In this document: in pieces, positions 1 through 32,000 of the stretch | Layout: every line of letters starts with the position of its first letter | Position numbering within the stretch: the stretch's first letter is position 1 | Source of the DNA: Desulfosudis oleivorans Hxd3 | GTDB taxonomy: Bacteria; Desulfobacterota; Desulfobacteria; Desulfobacterales; Desulfosudaceae | Direction: 5' to 3' | Length of the DNA stretch: 32,000 nucleotides | Assembly (NCBI RefSeq): GCF_000018405.1 | Contig: NC_009943.1 | Location: forward strand, 353,255 to 385,254 | Notes under the pieces: model-generated | The model's database searches: none | Seen by the model: only the letters and a program-made list of their open reading frames with translations | Told to the model about the DNA's origin: nothing | Translations under genes and position numbers: made by a program

Positions 1-173
1 ATCAGTTTCTTCAGAAAAAGACCGACAAAAGTCTGGCCGTGGTAAAGACCGGGGCCAAGGCGGGAAACGAGATCGACGCCATCACCGGCGCCACCATCTC
101 TTCCCGGGCCGTGTGCACGATTATCAACAGCACGCTGAACGACGTAAAGGGGCAGCTTTCGACAGTTGACTGA
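1..173 (+). CDS. rnfG: RnfG (electron-transport complex subunit G), C-terminal fragment cut by window edge
   Basis: Frame 3 reads ...KAGNEIDAITGATISSRAVCTIINSTLNDVKGQLSTVD-stop (TGA 171-173). DAITGATISSRAV matches the FMN-attachment motif of RnfG/NqrC. Lies directly upstream of rnfE-A-B. Confidence 0.85.
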   Translation, partial: QFLQKKTDKSLAVVKTGAKAGNEIDAITGATISSRAVCTIINSTLNDVKGQLSTVD

Positions 174-212
174 CAGGTTGCGCCAACTCAATAACATATG
201 AGGATGTAAAGA

Positions 213-836
213 ATGTCGACCGAACCCACACCGATGGAAAGATTTTTACAGGGCATTATTCCGGAAAATCCGGTCTACCGCCAGCTGCTGGGCCTCTGCC
301 CCGTACTGGCGGTCACTGGCAACATGCAGTCGGCCATGACCATGGCCGGGGCCGTTCTTTTCGTGCTTTTCTGTGCCAATGTGATGATCAGCCTGATTCG
401 CAACATTTTAAAACCCCATCTGCGGATTGTTATTTTCACCCTGACCATCGCCACCTTTGTAACCATTGTGGACCGGTTCCTGGCCGCCTACATGTACAAC
501 ATGAGCAAGGCGCTGGGCCCCTACATCCCGCTGATCATCGTGAACTGCATCATCATCTGCCGGTGCGAGGTGTGCGCCTCCAAACAGTCGGTGTTCCATG
601 CCGGGGCCGATGCCATCGGCCAGTCCCTGGGGTTTGCCCTGGCCCTGGCCAGCATCGCCACCGTTCGGGAGATCCTGGGCACTGGCATGTTTTTCGGTCT
701 TCCCGTGCTGCCGGATGTCTGGCCCGACTGGGTCATCATGGCCCTGCCGCCCGGCGCGTTTTTCACCTTCGGCCTGCTGCTGGGCCTGGTGAACTGGTTT
801 ACGGCCAACAGAGCCAAAAAAGAAAAAAACAGCTAA
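213..836 (+). CDS. rnfE: RnfE, membrane subunit of Rnf ferredoxin:NAD+ oxidoreductase
   Basis: 207-aa polytopic ORF. N-terminus ...GIIPENPVYRQLLGLCPVLAVT and IPLIIVNCII motifs are typical of RnfE/NqrD. Operon order G-E-A-B. Confidence 0.93.
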   Translation: MSTEPTPMERFLQGIIPENPVYRQLLGLCPVLAVTGNMQSAMTMAGAVLFVLFCANVMISLIRNILKPHLRIVIFTLTIATFVTIVDRFLAAYMYNMSKALGPYIPLIIVNCIIICRCEVCASKQSVFHAGADAIGQSLGFALALASIATVREILGTGMFFGLPVLPDVWPDWVIMALPPGAFFTFGLLLGLVNWFTANRAKKEKNS

Positions 837-854
837 CCGAACAGAGGTAAAGCG

Positions 855-1622
855 ATGAATTATATTATTGACATCTTCCTGATCGCCATGAGCGCGGCCC
901 TGATCAATAACTTCGTGCTCTATTACTTTGTGGGCATCTGCCCCTTTATCGGCGTGTCCCGCAACATCAGCATGGCTTTCGGCATGGGGTGCGCCGTGAC
1001 ATTTGTCATCACCATCGCGGCCTTTATCAGCTGGGCCATCACCACCTTTGTCCTGATTCCCGGCGCCCCGCTAACCGCTTTTGTCGCCGGGTTCTTTCTG
1101 CCCGGGGAGCAGGCGGCGGCCGTGGACCTGACCATCCTGAGCTACATTGTCTATATTTTTGCCATCTCCTCTTCGGTGCAGTTCGTGGAGATGTATGTGC
1201 GCAAGTTTTTTCCGCCCCTTTATAAATCTTTTGGCGTGTTTCTGCCCCTGATCACCACCAACTGCGCCATTCTCTTTGCCTGTCTGACCATCATGAGCAA
1301 CGTGGCTGTGGATAATCCGGCCGAGGCGTGGGATCTGGGCCGGGCACTGGTGCTGGCCATTTTCGGCGGCGTGGGCTTTACCATCGCTATCGTGATCATG
1401 GCCGGCATTCGTGAGGAGCTGGACATGTGCGACGTGCCCAAGCCGCTTCAGGGCGCGGCCATCACGCTGGTGACCGCCGGGATTCTGGCCATGGGATTTA
1501 TGGGATTCACCGGCGTGGATTCAGGCCTGAAAAAGGCACTGAAGCCGGAACCGGCCCAGGAAATGAGCATCAACTTGCAGGATGCGGCGCCGGTTCTGGC
1601 CCGGGTGACAATTGAAAACTAG
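855..1622 (+). CDS. rnfA: RnfA, membrane subunit of Rnf complex (longer than usual, 255 aa)
   Basis: [20 protein letters not shown] and [12 protein letters not shown] motifs are typical of RnfA/NqrE. AGAGG 8 nt upstream of the ATG. Carries an internal insertion and a C-terminal tail relative to the ~193-aa enterobacterial RsxA. Confidence 0.92.
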
Positions 1623-1653
1623 AATGTTTGCCTAAATATATTTAAATGCGAGG

Positions 1654-2571
1654 ATGACTATGTCGGCGGTAACCATCGGACTGGCAGCCGGAACCCTGGT
1701 GGGAATGGCGGTGATATTGACCTACATACTGGGCTGGGCCAACGTGGCCTTTTATGTGGAGGTGGACCCCCGGGTGGATGCGGTTTCCAAGGCCCTTCCC
1801 GGCGCCAACTGCGGCGGCTGCGGCTTTGTGGGGTGCGGCGAGTATGCCGAAGCGGTTGTGATGCAGGGAGCTCCGGTGAACAAGTGCGCCCCGGGCGGCG
1901 CCAACTGCGCGGCGGCCATTGCCCAGATCATGGGCGTGGAGGTGGGCGAGGCCCTGCCTTACCGGCCCATTGTTCACTGTGGCGCCCACACGAAAGACAA
2001 GCACGGCATCAGCGACTACCGGGGTGAGCAGCGCTGCGTCACCGCCAACATCGTGGCCGATGTTCAGGGCTGCACCTACGGCTGCCTGGGGTTCGGCGAC
2101 TGTGTCGAGGCCTGTGCCTATGACGCCATTCATGTGATCAACGGCCTGGCCGTTGTGGACTATACCGCCTGCGTGGGCTGCGGGGCCTGTGCCAAGGCCT
2201 GCCCGCGCAACATCATCACCATGACCCCGTTCAAGGCGGACCGGGTGTTTGCCGTACTCTGTTCCAACAAGGACGCGGGCAAGGAAGTCAAGAAGGTCTG
2301 CGACGTAGGCTGCCTGGGGTGCAAGGCGTGCGAGCGGGCCTGTGGCCTGTTTGCCATCAAGGACAATCTTTCCTGCATCAACTACGACGATTACGATCCT
2401 GAGCACCTGGAAGATATTTTCAAGGCCATTGACAAATGCCCGCAGAAGGGCATCGTGCTGGTGGGAAAACCCTCTGAAAAAGACATGGCCGCGGTGGCGG
2501 ACAAAGAGGCCCCGTCGGTTGTCACGCCGGACTTCAAGACCACGGTGGACGACACCGAGTGGCGCGGATAA
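1654..2571 (+). CDS. rnfB: RnfB, polyferredoxin-type Fe-S subunit of Rnf complex
   Basis: N-terminal TM helix, then the GANCGGCGFVGCGEYA cluster motif and several CxxCxxCxxxCP ferredoxin motifs (CVGCGACAKACP, CLGCKACERAC). GAGGA RBS upstream. Confidence 0.9.
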   Translation: MTMSAVTIGLAAGTLVGMAVILTYILGWANVAFYVEVDPRVDAVSKALPGANCGGCGFVGCGEYAEAVVMQGAPVNKCAPGGANCAAAIAQIMGVEVGEALPYRPIVHCGAHTKDKHGISDYRGEQRCVTANIVADVQGCTYGCLGFGDCVEACAYDAIHVINGLAVVDYTACVGCGACAKACPRNIITMTPFKADRVFAVLCSNKDAGKEVKKVCDVGCLGCKACERACGLFAIKDNLSCINYDDYDPEHLEDIFKAIDKCPQKGIVLVGKPSEKDMAAVADKEAPSVVTPDFKTTVDDTEWRG

Positions 2572-2603
2572 GCTTTCTCCCTTAATCTTTCATAAACAAA
2601 AAA

Positions 2604-2638
2604 GCCCCCCTGCAAAACGCACGGGGGCTTTTTGTTTT
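2604..2638 (+). terminator. Rho-independent terminator of the rnf operon
   Basis: GCCCCC(C)TGCAAAACGCA(C)GGGGGC hairpin followed by TTTTTGTTTT, 30 nt after the rnfB stop. Confidence 0.75.
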
Positions 2639-3053
2639 GACAACAGACGTGAACCTGTTCACCAGACATTTCGACTTTGTGCAAAATCACCGGAATCTCT
2701 TAAAAACATTACATTACGGATCATGTTCGACTATTTCATGAAATGCCCGGACGGACCTTTACAGGACCACCACCTGCCGCAATTCTGTTGGACTGTCCGG
2801 TCAACCGGGTAATGGTCGGGTTCTTGATCGCTTGGTTTATTGCCATGCAATCATTATCAATGATATGCTGCAATGCAGGTGGTTATCAAAAATGCAAATC
2901 GTCATGAATGGCTCGAGGTGTTTTTCACCACAGTTATGTCGGAAAATCTCATGAAATAATCGGGCTAAAAGAGATCGTTTTTTCAAGGACACTTTTGATT
3001 TGTAGAATGCCGGCATCATCCATGGGTAGTGGAGGGCTCAGTGTTTTGCAACG

Positions 3054-3284
3054 ATGGATGCGGCAAGCCAAAAAGCCATGACAGACCAGATCAAAAAGCT
3101 GATCGATCTTTTCAAAAACTGGAAAGGGCAAAAGCCGGACCTGGACAATCCCGACTTTTCCCGGTATCACCAGACCGAGGCTGAATACCAGGCCGAGCAA
3201 AAGGAGTGGCTGGCCTCGGTGAAAAAGAAAAAAATCGTCAAATCCGGCTCGGAAAAAAAGGACAGGCGGAGAACAAGCGGTTAA
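3054..3284 (+). CDS. Hypothetical small Lys-rich protein (76 aa)
   Basis: ORF with genome-like GC3-rich codon choice (CTG, GAC, CAG, GCC). No clear Shine-Dalgarno and no recognisable family. Confidence 0.35.
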   Translation: MDAASQKAMTDQIKKLIDLFKNWKGQKPDLDNPDFSRYHQTEAEYQAEQKEWLASVKKKKIVKSGSEKKDRRRTSG

Positions 3285-3378
3285 GCGTATGGCGGCGTAT
3301 GATGTCGAGACCGATAGCGATTTGGATGAAGTGTCGGCGTAAATCCTTTAAGGTTTTTTCAGAGAACAAAGAGGAGTA

Positions 3379-5481
3379 ATGGCCATGGCAACCACAAAGG
3401 TTAAAACCATCTGTTTTGAGTGTCACTCCCGCTGCGGCCTGGTGCTTGAGGTGGAGGGCGGCCGGGTGACGGCCGTCCATGGAGACAAGGACCATCCTCA
3501 CAGCCACGGTTACAGTTGCCCCAAGGGCCGGGCCTGCATGGAGATCATCTACCACCCGGACCGGATCACCACGCCCCTGATCAAGGTGGGGGAACGGCAG
3601 GGAACGCGTTTTGAAAAGGCCTCCTGGGATGATGCCCTGGGCCTGGTCGCCGAGCGGCTGCTGGCAAGCCGGGAGCAGTGGGGGGCCGAGTCCGTGGTGT
3701 TCGGCTCCGGCACCACCCGGGGCATGGCGCCTTACATCAACCGGTTTCTGGCCCTGTTCGGGTCCCCCAACTTCATGGCCCCCTCCAACATGAGCGGCGG
3801 CCCCCTGGCCCTGGGCAGCGCCACCACCACCGGCTTCGGCCTGGTGGACCCGGATTACGCCAACACCCGGTGCATGCTGCTGTGGGCCCACAACCCGGAA
3901 AACTCCTGGCCCGGGCTCTACCTTTACGATATCAACCAGGGCCTGAAAAAAGGGGCCACGCTGATTGTGGTTGACCCCAGAGGCACCCGGTTTGCCAAAA
4001 AAGCCGATCACTGGCTGCGGCTGCGGCCCGGCACGGACGTGGCCCTGGTGCTCTCTTTTATTCACGTGATTATTGAAAACGGGCTTTACGACAAGGCTTT
4101 TGTGGAGCAGTGGACATCCGGGTTTGACCGGCTTCGGGAGTATGTGGCCGACTTTGCCCCGGAAAAGGTTGAATCCATCACCTGGGTGCCGGCCGGTCAG
4201 ATCAAAACTGCGGCCACGGTGTTTGCCACTGCCCGGCCGTCGGTGGTGGGACCGGGCATGGGCGGCGTGTGCCAGGCCAACGACGCCTTTGACCTGACCC
4301 GGGGCCTGACCATCCTGGCCGCCATCACCGGTAATCTGGAGGTGCCCGGCGGCAACCTCAACTGCACGCCGCCCACCCGCAAACGCAGCTGCTACGGTTC
4401 CGACTATGACGCGCCCAGAAACCTCCCCCCGGACCAGGCCGCCAAGAAGCTGGGCGCCGACACCTATCCCCTGTTCGGGCTGGTGCCCATTCCCTGCCCG
4501 CCCCAGGCGGTGTGGCCGGCCATCACAGACGGCAAACCCTATCCGGTCAGGGCCCTGGGCCTGTTTGCCAACAACAGCGTGTGCGCTTATCCCCATTCGG
4601 CCAGGGTACGCTCGGTGCTCCAGCGCCTGGACTTTCTTTTTTGCGTGGACTATTTTCACACCCCCACCACCGAGCTGGCCGATGTGATCCTGCCCCCGGC
4701 CCACTGGAGCGAGCGGGACGACGTGGAAGACCTGCTGATGAAAAACCATCTTTTCTGCCAGCCAAAGGCGGTGGAGCCGGTGCCGGAATGCCGGGATGAA
4801 AAGGAGATCCTCATCGGCCTGGCGCAAAAAATGGGGCTTACAGAATACTGGAAGTCGGTTACCGAAATTCTGGACTACCGGCTGGAGCCGGTGAGCATGA
4901 CCTTTGCGGAATTTAAGAAGACCGGTGTGTTCGCCAATCCCGTCGAATATAAGCGATACGAAAAGACCGGGCGGTTCCGGACCCCGTCGGGCAAGGTGGA
5001 GCTTTACGCTGAATACCTGACCGGGCTGGGCATCGCGCCCCTGCCGGTGTTCCGTGAGCCCGACGAAGGACCGGTCAGCCGGCCCGATCTTTACAGGGAA
5101 TATCCGCTGATCCTGACCACCGGGGGCCGCAATATCGTTTATTACCACTCCTCCCACCGGAACATTCCCTCCCTGCGAAAAAAGGCACCGGACCCGGAGC
5201 TTCAGATTCATCCGGACACGGCCGCCGACCTGGGGGTTTCCGAGGGGGAATGGGTTTATCTGGCCACGCCCCGGGCAAAGGTGGAAATTAAAATTCGCCT
5301 TTTTGCGGACATTGACCCCCGGGTGGTGCACGCACCCCACGGCTTCTGGTACGGGGTGGCGGATGGATGGCGCCGGCTCAACATCAACATGGTGACCAAT
5401 GACGAGCCCCTGTGCCCGGTGACCGCGTCGGTGCCCATAAAGTCCCTTTTGTGCCGGCTGGAAAAGATGGCGCCCCGATAG
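3379..5481 (+). CDS. Molybdopterin (bis-MGD) oxidoreductase, DMSO-reductase superfamily, cytoplasmic (no Tat signal)
   Basis: 700-aa ORF. N-terminal 4Fe-4S motif CFECHSRCG...YSCPKG (C-x2-C-x3-C...C). Length and layout match molybdopterin oxidoreductase plus a C-terminal MGD-binding barrel. AGAGGAG RBS. No twin-arginine leader. Confidence 0.9.
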   Translation: MAMATTKVKTICFECHSRCGLVLEVEGGRVTAVHGDKDHPHSHGYSCPKGRACMEIIYHPDRITTPLIKVGERQGTRFEKASWDDALGLVAERLLASREQWGAESVVFGSGTTRGMAPYINRFLALFGSPNFMAPSNMSGGPLALGSATTTGFGLVDPDYANTRCMLLWAHNPENSWPGLYLYDINQGLKKGATLIVVDPRGTRFAKKADHWLRLRPGTDVALVLSFIHVIIENGLYDKAFVEQWTSGFDRLREYVADFAPEKVESITWVPAGQIKTAATVFATARPSVVGPGMGGVCQANDAFDLTRGLTILAAITGNLEVPGGNLNCTPPTRKRSCYGSDYDAPRNLPPDQAAKKLGADTYPLFGLVPIPCPPQAVWPAITDGKPYPVRALGLFANNSVCAYPHSARVRSVLQRLDFLFCVDYFHTPTTELADVILPPAHWSERDDVEDLLMKNHLFCQPKAVEPVPECRDEKEILIGLAQKMGLTEYWKSVTEILDYRLEPVSMTFAEFKKTGVFANPVEYKRYEKTGRFRTPSGKVELYAEYLTGLGIAPLPVFREPDEGPVSRPDLYREYPLILTTGGRNIVYYHSSHRNIPSLRKKAPDPELQIHPDTAADLGVSEGEWVYLATPRAKVEIKIRLFADIDPRVVHAPHGFWYGVADGWRRLNINMVTNDEPLCPVTASVPIKSLLCRLEKMAPR

Positions 5482-5610
5482 CGGCGTGCGTCAGGACGGA
5501 CATGCACCGAACCGAATATCCCGGATTACGATTGTCTCTGGAGAAACAACTCTTTTTATACACCACGTCAGGGCATCAACAGCAGGCCCTGCCCATTGCA
5601 GCGCAGCCGA

Positions 5611-5702
5611 GCGCAAAGGCTTTTTTCGGGAAAAAGCGGGCAGGCTGTTTGAGCACCGCGAAGCGGGCGAGTTCCTGCCCGCGCCGAAAAAAGTGTTTGC
5701 GC
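5611..5702. repeat. Long imperfect palindrome (~92 nt hairpin)
   Basis: Three arm pairs: GCGCAAA/TTTGCGC, TTTTTTCGG/CCGAAAAAA and GCGGGCAGG/CCTGCCCGC. Lies in the convergent intergenic region. Confidence 0.6.
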
Positions 5703-5743
5703 GAGGGAAGCCGAAGGCCAAGCTGCACGGGCCGGTTCTTTTG

Positions 5744-5771
5744 GTACTTTTCTTGCCGCCAAGAAAAGTAC
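5744..5771. repeat. Perfect 11-bp stem hairpin
   Basis: GTACTTTTCTT-GCCGCC-AAGAAAAGTAC. Confidence 0.6.
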
Positions 5772-5854
5772 ACTGATAAATGTGCTAGAAAAACCAATTT
5801 TAACTGGACCCCGGGGCGGTGCCCGGAGTGACAAAAAGCGGAAAAGCAAATTTT

Positions 5855-5890
5855 CGATTTCGATCCCGATAGCGATCCCGATTTCGATTA
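5855..5890. repeat. Hexamer-periodic repeat tract (CGATNN)x6, locus A
   Basis: CGATTT CGATCC CGATAG CGATCC CGATTT CGATTA. Its reverse complement matches the tracts at 18605-18664 and 30958-30993. Confidence 0.9.
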
Positions 5891-5906
5891 GAGGCGGTAA
5901 AGGTGC

Positions 5907-5949
5907 GAAAAACAAGAGCCCGAACAGCAGGTTCCTGTCCGGGCTCTTT
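5907..5949 (-). terminator. Rho-independent terminator of the acyl-CoA synthetase gene
   Basis: Minus strand reads AAGAGCCCGGACAGG-AACC-TGCTGTTCGGGCTCTT followed by GTTTTT, ~25 nt after the stop. Confidence 0.7.
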
Positions 5950-5972
5950 TCTCTTGGAAGCGTTGCTGTGTA

Positions 5973-7766
5973 TCAGTCCTTGGGATACATGGCGTCGATC
6001 TTTTCGGCAAACCGCTCCATAACCACGTTGCGCTTGATCTTGAAGGTGGGGGTGATCAGGCCGTTGTCAATGGTGAACTCCGGCACGATGGTCACCTTTT
6101 TGATGTTTTCAAACGAGGCAAAGGCCTTGTTCTTTTCCGCCACCTCGGTCTCGATCAGCTTGAGAATCTCGGGTTTCTGACCCAGGTCGTTGATGTCGGT
6201 AAAGGCAATGTTGTTGCTCTGTGCGTATTCAGCCACGGTTTCCGGGTCCATCACCACCAGCGCGGTCAGGTATTTTCGCCGGTCCCCGATCACCGTGACC
6301 TGGGCGATATACTTGGAGGTGGCGATCACCCCTTCGATGGCCGAAGGCGCGATGTTCTTGCCGCCGGCGGTGATGATCAGGTCCTTTTTCCGTCCGGTGA
6401 TCTGCAAAAATCCCTGGTCGTCGATCTCGCCCAGGTCGCCGGTGGATTGCCAGCCGTCCGGGGCAATGGTTTTGGCCGTCTCCTCGGGCATCTTGTAGTA
6501 CTCTTTCATGACGTTTCGGCCGCGAAACAGGACTTCTCCGTCTTCGGCGATCTTCTGCTCAATGCCGGGGCCGGGCTGGCCCACCCAGCCAAACCGGTAG
6601 TTGTCCACCCGGTTGACGTTGGTAAAGGAGGTGTTTTCACTCATGCCGAGGCCTTCCAGGATCAGCACATCGGCGGCATGAAAAAACTTGGCGATATCGG
6701 GGTTCAGCGGTGCGGCGCCGCTGATGCACCACCGTACCCGGCCGCCCAGGGCCGCCTGAAGCTTGGAGAACACCAGCTTGGTGGCGATCTTGTATTTAAA
6801 GGCCGTTCCCGCGGGAATGGGTTGTTTGTTGAGCCGGCGGTCACTGATCTCGTTGCCCACGGTGCAGGCCCACCGGAAAATTTTCAGGGCCAGGCCGCCC
6901 TTGGCTTCGGCGCCGCTGATCACCTTGGCGTAAACTTTTTCATAGATGCGGGGCACGCTGGCAAACCAGTCGGGCTCGGATGCCTTCAGGTCGTCCACCA
7001 GGGTGTCGATGCTGCGGGCAAAGGTGGTGCAGGTTCCGGTCAGCACGGAGAAGTAGACGCAGAGCCGGGCAAACACGTGGGCCAGGGGGAGAAACAGGAA
7101 GGTGTTGTCTCCTTCGTGAATATCGGCGCACTCCCTGGCTGACTGGGCCGTGAAGGTGAGGTTGTCGTGGGTCAGCACGGCGCCCTTGGGAACGCCGGTG
7201 GTGCCGGATGTGTAGACAATGGCGGCCGGGTCCGACGGGCCGGCCGCGTCAATGCGTTCCTTGAGTTTTTCGTCGGCCACATCCTTTCCCAGGGCCAGGA
7301 ACTCGTCAAAGCTGATGGCCCAGCCATCTCCGGTCCCCTTGCCTTTAAACAGGATCACCTTACGAATGTTGGGAATATCGGCCCGAATGGAGAGCAGCTT
7401 ATCGAGTTGTTTCTGGTCCTCGGCAAAGATCACCACCGCGTCCGAATGGTTGATGATGTATTTGCAGTCATGGGGCAGGTTGGACTGGTAGATGCCCACG
7501 GTGACCCCGTTGCAGGAGGCAATGGCCATGTCGCACAGCACCCACTGATAACAGGTGTAGCTGAGAATGTTGACCTTGTCCTGTTTGTTTACATCCAGGG
7601 CAATAAGGCTTTTGGCCGCCTGCCGGACCTGGTCGTAAAACCCGGCCCAGGTGATTGAGTCCGTCACACCGGCCTCACGGAACCACCGGTAGGCGGTCTG
7701 GTCGGCGCGGGCGTCAATCGTCTCCTTGAGCATTTCATGAATATTTTTATAATCCTTGATGGCCAT
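5973..7766 (-). CDS. Long-chain acyl-CoA synthetase / AMP-dependent ligase
   Basis: 597-aa ORF. AMP-binding signature IVYTSGTTGVPKGAVLTH, then DGWQSTGDLGEID and a C-terminal TPTFKIKR motif. GAAGGAGGG RBS. Confidence 0.92.
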   Translation of the reverse strand: MAIKDYKNIHEMLKETIDARADQTAYRWFREAGVTDSITWAGFYDQVRQAAKSLIALDVNKQDKVNILSYTCYQWVLCDMAIASCNGVTVGIYQSNLPHDCKYIINHSDAVVIFAEDQKQLDKLLSIRADIPNIRKVILFKGKGTGDGWAISFDEFLALGKDVADEKLKERIDAAGPSDPAAIVYTSGTTGVPKGAVLTHDNLTFTAQSARECADIHEGDNTFLFLPLAHVFARLCVYFSVLTGTCTTFARSIDTLVDDLKASEPDWFASVPRIYEKVYAKVISGAEAKGGLALKIFRWACTVGNEISDRRLNKQPIPAGTAFKYKIATKLVFSKLQAALGGRVRWCISGAAPLNPDIAKFFHAADVLILEGLGMSENTSFTNVNRVDNYRFGWVGQPGPGIEQKIAEDGEVLFRGRNVMKEYYKMPEETAKTIAPDGWQSTGDLGEIDDQGFLQITGRKKDLIITAGGKNIAPSAIEGVIATSKYIAQVTVIGDRRKYLTALVVMDPETVAEYAQSNNIAFTDINDLGQKPEILKLIETEVAEKNKAFASFENIKKVTIVPEFTIDNGLITPTFKIKRNVVMERFAEKIDAMYPKD

Positions 7767-7893
7767 TTGCCCTCCTTCATTTTTTGGTTGGTTTTTTCAT
7801 ATATCCCGATACATTAGCTTGTCAGTATAACATGGGTTGCAACAGAAGGCCAGATGAATCGGCGCCATGGGCAGGTGCCGGGTTGGGGGGGGG

Positions 7894-8676
7894 TTAAATG
7901 TCAAACAGACGGCAGGTGTTGTTCCACAGCACGGCGGCCAGGTCAGCGGGGTCCCGATTTTTAATGGCGGCAAGGGTGTCAAACACGCTTTTTACAAAGG
8001 CGGGTTCATTGCGCCGGAAACGGTTGCGCTCCGGCGCCGGGGTGAGGTAGGGCGCGTCGGTTTCGATGAGAATTCGGCTGTCCGGAATGTGGCCCATCAT
8101 GTCCCGCAGGTCCTGGCCCCGGGTCTTGTGGGTCAGCACGCCGGTGATGCCGATATAGAGGCCCAGGTCCAGGTAGGCGGACAGCTCGGCCCGGGTGCCG
8201 GAAAAGCAGTGGACCACCCCTTTTTGCGTGTTCGAAAAACAGGACTTGAGCAGCTGAAGAAACCGCCCCTGTGAGTCCCGTTCATGAAAGATCATGGCAA
8301 GCCCGGCTTTTTGCGCCGCCGCGATCTGCCGCTCGAACCATTTTTCCTGGTCGCCTTCAGGGGAGTACATGCGGTTAAAATCCAGGCCGGTTTCACCCCA
8401 GGCCCGGACTTTGGGGTTTTCCGCGGCGATGCGGCCCAGGCTTTTGATCTGGTGTTCGGTGCACCGGGCCGCGTCGTGGGGGTGGACCCCCACCGAGGCA
8501 AACAGGCCCTCGTGCTGCGCTGCCAGTGCCGCGGCCCGGTTTGAGCTTTCCAGGGTGGTGCCCACCACCATGGCCGCCGCCACTCCGGCCACATGCGCCC
8601 GGTCCAGCACCTTGTCCAGGTCGTCGGCATAAGACCGGTCGTCCAGGTGGCAGTGGCTGTCAAACAGTTGTATCAT
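7894..8676 (-). CDS. tatD: TatD-family metal-dependent hydrolase/DNase
   Basis: MIQLFDSHCHLDD (HxH), VVHCFSG and LIETDAPYLTP motifs. 260 aa. Confidence 0.92.
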   Translation of the reverse strand: MIQLFDSHCHLDDRSYADDLDKVLDRAHVAGVAAAMVVGTTLESSNRAAALAAQHEGLFASVGVHPHDAARCTEHQIKSLGRIAAENPKVRAWGETGLDFNRMYSPEGDQEKWFERQIAAAQKAGLAMIFHERDSQGRFLQLLKSCFSNTQKGVVHCFSGTRAELSAYLDLGLYIGITGVLTHKTRGQDLRDMMGHIPDSRILIETDAPYLTPAPERNRFRRNEPAFVKSVFDTLAAIKNRDPADLAAVLWNNTCRLFDI

Positions 8677-8856
8677 GACGTCCTTTCCGGAATTTCTTTT
8701 TTTGTCATGTCATGTGTGCTATAGACTGTTCTTTCATACCACAGGTAAAACGGGTTTGCCATCGGTGGAATTCAGGTGTTTTTGCCGGTGGAAACAAAAA
8801 TAAATGCGGGAAGAAAGCGGTATGGATGTAATGTGTTTTCGCAAAGGAGGCATACC

Positions 8857-9696
8857 ATGTTTAAAATCGTAAAACGACAGGAGATGGCCCAGGGCACGGT
8901 GGTGCTCAACGAGATCGAGGCCCCCCTGATCGCGGCCAAGGCAAAGCCGGGACAGTTTGTGATTCTCAAGGCCAACGAGACCGGAGAGCGGATTCCCCTG
9001 ACCATGGCCGACACCGACCCGGAAAAGGGCACCATCACCATTATTTTCATGATCGTGGGCAAGAGCACGGCCCTGTTTGCCACGCTTAAAGAGGGGGACG
9101 CCTACATGGACGTGATCGGTCCCCTGGGGGCCCCCACCCACATTGAAAAGCTGGGCAAGGTGATCTGCGTGGGCGGCGGCACCGGCGTGGCCGTGCTTCA
9201 TCCCATCACCCGGGCGTTAAAAGAGGCGGGCAACCATGTGTTCTGCGTCATCGGGGCGCGCAACAAGGATCTGCTGATTTTGGAAGAGCAGATGAAGGCG
9301 GCGTCCTCCGACCTGCGGGTCTGCACCGACGACGGTTCTTACGGGCACCACGGGTTTGTCACTGACGTGCTGAAGAGCATTCTCACAGAGAACAACGATA
9401 TCAAGCTGGTGGTGGCCATCGGGCCGGTGCCCATGATGAAGGCCTGCTCCAACCTGACAAAGGAGTTCGGGGTCAAGACCATGGTGAGCCTGAATCCCAT
9501 CATGGTGGACGGTACCGGCATGTGCGGCGGGTGCCGGGTGTCGGTGGGCGGCGAGACCAAGTTTGCCTGTGTGGACGGCCCGGAATTTGACGGCCACCAG
9601 GTGGATTTTGACGAGCTGGCGTTGCGGCTGCGGGCCTATACGGCGGACGAAAAAGAGAGCCACGCCTGTTTTTTGAATAAAGCAAAGCAAGGATAA
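8857..9696 (+). CDS. nfnA: NfnA-type subunit (SudB-like ferredoxin-NADP+ reductase subunit; FAD plus 2Fe-2S)
   Basis: MFKIVKRQEM... with AAGGAGG RBS 7 nt upstream; the ORF-track start at 8776 is probably an upstream extension. VGGGTGVA nucleotide-binding motif and a C-terminal GMCGGCRV...FACVDGPEF 2Fe-2S motif. Paired with a GltD-like subunit. Confidence 0.88.
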   Translation: MFKIVKRQEMAQGTVVLNEIEAPLIAAKAKPGQFVILKANETGERIPLTMADTDPEKGTITIIFMIVGKSTALFATLKEGDAYMDVIGPLGAPTHIEKLGKVICVGGGTGVAVLHPITRALKEAGNHVFCVIGARNKDLLILEEQMKAASSDLRVCTDDGSYGHHGFVTDVLKSILTENNDIKLVVAIGPVPMMKACSNLTKEFGVKTMVSLNPIMVDGTGMCGGCRVSVGGETKFACVDGPEFDGHQVDFDELALRLRAYTADEKESHACFLNKAKQG

Positions 9697-9709
9697 CGGG
9701 GGAATCACC

Positions 9710-11119
9710 ATGGCAGATACAGAAAAAAAAGAGAAAACGCCCCGGCAGCCCATGCCGGAGCAGCCGCCCAAAGTACGGGCGAAAAACTTTGACGAAGTGC
9801 CCCTGGGACTCTCCCCGGAAGCGGCTGTGGCCGAGGCCTCCCGGTGCATTCAGTGCAAGAGCCCGGCCTGTGTGGAAGGGTGCCCGGTACGGGTGGACAT
9901 TCCCGGGTTTATTCGGTTGGTTAAAGACAACGACTTTACCGGCGCCATCAGCAAAATCTGGGAGCGAAACGGCCTGCCCGCTGTATGCGGCCGGGTCTGT
10001 CCCCAGGAGGCCCAGTGCGAAGGAAAGTGCATTCTCGGCAAAAAAGGCGACCCCGTGGCCATCGGCAACCTGGAGCGGTTTGCCGCGGATCACGAGCGGG
10101 CCAACCGCAAGGCCCCGGTTCCGGAAAGGGCCCCTGCCACGGGCAAGAAAGTGGCGGTGGTGGGCTCCGGCCCCTCCGGCCTGACCGTTGCCGGGGATCT
10201 GCTGTTAAAGGGCCATGATGTCACCATTTTTGAAGCGTTTCACCGGCCCGGCGGTGTCCTGGTGTACGGCATTCCCGAGTTCCGGCTGCCCAAAGAGATT
10301 GTGTTCTCCGAAGTGGACGGTCTTGAGACCCTGGGCGGCAAGGTGGAGACCAACGTGGTGGTGGGCCGCAGCGTCACCGTGGACGAACTGTTCGAGCAGG
10401 GCTATGACGCGGTGTTTCTGGGTGTGGGCGCCGGCCTGCCCATGTTTCTGAACGTGCCCGGCGAAAACTTTGCCGGCGTGTTCTCCGCCAACGAATACCT
10501 GACCCGCACCAACCTGATGAAGGCTTACCGGTTCCCCGAATATGACACGCCGGTGATCCGGGGCAAAAACGTGGTCACCGTGGGCGGGGGCAATGTGGCC
10601 ATGGACGCGGCGCGCACAGCCCTGCGCCTGGGTGCGGAAAACTCCTACATTGTATACCGCCGGTCCAAGACCGAACTGCCGGCCCGGGCCGCGGAAGTTC
10701 ACCATGCCGAAGAAGAAGGGGTCCAGTTCAAGCTGCTGACCAACCCCACACAGTTTTTCGGCGACGACAACGGCCGGGTCATCGGCATGGAGGCCCTGCA
10801 GATGGAGCTGGGCGAGCCGGACGCGTCGGGCCGCCGCCGGCCCGTTGAGATCAAGGGGTCGGAGTTCCGCATTGACTGCGACCTGGTGATCATCGCCATC
10901 GGCGCCGGTGCCAACCCCCTGCTGACCCAATCCACCGAAGGGCTGGAATTAAACAAATGGGGCTATGTCGTGGCCGATGAAAAAACCGGCAAAACCACCC
11001 GGAAAGGGGTCTGGGCCGGGGGTGACATCGTCACCGGATCGGCAACGGTCATTCTGGCCATGGGTGCCGGCCGCGTGGCCGCCGACTCCATTCACGACTA
11101 TTTGACGATTGGATGGTAG
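9710..11119 (+). CDS. nfnB: NfnB-type subunit (GltD-like NADPH-dependent oxidoreductase, 2x[4Fe-4S] plus FAD)
   Basis: 469 aa. CIQCKSPACVEGCP and VCGRVCPQEAQCEGKC cluster motifs. VAVVGSGPSGL and VTVGGGNVAMD dinucleotide folds. 13 nt after nfnA. Confidence 0.9.
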   Translation: MADTEKKEKTPRQPMPEQPPKVRAKNFDEVPLGLSPEAAVAEASRCIQCKSPACVEGCPVRVDIPGFIRLVKDNDFTGAISKIWERNGLPAVCGRVCPQEAQCEGKCILGKKGDPVAIGNLERFAADHERANRKAPVPERAPATGKKVAVVGSGPSGLTVAGDLLLKGHDVTIFEAFHRPGGVLVYGIPEFRLPKEIVFSEVDGLETLGGKVETNVVVGRSVTVDELFEQGYDAVFLGVGAGLPMFLNVPGENFAGVFSANEYLTRTNLMKAYRFPEYDTPVIRGKNVVTVGGGNVAMDAARTALRLGAENSYIVYRRSKTELPARAAEVHHAEEEGVQFKLLTNPTQFFGDDNGRVIGMEALQMELGEPDASGRRRPVEIKGSEFRIDCDLVIIAIGAGANPLLTQSTEGLELNKWGYVVADEKTGKTTRKGVWAGGDIVTGSATVILAMGAGRVAADSIHDYLTIGW

Positions 11120-11157
11120 AACCAATTCAAAAGGGGCTGCATTAATCCACATACGCG

Positions 11158-11231
11158 GTCATTGAGGAGCAAAGCGACGAAGCAATCCCCTTCGCATATG
11201 GGCAAGATTGCTTCGCTTCGCCCGCAATGAC
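11158..11231. repeat. Inverted pair of GTCATTG(C/A)G...GCGAAGCAATC palindromic elements
   Basis: GTCATTGAGGAGCAAAGCGACGAAGCAATCC ... GATTGCTTCGCTTCGCCCGCAATGAC. Same family as the cluster at 15925-16132. Confidence 0.85.
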
Positions 11232-11267
11232 ACTTTAAAATCCGTACGCTTTTGAAGCCGGGTATGA

Positions 11268-11317
11268 ACAGTGCCCGCCTGAAGTCTCAAGCGCTTCAGG
11301 CGGGCACTGTTTTTTTT
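11268..11317 (+). terminator. Strong rho-independent terminator after nfnB (abuts the stop of the converging IscU-like gene)
   Basis: Perfect 17-bp stem ACAGTGCCCGCCTGAAG / CTTCAGGCGGGCACTGT followed by T7. Confidence 0.85.
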
Positions 11318-11783
11318 ACGATTCGTGTTGATTCCGACAGTCGGCCAGGGCCAGGTAAAAGGCCCCCACCGCCAGCTCGGCGCAGTGAAAATGGTCCGGT
11401 GGCAGGGTCTCAAGAAGGTCGATAACGGCTTCCGGGGTGATCTCCCAGGCCGCTTCGATCTTTTTGCCTTCAGCCAGAACGGCCACGGCATTGGCGGAAG
11501 CATGGGTGTTGCGGCATCCGCGAATGTCGAACAACACCTGTTCGATGATGCTGTCAGTTCCTTTTTTGATAAACATTTCAACCGTATCCCCGCACTCCCC
11601 GGTTTTTGCGCCATGTCCGTCCGAATGGGCCATTTTTCCCCGGCGGGTCATGTCAAAGGCCATTTCAAGAAAAGTTCTGGAGTGGTCGCTCCAGAAATCA
11701 AACGGCTTTGCCGGCGCTGAATCTATTTTTATCTCTTGTTTTTTCAATATATTAACCGAGCCATGCTTGCGTTTCCAGACCAA
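11316..11783 (-). CDS. IscU/NifU N-terminal-domain-like Fe-S cluster scaffold protein (start codon uncertain)
   Basis: The three conserved Cys contexts are present: TGECGDTVEMF, IRGCRNTHASANA and HFHCAELAV. An internal Met (MAFDMTRRGKM...) could be the true start. Confidence 0.75.
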   Translation of the reverse strand: MVWKRKHGSVNILKKQEIKIDSAPAKPFDFWSDHSRTFLEMAFDMTRRGKMAHSDGHGAKTGECGDTVEMFIKKGTDSIIEQVLFDIRGCRNTHASANAVAVLAEGKKIEAAWEITPEAVIDLLETLPPDHFHCAELAVGAFYLALADCRNQHES

Positions 11784-11876
11784 GGCCTTATCTTTTTAAC
11801 ACGTCAAACTTCCCGGAAGCCGTTTTCACTTGATCCGGGCGACCATACAAACAACCGTTTTGAAGGAGGATGAAAA

Positions 11877-12212
11877 ATGAACGCATCCATTGATACCATT
11901 CTTACCACCATCGGTGACACATACAAAGACCGAATTGATCCCCGTGCCCGTCACTACCTGGAGATCAATATCGGAAAGCAGGCAGAAATCATGGGCCTTT
12001 CCGGCCTTCCCGACAATCTCGGGGCGGCCACCGCCATTGTGCCGTTAAAGGCCCCGGCCGCCGGAATGAAGGTGCGTGTCGACGGCCGGACCTTTGTGGA
12101 TTATGCCCAGTTTGATTCAGGCGTGGCCACACCGGGGTATCTTGCCAGGGAAAGCGGCCTGGCCCACGCCATGTTTGTTCCAAATGACAGTATGATTCTG
12201 AATTTTGCTTAG
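11877..12212 (+). CDS. Hypothetical protein (111 aa)
   Basis: ORF with a strong GAAGGAGGA RBS 5 nt upstream. No family recognised. Confidence 0.6.
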   Translation: MNASIDTILTTIGDTYKDRIDPRARHYLEINIGKQAEIMGLSGLPDNLGAATAIVPLKAPAAGMKVRVDGRTFVDYAQFDSGVATPGYLARESGLAHAMFVPNDSMILNFA

Positions 12213-12455
12213 TTTCCATCCATAAATGGCCTTTTTCCGCAATCTCTGCGTCAAACTGCGGGCTTCATTGTGCGGCGTACAACAGTACGCCTCCGCTGAA
12301 CCCCTTGTTTTCCTTGATCTTGCGAAATCCAGCCTTGGCGGGACTGGATTGGAAACCTTTTTCGTGCCCTCATGACAGATGTGATACCGGAAACGGGGCA
12401 GGGATTTTTGCAAAGCTGCCAACTGATTGATGCCATCGTAAAAAGTCAGGAACAA

Positions 12456-12580
12456 GACGGCAAAGTAAAAAGTTCAAGTTCAAGGCGTCGCAAATCCCGA
12501 GGAATGAGGCGTACTTGTCGTACGCCGCAGTGACGAGGGGTGCAGCGCAACGCAGAAATTGGACTTTTTACGAAGCCGTC
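12456..12580. mobile_element. MITE-like element, copy 1 (125 bp, imperfect right terminal repeat)
   Basis: Near-identical to 16747-16872. Left end GACGGCAAAGTAAAAAG, right end CTTTTTACGAAGCCGTC (3 mismatches to a perfect TIR). Internal hairpin GGCGTAC-TTGTC-GTACGCC. Confidence 0.8.
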
Positions 12581-12596
12581 AACCCATTGAGCGGCT

Positions 12597-13097
12597 TTAT
12601 CTCTCCAGCACCACCTGCTCTTCAACCGATGTGATATACCACTGTTTTTCCCTGTTTTGCAGTACAAGGGCGATTTCCATCACCTCATCGTCCCGCAGCC
12701 CGTCCGAGGCAACGGCCCGGACACGGGCGGTGGCCACCACCCGGGCCGTGCCGGCCCCGGAAAATTCAACCGACATGTCGTGAAACGCAACGGCCACCTG
12801 AGTGTACCGCCTGCGGGCCATCATCAGGTAAGGGGCCACATCCTTTTGCGAAAAGGACCGGGCGACCTGATAGGTGGGCATGTCGATCCGGCAGGGGTCG
12901 GTCACCATGGCGCCCACCCGCTTGATCCGGGCCGCCACCACCAGGTCGTTGTCCTCCGGGGCCCATTGCAGCTCTTTTTCAATGGCGGTCATTCGCTTTT
13001 TGACGGCCCTGGCCTCCCAGTCCACCAGCACCAGGGCCAGGCCGATGCCGGCCCCGGCCAGCACCAGGGCCGCGATCCAATACTTTCTTTTTACCAT
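12597..13097 (-). CDS. Hypothetical membrane-anchored protein (single N-terminal TM)
   Basis: 166 aa. N-terminal helix WIAALVLAGAGIGLALVLV. Its start overlaps the upstream lepB stop by 7 nt, suggesting translational coupling. Confidence 0.7.
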   Translation of the reverse strand: MVKRKYWIAALVLAGAGIGLALVLVDWEARAVKKRMTAIEKELQWAPEDNDLVVAARIKRVGAMVTDPCRIDMPTYQVARSFSQKDVAPYLMMARRRYTQVAVAFHDMSVEFSGAGTARVVATARVRAVASDGLRDDEVMEIALVLQNREKQWYITSVEEQVVLER

Positions 13098-13588
13098 AAC
13101 GGCACCCCCACAATTCGGGTTGTCGGCGTCTGGCCGAACTGGTGGTTTTCAATGGGAACACTCCGGTTGTCCCCCACCACATAAACATGGCCGGGCTTCA
13201 CGGTGCGTGAAGGGAGGCTCCAGTCGCTTTTTTTCTCCACATAGGGCTCGGCCACCTTTCGCCCATCCACGAAAAGAAAACCGTTACGGAACGCCACGGC
13301 CTGGCCTTTCGTTGCCACCACCCGTTTTAACAGCATCACCCGGGTGCCGGCCAGCCGCACCGCCACCACGTCCGGGGGGCTGGGGTCGGAAAACAGGTAG
13401 CGCAGGGCAAAACAGAAGTTGACGGCCCCGTTTTCATAAGTGGGGGCCATGCTGTGGCCCTGAATGCGAAACGGTATGCACACATATCCGAAAAACAGGA
13501 ACGCGCCGGCCGCCACCAGAACGACGCGGAGCATATACCGCCGGGAGAGGGCCGGGAACAGAAACCGTTGCAACCTGTTTTTATTCAT
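13091..13588 (-). CDS. lepB: Signal peptidase I (S26 family)
   Basis: TM helix, then the catalytic Ser box QGHSMAPTY, Lys box MLLKRVVA and VVGDNRSVPIENHQFG box. Start placed at the Met of MNKNRLQRF (13588); the 228-aa ORF-track version from 13777 is probably over-extended. Confidence 0.85.
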   Translation of the reverse strand: MNKNRLQRFLFPALSRRYMLRVVLVAAGAFLFFGYVCIPFRIQGHSMAPTYENGAVNFCFALRYLFSDPSPPDVVAVRLAGTRVMLLKRVVATKGQAVAFRNGFLFVDGRKVAEPYVEKKSDWSLPSRTVKPGHVYVVGDNRSVPIENHQFGQTPTTRIVGVPLW

Positions 13589-13726
13589 TTTGTTCCTGCA
13601 TTTAAAAAGCGACCTGATTGCTGCTGCCATACAAGCATGATAAACCCGTAAAAAGTCCATCAAGCATAGTCGCAGCGGCGGGCCCGTGTCAACCGCTCCG
13701 GCACGGTTGATCACCGGCATTGATGT

Positions 13727-13755
13727 TTGACAACCATGGCCTGAAACGGTATTAT
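13727..13755 (+). promoter_or_regulatory. Sigma-70-type promoter for the lipoprotein operon
   Basis: TTGACA (13727-13732), a 17-nt spacer, then TATTAT (13750-13755), ~100 nt upstream of the 13858 ATG. Confidence 0.55.
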
Positions 13756-13857
13756 AACCGGACCTTGAAAGAGACACGCCGATACGTTCTGTCAGTCATG
13801 GCATAACATCATTAATAAACAATATAATCGAACATTAAGAAGAAAGGAAACCCGCTC

Positions 13858-15063
13858 ATGAAACGAATACTGACATGCCTGTGCCTGGTCGGCTTTCTGC
13901 TGGCCGGTTTTGCCGGATGCTCCCTTTATGTGAAGGGGGACTACAAGTTCCAGACAAAGGACTATGACGGCGCTATTGCCGATTTCACCGCCTACCTGGA
14001 GCAGAAACCCGATTCGTTCCAGGCCACCTACATGCTGGGCCGGGCCTATCTTGAAAAAGGCGAACTGGACAAGTCGGTGGCCACGCTCAAGAAGGCCCTG
14101 GAAATGAATCCCGGCGACCCGGAAGCCATCCTGTTTCTGGGTGTGGCCTATGTGGCAAAAGCCGATTATGAAAACGCCATTGCCACCTTTGAAAGCTTTG
14201 AAGATCCCTCGCGGCCCCTGCTGGAAAAAGCGGTGGGTAAGCAGATCACCCTGCTGAAAATCGACTACAACAAGAAGCTTGCCAAAGAGGCGGTGGCATC
14301 AGAAAAAAAACTGGCCACGGTAAAGCCCCCTGTGGAGACCTATGCCGTGTTTTATTATGAAGACAAAACCCCCGGCAAGAATATGGCGGCCTTTCAGAAG
14401 GCTCTGGCCGCCATGACCATCAGCAATCTTTCACATATCAATTCCATTCAGGTGGTTGAAAGGCTTCGCCTTCAGGCCCTGATGGAGGAGATGGCCCTGG
14501 GTCGGACCGGTATTGTGGATTCAAAAACCGCGCCGCGCCTGGGCCGGCTGGTGGGTGCGGAACACCTGATCGTGGGCACCCTGTCCAAAGACATTCGCAC
14601 GGACACGGCCCTGGCTTCCACCACGAGACGCAAGGTGATCGGCAACGCGGCCCTGACCGTAAAAAGGGACAATTTTTTTCAGCTGCCCGGCGCCATTGCC
14701 GCCGGTGTGGCGGAGATGAAGGGCATCAAGCTCACCCCGGCCGAGCAGTCGGCTGTCGGCAAGGTCCACACAAAGAACATCGACGCGGTGCTTTACTATG
14801 GTCAGGCCCTGGATGCCATGGACCAGGCGGACTGGAAAACAGCCCTGGAGCTTTTCAACAAGGCCCTTCAGGCTGACCCCCAGTTTGAGCTGGCCCTTCT
14901 GGGCCGCGAATCTTGCCCGGACGACTCCTCATCCGGCACGGGGGGTATGGGCCAGGTGACCCCCGAGTCGCTGAAAAACAGTTTTGCCGCCGCGGTAAAC
15001 GACCAGGCGGCAGCAGACAAGGCCAAGAAGGACTCGTTGAGCGGCGGCAGCGGCGGCCATTAA
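13858..15063 (+). CDS. Lipoprotein with N-terminal TPR repeats, a central CsgG/LpoB-like domain and a C-terminal TPR
   Basis: Lipobox LLAGFAGC. TPR-like helices (YMLGRAYLEKGELDKSVATLKKALEMNP). Central segment IQVVERLRLQALMEEMALGRTGIVDSKTAPRLGRLVGAEHLIVGTL matches the CsgG-family pattern. Confidence 0.8.
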   Translation: MKRILTCLCLVGFLLAGFAGCSLYVKGDYKFQTKDYDGAIADFTAYLEQKPDSFQATYMLGRAYLEKGELDKSVATLKKALEMNPGDPEAILFLGVAYVAKADYENAIATFESFEDPSRPLLEKAVGKQITLLKIDYNKKLAKEAVASEKKLATVKPPVETYAVFYYEDKTPGKNMAAFQKALAAMTISNLSHINSIQVVERLRLQALMEEMALGRTGIVDSKTAPRLGRLVGAEHLIVGTLSKDIRTDTALASTTRRKVIGNAALTVKRDNFFQLPGAIAAGVAEMKGIKLTPAEQSAVGKVHTKNIDAVLYYGQALDAMDQADWKTALELFNKALQADPQFELALLGRESCPDDSSSGTGGMGQVTPESLKNSFAAAVNDQAAADKAKKDSLSGGSGGH

Positions 15064-15072
15064 AATATTGAC

Positions 15073-15116
15073 GATCAGGCGGTCCCGGTCCTTTTCAGGA
15101 TCGGAACCGCCTGATC
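15073..15116 (+). other. Intercistronic long hairpin between the two lipoprotein genes
   Basis: GATCAGGCGGT...ACCGCCTGATC 11-bp stem with further inner pairing. A second hairpin AGCCCC-GACC-GGGGCT at 15122-15137 and a T-run at 15148 give a possible weak terminator or mRNA-stability element. Confidence 0.45.
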
Positions 15117-15178
15117 CCTATAGCCCCGACCGGGGCTGTGTCACGGGTTTTTAATTTTATAAAGAAAGGTATTCCGCC

Positions 15179-15859
15179 TTGAAAAAACGGATTCTGTTTG
15201 TAGCGACGGCCATTTTCGTAATGGCGTGTGTGCTGCCTGTTGGTCCGGCAGGCGCGTCCCCGGACGGGGATCGGACCCTTGCCATTCTGCCCTTTGAAAA
15301 TAACTCCGTCACCACCCCGGAGACTTATGACCCGTTAAAAAGCGGCCTGTCCGTGATGCTGATGACCGAGCTGGCCAACAGCGAGGCAGCGTTTACGCTG
15401 GTGGAGCGGGAAAAGATCCGTGCCCTGCTTGACGAGATCACCCTTGGCCAGACCGGGGTCATTGACGCGTCCACGGCCGTGAAAATGGGCAAGATGCTCG
15501 GGGCCCAGGCCATTGGTTTCGGGGCCTTTATGGTGATGGGCAAAAATGTCCGCATCGACATGAGAATGGTCGAGGTGGAGACCGGGGCGCTGATCATGGC
15601 CGAGTCCATCACCGGAAAGACCGACGATTTTTTTACCCTTGAGCGGGACCTGGCGCAAAAGATCGCCGGATCCATGCAGGCCAAGGAAGCGGTAGCCCAG
15701 GCAAGCTCCAAAAGCAGTATTGAGGCGGCATTGCTCTTTGCCCGGGGCGTGGACGCCCTGGAGTCGGGTGACGGCCGGGGGGCGGACGCCTTTTTCAAAA
15801 AAGCGATCAAGCTGGACAAGTCTTACCAGCCGCAGGTGGACCGGTTGAAAGGGTTGTAA
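15179..15859 (+). CDS. CsgG/LpoB-like secreted or lipo-protein with C-terminal TPR-like tail (TTG start)
   Basis: Signal peptide. LAILPFENNS and LVEREKIRALLDEITLGQTGVIDASTAVKMGKMLGAQAIGFG plus VRIDMRMVEVETGALI match the CsgG-family pattern. Paralogous to the central part of the upstream gene. Confidence 0.8.
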   Translation: MKKRILFVATAIFVMACVLPVGPAGASPDGDRTLAILPFENNSVTTPETYDPLKSGLSVMLMTELANSEAAFTLVEREKIRALLDEITLGQTGVIDASTAVKMGKMLGAQAIGFGAFMVMGKNVRIDMRMVEVETGALIMAESITGKTDDFFTLERDLAQKIAGSMQAKEAVAQASSKSSIEAALLFARGVDALESGDGRGADAFFKKAIKLDKSYQPQVDRLKGL

Positions 15860-15924
15860 CTTAAAAGAGCGTTTATTTTAAACGCCATTGCGCCTGTCCG
15901 CCATAGCCTTTGGCGACGGCGGAA

Positions 15925-16132
15925 GCGCAGCGAAGCAACCCGTACATATTTGTGTCATTGCGAGCCGCAGGCGACGCAATCTTGTTCATACCACGCGTCA
16001 TTGCGAGCGTAGCGAAGCAATCTTGTTCATATACGAAGGAGATTGCTTCGTCGCTGACGCTCCTCGCAATGACGGAAAACGTTTTGCTCCTCGCAATGAC
16101 GGAAGTGGGGTCATTGCGCAGCGACGCAATCC
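15925..16132. repeat. Cluster of about 6 GTCATTGCGAG...GCGAAGCAATC elements in both orientations
   Basis: Copies or partial copies at 15925-15948 (+, partial), 15954-15990 (+), 15997-16033 (+), 16041-16073 (-), 16086-16100 (-, partial) and 16110-16132 (+). Confidence 0.9.
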
Positions 16133-16140
16133 TGTCCCTA

Positions 16141-16599
16141 TCAGGCATCCAGCATCACCCACGTCCCTTTTACCGATGCGTCATCAATGGTCAGCAGTCC
16201 CACTGACACCGGCAGGCTGGAGCGCCGGGGTCCGGCACTGCCGGGATTGAAATAAAGGACCCCGTCTCTGGTGGTGCCGGACGGCGCGTGGGTGTGGCCG
16301 TGGATCACCACGGCAAAATACCCGGCCGGGTCCAGGTCCAGGGCCAGAAGGTCGTGCAGCATATAGATGTCTGCGCCTGCCACGGTGACGGTTTCAAAGA
16401 CAGGGAGCCGGTCGGCCCATTCACCGCGGTCCATGTTGCCCCGCACCGCCACCACCGGGGCAATGGATGCCAGCGTGTCGACAATGCCCTGGTGACCGAT
16501 GTCGCCGGCATGAAGGATCATGTCGCACCCGTGCAGGGCCGCGGCTGCCGATTCCCGCAGCAGCCCGTGCGTGTCCGATATAACGCCCACCCGTTTCAT
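16141..16599 (-). CDS. YfcE/MJ0936-type metallophosphoesterase
   Basis: 152 aa. VISDTHG, LHAGDIG, RGNMD and HGHTH motifs. Confidence 0.9.
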   Translation of the reverse strand: MKRVGVISDTHGLLRESAAAALHGCDMILHAGDIGHQGIVDTLASIAPVVAVRGNMDRGEWADRLPVFETVTVAGADIYMLHDLLALDLDPAGYFAVVIHGHTHAPSGTTRDGVLYFNPGSAGPRRSSLPVSVGLLTIDDASVKGTWVMLDA

Positions 16600-16746
16600 A
16601 CCTGTTGGTTTCCTGTTTTTGTTACTGCGCTATTGTTATTCGGAAGTAAATTTAATTACTGGTGAATCATATTCAATTTCAATCCATAAACCGAACGTTT
16701 CGGCTGTTTGTCAAGTCATGGTTATAGTCTGTTGCCTGACTCCCAA

Positions 16747-16872
16747 GACGGCAAAGTAAAAAGTTCAAGTTCAAGGCGTCGCAAATCCCGAGGAATGAGG
16801 CGTACTTGTCGTACGCCGCAGTGACGAGTGGGTGCAGCGCAACGCAGAAATTGGGCTTTTTACTTTGCCGTC
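16747..16872. mobile_element. MITE-like element, copy 2 (126 bp, perfect 17-bp terminal inverted repeats)
   Basis: GACGGCAAAGTAAAAAG (16747-16763) and CTTTTTACTTTGCCGTC (16856-16872). The interior differs from copy 1 by about 2 substitutions or indels. Confidence 0.85.
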
Positions 16873-17017
16873 ATTTCTTTATACCCGGCCGAAGGGTTCA
16901 GGGCAAGTATGGAAAAAACAGGCAGGCAGCCGGCAAAAAAGGGGTGACACAGGCGCGCAAAACCGACGGATGGTCTGAAAATAGGGGCTGGGCAAAACGG
17001 CCTTGTGCTGGTAAAGT

Positions 17018-18265
17018 GTGGCCCGGTCAACAAGGAGCGTGAACGTGAAGAAGCTGGGACGCCTTTTTTTCCCTTCCGGCATGATTGCCCTGGCAATCAT
17101 CATACTGCTGTGGGCGGACGGAACCCGTGAATCTGTTTTACGGTTTTCCGAAACGATTTTTATTGCCACGCTGGTGCCGGCCCTGTTTTTTTCCCTGCGG
17201 CTGGGCAGAAGCAACCATTTTTTCACGGTCCTTGTGCTGGCCGGCCTGGCCGGGGCCGCGGCCCTTCTGGTGCCGGCCACTTTTTCGTCCGCCACGGCCC
17301 AACAGCGGTTTTATTATCATGCGGCAGCCGTCCTGGCACCGCTGCATTTCGTTCTGTTCGCCTGGTGGCATGAGCGGGGCCTTCTCAACATGTGGGGGCT
17401 TTCCCGCCTGATCTGGATCGGCCTGGTGCCCGCGGCCGCGGCGGCCGCCTGCAGGGTTCCCGACATCATCCATCACCCCGGCCTGGCACGGTTTGTTTTT
17501 CACCGCGCGCTTTCAGGATTCCCGGATGTTCCCCTGGTTCCCCTGATTGCAGCCCTGCTGGCCCTGATGCTTCTCCTGGTCATGTACCTGCGTGACCCCT
17601 CTCCGGCCCGGGACGGTTTTTTCTGGGCAACAGCAATTGTATCCGCCGGTTTTCTCTTTCAGAAAGGCCCTGTGGTGCTTCAACTGGCGGCCTCCGGGGC
17701 CATTGTGGTGCTGCTGGTCTCCATGGTGGAAACCGGGCACTTTTTTGCCTACCGGGACGAGCTGACCGGCCTGCCGTCCCGCAGGGCCCTGAATGAAAAG
17801 CTGCAGGCCCTGGGTCGGACCTACACCATTGCCATGGTGGATGTGGATCATTTCAAGCGGTTTAACGACCGGTACGGCCATGACGTGGGCGACGAGGTGC
17901 TGAAAAAGGTGGCCGCGGCCCTCAAAAGAGCCGGGGGAAACGCCTACCGGTTCGGCGGGGAGGAGTTTACCCTTGTTTTTCCGGGAAAAGCCCTGGCCCA
18001 GGGAAAAGCGGCGGCGGAAGCAGCCCGGAACGCGGTGAGCCGGTCCGCCTTTACCATTCGAAGCCCGGCCCGGAAGAAAAAAGACGGCAGCGCCCCGGAA
18101 AAGGCAACGCCGGGAAAGCGAAAGCGCGTGTCTGTAACGGTCAGCATCGGCCTGGCCCAGCGGTCGTCACGCCACACCACCCCCGACGCCGTGATCAAGG
18201 CGGCGGACCGGGCCCTTTACAGGGCCAAGAAGAACGGCCGCAACCGAACCGAAACCGCCCCATGA
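17018..18265 (+). CDS. Membrane-bound diguanylate cyclase (multi-TM N-terminal domain plus GGDEF domain)
   Basis: C-terminal RDELTGLPSRRAL...VDVDHFKRFNDRYGHDVGDEVL...RFGGEEF (GGEEF active site). N-terminal ~240 aa are hydrophobic. AAGGAG at 17032-17037 suggests the real start is GTG 17039 or 17045. Confidence 0.9.
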   Translation: MARSTRSVNVKKLGRLFFPSGMIALAIIILLWADGTRESVLRFSETIFIATLVPALFFSLRLGRSNHFFTVLVLAGLAGAAALLVPATFSSATAQQRFYYHAAAVLAPLHFVLFAWWHERGLLNMWGLSRLIWIGLVPAAAAAACRVPDIIHHPGLARFVFHRALSGFPDVPLVPLIAALLALMLLLVMYLRDPSPARDGFFWATAIVSAGFLFQKGPVVLQLAASGAIVVLLVSMVETGHFFAYRDELTGLPSRRALNEKLQALGRTYTIAMVDVDHFKRFNDRYGHDVGDEVLKKVAAALKRAGGNAYRFGGEEFTLVFPGKALAQGKAAAEAARNAVSRSAFTIRSPARKKKDGSAPEKATPGKRKRVSVTVSIGLAQRSSRHTTPDAVIKAADRALYRAKKNGRNRTETAP

Positions 18266-18283
18266 CAAGCGCCATGTCAGGGG

Positions 18284-18583
18284 TCAGCGCAGGGCCGTGC
18301 CCAGCACGTACTCCTCGTAGACCGTAGGCCCTTCCTGGTAGACATTGAGCATGACCTCGAATTCGTTGCGCCGGGGATTGTTTTTCCACCGGTGCCAGCT
18401 TTCCATGTCCTGCCAGGTGCCGATGACCACCAGCTTTCGGGGGTCATCGTTCTGCATCAGGGTCTCGCCGGACACATACCCCGGCTGGGACATGGCGGCA
18501 AACCGCAGGTCGTGAAGCAGGGCCAGAATCTCGTCTGTGGCCCCTTGTCTGAAACGGCGCTTGATGATGATTTTTGCCAGCAT
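18284..18583 (-). CDS. ABM (antibiotic-biosynthesis-monooxygenase/Dabb) fold small protein, 99 aa
   Basis: MLAKIIIKRRF...LVVIGTWQDMESWHRW... with GGAAAGGAGAG RBS. The 203-aa ORF-track version (to 18895) runs on into the hexamer repeat and the tandem array and is rejected. Confidence 0.7.
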   Translation of the reverse strand: MLAKIIIKRRFRQGATDEILALLHDLRFAAMSQPGYVSGETLMQNDDPRKLVVIGTWQDMESWHRWKNNPRRNEFEVMLNVYQEGPTVYEEYVLGTALR

Positions 18584-18604
18584 GATATTCTCTCCTTTCC
18601 ACGC

Positions 18605-18664
18605 ATCAAAATCGAAATCAAAATCGAAATCAAAATCGGGATCGCTATCGGTATCGGTATCGAA
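18605..18664. repeat. Hexamer-periodic repeat tract (ATCNNN)x10, locus B
   Basis: ATCAAA ATCGAA ATCAAA ATCGAA ATCAAA ATCGGG ATCGCT ATCGGT ATCGGT ATCGAA. Lies 22-81 nt upstream of the ABM start codon. Confidence 0.92.
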
Positions 18665-18775
18665 CCCGTGTGCGGTGAATTTTAATAGTGTTTCATATTT
18701 TACCAGACATGGTAGGCGGATGCCAGCAGCTACGGCCGGGTGGTTCCTTATGAATAAGAAGGCGGGAAAAGGCCT

Positions 18776-19794
18776 GTTTGTAGTGTGCCCGTAAGGGCAT
18801 CGCAATTGGACAGCCATAGAACGCCTGACGGCGTCACTACAAACCGGGGAAAGTGCGGAGCGAAGAAAATGTTTGTAGTGTGCCCGTAAGGGCATCGAAA
18901 CTGGACAGCCATAGAACGCCTGACGGCGTCACTACAAACCGGGGGATGTGCGGAGCGAAGAAACTGTTTGTAGTGTGCCCGTAAGGGCATCGCGATTGGA
19001 CAGCCGTAGAACGCCTGACGGCGTCACTACGAACCGGGGAAAGTGCGGAGCGAAGAAACTGTTTGTAGTGTGCCCGTAAGGGCATCGCGATTGGACAGCC
19101 GTAGAACGCCTGACGGCGTCACTACGAACCGGGGAAAGTGCGGAGCGAAGAAACTGTTTGTAGTGTGCCCGTAAGGGCATCGAAACTGGACAGCCGTAGA
19201 ACGCCTGACGGCGTCACTACAAACCGGGGAAAGTGCGGAGCGAAGAAACTGTTTGTAGTGTGCCCGTAAGGGCATCGAAACTGGACAGCCATAGAACGCC
19301 TGACGGCGTCACTACGAACCGGGGAAAGTGCGGAGCAAAGAAACTGTTTGTAGTGTGCCCGTAAGGGCATCGCAACTGGACAGCCAAAGAACGCCTGACG
19401 GCGTCACTACGAACCGGGGAAAGTGCGGAGCGAAGAAACTGTTTGTAGTGTGCCCGTAAGGGCATCGCGATTGGACAGCCGTAGAACGCCTGACGGCGTC
19501 ACTACAAACCGGGGAAAGTGCGGAGCGAAGAAAATGTTTGTAGTGTGCCCGTAAGGGCATCGAAACTGGACAGCCGTAGAACGCCTGACGGCGTCACTAC
19601 GAACCGGGGAAAGTGCGGAGCGAAGAAAATGTTTGTAGTGTGCCCGTAAGGGCATCGCAATTGGACAGCCATAGAACGCCTGACGGCGTCACTACGAACC
19701 GGGGGAGGTGCGGAGCGAAGAAACTGTTTGTAGTGTGCCCGTAAGGGCATCGCGATTGGACAGCCGTAGAACGCCTGACGGCGTCACTACAAAC
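18776..19794 (+). repeat. Tandem array: 10 full and 1 truncated copies of a 95-bp unit (69-nt multi-stem hairpin plus 26-nt purine-rich linker). Candidate structured-RNA array; strand assignment is tentative
   Basis: Units start at 18776, 18871, 18966, 19061, 19156, 19251, 19346, 19441, 19536, 19631 and 19726. 85 of 95 positions are invariant. GTTTGTAGTG pairs with CACTAC(A/G)AAC. Inner hairpins are TGCCC-GTAA-GGGCA and ACGCC-TGAC-GGCGT. The + strand has stops in all frames. Confidence 0.95.
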
Positions 19795-19878
19795 ACATTG
19801 AATTACAGGACCATAGCTGTTAGGCTGGCACAAAAAAAGCCCTGTTTTATATAACTGATAGACAATAAAGGATAAACC

Positions 19879-20778
19879 ATGCGAATTGTGACGCGCCCGG
19901 ACTTTGACGGCATTGTGTGCGCGGTCCTGCTTTACGATGTGGCCGACATCACGGCGCCCATTGCCTGGGTGGAGCCCAGCCAGATTCAGAAAAACGAGGT
20001 GAGCATCAAAAAAGGCGACATTCTCGCCAACCTGCCGTTTCATGAGAATTGTTCCCTCTGGTTCGACCACCACCACTCCAACCGGGTGGATGTTCCCTTT
20101 GAAGGGCTTTTCCGGGTGGCGCCGTCCGCCGCCGGGCTGGTGTATGAGTATTACAAAGAGAGGCTGAGCCGGGACTTTTCCGAACTGGTGGCCCAGGCCG
20201 ACAAGATTGATGCCGCGGACTTGTCCGCGGATGAGGTGGCCCGGCCCGAAGATCACCCCTATATCCTGCTCTCCATGACCATTGTCAACCACGACTGGTC
20301 TGAAGCGCCCTACTGGAACCTGCTGGTGGATCTGCTGGGCCGTCTGCCCATTGACCGGGTGATGGCCCATGACGCGGTCCAGGCCCGGTGCCGGCAGACC
20401 ATTGAAGACAACCGGAACCTGGCAGCCCACCTTAAAAAACACACCACCCTTTACGGCCACGTGGCGGTCACCGACTTTCGGGCCTTGGACGTTGCACCCA
20501 CGGGTAACCGGTTTCTGGCCTATTCGCTTTTTCCCGAAGCCGTGGTCAGCGTAAAAATTCGCCATCCGGCCGAAGACCGAAGCCGGGTCATTGTCAGCGT
20601 GGGCCACAGCATCTTCAACCGGGGGTGCAATGTCAACGTGGGGGAGATGCTTTCTCAATTTGAGGGCGGGGGCCACCGCGGGGCCGGGGCCTGCACCTTT
20701 TTGGCAGACAAAGCCGACGACTATATTCCCAGAATCATCGACGTCCTGGTAAAAAACGAGGAAAACGACACTGCGTGA
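19879..20778 (+). CDS. DHH/DHHA1-family phosphoesterase (NrnA/exopolyphosphatase-related)
   Basis: 299 aa. DFDG (motif I), WFDHHHSN (DHH motif) and a C-terminal FEGGGHRGAGA (GGGH of DHHA1). AAGGAT RBS. Confidence 0.85.
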   Translation: MRIVTRPDFDGIVCAVLLYDVADITAPIAWVEPSQIQKNEVSIKKGDILANLPFHENCSLWFDHHHSNRVDVPFEGLFRVAPSAAGLVYEYYKERLSRDFSELVAQADKIDAADLSADEVARPEDHPYILLSMTIVNHDWSEAPYWNLLVDLLGRLPIDRVMAHDAVQARCRQTIEDNRNLAAHLKKHTTLYGHVAVTDFRALDVAPTGNRFLAYSLFPEAVVSVKIRHPAEDRSRVIVSVGHSIFNRGCNVNVGEMLSQFEGGGHRGAGACTFLADKADDYIPRIIDVLVKNEENDTA

Positions 20779-20853
20779 ACCGGTTTTTCTTTACACAGAA
20801 GGTGCGTGGATAAAAAAAGGCAAAGGCCTTCTCTGTGGCCGGTGGCTTTATGC

Positions 20854-20887
20854 AAAAAAAAAAGGGGCTTGTAAAAGCCCCTTTTTT
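20854..20887. terminator. Bidirectional rho-independent terminator between convergent genes
   Basis: A10 run, then GGGGCTT-GTAA-AAGCCCC, then T6. Confidence 0.85.
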
Positions 20888-20906
20888 AAATTCTTTGGTG
20901 TCGGTT

Positions 20907-23369
20907 TTATGGGTACGGGCCCCAGGGAGAGTTCGGAAGATTGGCCTTTTCGTCTTCAATAAAGGGCAGCCACATGTTCAGGGTCGACACGGTCTCACTG
21001 CCGTAAACCAGGGCCGTGGCCCGGTATTCCACCTTGACCCAGGCGGCATTATTTTTCAGATACACATGATCAAACTGGGCCAAGCCGTTTTCGTCGGTGA
21101 CCACGGTGACCGGCACGGCGCCTGCGCACGATTTGGCCGGATCAATGATTCCGTTAAGGGCGGTGTCGTAGGCCCCCTCGCCAAGGACACCAAAATATCT
21201 TGGAGGAAACACACCCCCCCACGTATTGCCGTCGGTGTCTTCTCCGATATCCAGAGAATCGCTGCGATTCAGGTCTTCATTCCAGAATTCGCCGGTAATG
21301 ATCGGCCCGGCATCCGGGTCGGTATAACCTGTGGCGTACTTTGTGGGCCAGAGGCTCAGGGTGACCGTGACACCGGGCACGGCATTACCGCCGGAGTCGT
21401 TGACCAGCACGGACATGGGGTATTTGTAAGCGGCCGGGTTGTTCTCAACCTCTTCGATCACCGTGGCCCCGCCGATGGCCACTGAACTGCCTTCTCCGGA
21501 TATCACCACGGAGACCACGTCGGTGTCCTCTGCCGTGGCAATAACAACCGGGTTCCCTGGGCTTTCATCGGCTTTCAAGGAGTCATCGACCGTCAAAGAC
21601 CCGGCTGCCAAGCCTCCGGTTGTAATCGTATAAGTATCATCATTCTCCTCTGACCCGGAAACCCGGATCGTATCGCCTTCCTTAAAACCGTCTGCAATAA
21701 AACTGCCCCCGGTGTCGCTGCGGGTGATGGTTCCGGTTGCCAGGTCAAAATCAAATACTTTGGCCGGACCGGCGATTGCCGCACCGTCAATGCGCCCCAG
21801 ACATAAGACGCCCTGGGTATTGGAAACCAGGGAGCCGGAATAAAAGTCGGTGGTGGCCACGCCGATAGGCACTCCAGATTCGGGATTGCTAGACGTATAA
21901 ACGATAGGCGGCGAGATATATTCCCCTCCGCCGGTGGTCCGAAATAATGTGAAAATCACCGGCGCGTCCCCCACGACCTGTCCATCCCCGTTTTTCACGG
22001 TTGCCTTGATCGTGGTATTATTGGTGACACCCCCGGAACTTGGGGCAATGGTGGAAGGTGAGACCTGAAGAGTCAGCCTGGTCGCCTCATCGGAAGGCGC
22101 GTAAATCGCCACCTGAAGGGTATCGCTGATGGAGCTGTCCGTGTTATCCTCCACCCGCACAGTGGCAATACCGGCATTGATACCGACATTCAGGGTGCTG
22201 GTGACAGTACCGGTTCCCGCCGCAAGGGTGGCGGATACCTGGTTGTTGATGTCCCATGTTCCCATGGTGGTGACAAACTTAACATCATGGTTGTCCGGGC
22301 TTCTCACGGTAATGGGCAGGGCGGTGCCGGTCTCCTGAGACACGGAGCTGGCCGCAGGACTGGTGATCTCAAAAGGGGTGCCGGAGACCGTGACAGCCTG
22401 ACTGGCGGACGCGCCCAGGGCCGTGGCCGTGATGGTGACACTGCCCGCGTTCTGGCCGGTGACCGTTATGGCAAGGGTTCCATTGGTTGCTGTGGTGCCG
22501 GACGCAGGGGTCAGAGTGACCGTGCCGGACCCGCTCTGGGTCAGGGTTACCTCAGCGCCGGAAATTTCCGTTCCGCCGCCGTCCTTGACCGTGACGGTCA
22601 GGGGTGTGGACTGTGTGCCACCGCTGGCAAGAACGGTTTCGTCAATACTAAGGGACACCGTGGTACCGGTGACCTGAATGGGAATGGTGGCAATCAGGTC
22701 CTGAGCGGTAACCGTGACCGTGACGACCTGGTTGGTCTTGTCATATGTGCCGGAGGTCAGGCTGGTTTCCGCCTGACCGCTGCCATCGGTCATTACATTG
22801 GCTACGCTCAACTGGCCGGCAGCCACGCTGAAATTGACGGCAATGCCTTCAATGGGCACCCGGCTGGCATTAAGCACGGTGGCGGTGATATCGGCCGCGT
22901 CCACTCCGTCGGTGAGAATCGACGTCTGGGATGTGGAAAGAGACAGATAAGCTGCCACCGGTGTGATGGTCAGGGTGGTGGAGCCGGTCACCGATGAGCC
23001 GACAGAGGCGGCAATCGTGGTTGTGCCGGTCTGGCCGGAAGAGGTGAAGGTGGCTGTGGCCACGCCGCTGGCATCGGTATCGGCTGTAGCCGTAATAGTG
23101 CCGTATAGGCTTTCAGCGGAAAAGACAACCGTTGCCCCCACTACAATGGCGCTGTCCTCGTCGGTCACCCTGGCGGTGATTGTTGCGGTTCCGCCTGCCG
23201 AAATAGTGCCGGGCGTTGCGGAAAGAGCAACGGCGGCCGGGTCTGAGCCTGTGGGTACCACCGGTGTGGTTCCGGTTTCCCCTCCGCTGCTGCTGCACCC
23301 TGCCGCGACCAGCAGCAGAACCGCCAGTACCGCACACAATTTAATACCATGGGAAAACAGTATTCTCAT
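20907..23369 (-). CDS. Large surface lipoprotein with about 5-6 bacterial Ig-like (Big/invasin-type) repeats and a ~300-aa C-terminal domain
   Basis: Lipobox LLLVAAGC after the Met at 23369 (the ORF track starts at 23426). Repeated ~90-aa T/S/V/G-rich modules such as GTATITARVTDEDSAIVVGATVVFSA...DASGVATATFTS. Follows pilQ by ~10-70 nt. Confidence 0.8.
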   Translation of the reverse strand: MRILFSHGIKLCAVLAVLLLVAAGCSSSGGETGTTPVVPTGSDPAAVALSATPGTISAGGTATITARVTDEDSAIVVGATVVFSAESLYGTITATADTDASGVATATFTSSGQTGTTTIAASVGSSVTGSTTLTITPVAAYLSLSTSQTSILTDGVDAADITATVLNASRVPIEGIAVNFSVAAGQLSVANVMTDGSGQAETSLTSGTYDKTNQVVTVTVTAQDLIATIPIQVTGTTVSLSIDETVLASGGTQSTPLTVTVKDGGGTEISGAEVTLTQSGSGTVTLTPASGTTATNGTLAITVTGQNAGSVTITATALGASASQAVTVSGTPFEITSPAASSVSQETGTALPITVRSPDNHDVKFVTTMGTWDINNQVSATLAAGTGTVTSTLNVGINAGIATVRVEDNTDSSISDTLQVAIYAPSDEATRLTLQVSPSTIAPSSGGVTNNTTIKATVKNGDGQVVGDAPVIFTLFRTTGGGEYISPPIVYTSSNPESGVPIGVATTDFYSGSLVSNTQGVLCLGRIDGAAIAGPAKVFDFDLATGTITRSDTGGSFIADGFKEGDTIRVSGSEENDDTYTITTGGLAAGSLTVDDSLKADESPGNPVVIATAEDTDVVSVVISGEGSSVAIGGATVIEEVENNPAAYKYPMSVLVNDSGGNAVPGVTVTLSLWPTKYATGYTDPDAGPIITGEFWNEDLNRSDSLDIGEDTDGNTWGGVFPPRYFGVLGEGAYDTALNGIIDPAKSCAGAVPVTVVTDENGLAQFDHVYLKNNAAWVKVEYRATALVYGSETVSTLNMWLPFIEDEKANLPNSPWGPYP

Positions 23370-23437
23370 CTTGGCATGCTCCCTTTTGTTTTCTGTCATA
23401 TCATCGGTACCTGTTTTTCGTAACATTCGTTATCCGC

Positions 23438-26401
23438 CTAATCCAGACGCACCACATTGGGCGTGATAAAAATCAGGAGTTCGCTTTTTTCATCCGACCG
23501 GGTCTTGTATTTGAACAGGTTGCCCAGCACCGGAATCTTGGAGATCCAGGGCACGCCCCGCTCACCCGCGCCTTCCCGTTCCTTGATGATGCCGCCGATT
23601 ACCACGGTGTCGCCGTCATTGACCAGCAGCTCGGTGGATGCCCGTTTGGTGTTGAAAGACTGCTCGCCGTTGATGATCTCACCCACGTCGTTCTTCTGAA
23701 TGTTGAGCTTCATGGAGATTCGGTCGTCCGGGGTCACGTGGGGCGTCACATCCAGGTTGAGGTCAATGGTCTTCCACTTGACGTCCGCCTCTCCATCTTC
23801 CACCACGGTGTAGGGATAGTCGATGCCCTGGGAGATGGTGGCGGTTTTATTGTCCAGGGTCACTACCTTGGGTGTGGAGATGATCTTTACGTCGCCGGTG
23901 GACTCCATCAGGGAGAGCTTGGCATCCAGGGAAAAGGGAGTGCCGATGATTCTGGCAAAGTTGATGCCGATCAGGTTCTGCACCGGAGAGGAGAGGCTGT
24001 TCAAGGCCACATCATAGGTGTAGGTGCCGCCCATCTCGTCCCTGTAGGCGCCGTCGGTGCCGATGTTGATGTTGGGGCTGTTGTAACGGTTGTCAATACC
24101 CCACTCCGTGCCGAACTCCCTGGAGAAGCTGGAACTGGTCTCCACGATCCGGGCCTTGATCATCACCTGGGGGGTCACCTTGTCGATCTTGGCGATGATC
24201 TCCCTTGCCTTTTCCACCTTCTCTTCCACATCGGTCATGATCACCTGGTTGGTGCGGTTGTCCACCTTGGCATGGCCCCGGTCCGACAGCAGGCCCTCGA
24301 TATGGGGCAGAATATCCTCACCCGCGTTGGCATAGCTGATGGAGAAATACTCGGTGACCAGGGAGGCCAGGGTCTCTTCGGCCTTTTTCATGTCCTGCTG
24401 GGCTGTCAGGGCCGCCTTTTCCGACTCTTTCTGCTGCACCAGGGTGGCCTGGGTGGCGATGCGAATGATGCCGTCGGCCTCCACCATACCCAGATTGTTC
24501 ATCTCAAGAATCAGGTCCAGCACCTGGTCCCAGGGGACCGGGTTGACAAAACTTAAGGTTACGCTGCCCGACACATCATCGTCGATGGCAAAGTTCTTGC
24601 CGCTTACGTCCTTGAGAATGCGAATCACGTTGCGAATGTCGGTTTTGTAAAAATCCAGGGCAATGGGCTCGCCGGTAAAGTTTTTCTTTTTGCCGAACAG
24701 GGATGGCGCCGGTGCATCGGGTTCGGTACGCATGCCGGTGGGCGCCTCGAAAGCAGGCGCGGTCTGGGGAACCGCGGCTTCAGGCGCCGCAACGGTTCCA
24801 ATCGGGGCCGGTACGTCGGTTTCCGGAGGCGTCACCGGCGCTTCAGATGCCGGGGCCGGTTCCGTGACCGCTGTCTCGATATCCGGCGCTCCGGCGGTGT
24901 CGGTCACCAGGGACTCAATGGCCAGTTCCGTGGGAATCACCACCTCTTTTGCCGGGTTCGGGGCAACGGAAGAGGGTTCAAACAGAATGCGGATGGTGTT
25001 ATCCATCTGTTTTATGGTGTAGGGCACCGCCTCCCGCAGGTCGATGTTGACCGCGGAAAACCGTTGTTCTTTCATTTTTTTTGTCTGTACCGGCAAAATC
25101 AGGTCCACCGCGCTTTCAAACCGGGTGGTGATAAGGGGCCGCTGACGATAGCTGAGAATGTCGGTGTTGTCCAGCTTCAGAAAGAGCTGGTTGCCGGAAA
25201 TGGTCAGCATCTCATAATCCACCGGCCGGGTGGTGCCGATTTCAATGGCGGACCGGCCGTCCATCTCTTCCATAAAGTCGATGCGGTTGACCATGGCCGG
25301 CTTGCCGGAGCGCTTGACCGCCACGGCGGGGGCCGGCTCGGCTTCTTGCTCCGCAGGTGCCGGTGCAACCGCCGGGGAGGCGTCAACAGGTTCAACGGAA
25401 GCGGCCTCCGCAACAGAGGTCCGGGCTTCGGTGGTCACCGGTCCGGTCTTTCGGGCCGCGGCCAGGGCCGGGGTTTCTTTCTCCCCCACGTGAATCAGCA
25501 AGCCGTTGCTTAAGCTGTAAGCCCTGGCTTTGCCAAGATACAGGTCATCCTTTAAGTCTACTACCACCCGCAGGTAGTCGGGGTGGGCAAAATGGCGCAC
25601 GCGGCCGGCAATGGCCGAATCCACGGCAATGCGCTGTTCGCCCGCATGGGTGCTTCGAATGCCGGGCAGGTCGTAAACGATACGGGGCGGGGCCTTGAGT
25701 ATCCTCAGTTTATGATCGGTGATGGCGCCGTCGGCCAGAATCGTTATATCCAGGGCATCGGCATCGCCGGTCACCGTGATGTCTTCCATCAGGGTGGCGG
25801 GTGCCGCGGGTGTGGCGTCCTCAACAACAGAAGACGCATCCTCTTTTGTTTCTGCCGCAGCAACCGTTTCCGCGGCCTCTTCCTGTCCCCAGGCTGCTTC
25901 CGGTGCCGGGGAAACCGCCGTCTTGTTAAATAAAATATTCAGGCTGTTGTCCTGGCCCCGCATCGCCTCGTAGGCCAGGCCGGGCTGCTGCATGGGAATA
26001 ACGACCTTTGAAGGCCCCCCGGCAATCAGCTCCGCAGCGGTAACGGTGCCCACCAGATCGTTGGGTTCCGCCGGATCGGCCGTGGTCGTGGCCAGGCCGG
26101 CCTCTGGAAAATAGAGCACCACGGCCTGCTCCAGGGGCGGTTCCGCCAGCGTATAGTCTGCCAGGTGATTGGTCTGAATAGAGACCACCACGGCATCCGG
26201 CGTATCCTTGACTGATATGCCGGTAATACGTCTGGCCAATTGCCCGGTGTCAGAGGTTGCTTCCGGTGCCGTAGCCTCGGTGCCCTGCCGGACCCCTGCG
26301 GAGGGAGTGCATCCCGCGATCATCGCCACCATCAAAATGGCGCTCAGAAAATAAAGAGTACCGCGAACTTTTGCCGCTTTTTTTGCGTTCATCCTGTGCA
26401 T
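23438..26401 (-). CDS. pilQ: Type IV pilus secretin PilQ (987 aa, multiple AMIN-like N-terminal domains)
   Basis: C-terminal secretin signature ...GVPWISKIPVLGNLFKYKTRSDEKSELLIFITPNVV. Lipobox MIAGC. Three N-terminal beta-rich modules separated by Pro/Ala/Glu-rich linkers. Last gene of pilMNOPQ. Confidence 0.93.
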   Translation of the reverse strand: MHRMNAKKAAKVRGTLYFLSAILMVAMIAGCTPSAGVRQGTEATAPEATSDTGQLARRITGISVKDTPDAVVVSIQTNHLADYTLAEPPLEQAVVLYFPEAGLATTTADPAEPNDLVGTVTAAELIAGGPSKVVIPMQQPGLAYEAMRGQDNSLNILFNKTAVSPAPEAAWGQEEAAETVAAAETKEDASSVVEDATPAAPATLMEDITVTGDADALDITILADGAITDHKLRILKAPPRIVYDLPGIRSTHAGEQRIAVDSAIAGRVRHFAHPDYLRVVVDLKDDLYLGKARAYSLSNGLLIHVGEKETPALAAARKTGPVTTEARTSVAEAASVEPVDASPAVAPAPAEQEAEPAPAVAVKRSGKPAMVNRIDFMEEMDGRSAIEIGTTRPVDYEMLTISGNQLFLKLDNTDILSYRQRPLITTRFESAVDLILPVQTKKMKEQRFSAVNIDLREAVPYTIKQMDNTIRILFEPSSVAPNPAKEVVIPTELAIESLVTDTAGAPDIETAVTEPAPASEAPVTPPETDVPAPIGTVAAPEAAVPQTAPAFEAPTGMRTEPDAPAPSLFGKKKNFTGEPIALDFYKTDIRNVIRILKDVSGKNFAIDDDVSGSVTLSFVNPVPWDQVLDLILEMNNLGMVEADGIIRIATQATLVQQKESEKAALTAQQDMKKAEETLASLVTEYFSISYANAGEDILPHIEGLLSDRGHAKVDNRTNQVIMTDVEEKVEKAREIIAKIDKVTPQVMIKARIVETSSSFSREFGTEWGIDNRYNSPNINIGTDGAYRDEMGGTYTYDVALNSLSSPVQNLIGINFARIIGTPFSLDAKLSLMESTGDVKIISTPKVVTLDNKTATISQGIDYPYTVVEDGEADVKWKTIDLNLDVTPHVTPDDRISMKLNIQKNDVGEIINGEQSFNTKRASTELLVNDGDTVVIGGIIKEREGAGERGVPWISKIPVLGNLFKYKTRSDEKSELLIFITPNVVRLD

Positions 26402-26404
26402 ATT

Positions 26405-27385
26405 CTATTCTCCAGCTGGTTTCTGAAGTTTCAATTCGGTTACGGCCCTGCGTCCGCCGACCATCTCTACAACAATCACGCGATCATCCACAATCTCTTC
26501 CACCTGGCCGGAATTCAGCCCGATGTAGGTACCTTTTTTGACCACATATCCCTTGCCTGTGGCGTCGGTCACAATGGCCCGGTTGCCGCTGGCGGCCCGG
26601 ATGATGCCGGACAGTTGTAACTGGCCCAGGCTGATTCGCTCCAGGGGGGTTAAAAAGGCCCGTTTCCGCTGGGAGTCCTGTTCCAGAAACATGTCATCTT
26701 CGCTTGCGTCTTTCTGGAAAAGGGGAGTAAACGGGCTGAACATGGCCAGCGCCTGGTTCTCGGCCGTTGTCTTGGCGGCTTCTTCAGCATCAAGGTCCTC
26801 TTCTCCCATCAGGTCGATCACGATTTTGATTTCAGACGCAACGTCGTCAGCAGGCGCTTCTTCCATTTCATCCGTTGTTTCCATGGCAGTGCCATCCACT
26901 GTTCCCGCGCCTGCTTCCACTTCCGATGTCGGCAGGGCGATATCCGTTTCTTCCGGATCGGCTGTATCCGTCAGCGCCGGGGAATCGGAAACGGCTTCCA
27001 CCGGTGGGGCCGGCGGCTCCTCAGCAGGTGTGGGCGGCATATCGGACGGTGCCTGCTGCTCCTCGGCCGAAGGCCCTTCGGCCGCCTTTTTTGCCACCGG
27101 TTCTGTTTCTGTTGCCGGTCCGGATGCCGGGGGCGTTGTTTCGGCCGGAACCTGCGGCGTGCCTGTCACCACCATTGGTCCCGGAGCCTCCTCTTCAACA
27201 ACCATCACCTCAGGCGCTGTCGGTTGTTCCGCCGGGGGGGCCGGCGCCGGCTGTTCCATGGAAATGGTCTGCCGCGCAGGCTCGGCTTGCTCCGGGGGGT
27301 TGTCAGCCCCCTTCTTGCATCCCACACCCGCCGCCAGGCAGACACACACTAAACAGATAATAAGGTTTTTACGCACGCGCATCAT
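26405..27385 (-). CDS. pilP: PilP-like pilus assembly lipoprotein with a long acidic/Pro-rich linker (326 aa)
   Basis: Lipobox AAGVGC. C-terminal ~90 aa (LERISLGQLQLSGIIRAASGNRAIVTDATGKGYVVKKGTYIGLNSGQVEEIVDDRVIV) match the PilP beta-sandwich pattern. Position between pilO and pilQ. Confidence 0.8.
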   Translation of the reverse strand: MMRVRKNLIICLVCVCLAAGVGCKKGADNPPEQAEPARQTISMEQPAPAPPAEQPTAPEVMVVEEEAPGPMVVTGTPQVPAETTPPASGPATETEPVAKKAAEGPSAEEQQAPSDMPPTPAEEPPAPPVEAVSDSPALTDTADPEETDIALPTSEVEAGAGTVDGTAMETTDEMEEAPADDVASEIKIVIDLMGEEDLDAEEAAKTTAENQALAMFSPFTPLFQKDASEDDMFLEQDSQRKRAFLTPLERISLGQLQLSGIIRAASGNRAIVTDATGKGYVVKKGTYIGLNSGQVEEIVDDRVIVVEMVGGRRAVTELKLQKPAGE

Positions 27386-28017
27386 CTTTTTTTACCTTTG
27401 GGTTGTGTTTTTGCCTGTTCTGCCGGTGACAGAAATCGGTACGTCACCGTGGTGCACTGCGTGGAAAGCGTGTCCTCGGCGTTTTTACTGGCACTTATGT
27501 TTATGCCCCGCACATTCACGATGCGTGACATTTCGGCGATTTTTTCAAAAAACAGGGAGATGCTGTGGTAGGGGCCGGTGATGCTGATGGCCACGGGAAT
27601 CTCGGCGTAAAAATCCCGGATACTTTCCTGCTGGGGAACAAACCGGGTGAACTCCAGTCCAGCGCTGTTACCGGCTCTGGAGATTTCGGACAGCAGAGAG
27701 GGGATCTCCTTTTTGTCCGGAAGCGCCGCCATGACCAGTTTGAATTTCTCTTCCTTTTCGGCCCACTCTTCCTGAAGTGCCCCAAGCTGGGCAGCCTTCT
27801 GTTTGGCAACGTTCAGCTCTTTTGCCACCGTTTCATACTGCTTGTCTATTTTGGCGATGTCTTTGTACTTGGGCATGTAAGAGAAAAACACGAAACTGCC
27901 GATCAACAGGGCAAAGACCACCACCACGATAAGAATGCGCTGGATCATGGTGAGGCTCGAAACGGCCTCGAATACCGGCTTCATGGACTCCGAGTATTTT
28001 TCAAAACGATTTTTCAT
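27382..28017 (-). CDS. pilO: Type IV pilus assembly protein PilO
   Basis: 211 aa. One TM helix, a coiled-coil segment, then an alpha/beta domain. Position between pilN and pilP. 4-nt overlap with pilP. Confidence 0.8.
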   Translation of the reverse strand: MKNRFEKYSESMKPVFEAVSSLTMIQRILIVVVVFALLIGSFVFFSYMPKYKDIAKIDKQYETVAKELNVAKQKAAQLGALQEEWAEKEEKFKLVMAALPDKKEIPSLLSEISRAGNSAGLEFTRFVPQQESIRDFYAEIPVAISITGPYHSISLFFEKIAEMSRIVNVRGINISASKNAEDTLSTQCTTVTYRFLSPAEQAKTQPKGKKR

Positions 28018-28028
28018 AATTTTTTACC

Positions 28029-28571
28029 CTATGCCGCTTTTGAGCACCTGAGTTCAAACCGCTTCAGTTTCAGCCCCGATCGCTCCTCATGCACAAGATT
28101 GCTCAGGTCCACCCCTGAAAACAAAGACGATTCCTCGATGCGGGTCATGAAGGTGGCCACGGTCTTGTTGTCCATGGCAATGCCTGACACGAAAACTGTG
28201 TTGCCGCTTTCTTCCAGACGGGTGATCCACATTCTCCCCTTTACCGTCAGTTCCGCGATCTCACGAAGCAGGAGCACCGGCGCCTTCCGGTCGAGGTTGA
28301 GCCTGGCCATCACGTCAAGCTTCTTGTCCAGTGTGGCCAGTTTGGCCTTCAGCTCATCGACCTCTTTCACCTTGGCCTGATAGCTCTTGAGTTCCGACTG
28401 GGTTCTTTGCAGCCGATCTTTGGCGGCAGATACCTTACCGGAAAGCACAATATGATAATACGTCAATCCCATGGCCACGAAAATAAAAAACAGCAGAAAT
28501 ACCGAGATCTGTCTTCGAATATTCTCTTTCCGCCGGGCCGCCCGATAGGGGAGTAAGTTGATTTTTATCAT
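28029..28571 (-). CDS. pilN: Type IV pilus assembly protein PilN
   Basis: MIKINLLPYRAARRKE (the conserved INLLP PilM-binding motif), a TM helix and a coiled coil. 4-nt overlap with pilM. Confidence 0.88.
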   Translation of the reverse strand: MIKINLLPYRAARRKENIRRQISVFLLFFIFVAMGLTYYHIVLSGKVSAAKDRLQRTQSELKSYQAKVKEVDELKAKLATLDKKLDVMARLNLDRKAPVLLLREIAELTVKGRMWITRLEESGNTVFVSGIAMDNKTVATFMTRIEESSLFSGVDLSNLVHEERSGLKLKRFELRCSKAA

Positions 28572-29623
28572 TTGTCATCCACCCGTCTGATGGCAATCCC
28601 CATGCAGATGGCTGCCTGGGGTGCGATTTGTTTCAGGTAAGCCGAATCCAGCCGGTCGTCCTTGACGTCGAAGTTGCTGAAAGGATTAAGTATTTCCAGC
28701 TCCGAGGAGGTTTGGGACGCCAGCATTTGCCTGAATTCGGGGATGTTGGATCCGCCGCCGCTTAAATATATACACTTGAGATGATCGTTGGAGTAGGTGG
28801 AATAAAAGAAATCCAGGGCCCGCCGGATTTCGGTGGTCCAGTCGGACACCACCGAAGAGATGATGCTGTTAAGCTCGTCGGTTGAGATGCGCTCCTGCTT
28901 GTCGCTGAGCTTCAGCTCTTCTGCTTCTTCCAGGCTGCAGTTGATTTTGGTGGCGATATGATGATTGATCTGATTGCACCCAAAGGAGACATCCCGCATG
29001 AATACCGATTTGCTGCCCTTCAGAATATTGAGTGACGTCTTGTTGGCCCCGATGTCGATGAGGGCAACGCAGTTCTCCTCGGCCTCATAGTTGACTTCGT
29101 AAATGTTTTGAAGGGCAAAGGCGTCCACATCAATGATCACCGGCGTCAACCCGGCGATATCGATGACGTTAAGGTAATCGTTGACCGTCTCTTTTTTGGC
29201 CGCCACCAGCATCACATCGATCTGGTTGGGGTTCTGGTCATTGTCGCCCAGAATCTGGAAATCCAAATTCACGTTGTTGATGTCAAAAGGGATATACTGC
29301 TCCGCCTCAACGGCGATCACTTCCTGAAGCTGCTCTTCACTCATGCTCTGCACGTTGATCTTTTTGACAATTACCGAGTATCCGCCGATGGAGATCGCCA
29401 CCCGGTCTTCCTTTATATTATAGAGTGAAAAAAGCTCTTTTATGGTGGCGGCCACCACCTCCGGATCCTTGATGCCCTCCTCCACAATGGCGCCTGCCGG
29501 CATTTCCAGGGTGCCGAACCGCAGCAGGCTTCGACCAGAGGAGGAGACGGCCACCTCCGCGACCTTGACCACGCTGGAGCCGATGTCAAGCCCCACCAGA
29601 TGATCCTTTTTTCCGAAAAGCAT
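28568..29623 (-). CDS. pilM: Type IV pilus assembly ATPase-fold protein PilM
   Basis: 351 aa actin-like fold. LVGLDIGSSVVKVAEV, ALIDIGANKTSLNI and IYLSGGGSNIPEF motifs. Confidence 0.92.
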   Translation of the reverse strand: MLFGKKDHLVGLDIGSSVVKVAEVAVSSSGRSLLRFGTLEMPAGAIVEEGIKDPEVVAATIKELFSLYNIKEDRVAISIGGYSVIVKKINVQSMSEEQLQEVIAVEAEQYIPFDINNVNLDFQILGDNDQNPNQIDVMLVAAKKETVNDYLNVIDIAGLTPVIIDVDAFALQNIYEVNYEAEENCVALIDIGANKTSLNILKGSKSVFMRDVSFGCNQINHHIATKINCSLEEAEELKLSDKQERISTDELNSIISSVVSDWTTEIRRALDFFYSTYSNDHLKCIYLSGGGSNIPEFRQMLASQTSSELEILNPFSNFDVKDDRLDSAYLKQIAPQAAICMGIAIRRVDDK

Positions 29624-29632
29624 ATTCTTCTC

Positions 29633-29863
29633 CTAGTCAAAAACCTTGTTTCGTTCGGAAAGTTCAAATCCGAGGGCCTTGAGTATCTTGCGTTGCGTCT
29701 CCATACGGCAGGGCATCCCCGCTTCAATTCGCGCGATGGTGATCGGCGACACATTGGCCTTTCTGGCAAGCTCGGATTTGCTCAACAGGAGTGACTCTCG
29801 TATCTTGTTCAAACGATTTTTTGTCTTGCCCATTAGCTGTCCCTGATTTTCAAGAGTTGACAT
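29633..29863 (-). CDS. XRE-family helix-turn-helix regulator (66-76 aa)
   Basis: IRESLLLSKSELARKANVSPITIARIEAG is a classic HTH_3 motif. It ends 9 nt before pilM. The Met at 29833 (AGGGA RBS) is a plausible alternative start. Confidence 0.8.
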   Translation of the reverse strand: MSTLENQGQLMGKTKNRLNKIRESLLLSKSELARKANVSPITIARIEAGMPCRMETQRKILKALGFELSERNKVFD

Positions 29864-29980
29864 GGCGGCTGAAACCGCAATAAAGCGTATGATAATTTTT
29901 GATAATTAATTTTAATTAACATTAATCATGATTCATTATAGCGGAGTCAAGAAAATTATGTATATTTTTTATTAAATTAA

Positions 29981-30010
29981 TGCATATTGTTGCATAATTA
30001 TGCATAATCA
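29981..30010. promoter_or_regulatory. Three helically phased 10-bp direct repeats (TGCATAWTNN) in an AT-rich divergent control region
   Basis: TGCATATTGT TGCATAATTA TGCATAATCA, each starting exactly 10 bp apart. The surrounding region ~29880-30010 is strongly AT-rich. On the minus strand, TATAAT lies at 29935-29940 and TTGACT at 29945-29950. Confidence 0.45.
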
Positions 30011-30199
30011 CCATATCTGGTGGTTTATTCCGCGAAAAAAATTATCGGTTTTTCCGCTTTTTCGCCTTGTGCCGCCGCGGGCGATGTATGAAAATCAACC
30101 CGTGAAATATCCGGGCCAATGCCGCCACAGGCCGGGCGCCCAACGCCCGGCCGTGCGCAAGACAGCAGGCCGGCGGTTTTCATTCAACGGAGGTGTGGT

Positions 30200-30886
30200 A
30201 TGAATCGATTAACGGCGCAGGTGCTCCTGGCATGGGCAATGGCGCTTTTACTGGCCGGGTGCTTTACCGCCGGACCCCGGCACAAACCATCCCCGGCGAT
30301 TCAACTGCCCGGCGCCACCCTGTGCGTGATGCCTTTTATAAAAGGACGACATGCCCTTCAATCAGGGGCCCCTCTGGACCTGACCCTGACCTGCCCGGTA
30401 TCGGATCTCTGTGTTACGCAGGAAGATTTCCCGGAAGACGCGAACCGTGTTCTGACCCGGCTGGCCTGGCAGGCGGCGGCGAACCGGTGGGGAGAGGCGG
30501 TAACGCCCATGCATACGGCGGCCGACACCTGGGCCGCCATGGACAAGGACCCGGCCGTGGACACCCTGCTCCTGCTGGCCCGGCGCGTGGGCGCGGCCCT
30601 GAATGTGGATTACGTGATGGCGGGAACCGTGTGGCGGTTCCGGGAACGGGAGGGATATGCCGCGTCGGCCAGCCGGCCCGCCTCTGTGGCCTTTGCCCTT
30701 TACCTGGTGGATGTAAAGCAGGGGACCGGCGTGTGGTCCGGCGGCTTTGACCGGACCCAGCAGCCCCTTTCCGAAAACCTGCTCAACGTGGTGGGGTTTT
30801 TCAAACAGGGCGCCAAATGGCTCACCGCCGAAGAGCTGGCCGCCGCGGGCATGGAGGATGTGTTTGATGCCCTTCCGTCAGAATAG
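30200..30886 (+). CDS. Lipoprotein, possibly LpoB/CsgG/DUF799-like fold
   Basis: GGAGG RBS, then MNRLTAQVLLAWAMALLLAGC (lipobox); the ORF-track start at 30119 is rejected. LCVMPF... and LNVDYVMAGTVWRF...VAFALYLVDVKQGTGVWSG resemble the core pattern of the 15179 protein. Confidence 0.7.
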   Translation: MNRLTAQVLLAWAMALLLAGCFTAGPRHKPSPAIQLPGATLCVMPFIKGRHALQSGAPLDLTLTCPVSDLCVTQEDFPEDANRVLTRLAWQAAANRWGEAVTPMHTAADTWAAMDKDPAVDTLLLLARRVGAALNVDYVMAGTVWRFREREGYAASASRPASVAFALYLVDVKQGTGVWSGGFDRTQQPLSENLLNVVGFFKQGAKWLTAEELAAAGMEDVFDALPSE

Positions 30887-30957
30887 CCCGCTCTCCCATG
30901 TGGCTCACCGAAAAAGTACGGGACCGCGGAATATGGCGGGATATCTTTTGTCCGTTT

Positions 30958-31052
30958 ATCCCGATCGATATCGGTATCGGTATCGCAATCGAATTTCAAA
31001 AATCGACAACGTATATCAATTTCGATCCCGATCCCGATCCCGATAGTGATTT
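30958..31052. repeat. Hexamer-periodic repeat, locus C: two tracts in inverted orientation around a 27-nt spacer
   Basis: ATCCCG ATCGAT ATCGGT ATCGGT ATCGCA ATCGAA (30958-30993), then the spacer, then CGATCC CGATCC CGATCC CGATAG TGATTT (31023-31052). Confidence 0.9.
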
Positions 31053-31063
31053 GAAAAATGGAT

Positions 31064-31951
31064 TCACATCCGCCGGTACCGGCCCCCCTCTTTTGTGACG
31101 TCTCCCTTTTCCATCAGGTATTCCAGGTGTTTTGCCGCCATGCCCCGCTCGCCGAACGCGTAGAACATTTCCGGCTCCCGGGGTTTTTTGTAGACAAACC
31201 ACTGGGCCGCGATTTCATTCAGGGTTCGGGGCGTGCTTAAAAAATCCACGATCTTCTGTTCCCGCTCGTCGATCACCGCGAGGTAGCGGGCCGCGGCTTC
31301 GGCCACCCCCTGGGTAAGAACCCCCATGTTGTGGGAGGTGATCCAGACCCGGGCCGGAATCTCCATGAGCCGGCGCACCGACGCAATGGTGTCCGGAATG
31401 CTGGAGACCGCGTCCCCGTACCAGGGGCCAAAAGGGGTCAGGTCCAGGTCCCCCAGAAACAGGACCCCTTCCTGCTCGCAGTAAAAGCTGCAGTGGCCGG
31501 GCGTGTGGCCGGGTGTGTGCACCACCTGAAGCCGGGTTTTGCCGAAATCGAGAATCTCCCCGTCCGTTAATCTTCTGTCCGGGGTCCGTTCCCGGTAGTT
31601 GAATCCTTCCACCAGAAAATCCCGCCACAGGGCGATTGTGTCCGGGTCATTGATGCCGTAGGCGGACAGCAGAGCATCCATGGAGGCCAGGCAGTCGGCG
31701 TCTTTGTCGTGCACGCAAAGGGAGGCGCCCGGGAAAAGAAAGTTAAATGAAAAATGGTCTTCATGGTAGTGGGTGTTGATCAGCAGGTCCATGGGACCGG
31801 CCGCGGCAAGGGCCTTTAATGTCTCCGCGTCCGAGGCCGGATCAATGATGCCCCGCATCTCGTCATCGATATACAGGGAGTTGCAGAAGGGATACTTGCC
31901 GCTGTTGGTGCCGGGAATAAAAACCAGTTTGCCGAACCGCTGCTGCGTCAT
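31064..31951 (-). CDS. MBL-fold metallo-hydrolase
   Basis: INTHYHEDHF (HxHxDH), HTPGHTPGH and LGDLD motifs. The Met at 31951 has an AAAGGAAAA RBS; the ORF-track start at 31972 is also possible. Confidence 0.88.
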   Translation of the reverse strand: MTQQRFGKLVFIPGTNSGKYPFCNSLYIDDEMRGIIDPASDAETLKALAAAGPMDLLINTHYHEDHFSFNFLFPGASLCVHDKDADCLASMDALLSAYGINDPDTIALWRDFLVEGFNYRERTPDRRLTDGEILDFGKTRLQVVHTPGHTPGHCSFYCEQEGVLFLGDLDLTPFGPWYGDAVSSIPDTIASVRRLMEIPARVWITSHNMGVLTQGVAEAAARYLAVIDEREQKIVDFLSTPRTLNEIAAQWFVYKKPREPEMFYAFGERGMAAKHLEYLMEKGDVTKEGGRYRRM

Positions 31952-32000
31952 TTTGTTTTCCTTTCTGGACATTCTCCGCTTTAGCGGATGTACAGGGTCC

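Follow-up and report, generated by a model that had tools for sequence, protein, structure and literature searches.

A tandem array of 95-nt units in Desulfosudis oleivorans Hxd3 as a probable BIME-like cluster of GTAG-type REP doublets

The 1-kb array at positions 18776-19794 of the window, that is, the whole 32-kb stretch of Desulfosudis oleivorans Hxd3 DNA analysed here, is very probably a BIME-like tandem cluster of GTAG-type REPs (repetitive extragenic palindromes), in which each module is a REP doublet (REPIN, a head-to-head dimer) of a RAYT-associated family. We put the probability of this reading at about 88%. REPs and REPINs are a kind of bacterial repeat that has been known for decades, and RAYT, also named TnpA-REP, is a Y1 HUH nuclease. 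In the initial annotation the array was put forward as a candidate array of structured RNAs without an assignable family, with three readings offered: a processed multi-copy small RNA, a protein-sponge RNA and a BIME-like cluster of palindromes. The last of these is selected by the present analysis and the two RNA readings are not; nothing here supports a new structured-RNA family. To explain a striking, RNA-like array of 1 kb as a REP/REPIN cluster is mainly a clean-up. For the study of REPIN-RAYT systems, some interest lies in a family with a 10-nt head, 5-bp stems and an identical core in metagenome-assembled genomes (MAGs) of several phyla, in its presence in phages, and in the copy-number series of this locus among Desulfosudis relatives.

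The array repeats a 69-nt palindromic module 11 times head to tail, with ten linkers of 26 nt in between and a period of 95. Tandem Repeats Finder places it at 18774-19794 (period 95, 10.7 copies, 95% matches, 0% indels, score 1818). A unit table bears out the unit starts that had been proposed, and the 11th copy does stop at 19794, where its 69-nt module is complete. Exactly 11 occurrences were counted for each of two sub-motifs, a 23-mer and a 22-mer, always on the plus strand and at a spacing of 95 nt, with none expected from 100 shuffles.

REPs are imperfect palindromes of 20-40 nt in which a GTAG tetranucleotide stays unpaired at the 5' foot (PMC3333891, PMC3733652). In a REP-unit scan, the array resolves into 22 REP units that strictly alternate in orientation (+- x11), with gaps of alternately 21 and 26 nt. 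Each unit is 24 nt long and consists of a GTTYGTAGTG head followed by a hairpin with a 5-bp stem and a 4-nt loop; all 22 fit the pattern GTAG-TG-[5-bp stem, 4-nt loop, 5-bp stem], the GTTY prefix being included in the 24 nt. In a doublet, the left REP (GTTTGTAGTG-TGCCCGTAAGGGCA) is separated by a 21-nt spacer from the right REP, which is inverted (ACGCCTGACGGCGT-CACTACRAAC), and the 10-bp "closing helix" described earlier is formed by the two inverted 10-nt heads, which contain GTAG/CTAC. The array is the sole occurrence of these REPs in the window, and its elements are as follows:

18776-19794, no strand assigned: whole array, 11 REP doublets (22 REP units) with ten 26-nt linkers (Tandem Repeats Finder, REP-unit scan)
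18776-18844, plus strand: REP doublet 1, linker 18845-18870
18776-18799: left REP of doublet 1, GTTTGTAGTG + TGCCC-GTAA-GGGCA
18800-18820: spacer of doublet 1, 21 nt
18821-18844: inverted right REP of doublet 1, ACGCC-TGAC-GGCGT + CACTACAAAC
18871-18939, plus strand: REP doublet 2, linker 18940-18965
18966-19034, plus strand: REP doublet 3, linker 19035-19060
19061-19129, plus strand: REP doublet 4, linker 19130-19155
19156-19224, plus strand: REP doublet 5, linker 19225-19250
19251-19319, plus strand: REP doublet 6, linker 19320-19345
19346-19414, plus strand: REP doublet 7, linker 19415-19440
19441-19509, plus strand: REP doublet 8, linker 19510-19535
19536-19604, plus strand: REP doublet 9, linker 19605-19630
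19631-19699, plus strand: REP doublet 10, linker 19700-19725
19726-19794, plus strand: REP doublet 11, the last, without a linker; right junction CAAAC|acattgaattacagg

The array units share a mean pairwise identity of 95.5%. Ten of the 95 unit columns vary (28, 29, 31, 41, 42, 66, 75, 77, 87 and 94), and variation within the array avoids the REP cores, with 1 variable column of 48 in the cores versus 9 of 47 in spacer and linker (Fisher p = 0.008). Stop codons are found in every frame on both strands (13-16 on the plus and 6-8 on the minus strand), in agreement with the view that the array is noncoding. None of the 256 retrieved loci has a cluster as large as these 22 REPs, although arrays of this kind are collapsed in short-read assemblies; those of the same strain break within doublet 11.

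The module belongs to a family of dispersed repeats. At least 120 genome loci, by our own tally from about 50 genome assemblies, match the 20-mer of the left REP exactly. The matches listed belong mostly to Planctomycetota, with others in Lentisphaerota, Desulfobacterota and Omnitrophota, and most of them are solitary doublets. Dispersed copies occur at at least six loci each in the Sedimentisphaerales chromosome OY970194.1 and in Desulfobacteraceae UBA4064 (own tally). The initial annotation had named solitary intergenic copies of the module, in large numbers genome-wide, as the sign of an ordinary REP/BIME; solitary copies are present in many other genomes and in close relatives of Hxd3 (L127; L134, 450-517). 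An inverted CACTACRARC head lies within 180 nt of the left REP in 85 of the 121 evaluable copies. Modules of the family have a median length of 67 nt, compared with 69 nt for that of the window, and their right hairpin most often reads ACGCC-TNAC-GGCGT, the form that the window has too. Compensatory changes preserve the right hairpin across the family: 4 of its 5 pairs are changed on both sides, 92.1% of cells are paired, and the covariation score is 0.318 versus 0.139 in shuffles, none of 500 shuffles reaching the observed value. Crude ORF calls overlap 39 of 85 family copies. When metagenomes were scanned for a doublet end followed by a doublet start, mostly tail-to-tail REP dimers were returned, not long arrays.

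At five loci (L037, L062, L098, L126 and L134), RAYT genes are flanked by these REPs. On the NCBIfam model for REP-associated tyrosine transposases (NF047646, cut-off 80 bits), three of the proteins score above the cut-off (L037, 90.9 bits; L126, 84.9; L134, 87.0) and two below it (L062, 70.0; L098, 74.2); the L037 RAYT, recognised by NCBIfam, is unrecognised by Pfam. RAYT homologues number roughly 1,900. In line with the initial annotation, tblastn detected no RAYT homologue in the window, and the 30 window ORFs compared with Pfam contain no cas, reverse-transcriptase or transposase domain. The genome check for a RAYT that it had proposed gave a positive result outside the window: Hxd3 encodes ABW67588 / WP_012175204, on the same 3,944,167-bp record as ABW66136, ABW66137 and ABW66139, which reaches 84.9 bits on NF047646 and matches the E. 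coli TnpA-REP structure 4ER8 with E = 8.8e-8. The L134 RAYT falls into the same 90%-identity cluster as that of Hxd3 and is flanked by tandem doublets, the spacer (TCGCACCCGGCCAGCCGGAGA) and linker (..GGAGTGCGGAGCG..) of which align with the window unit. From this close relationship we infer that ABW67588 itself is probably flanked by such REPs. Flanking of rayt genes by inverted REPs or BIMEs has been described before (PMC2817692).

The architecture of the cluster, with its alternating orientation and variable copy number, matches that of a BIME-2-like REP cluster. In BIME-2 elements, tandem copies are well conserved within a locus while their number varies between strains (PMC3333891). Both the array and E. 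coli BIME-2, which consists of tandem Y-S-Z2 REP pairs with s/l/r flanking linkers, alternate two REP types and two linker classes, carry an unpaired GTAG head 5' of the hairpin, and have highly similar tandem units per locus with a strain-variable copy number (PMC3333891, PMC2817692). Furthermore, the cognate RAYT is flanked by tandem units in this family as in the E. coli REPtron (yafM/tnpA-REP flanked by BIME-2). The array differs from BIME-2 in its shorter stems (5 bp, with a 4-nt loop), in an extra TG between GTAG and stem, in a conserved 10-nt GTTYGTAGTG head, the length of which allows the two heads of a doublet to pair, and in the gathering of 22 REPs in one cluster. Since a comparison with the published table reveals its sequences to be unrelated to the E. 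coli Y and Z2 REP types, it is filed as BIME-like and not as an enterobacterial BIME-2.

Likewise, the REPINs of Pseudomonas fluorescens SBW25 (Bertels and Rainey; PMC3116915, PMC3337134) consist of two inverted REPs with a short spacer, are dispersed as a unit and have a REP-flanked RAYT, as do the doublets of the array. The SBW25 elements are mobilised by RAYTs (PMC3116915, PMC3337134), and by analogy the array doublets may be so as well. The GTAG-tagged REP super-family of Di Nocera et al. (2013, PMC3733652) shares with the array the GTAG tag, head-to-head dimers as the main arrangement, and clusters made of dimers repeated in tandem with a piece of flanking DNA; it is also present in Planctomycetes and deltaproteobacteria, as is the family described here. 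Closest to the array within it are families that have extra bases between GTAG and stem and 5-bp stems. The array sequence is absent from the text and supplements of that work, in which D. oleivorans lies outside the genome list and the consensus of the 24 families is given as a figure.

At the orthologous site, close relatives contain the same element at other copy numbers. L127 and L128 have one doublet, with a left junction identical to that of Hxd3; the sequence ...aaaaggcct|GTTTG is the same at window doublet 1 and at the single doublet of L127. L133 has four units, with linker and right junction as in the window. The resulting series is 1, 4 and 11 copies; the first two values were read from short-read metagenome assemblies, so the true numbers may be higher. 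This series, together with homologous tandem units beside a RAYT, could exemplify the growth of BIME-type arrays. A single doublet would originally have been present at the site, as is still seen in a relative, and the unit of doublet and linker would then have been amplified in tandem to 4 and later to 11 copies. The RAYT may have driven this amplification by cutting single-stranded DNA and transferring the strands, a mechanism proposed for E. coli BIME-2; tandem BIMEs can be assembled through strand transfer by TnpA-REP (PMC3333891). Alternatively, the repeats could have multiplied by slippage or by ordinary unequal recombination. The copies might then be kept 95% alike by gene conversion. 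Most likely, no function is dedicated to this locus, and any effect on DNA topology, protein binding or the stability of read-through transcripts would be a generic REP/BIME one.

It is very unlikely that the array is transcribed and works as an RNA, either as processed sRNA copies of 69-95 nt or as a CsrB-like sponge of about 1 kb acting through its purine-rich GGAG/GGGGA linkers. What speaks for such a role is, in the first place, the folding of the module. The isolated 69-nt module folds well on the plus strand (-28.8 kcal/mol, z = -3.39), so that the fold originally drawn holds for that isolated sequence, but its 10-bp closing helix is lost from the minimum-energy fold in the 95-nt context (z = -1.17). 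Folding of the minus strand is nearly as good (-24.8 kcal/mol, z = -2.43), as expected of a palindrome. In the right hairpin across the family, G.T wobbles (plus strand) exceed A.C mismatches by 9 to 2, which favours RNA. G.T pairs in the stems of REPs are also remarked on by Di Nocera et al., who suggest transcription of many REPs (PMC3733652); against this, folded single-stranded DNA, the substrate of RAYTs, also tolerates G.T wobble. Unit column 66, opposite U4, is either A or G, but this matches the Y/R polymorphism that the head shows throughout the family (GTTY...RAAC) and therefore carries little weight as evidence for RNA-specific wobble. Anything from a few to more than 130 nt can separate the two conserved hairpins, and this spacer is unrelated in sequence across family copies. 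As judged from these copies, the central GG-ACAG-CC stem, on which a cloverleaf outline had been based, is not a family feature. No tRNA or tmRNA was detected by ARAGORN, so the "cloverleaf" is not tRNA-like.

The linkers provide a further argument for an RNA, as their core GTGCGGAGC is invariant in the window units, in L133 and in the RAYT-flanking units of L134. Like NsiR1 tandem sRNA arrays and CsrB-type sponge RNAs, the array has repeated short hairpin units and purine-rich segments containing GGA. Unlike in CsrB/RsmZ-type sponges, however, the GGA motifs (GGGGAAAG, GCGGAGCG) are located in the linker and none in the GUAA or UGAC loops. In a consensus scan of both strands of 18776-19794, no site resembled a promoter or a terminator, so the array lacks per-unit transcription signals; in NsiR1-type arrays, by contrast, every repeat has a promoter and a terminator of its own. 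No match to Rfam (Rfam 15) was obtained at gathering thresholds over the whole window; at E up to 10, the region 18500-20000 yielded two chance-level matches only (E = 4.8 and 9.9), and the related loci gave nothing except a tRNA elsewhere. In a crude test based on greedy ORF calls, unreliable in high-GC MAGs, the orientation relative to neighbouring ORFs is without bias (14 co-directional, 10 anti-directional). A unit that, in contrast to NsiR1 or CsrB RNAs, is a dispersed mobile-DNA repeat of many phyla, with a highly variable spacer and a copy number that differs among close relatives, also argues against an RNA role.

The array is located between divergently transcribed genes, in the following surroundings:

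18284-18583, minus strand: ABM-domain protein of 99 aa, WP_052294229 (Pfam ABM match, exact-sequence look-up), transcribed away from the array
18584-18895, minus strand: 5' extension of the ABM ORF, probably spurious (ORF list; two annotations of the ABM gene)
19879-20778, plus strand: 299-aa "exopolyphosphatase-related" protein, ABW66137 / WP_012173756, transcribed away from the array

The GenBank version of the ABM gene, ABW66136, has 203 aa, a length equal to that of the window ORF 18284-18895 (minus strand), the ATG of which lies at 18895, inside the array. For the 299-aa protein, neither Pfam nor NCBIfam gives a match. E. coli REPs are mostly found at the 3' ends of genes, unlike the divergent setting here.

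This setting raises the possibility that the REP/BIME array has been co-opted as DNA: as a platform for gyrase, IHF or other nucleoid proteins, as a barrier that insulates supercoiling between the exopolyphosphatase-like gene and the ABM gene, or as a spacer affecting their promoters. Such a co-option seems unlikely. It would suit the position of the array in a divergent intergenic region of 1.3 kb, ending 84 nt short of the start codon of the 299-aa gene, with a TGGCAC-N7-GC motif of sigma-54-like spacing that begins 31 nt past the array end. Moreover, binding of IHF, Pol I and gyrase, and a role as topological insulators, have been reported for E. coli REPs and BIMEs (PMC3333891). However, the copy number is not conserved at the orthologous site, the upstream region is wholly replaced by an IS element in one relative, and in L127 the putative sigma-54 promoter has GA in place of the GC at -12. 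It could also be imagined that a co-opted cluster is transcribed, for example as an RNA of its own or within a long leader to the exopolyphosphatase-like gene, and that 11 identical three-helix modules with conserved GUGCGGAGC linkers form a multivalent RNA or DNA platform for a cellular protein, which we consider quite unlikely.

A disguised repeat-spacer or repeat-toxin system, whether a CRISPR-like array, a type III toxin-antitoxin RNA array (ToxI-like) or a run of integron attC sites, has a negligible probability. The head-to-tail repeats are indeed regular, with palindromic cores and a neighbouring gene without an assigned function, and the GTT.../...AAC ends of the module look superficially attC-like, but these ends do not fit the attC core consensus RYYYAAC/GTTRRRY. 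In contrast to CRISPR spacers, the linkers are near-identical and not unique. The 30 window ORFs compared with Pfam belong to housekeeping families or match nothing, and contain no transposase, cas, reverse-transcriptase, integrase or ToxN-like domain. Units also occur as solitary and as RAYT-flanking copies. The identical linkers and the RAYT association already refute such a system.

As to the distribution of this RAYT-associated REP family, MAGs labelled Planctomycetota, Lentisphaerota, Verrucomicrobiota, Desulfobacterota and Omnitrophota share the identical 20-nt REP core, and the left-REP 20-mer also matches exactly in three phage (viral) contigs. After these phage matches, a self-cleaving ribozyme, a put-type antiterminator RNA, an RNase III-type processing site and the 5' end of a group II intron (GUGYG...) were considered; they were dropped once it emerged that a single 24-nt GTAG unit, in inverted copies, forms both ends of the module and that RAYT genes lie between REP clusters. 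The RAREFAN preprint (10.1101/2022.05.22.493013) describes REPIN-RAYT systems as mostly inherited vertically. The present family differs in having an identical core across several phyla and phages, whereas its associated RAYTs are only 53-82% identical. Such a distribution could reflect a horizontally spreading RAYT/REPIN system, which could be at odds with the view of mostly vertical inheritance. The family is present in phage structural-gene clusters.

The array is a cluster of REP doublets. Its family is associated with REP-associated tyrosine transposases (RAYTs), it is homologous to tandem units that flank a RAYT gene, and its copy number varies at the site. Among the options of the initial annotation, the BIME-like cluster of palindromes is thus the one borne out, while its heading of a structured-RNA array not assignable to a known family is not supported: the module is a GTAG-type REP doublet with a cognate RAYT. 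Tandem Repeats Finder detects a single indel-free array at 18774-19794 of the window, with a period of 95, 95% matches and 10.7 copies. Two of the unit's sub-motifs, for which chance would predict no occurrence, are each present exactly 11 times, on the + strand only and at 95-nt spacing. The original description is right both on where the units start and on the truncated eleventh copy, which ends at 19794. Stop codons occur in 6/6 frames.

The repeat extends well beyond this locus. Exact matches to the 20-mer GTAGTGTGCCCGTAAGGGCA occur in three phage contigs (IMG/VR) and at no fewer than 120 loci in bacterial genome assemblies. Among the matches listed, a tally of record titles gives roughly 50 assemblies, mostly MAGs labelled Planctomycetota (Phycisphaerae, Sedimentisphaerales, Pirellulales, Brocadiia); the other labels are Lentisphaerota, Verrucomicrobiota, Omnitrophota, Desulfobacteraceae and Thermodesulfobacteriota. 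The aligned flanks yield one canonical element, GTTYGTAGTG-TGCCCGTAAGGGCA-(variable spacer)-ACGCCTNACGGCGT-CACTACRAAC. Read in reverse complement, its right end is a second like unit, composed of GTTYGTAGTG, a 5-bp stem and a 4-nt loop. Because the right end is an inverted second unit, the 10-bp "closing helix" of the initial annotation consists of two inverted 10-nt heads, and its "internal hairpins" are the two palindromes. The described fold is reproduced computationally on the + strand of the isolated 69-nt module (z = -3.39), and the - strand also folds well (z = -2.43), as for any palindrome. Among the matches listed, an inverted head lies within 180 nt in 85 of the 121 evaluable copies, modules have a median length of 67 nt, close to the 69 nt of the window, and the commonest right hairpins are the window's own. 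The spacer in these matches can be as short as a few nt or exceed 130 nt, with sequence unrelated between copies. Since its length and sequence vary, the central stem of the proposed "cloverleaf", which lies in this non-conserved spacer, is no family feature.

The right hairpin is maintained through compensatory changes across the family: both-sided changes occur in four of the five pairs, and pairing holds in 92% of cells, a level attained by 0 of 500 shuffles. That the array works as RNA is very improbable. The good + strand fold speaks for it, as does the excess of G.T wobbles over A.C mismatches on one strand of the right hairpin across the family (9 versus 2), but this wobble equally fits folded single-stranded DNA recognised by Y1 HUH enzymes. 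Moreover, no promoter or terminator signals were found per unit, the GGA motifs sit outside the hairpin loops, and a crude test gives no clear orientation bias (14 versus 10). The array also has no Rfam match: 0 families reach the gathering score in the window, the E-value search of 18500-20000 gives only two chance-level matches, and a tRNA/tmRNA search found none.

In the literature, GTAG-type REPs, REPINs and REPtrons are recognised by a short palindrome preceded on its 5' side by GTAG that does not pair, by dimers in head-to-head arrangement, and by inverted REPs on both sides of a rayt gene (PMC2817692, PMC3333891, PMC3733652, PMC3116915). Locus L037 has one cluster of family REP units on either side of a 204-aa ORF, which contains the motifs LPNHYHLL (HUH) and YIHANPV and scores 90.9 bits against NCBIfam NF047646, "REP-associated tyrosine transposase" (cut-off 80 bits). 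RAYT homologues flanked by family REPs are also found at L126 (a Thermodesulfobacteriota MAG) and L134, both above this cut-off, and at L062 and L098, below it with 70.0 and 74.2 bits. The absence of a RAYT gene noted earlier holds for the window (0 found) but not for the genome: Hxd3 encodes ABW67588 (WP_012175204), named REP-associated tyrosine transposase by NCBI, at another locus of the same 3,944,167-bp record as the window proteins. It scores 84.9 bits with NF047646, and its match to 4ER8, the crystal structure of TnpA-REP from E. coli, has E = 8.8e-8. Protein accession numbers suggest that some 1,450 genes separate it from the array. The L134 RAYT, which falls in the same 90%-identity cluster, lies between tandem doublets, two of them upstream and four downstream, that repeat every 92 nt or so. 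In both spacer and linker these doublets can be aligned with the window units, with which they share the invariant core GTGCGGAGC; therefore, the array is a second locus with the same amplified unit of REP, spacer, inverted REP and linker. The conserved linker core could also favour an RNA role.

Assemblies differ in how many tandem doublets immediately precede the Desulfosudis-type RAYT, with two in L134 and L136 and three in L135; therefore, RAYT-flanking arrays also vary in copy number, or in assembly completeness. Near the RAYT genes of L126 (2540-2880) and L098 (6271-6360), the left REP alone is repeated head-to-tail, every 46 nt in L126, where an assembly gap breaks the run, and every 31 nt in L098. 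This layout differs from the alternating REP architecture of the window.

The 30 scanned window ORFs belong to housekeeping families (e.g. Rnf, molybdopterin oxidoreductase, TatD, pilMNOPQ) or have no match. Exact sequence matches of the following proteins assign the window to Desulfosudis (formerly Desulfococcus) oleivorans Hxd3.

Window proteins
18284-18583, - strand: ABM protein (ABW66136, WP_052294229)
19879-20778, + strand: 299-aa "exopolyphosphatase-related" protein (ABW66137)
Elsewhere in the window: PilQ (ABW66139)

Proteins that cluster with the 299-aa protein at 90% identity led to the relatives compared here. Of these, L127 and L128 retain the order GGDEF, ABM, intergenic region and 299-aa gene, with a single doublet whose left junction is exactly the window's (...aaaaggcct|GTTTG). 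L133 has four tandem units, with the linker and right junction of the window. The orthologous site thus holds 1 (L127/L128), 4 (L133) and 11 (window) units, the relatives' numbers being lower bounds from short-read assemblies; assemblies with an identical 299-aa protein break within the last doublet. Such variation between relatives is a further point against a function as RNA. L129 and L130 show no REP; there, an IS element is inserted some 40 nt before the 299-aa gene. This IS, with a DDE_3 transposase (L129 304-1092; L130 1-120), occupies the region of the Hxd3 array; REPs are known IS targets.

Within the array, 10 of 95 columns are variable and mean pairwise identity is 95.5%. Variable columns are concentrated outside the REP cores (1/48 versus 9/47 in spacers and linkers; Fisher p = 0.008). 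Units far apart in the array are as similar as close ones, consistent with a mosaic of copies that have undergone conversion. Together with the series of 1, 4 and 11, this high within-locus identity resembles E. coli BIME-2, which varies in copy number at a locus with high identity within it (PMC3333891). Amplification may have proceeded through RAYT cleavage and strand transfer on single-stranded DNA (the Ton-Hoang model), or alternatively through slippage or recombination between misaligned repeats (unequal recombination); the copies would afterwards have been made uniform by gene conversion.

No evidence for a dedicated function at the locus was seen, and co-option at the DNA level, through topology or protein binding, appears unlikely. 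The genome catalogue of Di Nocera et al. does not include D. oleivorans, the array REP sequence was not found in the text or supplements of that paper (PMC3733652), and a literature search found no paper joining "Desulfococcus oleovorans" and "RAYT". The 10-nt paired heads, the cluster of 22 REPs and the location between divergent genes are mildly unusual. An identical REP core in MAGs of several phyla and in phages, although the RAYTs are only 53-82% identical, is likewise mildly unusual.

The phage copies are as follows.

Family REP doublets in IMG/VR phage contigs
L001, 6312-6380 and 7482-7549
L002, 9241
L003, 812-831, - strand

The L001 doublets, in sense orientation, bracket a major head protein gene (6481-7473, phrog_1005). 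Their right hairpin has a different sequence, CCCCGATGTACATCGGGG, with the hairpin retained. REPINs within phage structural operons seem unusual.

In some MAGs ("bacterium ELA687" and others; L012, L014, L030, L040, L059, L063, L076, L109; likewise L028, L033, L058, L070, L094 and L107), the left REP lies inside another conserved repeat. This repeat, aaacggc...gccGTTY-GTAGTGTGCCCGTAAGGGCA-TTC...GCCATAWTGAGAAYTGCTG, lacks the usual inverted right REP and has no Rfam match; a composite of REP and TIR is one possible identity, an element of another kind a second. Outside the REPs, the doublets of Desulfobacteraceae UBA4064 (L008, L017, L049, L053, L086, L113) share conserved flanks (left, gcattcggNggaatgcttNcctct; right, AGGCCTGA...), and the mobile or duplicated unit there appears larger than the doublet.

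The ABM protein has 203 aa in GenBank ABW66136 and 99 aa in RefSeq WP_052294229 and the relatives' gene calls. The window ORF 18284-18895 (-) is also 203 aa long, and its ATG at 18895 lies within the array; the 203-aa form is very probably a repeat artefact. The - strand of the array carries a ladder of 82-aa ORFs. Ten consecutive ATCNNN hexamers directly upstream of the ABM gene (18605-18664; TRF: 18605-18638) read as GAT (Asp) codons on the - strand and share the frame of the ABM start codon (18583). L127 has a comparable GATNNN run close to its single doublet (~3795-3830). TRF also reports a 12-nt repeat at 5855-5888. Finally, TGGCAC-N7-GC at 19826-19841, 31 nt past the array end and 38 nt upstream of the ATG of the 299-aa gene, has the GG-N10-GC spacing of sigma-54 -24/-12 promoters. 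This weak candidate for a putative sigma-54 promoter is conserved in L133, and L127 has GA for the -12 GC.

Follow-up and report, generated by a model that had tools for sequence, protein, structure and literature searches.

Between two divergent genes of Desulfosudis oleivorans Hxd3 lies a tandem array of near-identical 95-nt units that can be drawn as multi-stem structures, which raises the question of whether it constitutes a new set of structured RNA genes or a cluster of repeats of a known kind. The array was analysed within a window of 32,000 nt, positions 353255-385254 of the complete 3.94-Mb genome (G000), and coordinates without a genome label refer to this window. A preliminary description, made from the letters of the window, had favoured RNAs read from the plus strand. 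Comparison with the rest of the genome, related genomes and metagenomes leads elsewhere: very probably, the array is a BIME-2-like cluster of repetitive extragenic palindromes (REPs) from a REP/RAYT system, RAYT being a REP-associated tyrosine transposase.

The Tandem Array and Its Variable Positions

TRF returned a single array at 18774-19794, with a period of 95, 10.7 copies, 95% matches, a score of 1818 and no indels. Counted from 18776, it comprises 11 units, ten of 95 nt and an eleventh of 69 nt, and exactly ten columns vary (28, 29, 31, 41, 42, 66, 75, 77, 87 and 94), both as the preliminary description had reported, down to the alleles of each unit. The array and the parts of its first unit are as follows.

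18776..19794, plus strand: BIME-2-like array of 11 tandem REP dimers (10 x 95 nt and a last dimer of 69 nt), from TRF, the unit alignment and the family elsewhere in G000
18776..18800, plus strand: REP-A of unit 1, with head GTTTGTAGTG (containing GTAG), 5-bp stem TGCCC/GGGCA and loop GTAA; recurs every 95 nt; 68 exact and 5 loop-variant copies
18801..18819, no strand: inner spacer, unit nt 26-44, with the hypervariable block 28-31 and positions 41-42, from the unit alignment and family comparison
18820..18844, minus strand: REP-B of unit 1, inverted, with minus-strand head GTTYGTAGTG, stem ACGCC/GGCGT and loop GTCA; 55 exact and 4 variant copies
18845..18870, no strand: 26-nt outer linker, one per dimer, variable at 75, 77, 87 and 94; common to the arrays flanking the RAYT gene

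The 69-nt core of the unit joins two different GTAG-tagged REPs head to head, as a heterodimer. Read in its own orientation, each arm is composed of a GTAG-containing head of 10 nt and, after it, a hairpin with a perfect stem of 5 bp and a tetraloop. Arms A and B are both short GC-rich palindromes with GTAG 5' of the hairpin foot, as are the REPs of the GTAG superfamily (20-40 nt). Read in their own orientations, the loops are GTAA, GTGA, GCAA or GTCA (GYRA-type), and the stems are perfect 5-bp helices in more than 95% of copies. The closing helix of nt 1-10 with 60-69 in the proposed multi-stem RNA is formed by the inverted GTAG heads of the two REP hairpins. Position 66 falls within the REP-B head, whose consensus across genomes is GYTYGTAG. 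Y/R transitions in that head account for the A/G toggling at 66 and, in the sister arrays, at 68.

Variation is clustered along the unit rather than spread uniformly, since one of the 50 arm positions varies versus nine of the 45 positions in spacer and linker (Fisher P=0.0057), and the hot-spot pattern first described from the window is thus upheld. Columns 28-32, 39-44, 66 and 68 are variable in the other arrays of G000 as well. All four gametes are present at 14 of 21 informative site pairs, indicating that the alleles have been shuffled among units by recombination, gene conversion or recurrent mutation and supporting the earlier reading of the array as a product of gene conversion or recombination.

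Folding and the Strand Argument

On the RNA reading, the array would encode 11 copies of a 69-nt structured non-coding RNA on the plus strand, with nt 28-31 as a guide-like or specificity determinant in the joining strand and with G.U-tolerant substitutions that leave the fold intact. The proposed multi-stem fold is indeed the MFE structure of the unit, at -30.1 kcal/mol (z about -2). The loop of hairpin A varies among the GNRA forms GTAA, GTGA and GCAA only, and REPs can act as RNA elements when transcribed (PMC3733652). Against this, the minus strand folds about as well (-28.8 kcal/mol, z -2.4), and hairpin B has GNRA-type loops only on the minus strand, which makes the element symmetric at the DNA level.

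The case for the plus strand had rested on pairs T4/66 and T32/41, which toggle there between Watson-Crick and G.U. This toggling is real, but its claimed exclusion of the minus strand fails across the family, where C.A pairs occur. All changes in the head pairs of G000 run from U-A to U.G on the plus strand, as expected for such an RNA, with 25 U-A and 32 U.G at pair 4/66 and 50 U-A and 7 U.G at pair 2/68, most of these counts being array units related by descent. In addition, two toggling sites (three with position 68 of the sister arrays), each with a prior of 50%, are not significant alone. In other genomes the same two pairs are found as U-A, U.G and C-G, and also as C.A, a wobble on the minus strand only, which occurs in 2 of 20 cases in G320, once each in G222 and G001, and five times in G010. 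Uncompensated breaks of the 1-10/60-69 helix, which the preliminary description had named as contrary to its structure, are present in a minority of copies in G222, G010 and G001. Rare stem mutations are evenly split between plus-strand and minus-strand wobbles. In the head pairs, T.G (plus-strand wobble) outnumbers C.A (minus-strand wobble), and a strand-specific folding constraint may therefore exist.

Covariation gives a similar answer. Both heads read GTTC in G320 and GTTT in G000, but such a joint change is also expected from a co-evolving recognition protein and is not usable as base-pair covariation. Among 52 distinct copies from G000 and G001, RNAalifold recovered a consensus of the head helix and two hairpins, with no double-sided compensatory change in any helix and no consensus third stem, so that the small GG-ACAG-CC stem of the proposed fold finds no counterpart. 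A search of Rfam 15 returned no hit at the gathering score and, even at E<=10, nothing beyond a chance snoRNA match (E=4.2). Compensatory covariation, a match to a curated family and an orientation consistent with transcription, the marks of a structured RNA, are all absent. Together with the genomic context described below, these observations make an array of RNA genes distinctly unlikely.

A Dispersed REP Family in the Hxd3 Genome

The unit belongs to a family of about 78 copies at about 40 intergenic loci in G000, as found by nhmmer and BLAST. Counted by arm, there are 77 copies of A and 67 of B, with 57 A..B dimers. The family is thus high-copy, extragenic and dispersed, as REPs are, with a copy number toward the low end for REPs. 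A and B are also by far the commonest GTAG-hairpins of the genome (73 and 59 copies), the next family having 6. Five arrays contain 11, 12, 6, 3 and 3 units, the latter four at 2.1476-2.1530 Mb, and about 30 single or double copies are scattered along the chromosome. Inverted pairing of the arms with linkers and tandem reiteration of the dimer correspond to the BIME-2 layout, in which GTAG lies 5' of the palindrome and tandem REP/iREP pairs are joined by variable linkers that are well conserved within a locus (PMC3333891).

Conservation in the family follows the arms. In 23 dispersed copies, nt 1-25 are 99.3% and nt 45-69 are 98.0% identical to the consensus, versus about 58% pairwise identity for the 19-21-nt spacers of dispersed copies. 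Block 28-31 of the window array is therefore hypervariable as described, but it belongs to the inter-REP spacer, which varies throughout the family, and is not the specificity loop of an RNA.

With genes called by a codon-usage model, each of the 27 dimer loci falls between genes, in a genome with about 85% coding sequence. Nine of the 27 occupy convergent gaps, a class that makes up 14% of all gaps (P=0.0097). Where the flanking genes are co-directional, the element is sense to them in 4 cases and antisense in 10, which is not the pattern of a transcribed RNA, and the dimers have no replication-strand bias (13 co-oriented, 14 anti-oriented). The mixed orientation and the lack of replication bias fit a two-strand-symmetric, DNA-level element rather than an RNA gene with a defined strand.

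Taken together with its 26-nt outer linker, the window unit matches the units beside the RAYT gene at 83-90% identity, and spacer alleles such as CGCAATT are common to both. These similarities suggest that the window array was seeded from the RAYT-flanking pool.

Tandem hairpins of this kind might also suggest a degenerate CRISPR-like array or clustered integron attC sites, as the first 31 nt of some units (GTTT..hairpin..GAAAC) superficially resemble a CRISPR repeat and arm-A copies separate toxin-antitoxin cassettes at 2.225-2.237 Mb. The would-be spacers are identical between units, however, and copies are dispersed singly at about 40 loci. The consensus order of attC is RYYYAAC..GTTRRRY, and the ends of the units instead read GTTTG..CAAAC. 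The linked protein, furthermore, is a RAYT rather than a Cas protein or an integron integrase. The identical spacers, the single dispersed copies and the RAYT link effectively refute both possibilities, the probability of which is negligible.

The cassette region itself (L027, G000:C1:2225263-2237090) holds seven arm-A-only copies on one strand between cassette-like genes for PIN/VapC toxins, antitoxins, DUF4143-type ATPases and Fic. Each copy is part of a roughly 120-nt composite repeat with a (TTCATCA)n tract at its end, and the region has the look of an accessory island that REP-derived mosaics divide into sections. In another composite repeat, about 150 nt long and present in eight copies (G000:C1, at 24511, 1427418, 2565986, 2963392, 3319334, 3320302, 3338564 and 3796451), conserved flanks enclose arm A but no arm B.

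The RAYT Gene and Its REPtron

A gene of 197 aa at G000:2149005-2149598, 1.78 Mb from the window array, lies between a 6-unit and a 3-unit array, its ATG start only 10 nt past the last dimer. Its product matches the NCBIfam model NF047646, 'REP-associated tyrosine transposase', with 85.5 bits (cut-off 80) over G000:2149104-2149502. An HUH motif, NHYH, and a tyrosine motif, NYIHxNPVKHG, are invariant in four homologues and align to those of E. coli TnpA-REP 4ER8 (E=9e-8), so that the predicted protein has both the HUH motif and the putative catalytic tyrosine expected of a RAYT. Judged by its sequence, this HUH/Y1 gene is the single cognate RAYT of these REPs in the genome. The surrounding locus (L025) is arranged as follows.

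G000:C1:2146835-2153104, minus strand: in order, (GAATGAT)n heptad tract, 12-unit array, sigma-54 activator (domains GAF-AAA-HTH_8), 6-unit array, RAYT gene, 3-unit array
After the 3-unit array: vapBC-like pair on the other strand, then a further 3-unit array

Arrays of the same dimer on both sides of the RAYT gene are the defining feature of a REPtron, and RAYT genes flanked by these REPs are found in G000, at loci L116, L130 and L144, and in G010:C30. With its own RAYT gene in the same genome, encoding a DNA transposase as the cognate protein, the window array is very probably a repeat cluster of the ordinary selfish or domesticated type rather than a new set of RNA genes.

The gene escapes Pfam, as Y1_Tnp (PF01797) detects neither the G000 RAYT nor three metagenomic RAYTs described below. 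The four Y1 genes that this model does find in G000 do not adjoin these hairpins, and scans of G000, G001, G010, G222 and G320 with PF01797 yielded only Y1 genes with other hairpins or TIRs. In an all-against-all BLAST of the Pfam-detected Y1 proteins, none was common to all REP-bearing genomes. The doubt that these results had cast on a link to a RAYT was overturned by an arm scan of metagenome contigs and then by NF047646.

Three Y1-transposase genes of G000:C1 (921656-922666, 984240-985268 and 2266280-2267263) encode proteins of 330-340 aa with a long C-terminal extension and are flanked by terminal inverted repeats of the GGGGAC/GGGGTC type, without GTAG hairpins. They resemble the 'TIRYT/TIRtron' class (Di Nocera 2013, PMC3733652).

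Distribution in Other Genomes and Metagenomes

The arms are letter-identical in four other Desulfobacterales genomes. Within the order, an arm is multi-copy in 5 of 401 genomes, belonging to four families, and a reversed-pattern control gave 1 hit in total. In metagenomes, the exact 24-nt arm is present in at least 120 contigs, and in three of these, tandem dimers built from the same arms stand on either side of a RAYT ORF. These ORFs are 206-242 aa from stop to stop (about 200 aa from a conserved Met), score 81-90 bits with NF047646 (cut-off 80), and are 54-57% identical to the G000 RAYT. The RAYT of G010 is 68% identical to that of G000 and likewise flanked by the arms. G222 and G320 each have a RAYT adjoining the arms, and in G001 a contig edge carries a C-terminal RAYT fragment. 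Of 40 relatives, G010 alone was found to have a full-length close homologue of the RAYT, and the REP is present in G010 and G001 only. Several copies are common to G000 and G001 at orthologous sites.

The arms are modular in G010, where A-only arrays have a period of 45 and A/B arrays have periods of 86, 117 and 131 with differing spacers. Mosaics of this sort, with alternating orientations and tandem reiteration, are known from E. coli BIME-2 (PMC3333891) and from GTAG-REP clusters (PMC3733652). Each array of this genome is preceded by (GGAATGA)n tracts that overlap the stop codons of histidine-kinase/response-regulator genes. At loci L042-L061 of G320, the dimer spacer is AT-rich and 8-12 nt long, and the dimer sits inside a longer conserved element, with GGAATGCTTCCCTCT upstream and a hairpin with CATCATCAT downstream. 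The REP dimer of G320 spreads as part of this larger, MITE-like unit.

Other RAYTs in relatives are flanked by their own, different GTAG-hairpin heterodimers, namely L083 (G222:C53), L087 (G222:C27) and L031 (G001:C28). Their occurrence shows that the architecture is native to the order, and that several independent REP/RAYT systems coexist in it.

The arms are thus identical across families whose RAYTs are 54-68% identical. This letter identity in at least four families and in more than 120 metagenome contigs, together with the long arrays at promoters or between signalling genes, leaves room for the hairpin pair to have been co-opted for a host function rather than merely tolerated as a selfish repeat, unlikely as that is. 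In that case the hairpin pair might serve as a transcribed RNA or a DNA insulator, influence supercoiling, or regulate rayT and neighbouring genes, with the variable spacer for tuning.

The Insertion Site of the Window Array

The neighbours of the array are the following.

18284..18583, minus strand: ABM-domain gene, divergent left neighbour, from the gene and domain call
18726-18697, minus strand: promoter-like site of the ABM-domain gene, from the consensus scan
19798..19826, plus strand: TTGAAT-17-TAGGCT box, conserved at the orthologous locus that lacks an array; predicted promoter of the downstream gene
19879..20778, plus strand: 299-aa gene with a DHHH motif (DHH-like), right neighbour, conserved in Desulfobacterales

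The divergent arrangement of the ABM gene and its DHH-like neighbour recurs in relatives. In G002, of the same genus (locus L034, 80% identity), and in a Desulfococcus MAG (71%), the gap between them is 180-250 nt and without an array. The flanks of the array align colinearly with this array-free gap across an insertion point between a conserved GCGG and a conserved TTGAAT-17-TAsGCT box. The window array therefore consists of tandem REP dimers that were inserted, specifically in this lineage, into a short region of divergent promoters. In two closer MAGs the contigs break downstream of the array, L033 starting 28 nt before the DHH start and G001:C48 starting 75 nt past the array end, as would be expected if they carry the array.

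Three nucleotides separate the end of the array from the TTGAAT-17-TAGGCT box downstream of it, a predicted promoter that is not among the consensus-scan hits. Around the array, that scan found no plus-strand promoter and no terminator, only leftward promoter-like sites toward the ABM gene. Lying between two divergent promoters, the array need not belong to either mRNA. A plus-strand RNA is disfavoured here as well, as there is no plus-strand promoter-like site upstream, the array precedes the downstream gene's conserved -35-like box, and the locus is empty in the congener.

The position exactly between two divergent promoter regions would suit a domesticated DNA-level function, in which the array binds gyrase, IHF or a nucleoid protein, or insulates the divergent promoters. 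BIME-2 of E. coli binds gyrase, the large arrays of G000 and G010 adjoin signalling genes (GGDEF, sigma-54 activator, hybrid kinases), and the letter-identical arms despite divergent RAYTs could be taken in the same sense. However, the same gene pair does without the array in G002 and in the Desulfococcus MAG, and signalling genes are so common in these genomes that the adjacency may be due to chance. A function of this kind is compatible with a REP origin, and as an explanation of the array it is very improbable.

Two further features of the locus were observed. The 299-aa DHHH protein has no Pfam hit at E<=0.001 and is conserved beside the ABM gene across many Desulfobacterales (53-97% identity), with a 38%-identical counterpart in a Planctomycete MAG. 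Just left of the array, at 18605-18672, is a hexamer-periodic (ATCNNN)n tract with dozens of matching loci (85-100% identity) in the congeners G001 and G002. This tract is a separate dispersed repeat family and also occurs in the REP-less genome G002.

Proposed Origin and Comparison With Known REP Systems

The family, its architecture, its extragenic dispersal, the REPtron and the co-occurrence of RAYT and REP, all of them observed, frame a possible history of the window array. A unit would have been seeded at the locus by RAYT-mediated single-strand transposition or strand transfer, and its copies would next have been multiplied and scrambled through slippage, gene conversion or unequal recombination. 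By analogy with the E. coli system, the RAYT may read the GTAG head and hairpin on single-stranded DNA and cleave in the inverted REP and the linker. Strand transfer by TnpA-REP can yield linker variability and tandem copies (PMC3333891), and here RAYT strand transfer and unequal recombination may similarly amplify dimers in tandem and diversify their linkers, with recombination within the array homogenizing the units and reshuffling their few polymorphisms. Recognition by the RAYT would keep the arms invariant, leaving spacer and linker to drift freely or to be remodelled by cleavage and rejoining, which would explain the confinement of variation to 10 columns. The sequence of the window array is compatible with transposition and with recombination as its origin. 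A transcript-level or DNA-topology role may exist for the array, as for other REPs.

The closest counterpart is the E. coli BIME-2/tnpA-REP (yafM/rayT) REPtron (Ton-Hoang 2012, PMC3333891; 4ER8). In both systems GTAG stands 5' of the palindromes, two REP types alternate in inverted orientation with short linkers, and the dimers form tandem rows of up to about a dozen. Within one locus the copies are near-identical while linkers vary, and the Y1/HUH gene is flanked by the same arrays. Unlike the imperfect palindromes of 30-40 nt in E. coli, the hairpins here have a perfect 5-bp stem and a tetraloop, and the common 10-nt head (GTTYGTAGTG) closes the dimer on itself. The hosts differ, being sulfate reducers of the Desulfobacterales in this case, and the RAYT is a distant relative of the E. 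coli enzyme (E=9e-8 to 4ER8) that PF01797 misses. The E. coli enzyme also requires a stem mismatch (PMC3333891), which the perfect 5-bp helices of this family lack; the mismatch is a feature of that enzyme, not of the superfamily.

Similarities extend to the REPIN-RAYT system of Pseudomonas (Bertels and Rainey 2011, PMC3116915), in which the unit is likewise two inverted REPs and a spacer, the RAYT is single-copy, and copies are dispersed, extragenic and clustered and persist at orthologous sites between congeners. In contrast to that system, the unit described here is a heterodimer whose hairpins fold separately rather than as one long hairpin, its spacer is hypervariable between copies, and its arms are identical in several families of the order.

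Heterodimers of the head-to-head (HH) type, as well as clusters in which dimers recur together with adjoining DNA, have been described for GTAG-REPs, a superfamily with stems of 5-13 bp, loops of 2-20 nt and spacers of 8-38 bp (Di Nocera 2013, PMC3733652). The present family fits these lengths and shares with those heterodimers the GTAG on the outside, the differing stems, the clusters with flanking DNA and the preference for sites after genes and between convergent genes. In that paper the spacers of HH dimers are described as usually conserved, whereas the spacer here is the variable part. An analogy may also be drawn with the subterminal hairpins of IS200/IS605, which are recognised in single-stranded form by an HUH Y1 enzyme and whose foot has a short guide-like motif on its 5' side, although here no transposon body lies between the hairpins and the enzyme is single-copy and would act in trans.

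Implications

Elements of the REP/BIME/REPIN-with-RAYT kind are already well known, and the present case is mildly unusual in its very small perfect hairpins, its Pfam-invisible RAYT and its arms identical across families. For annotation, tandem arrays of GTAG-headed hairpins proposed as structured RNAs should first be tested against NCBIfam NF047646, and assembly breaks are to be expected beside such arrays, as in the two MAGs that break 28 and 75 nt downstream. The candidate 'new array of structured RNAs' is hereby removed and refiled as REP/RAYT, and a complete REP/RAYT system is documented in the Desulfobacterales.
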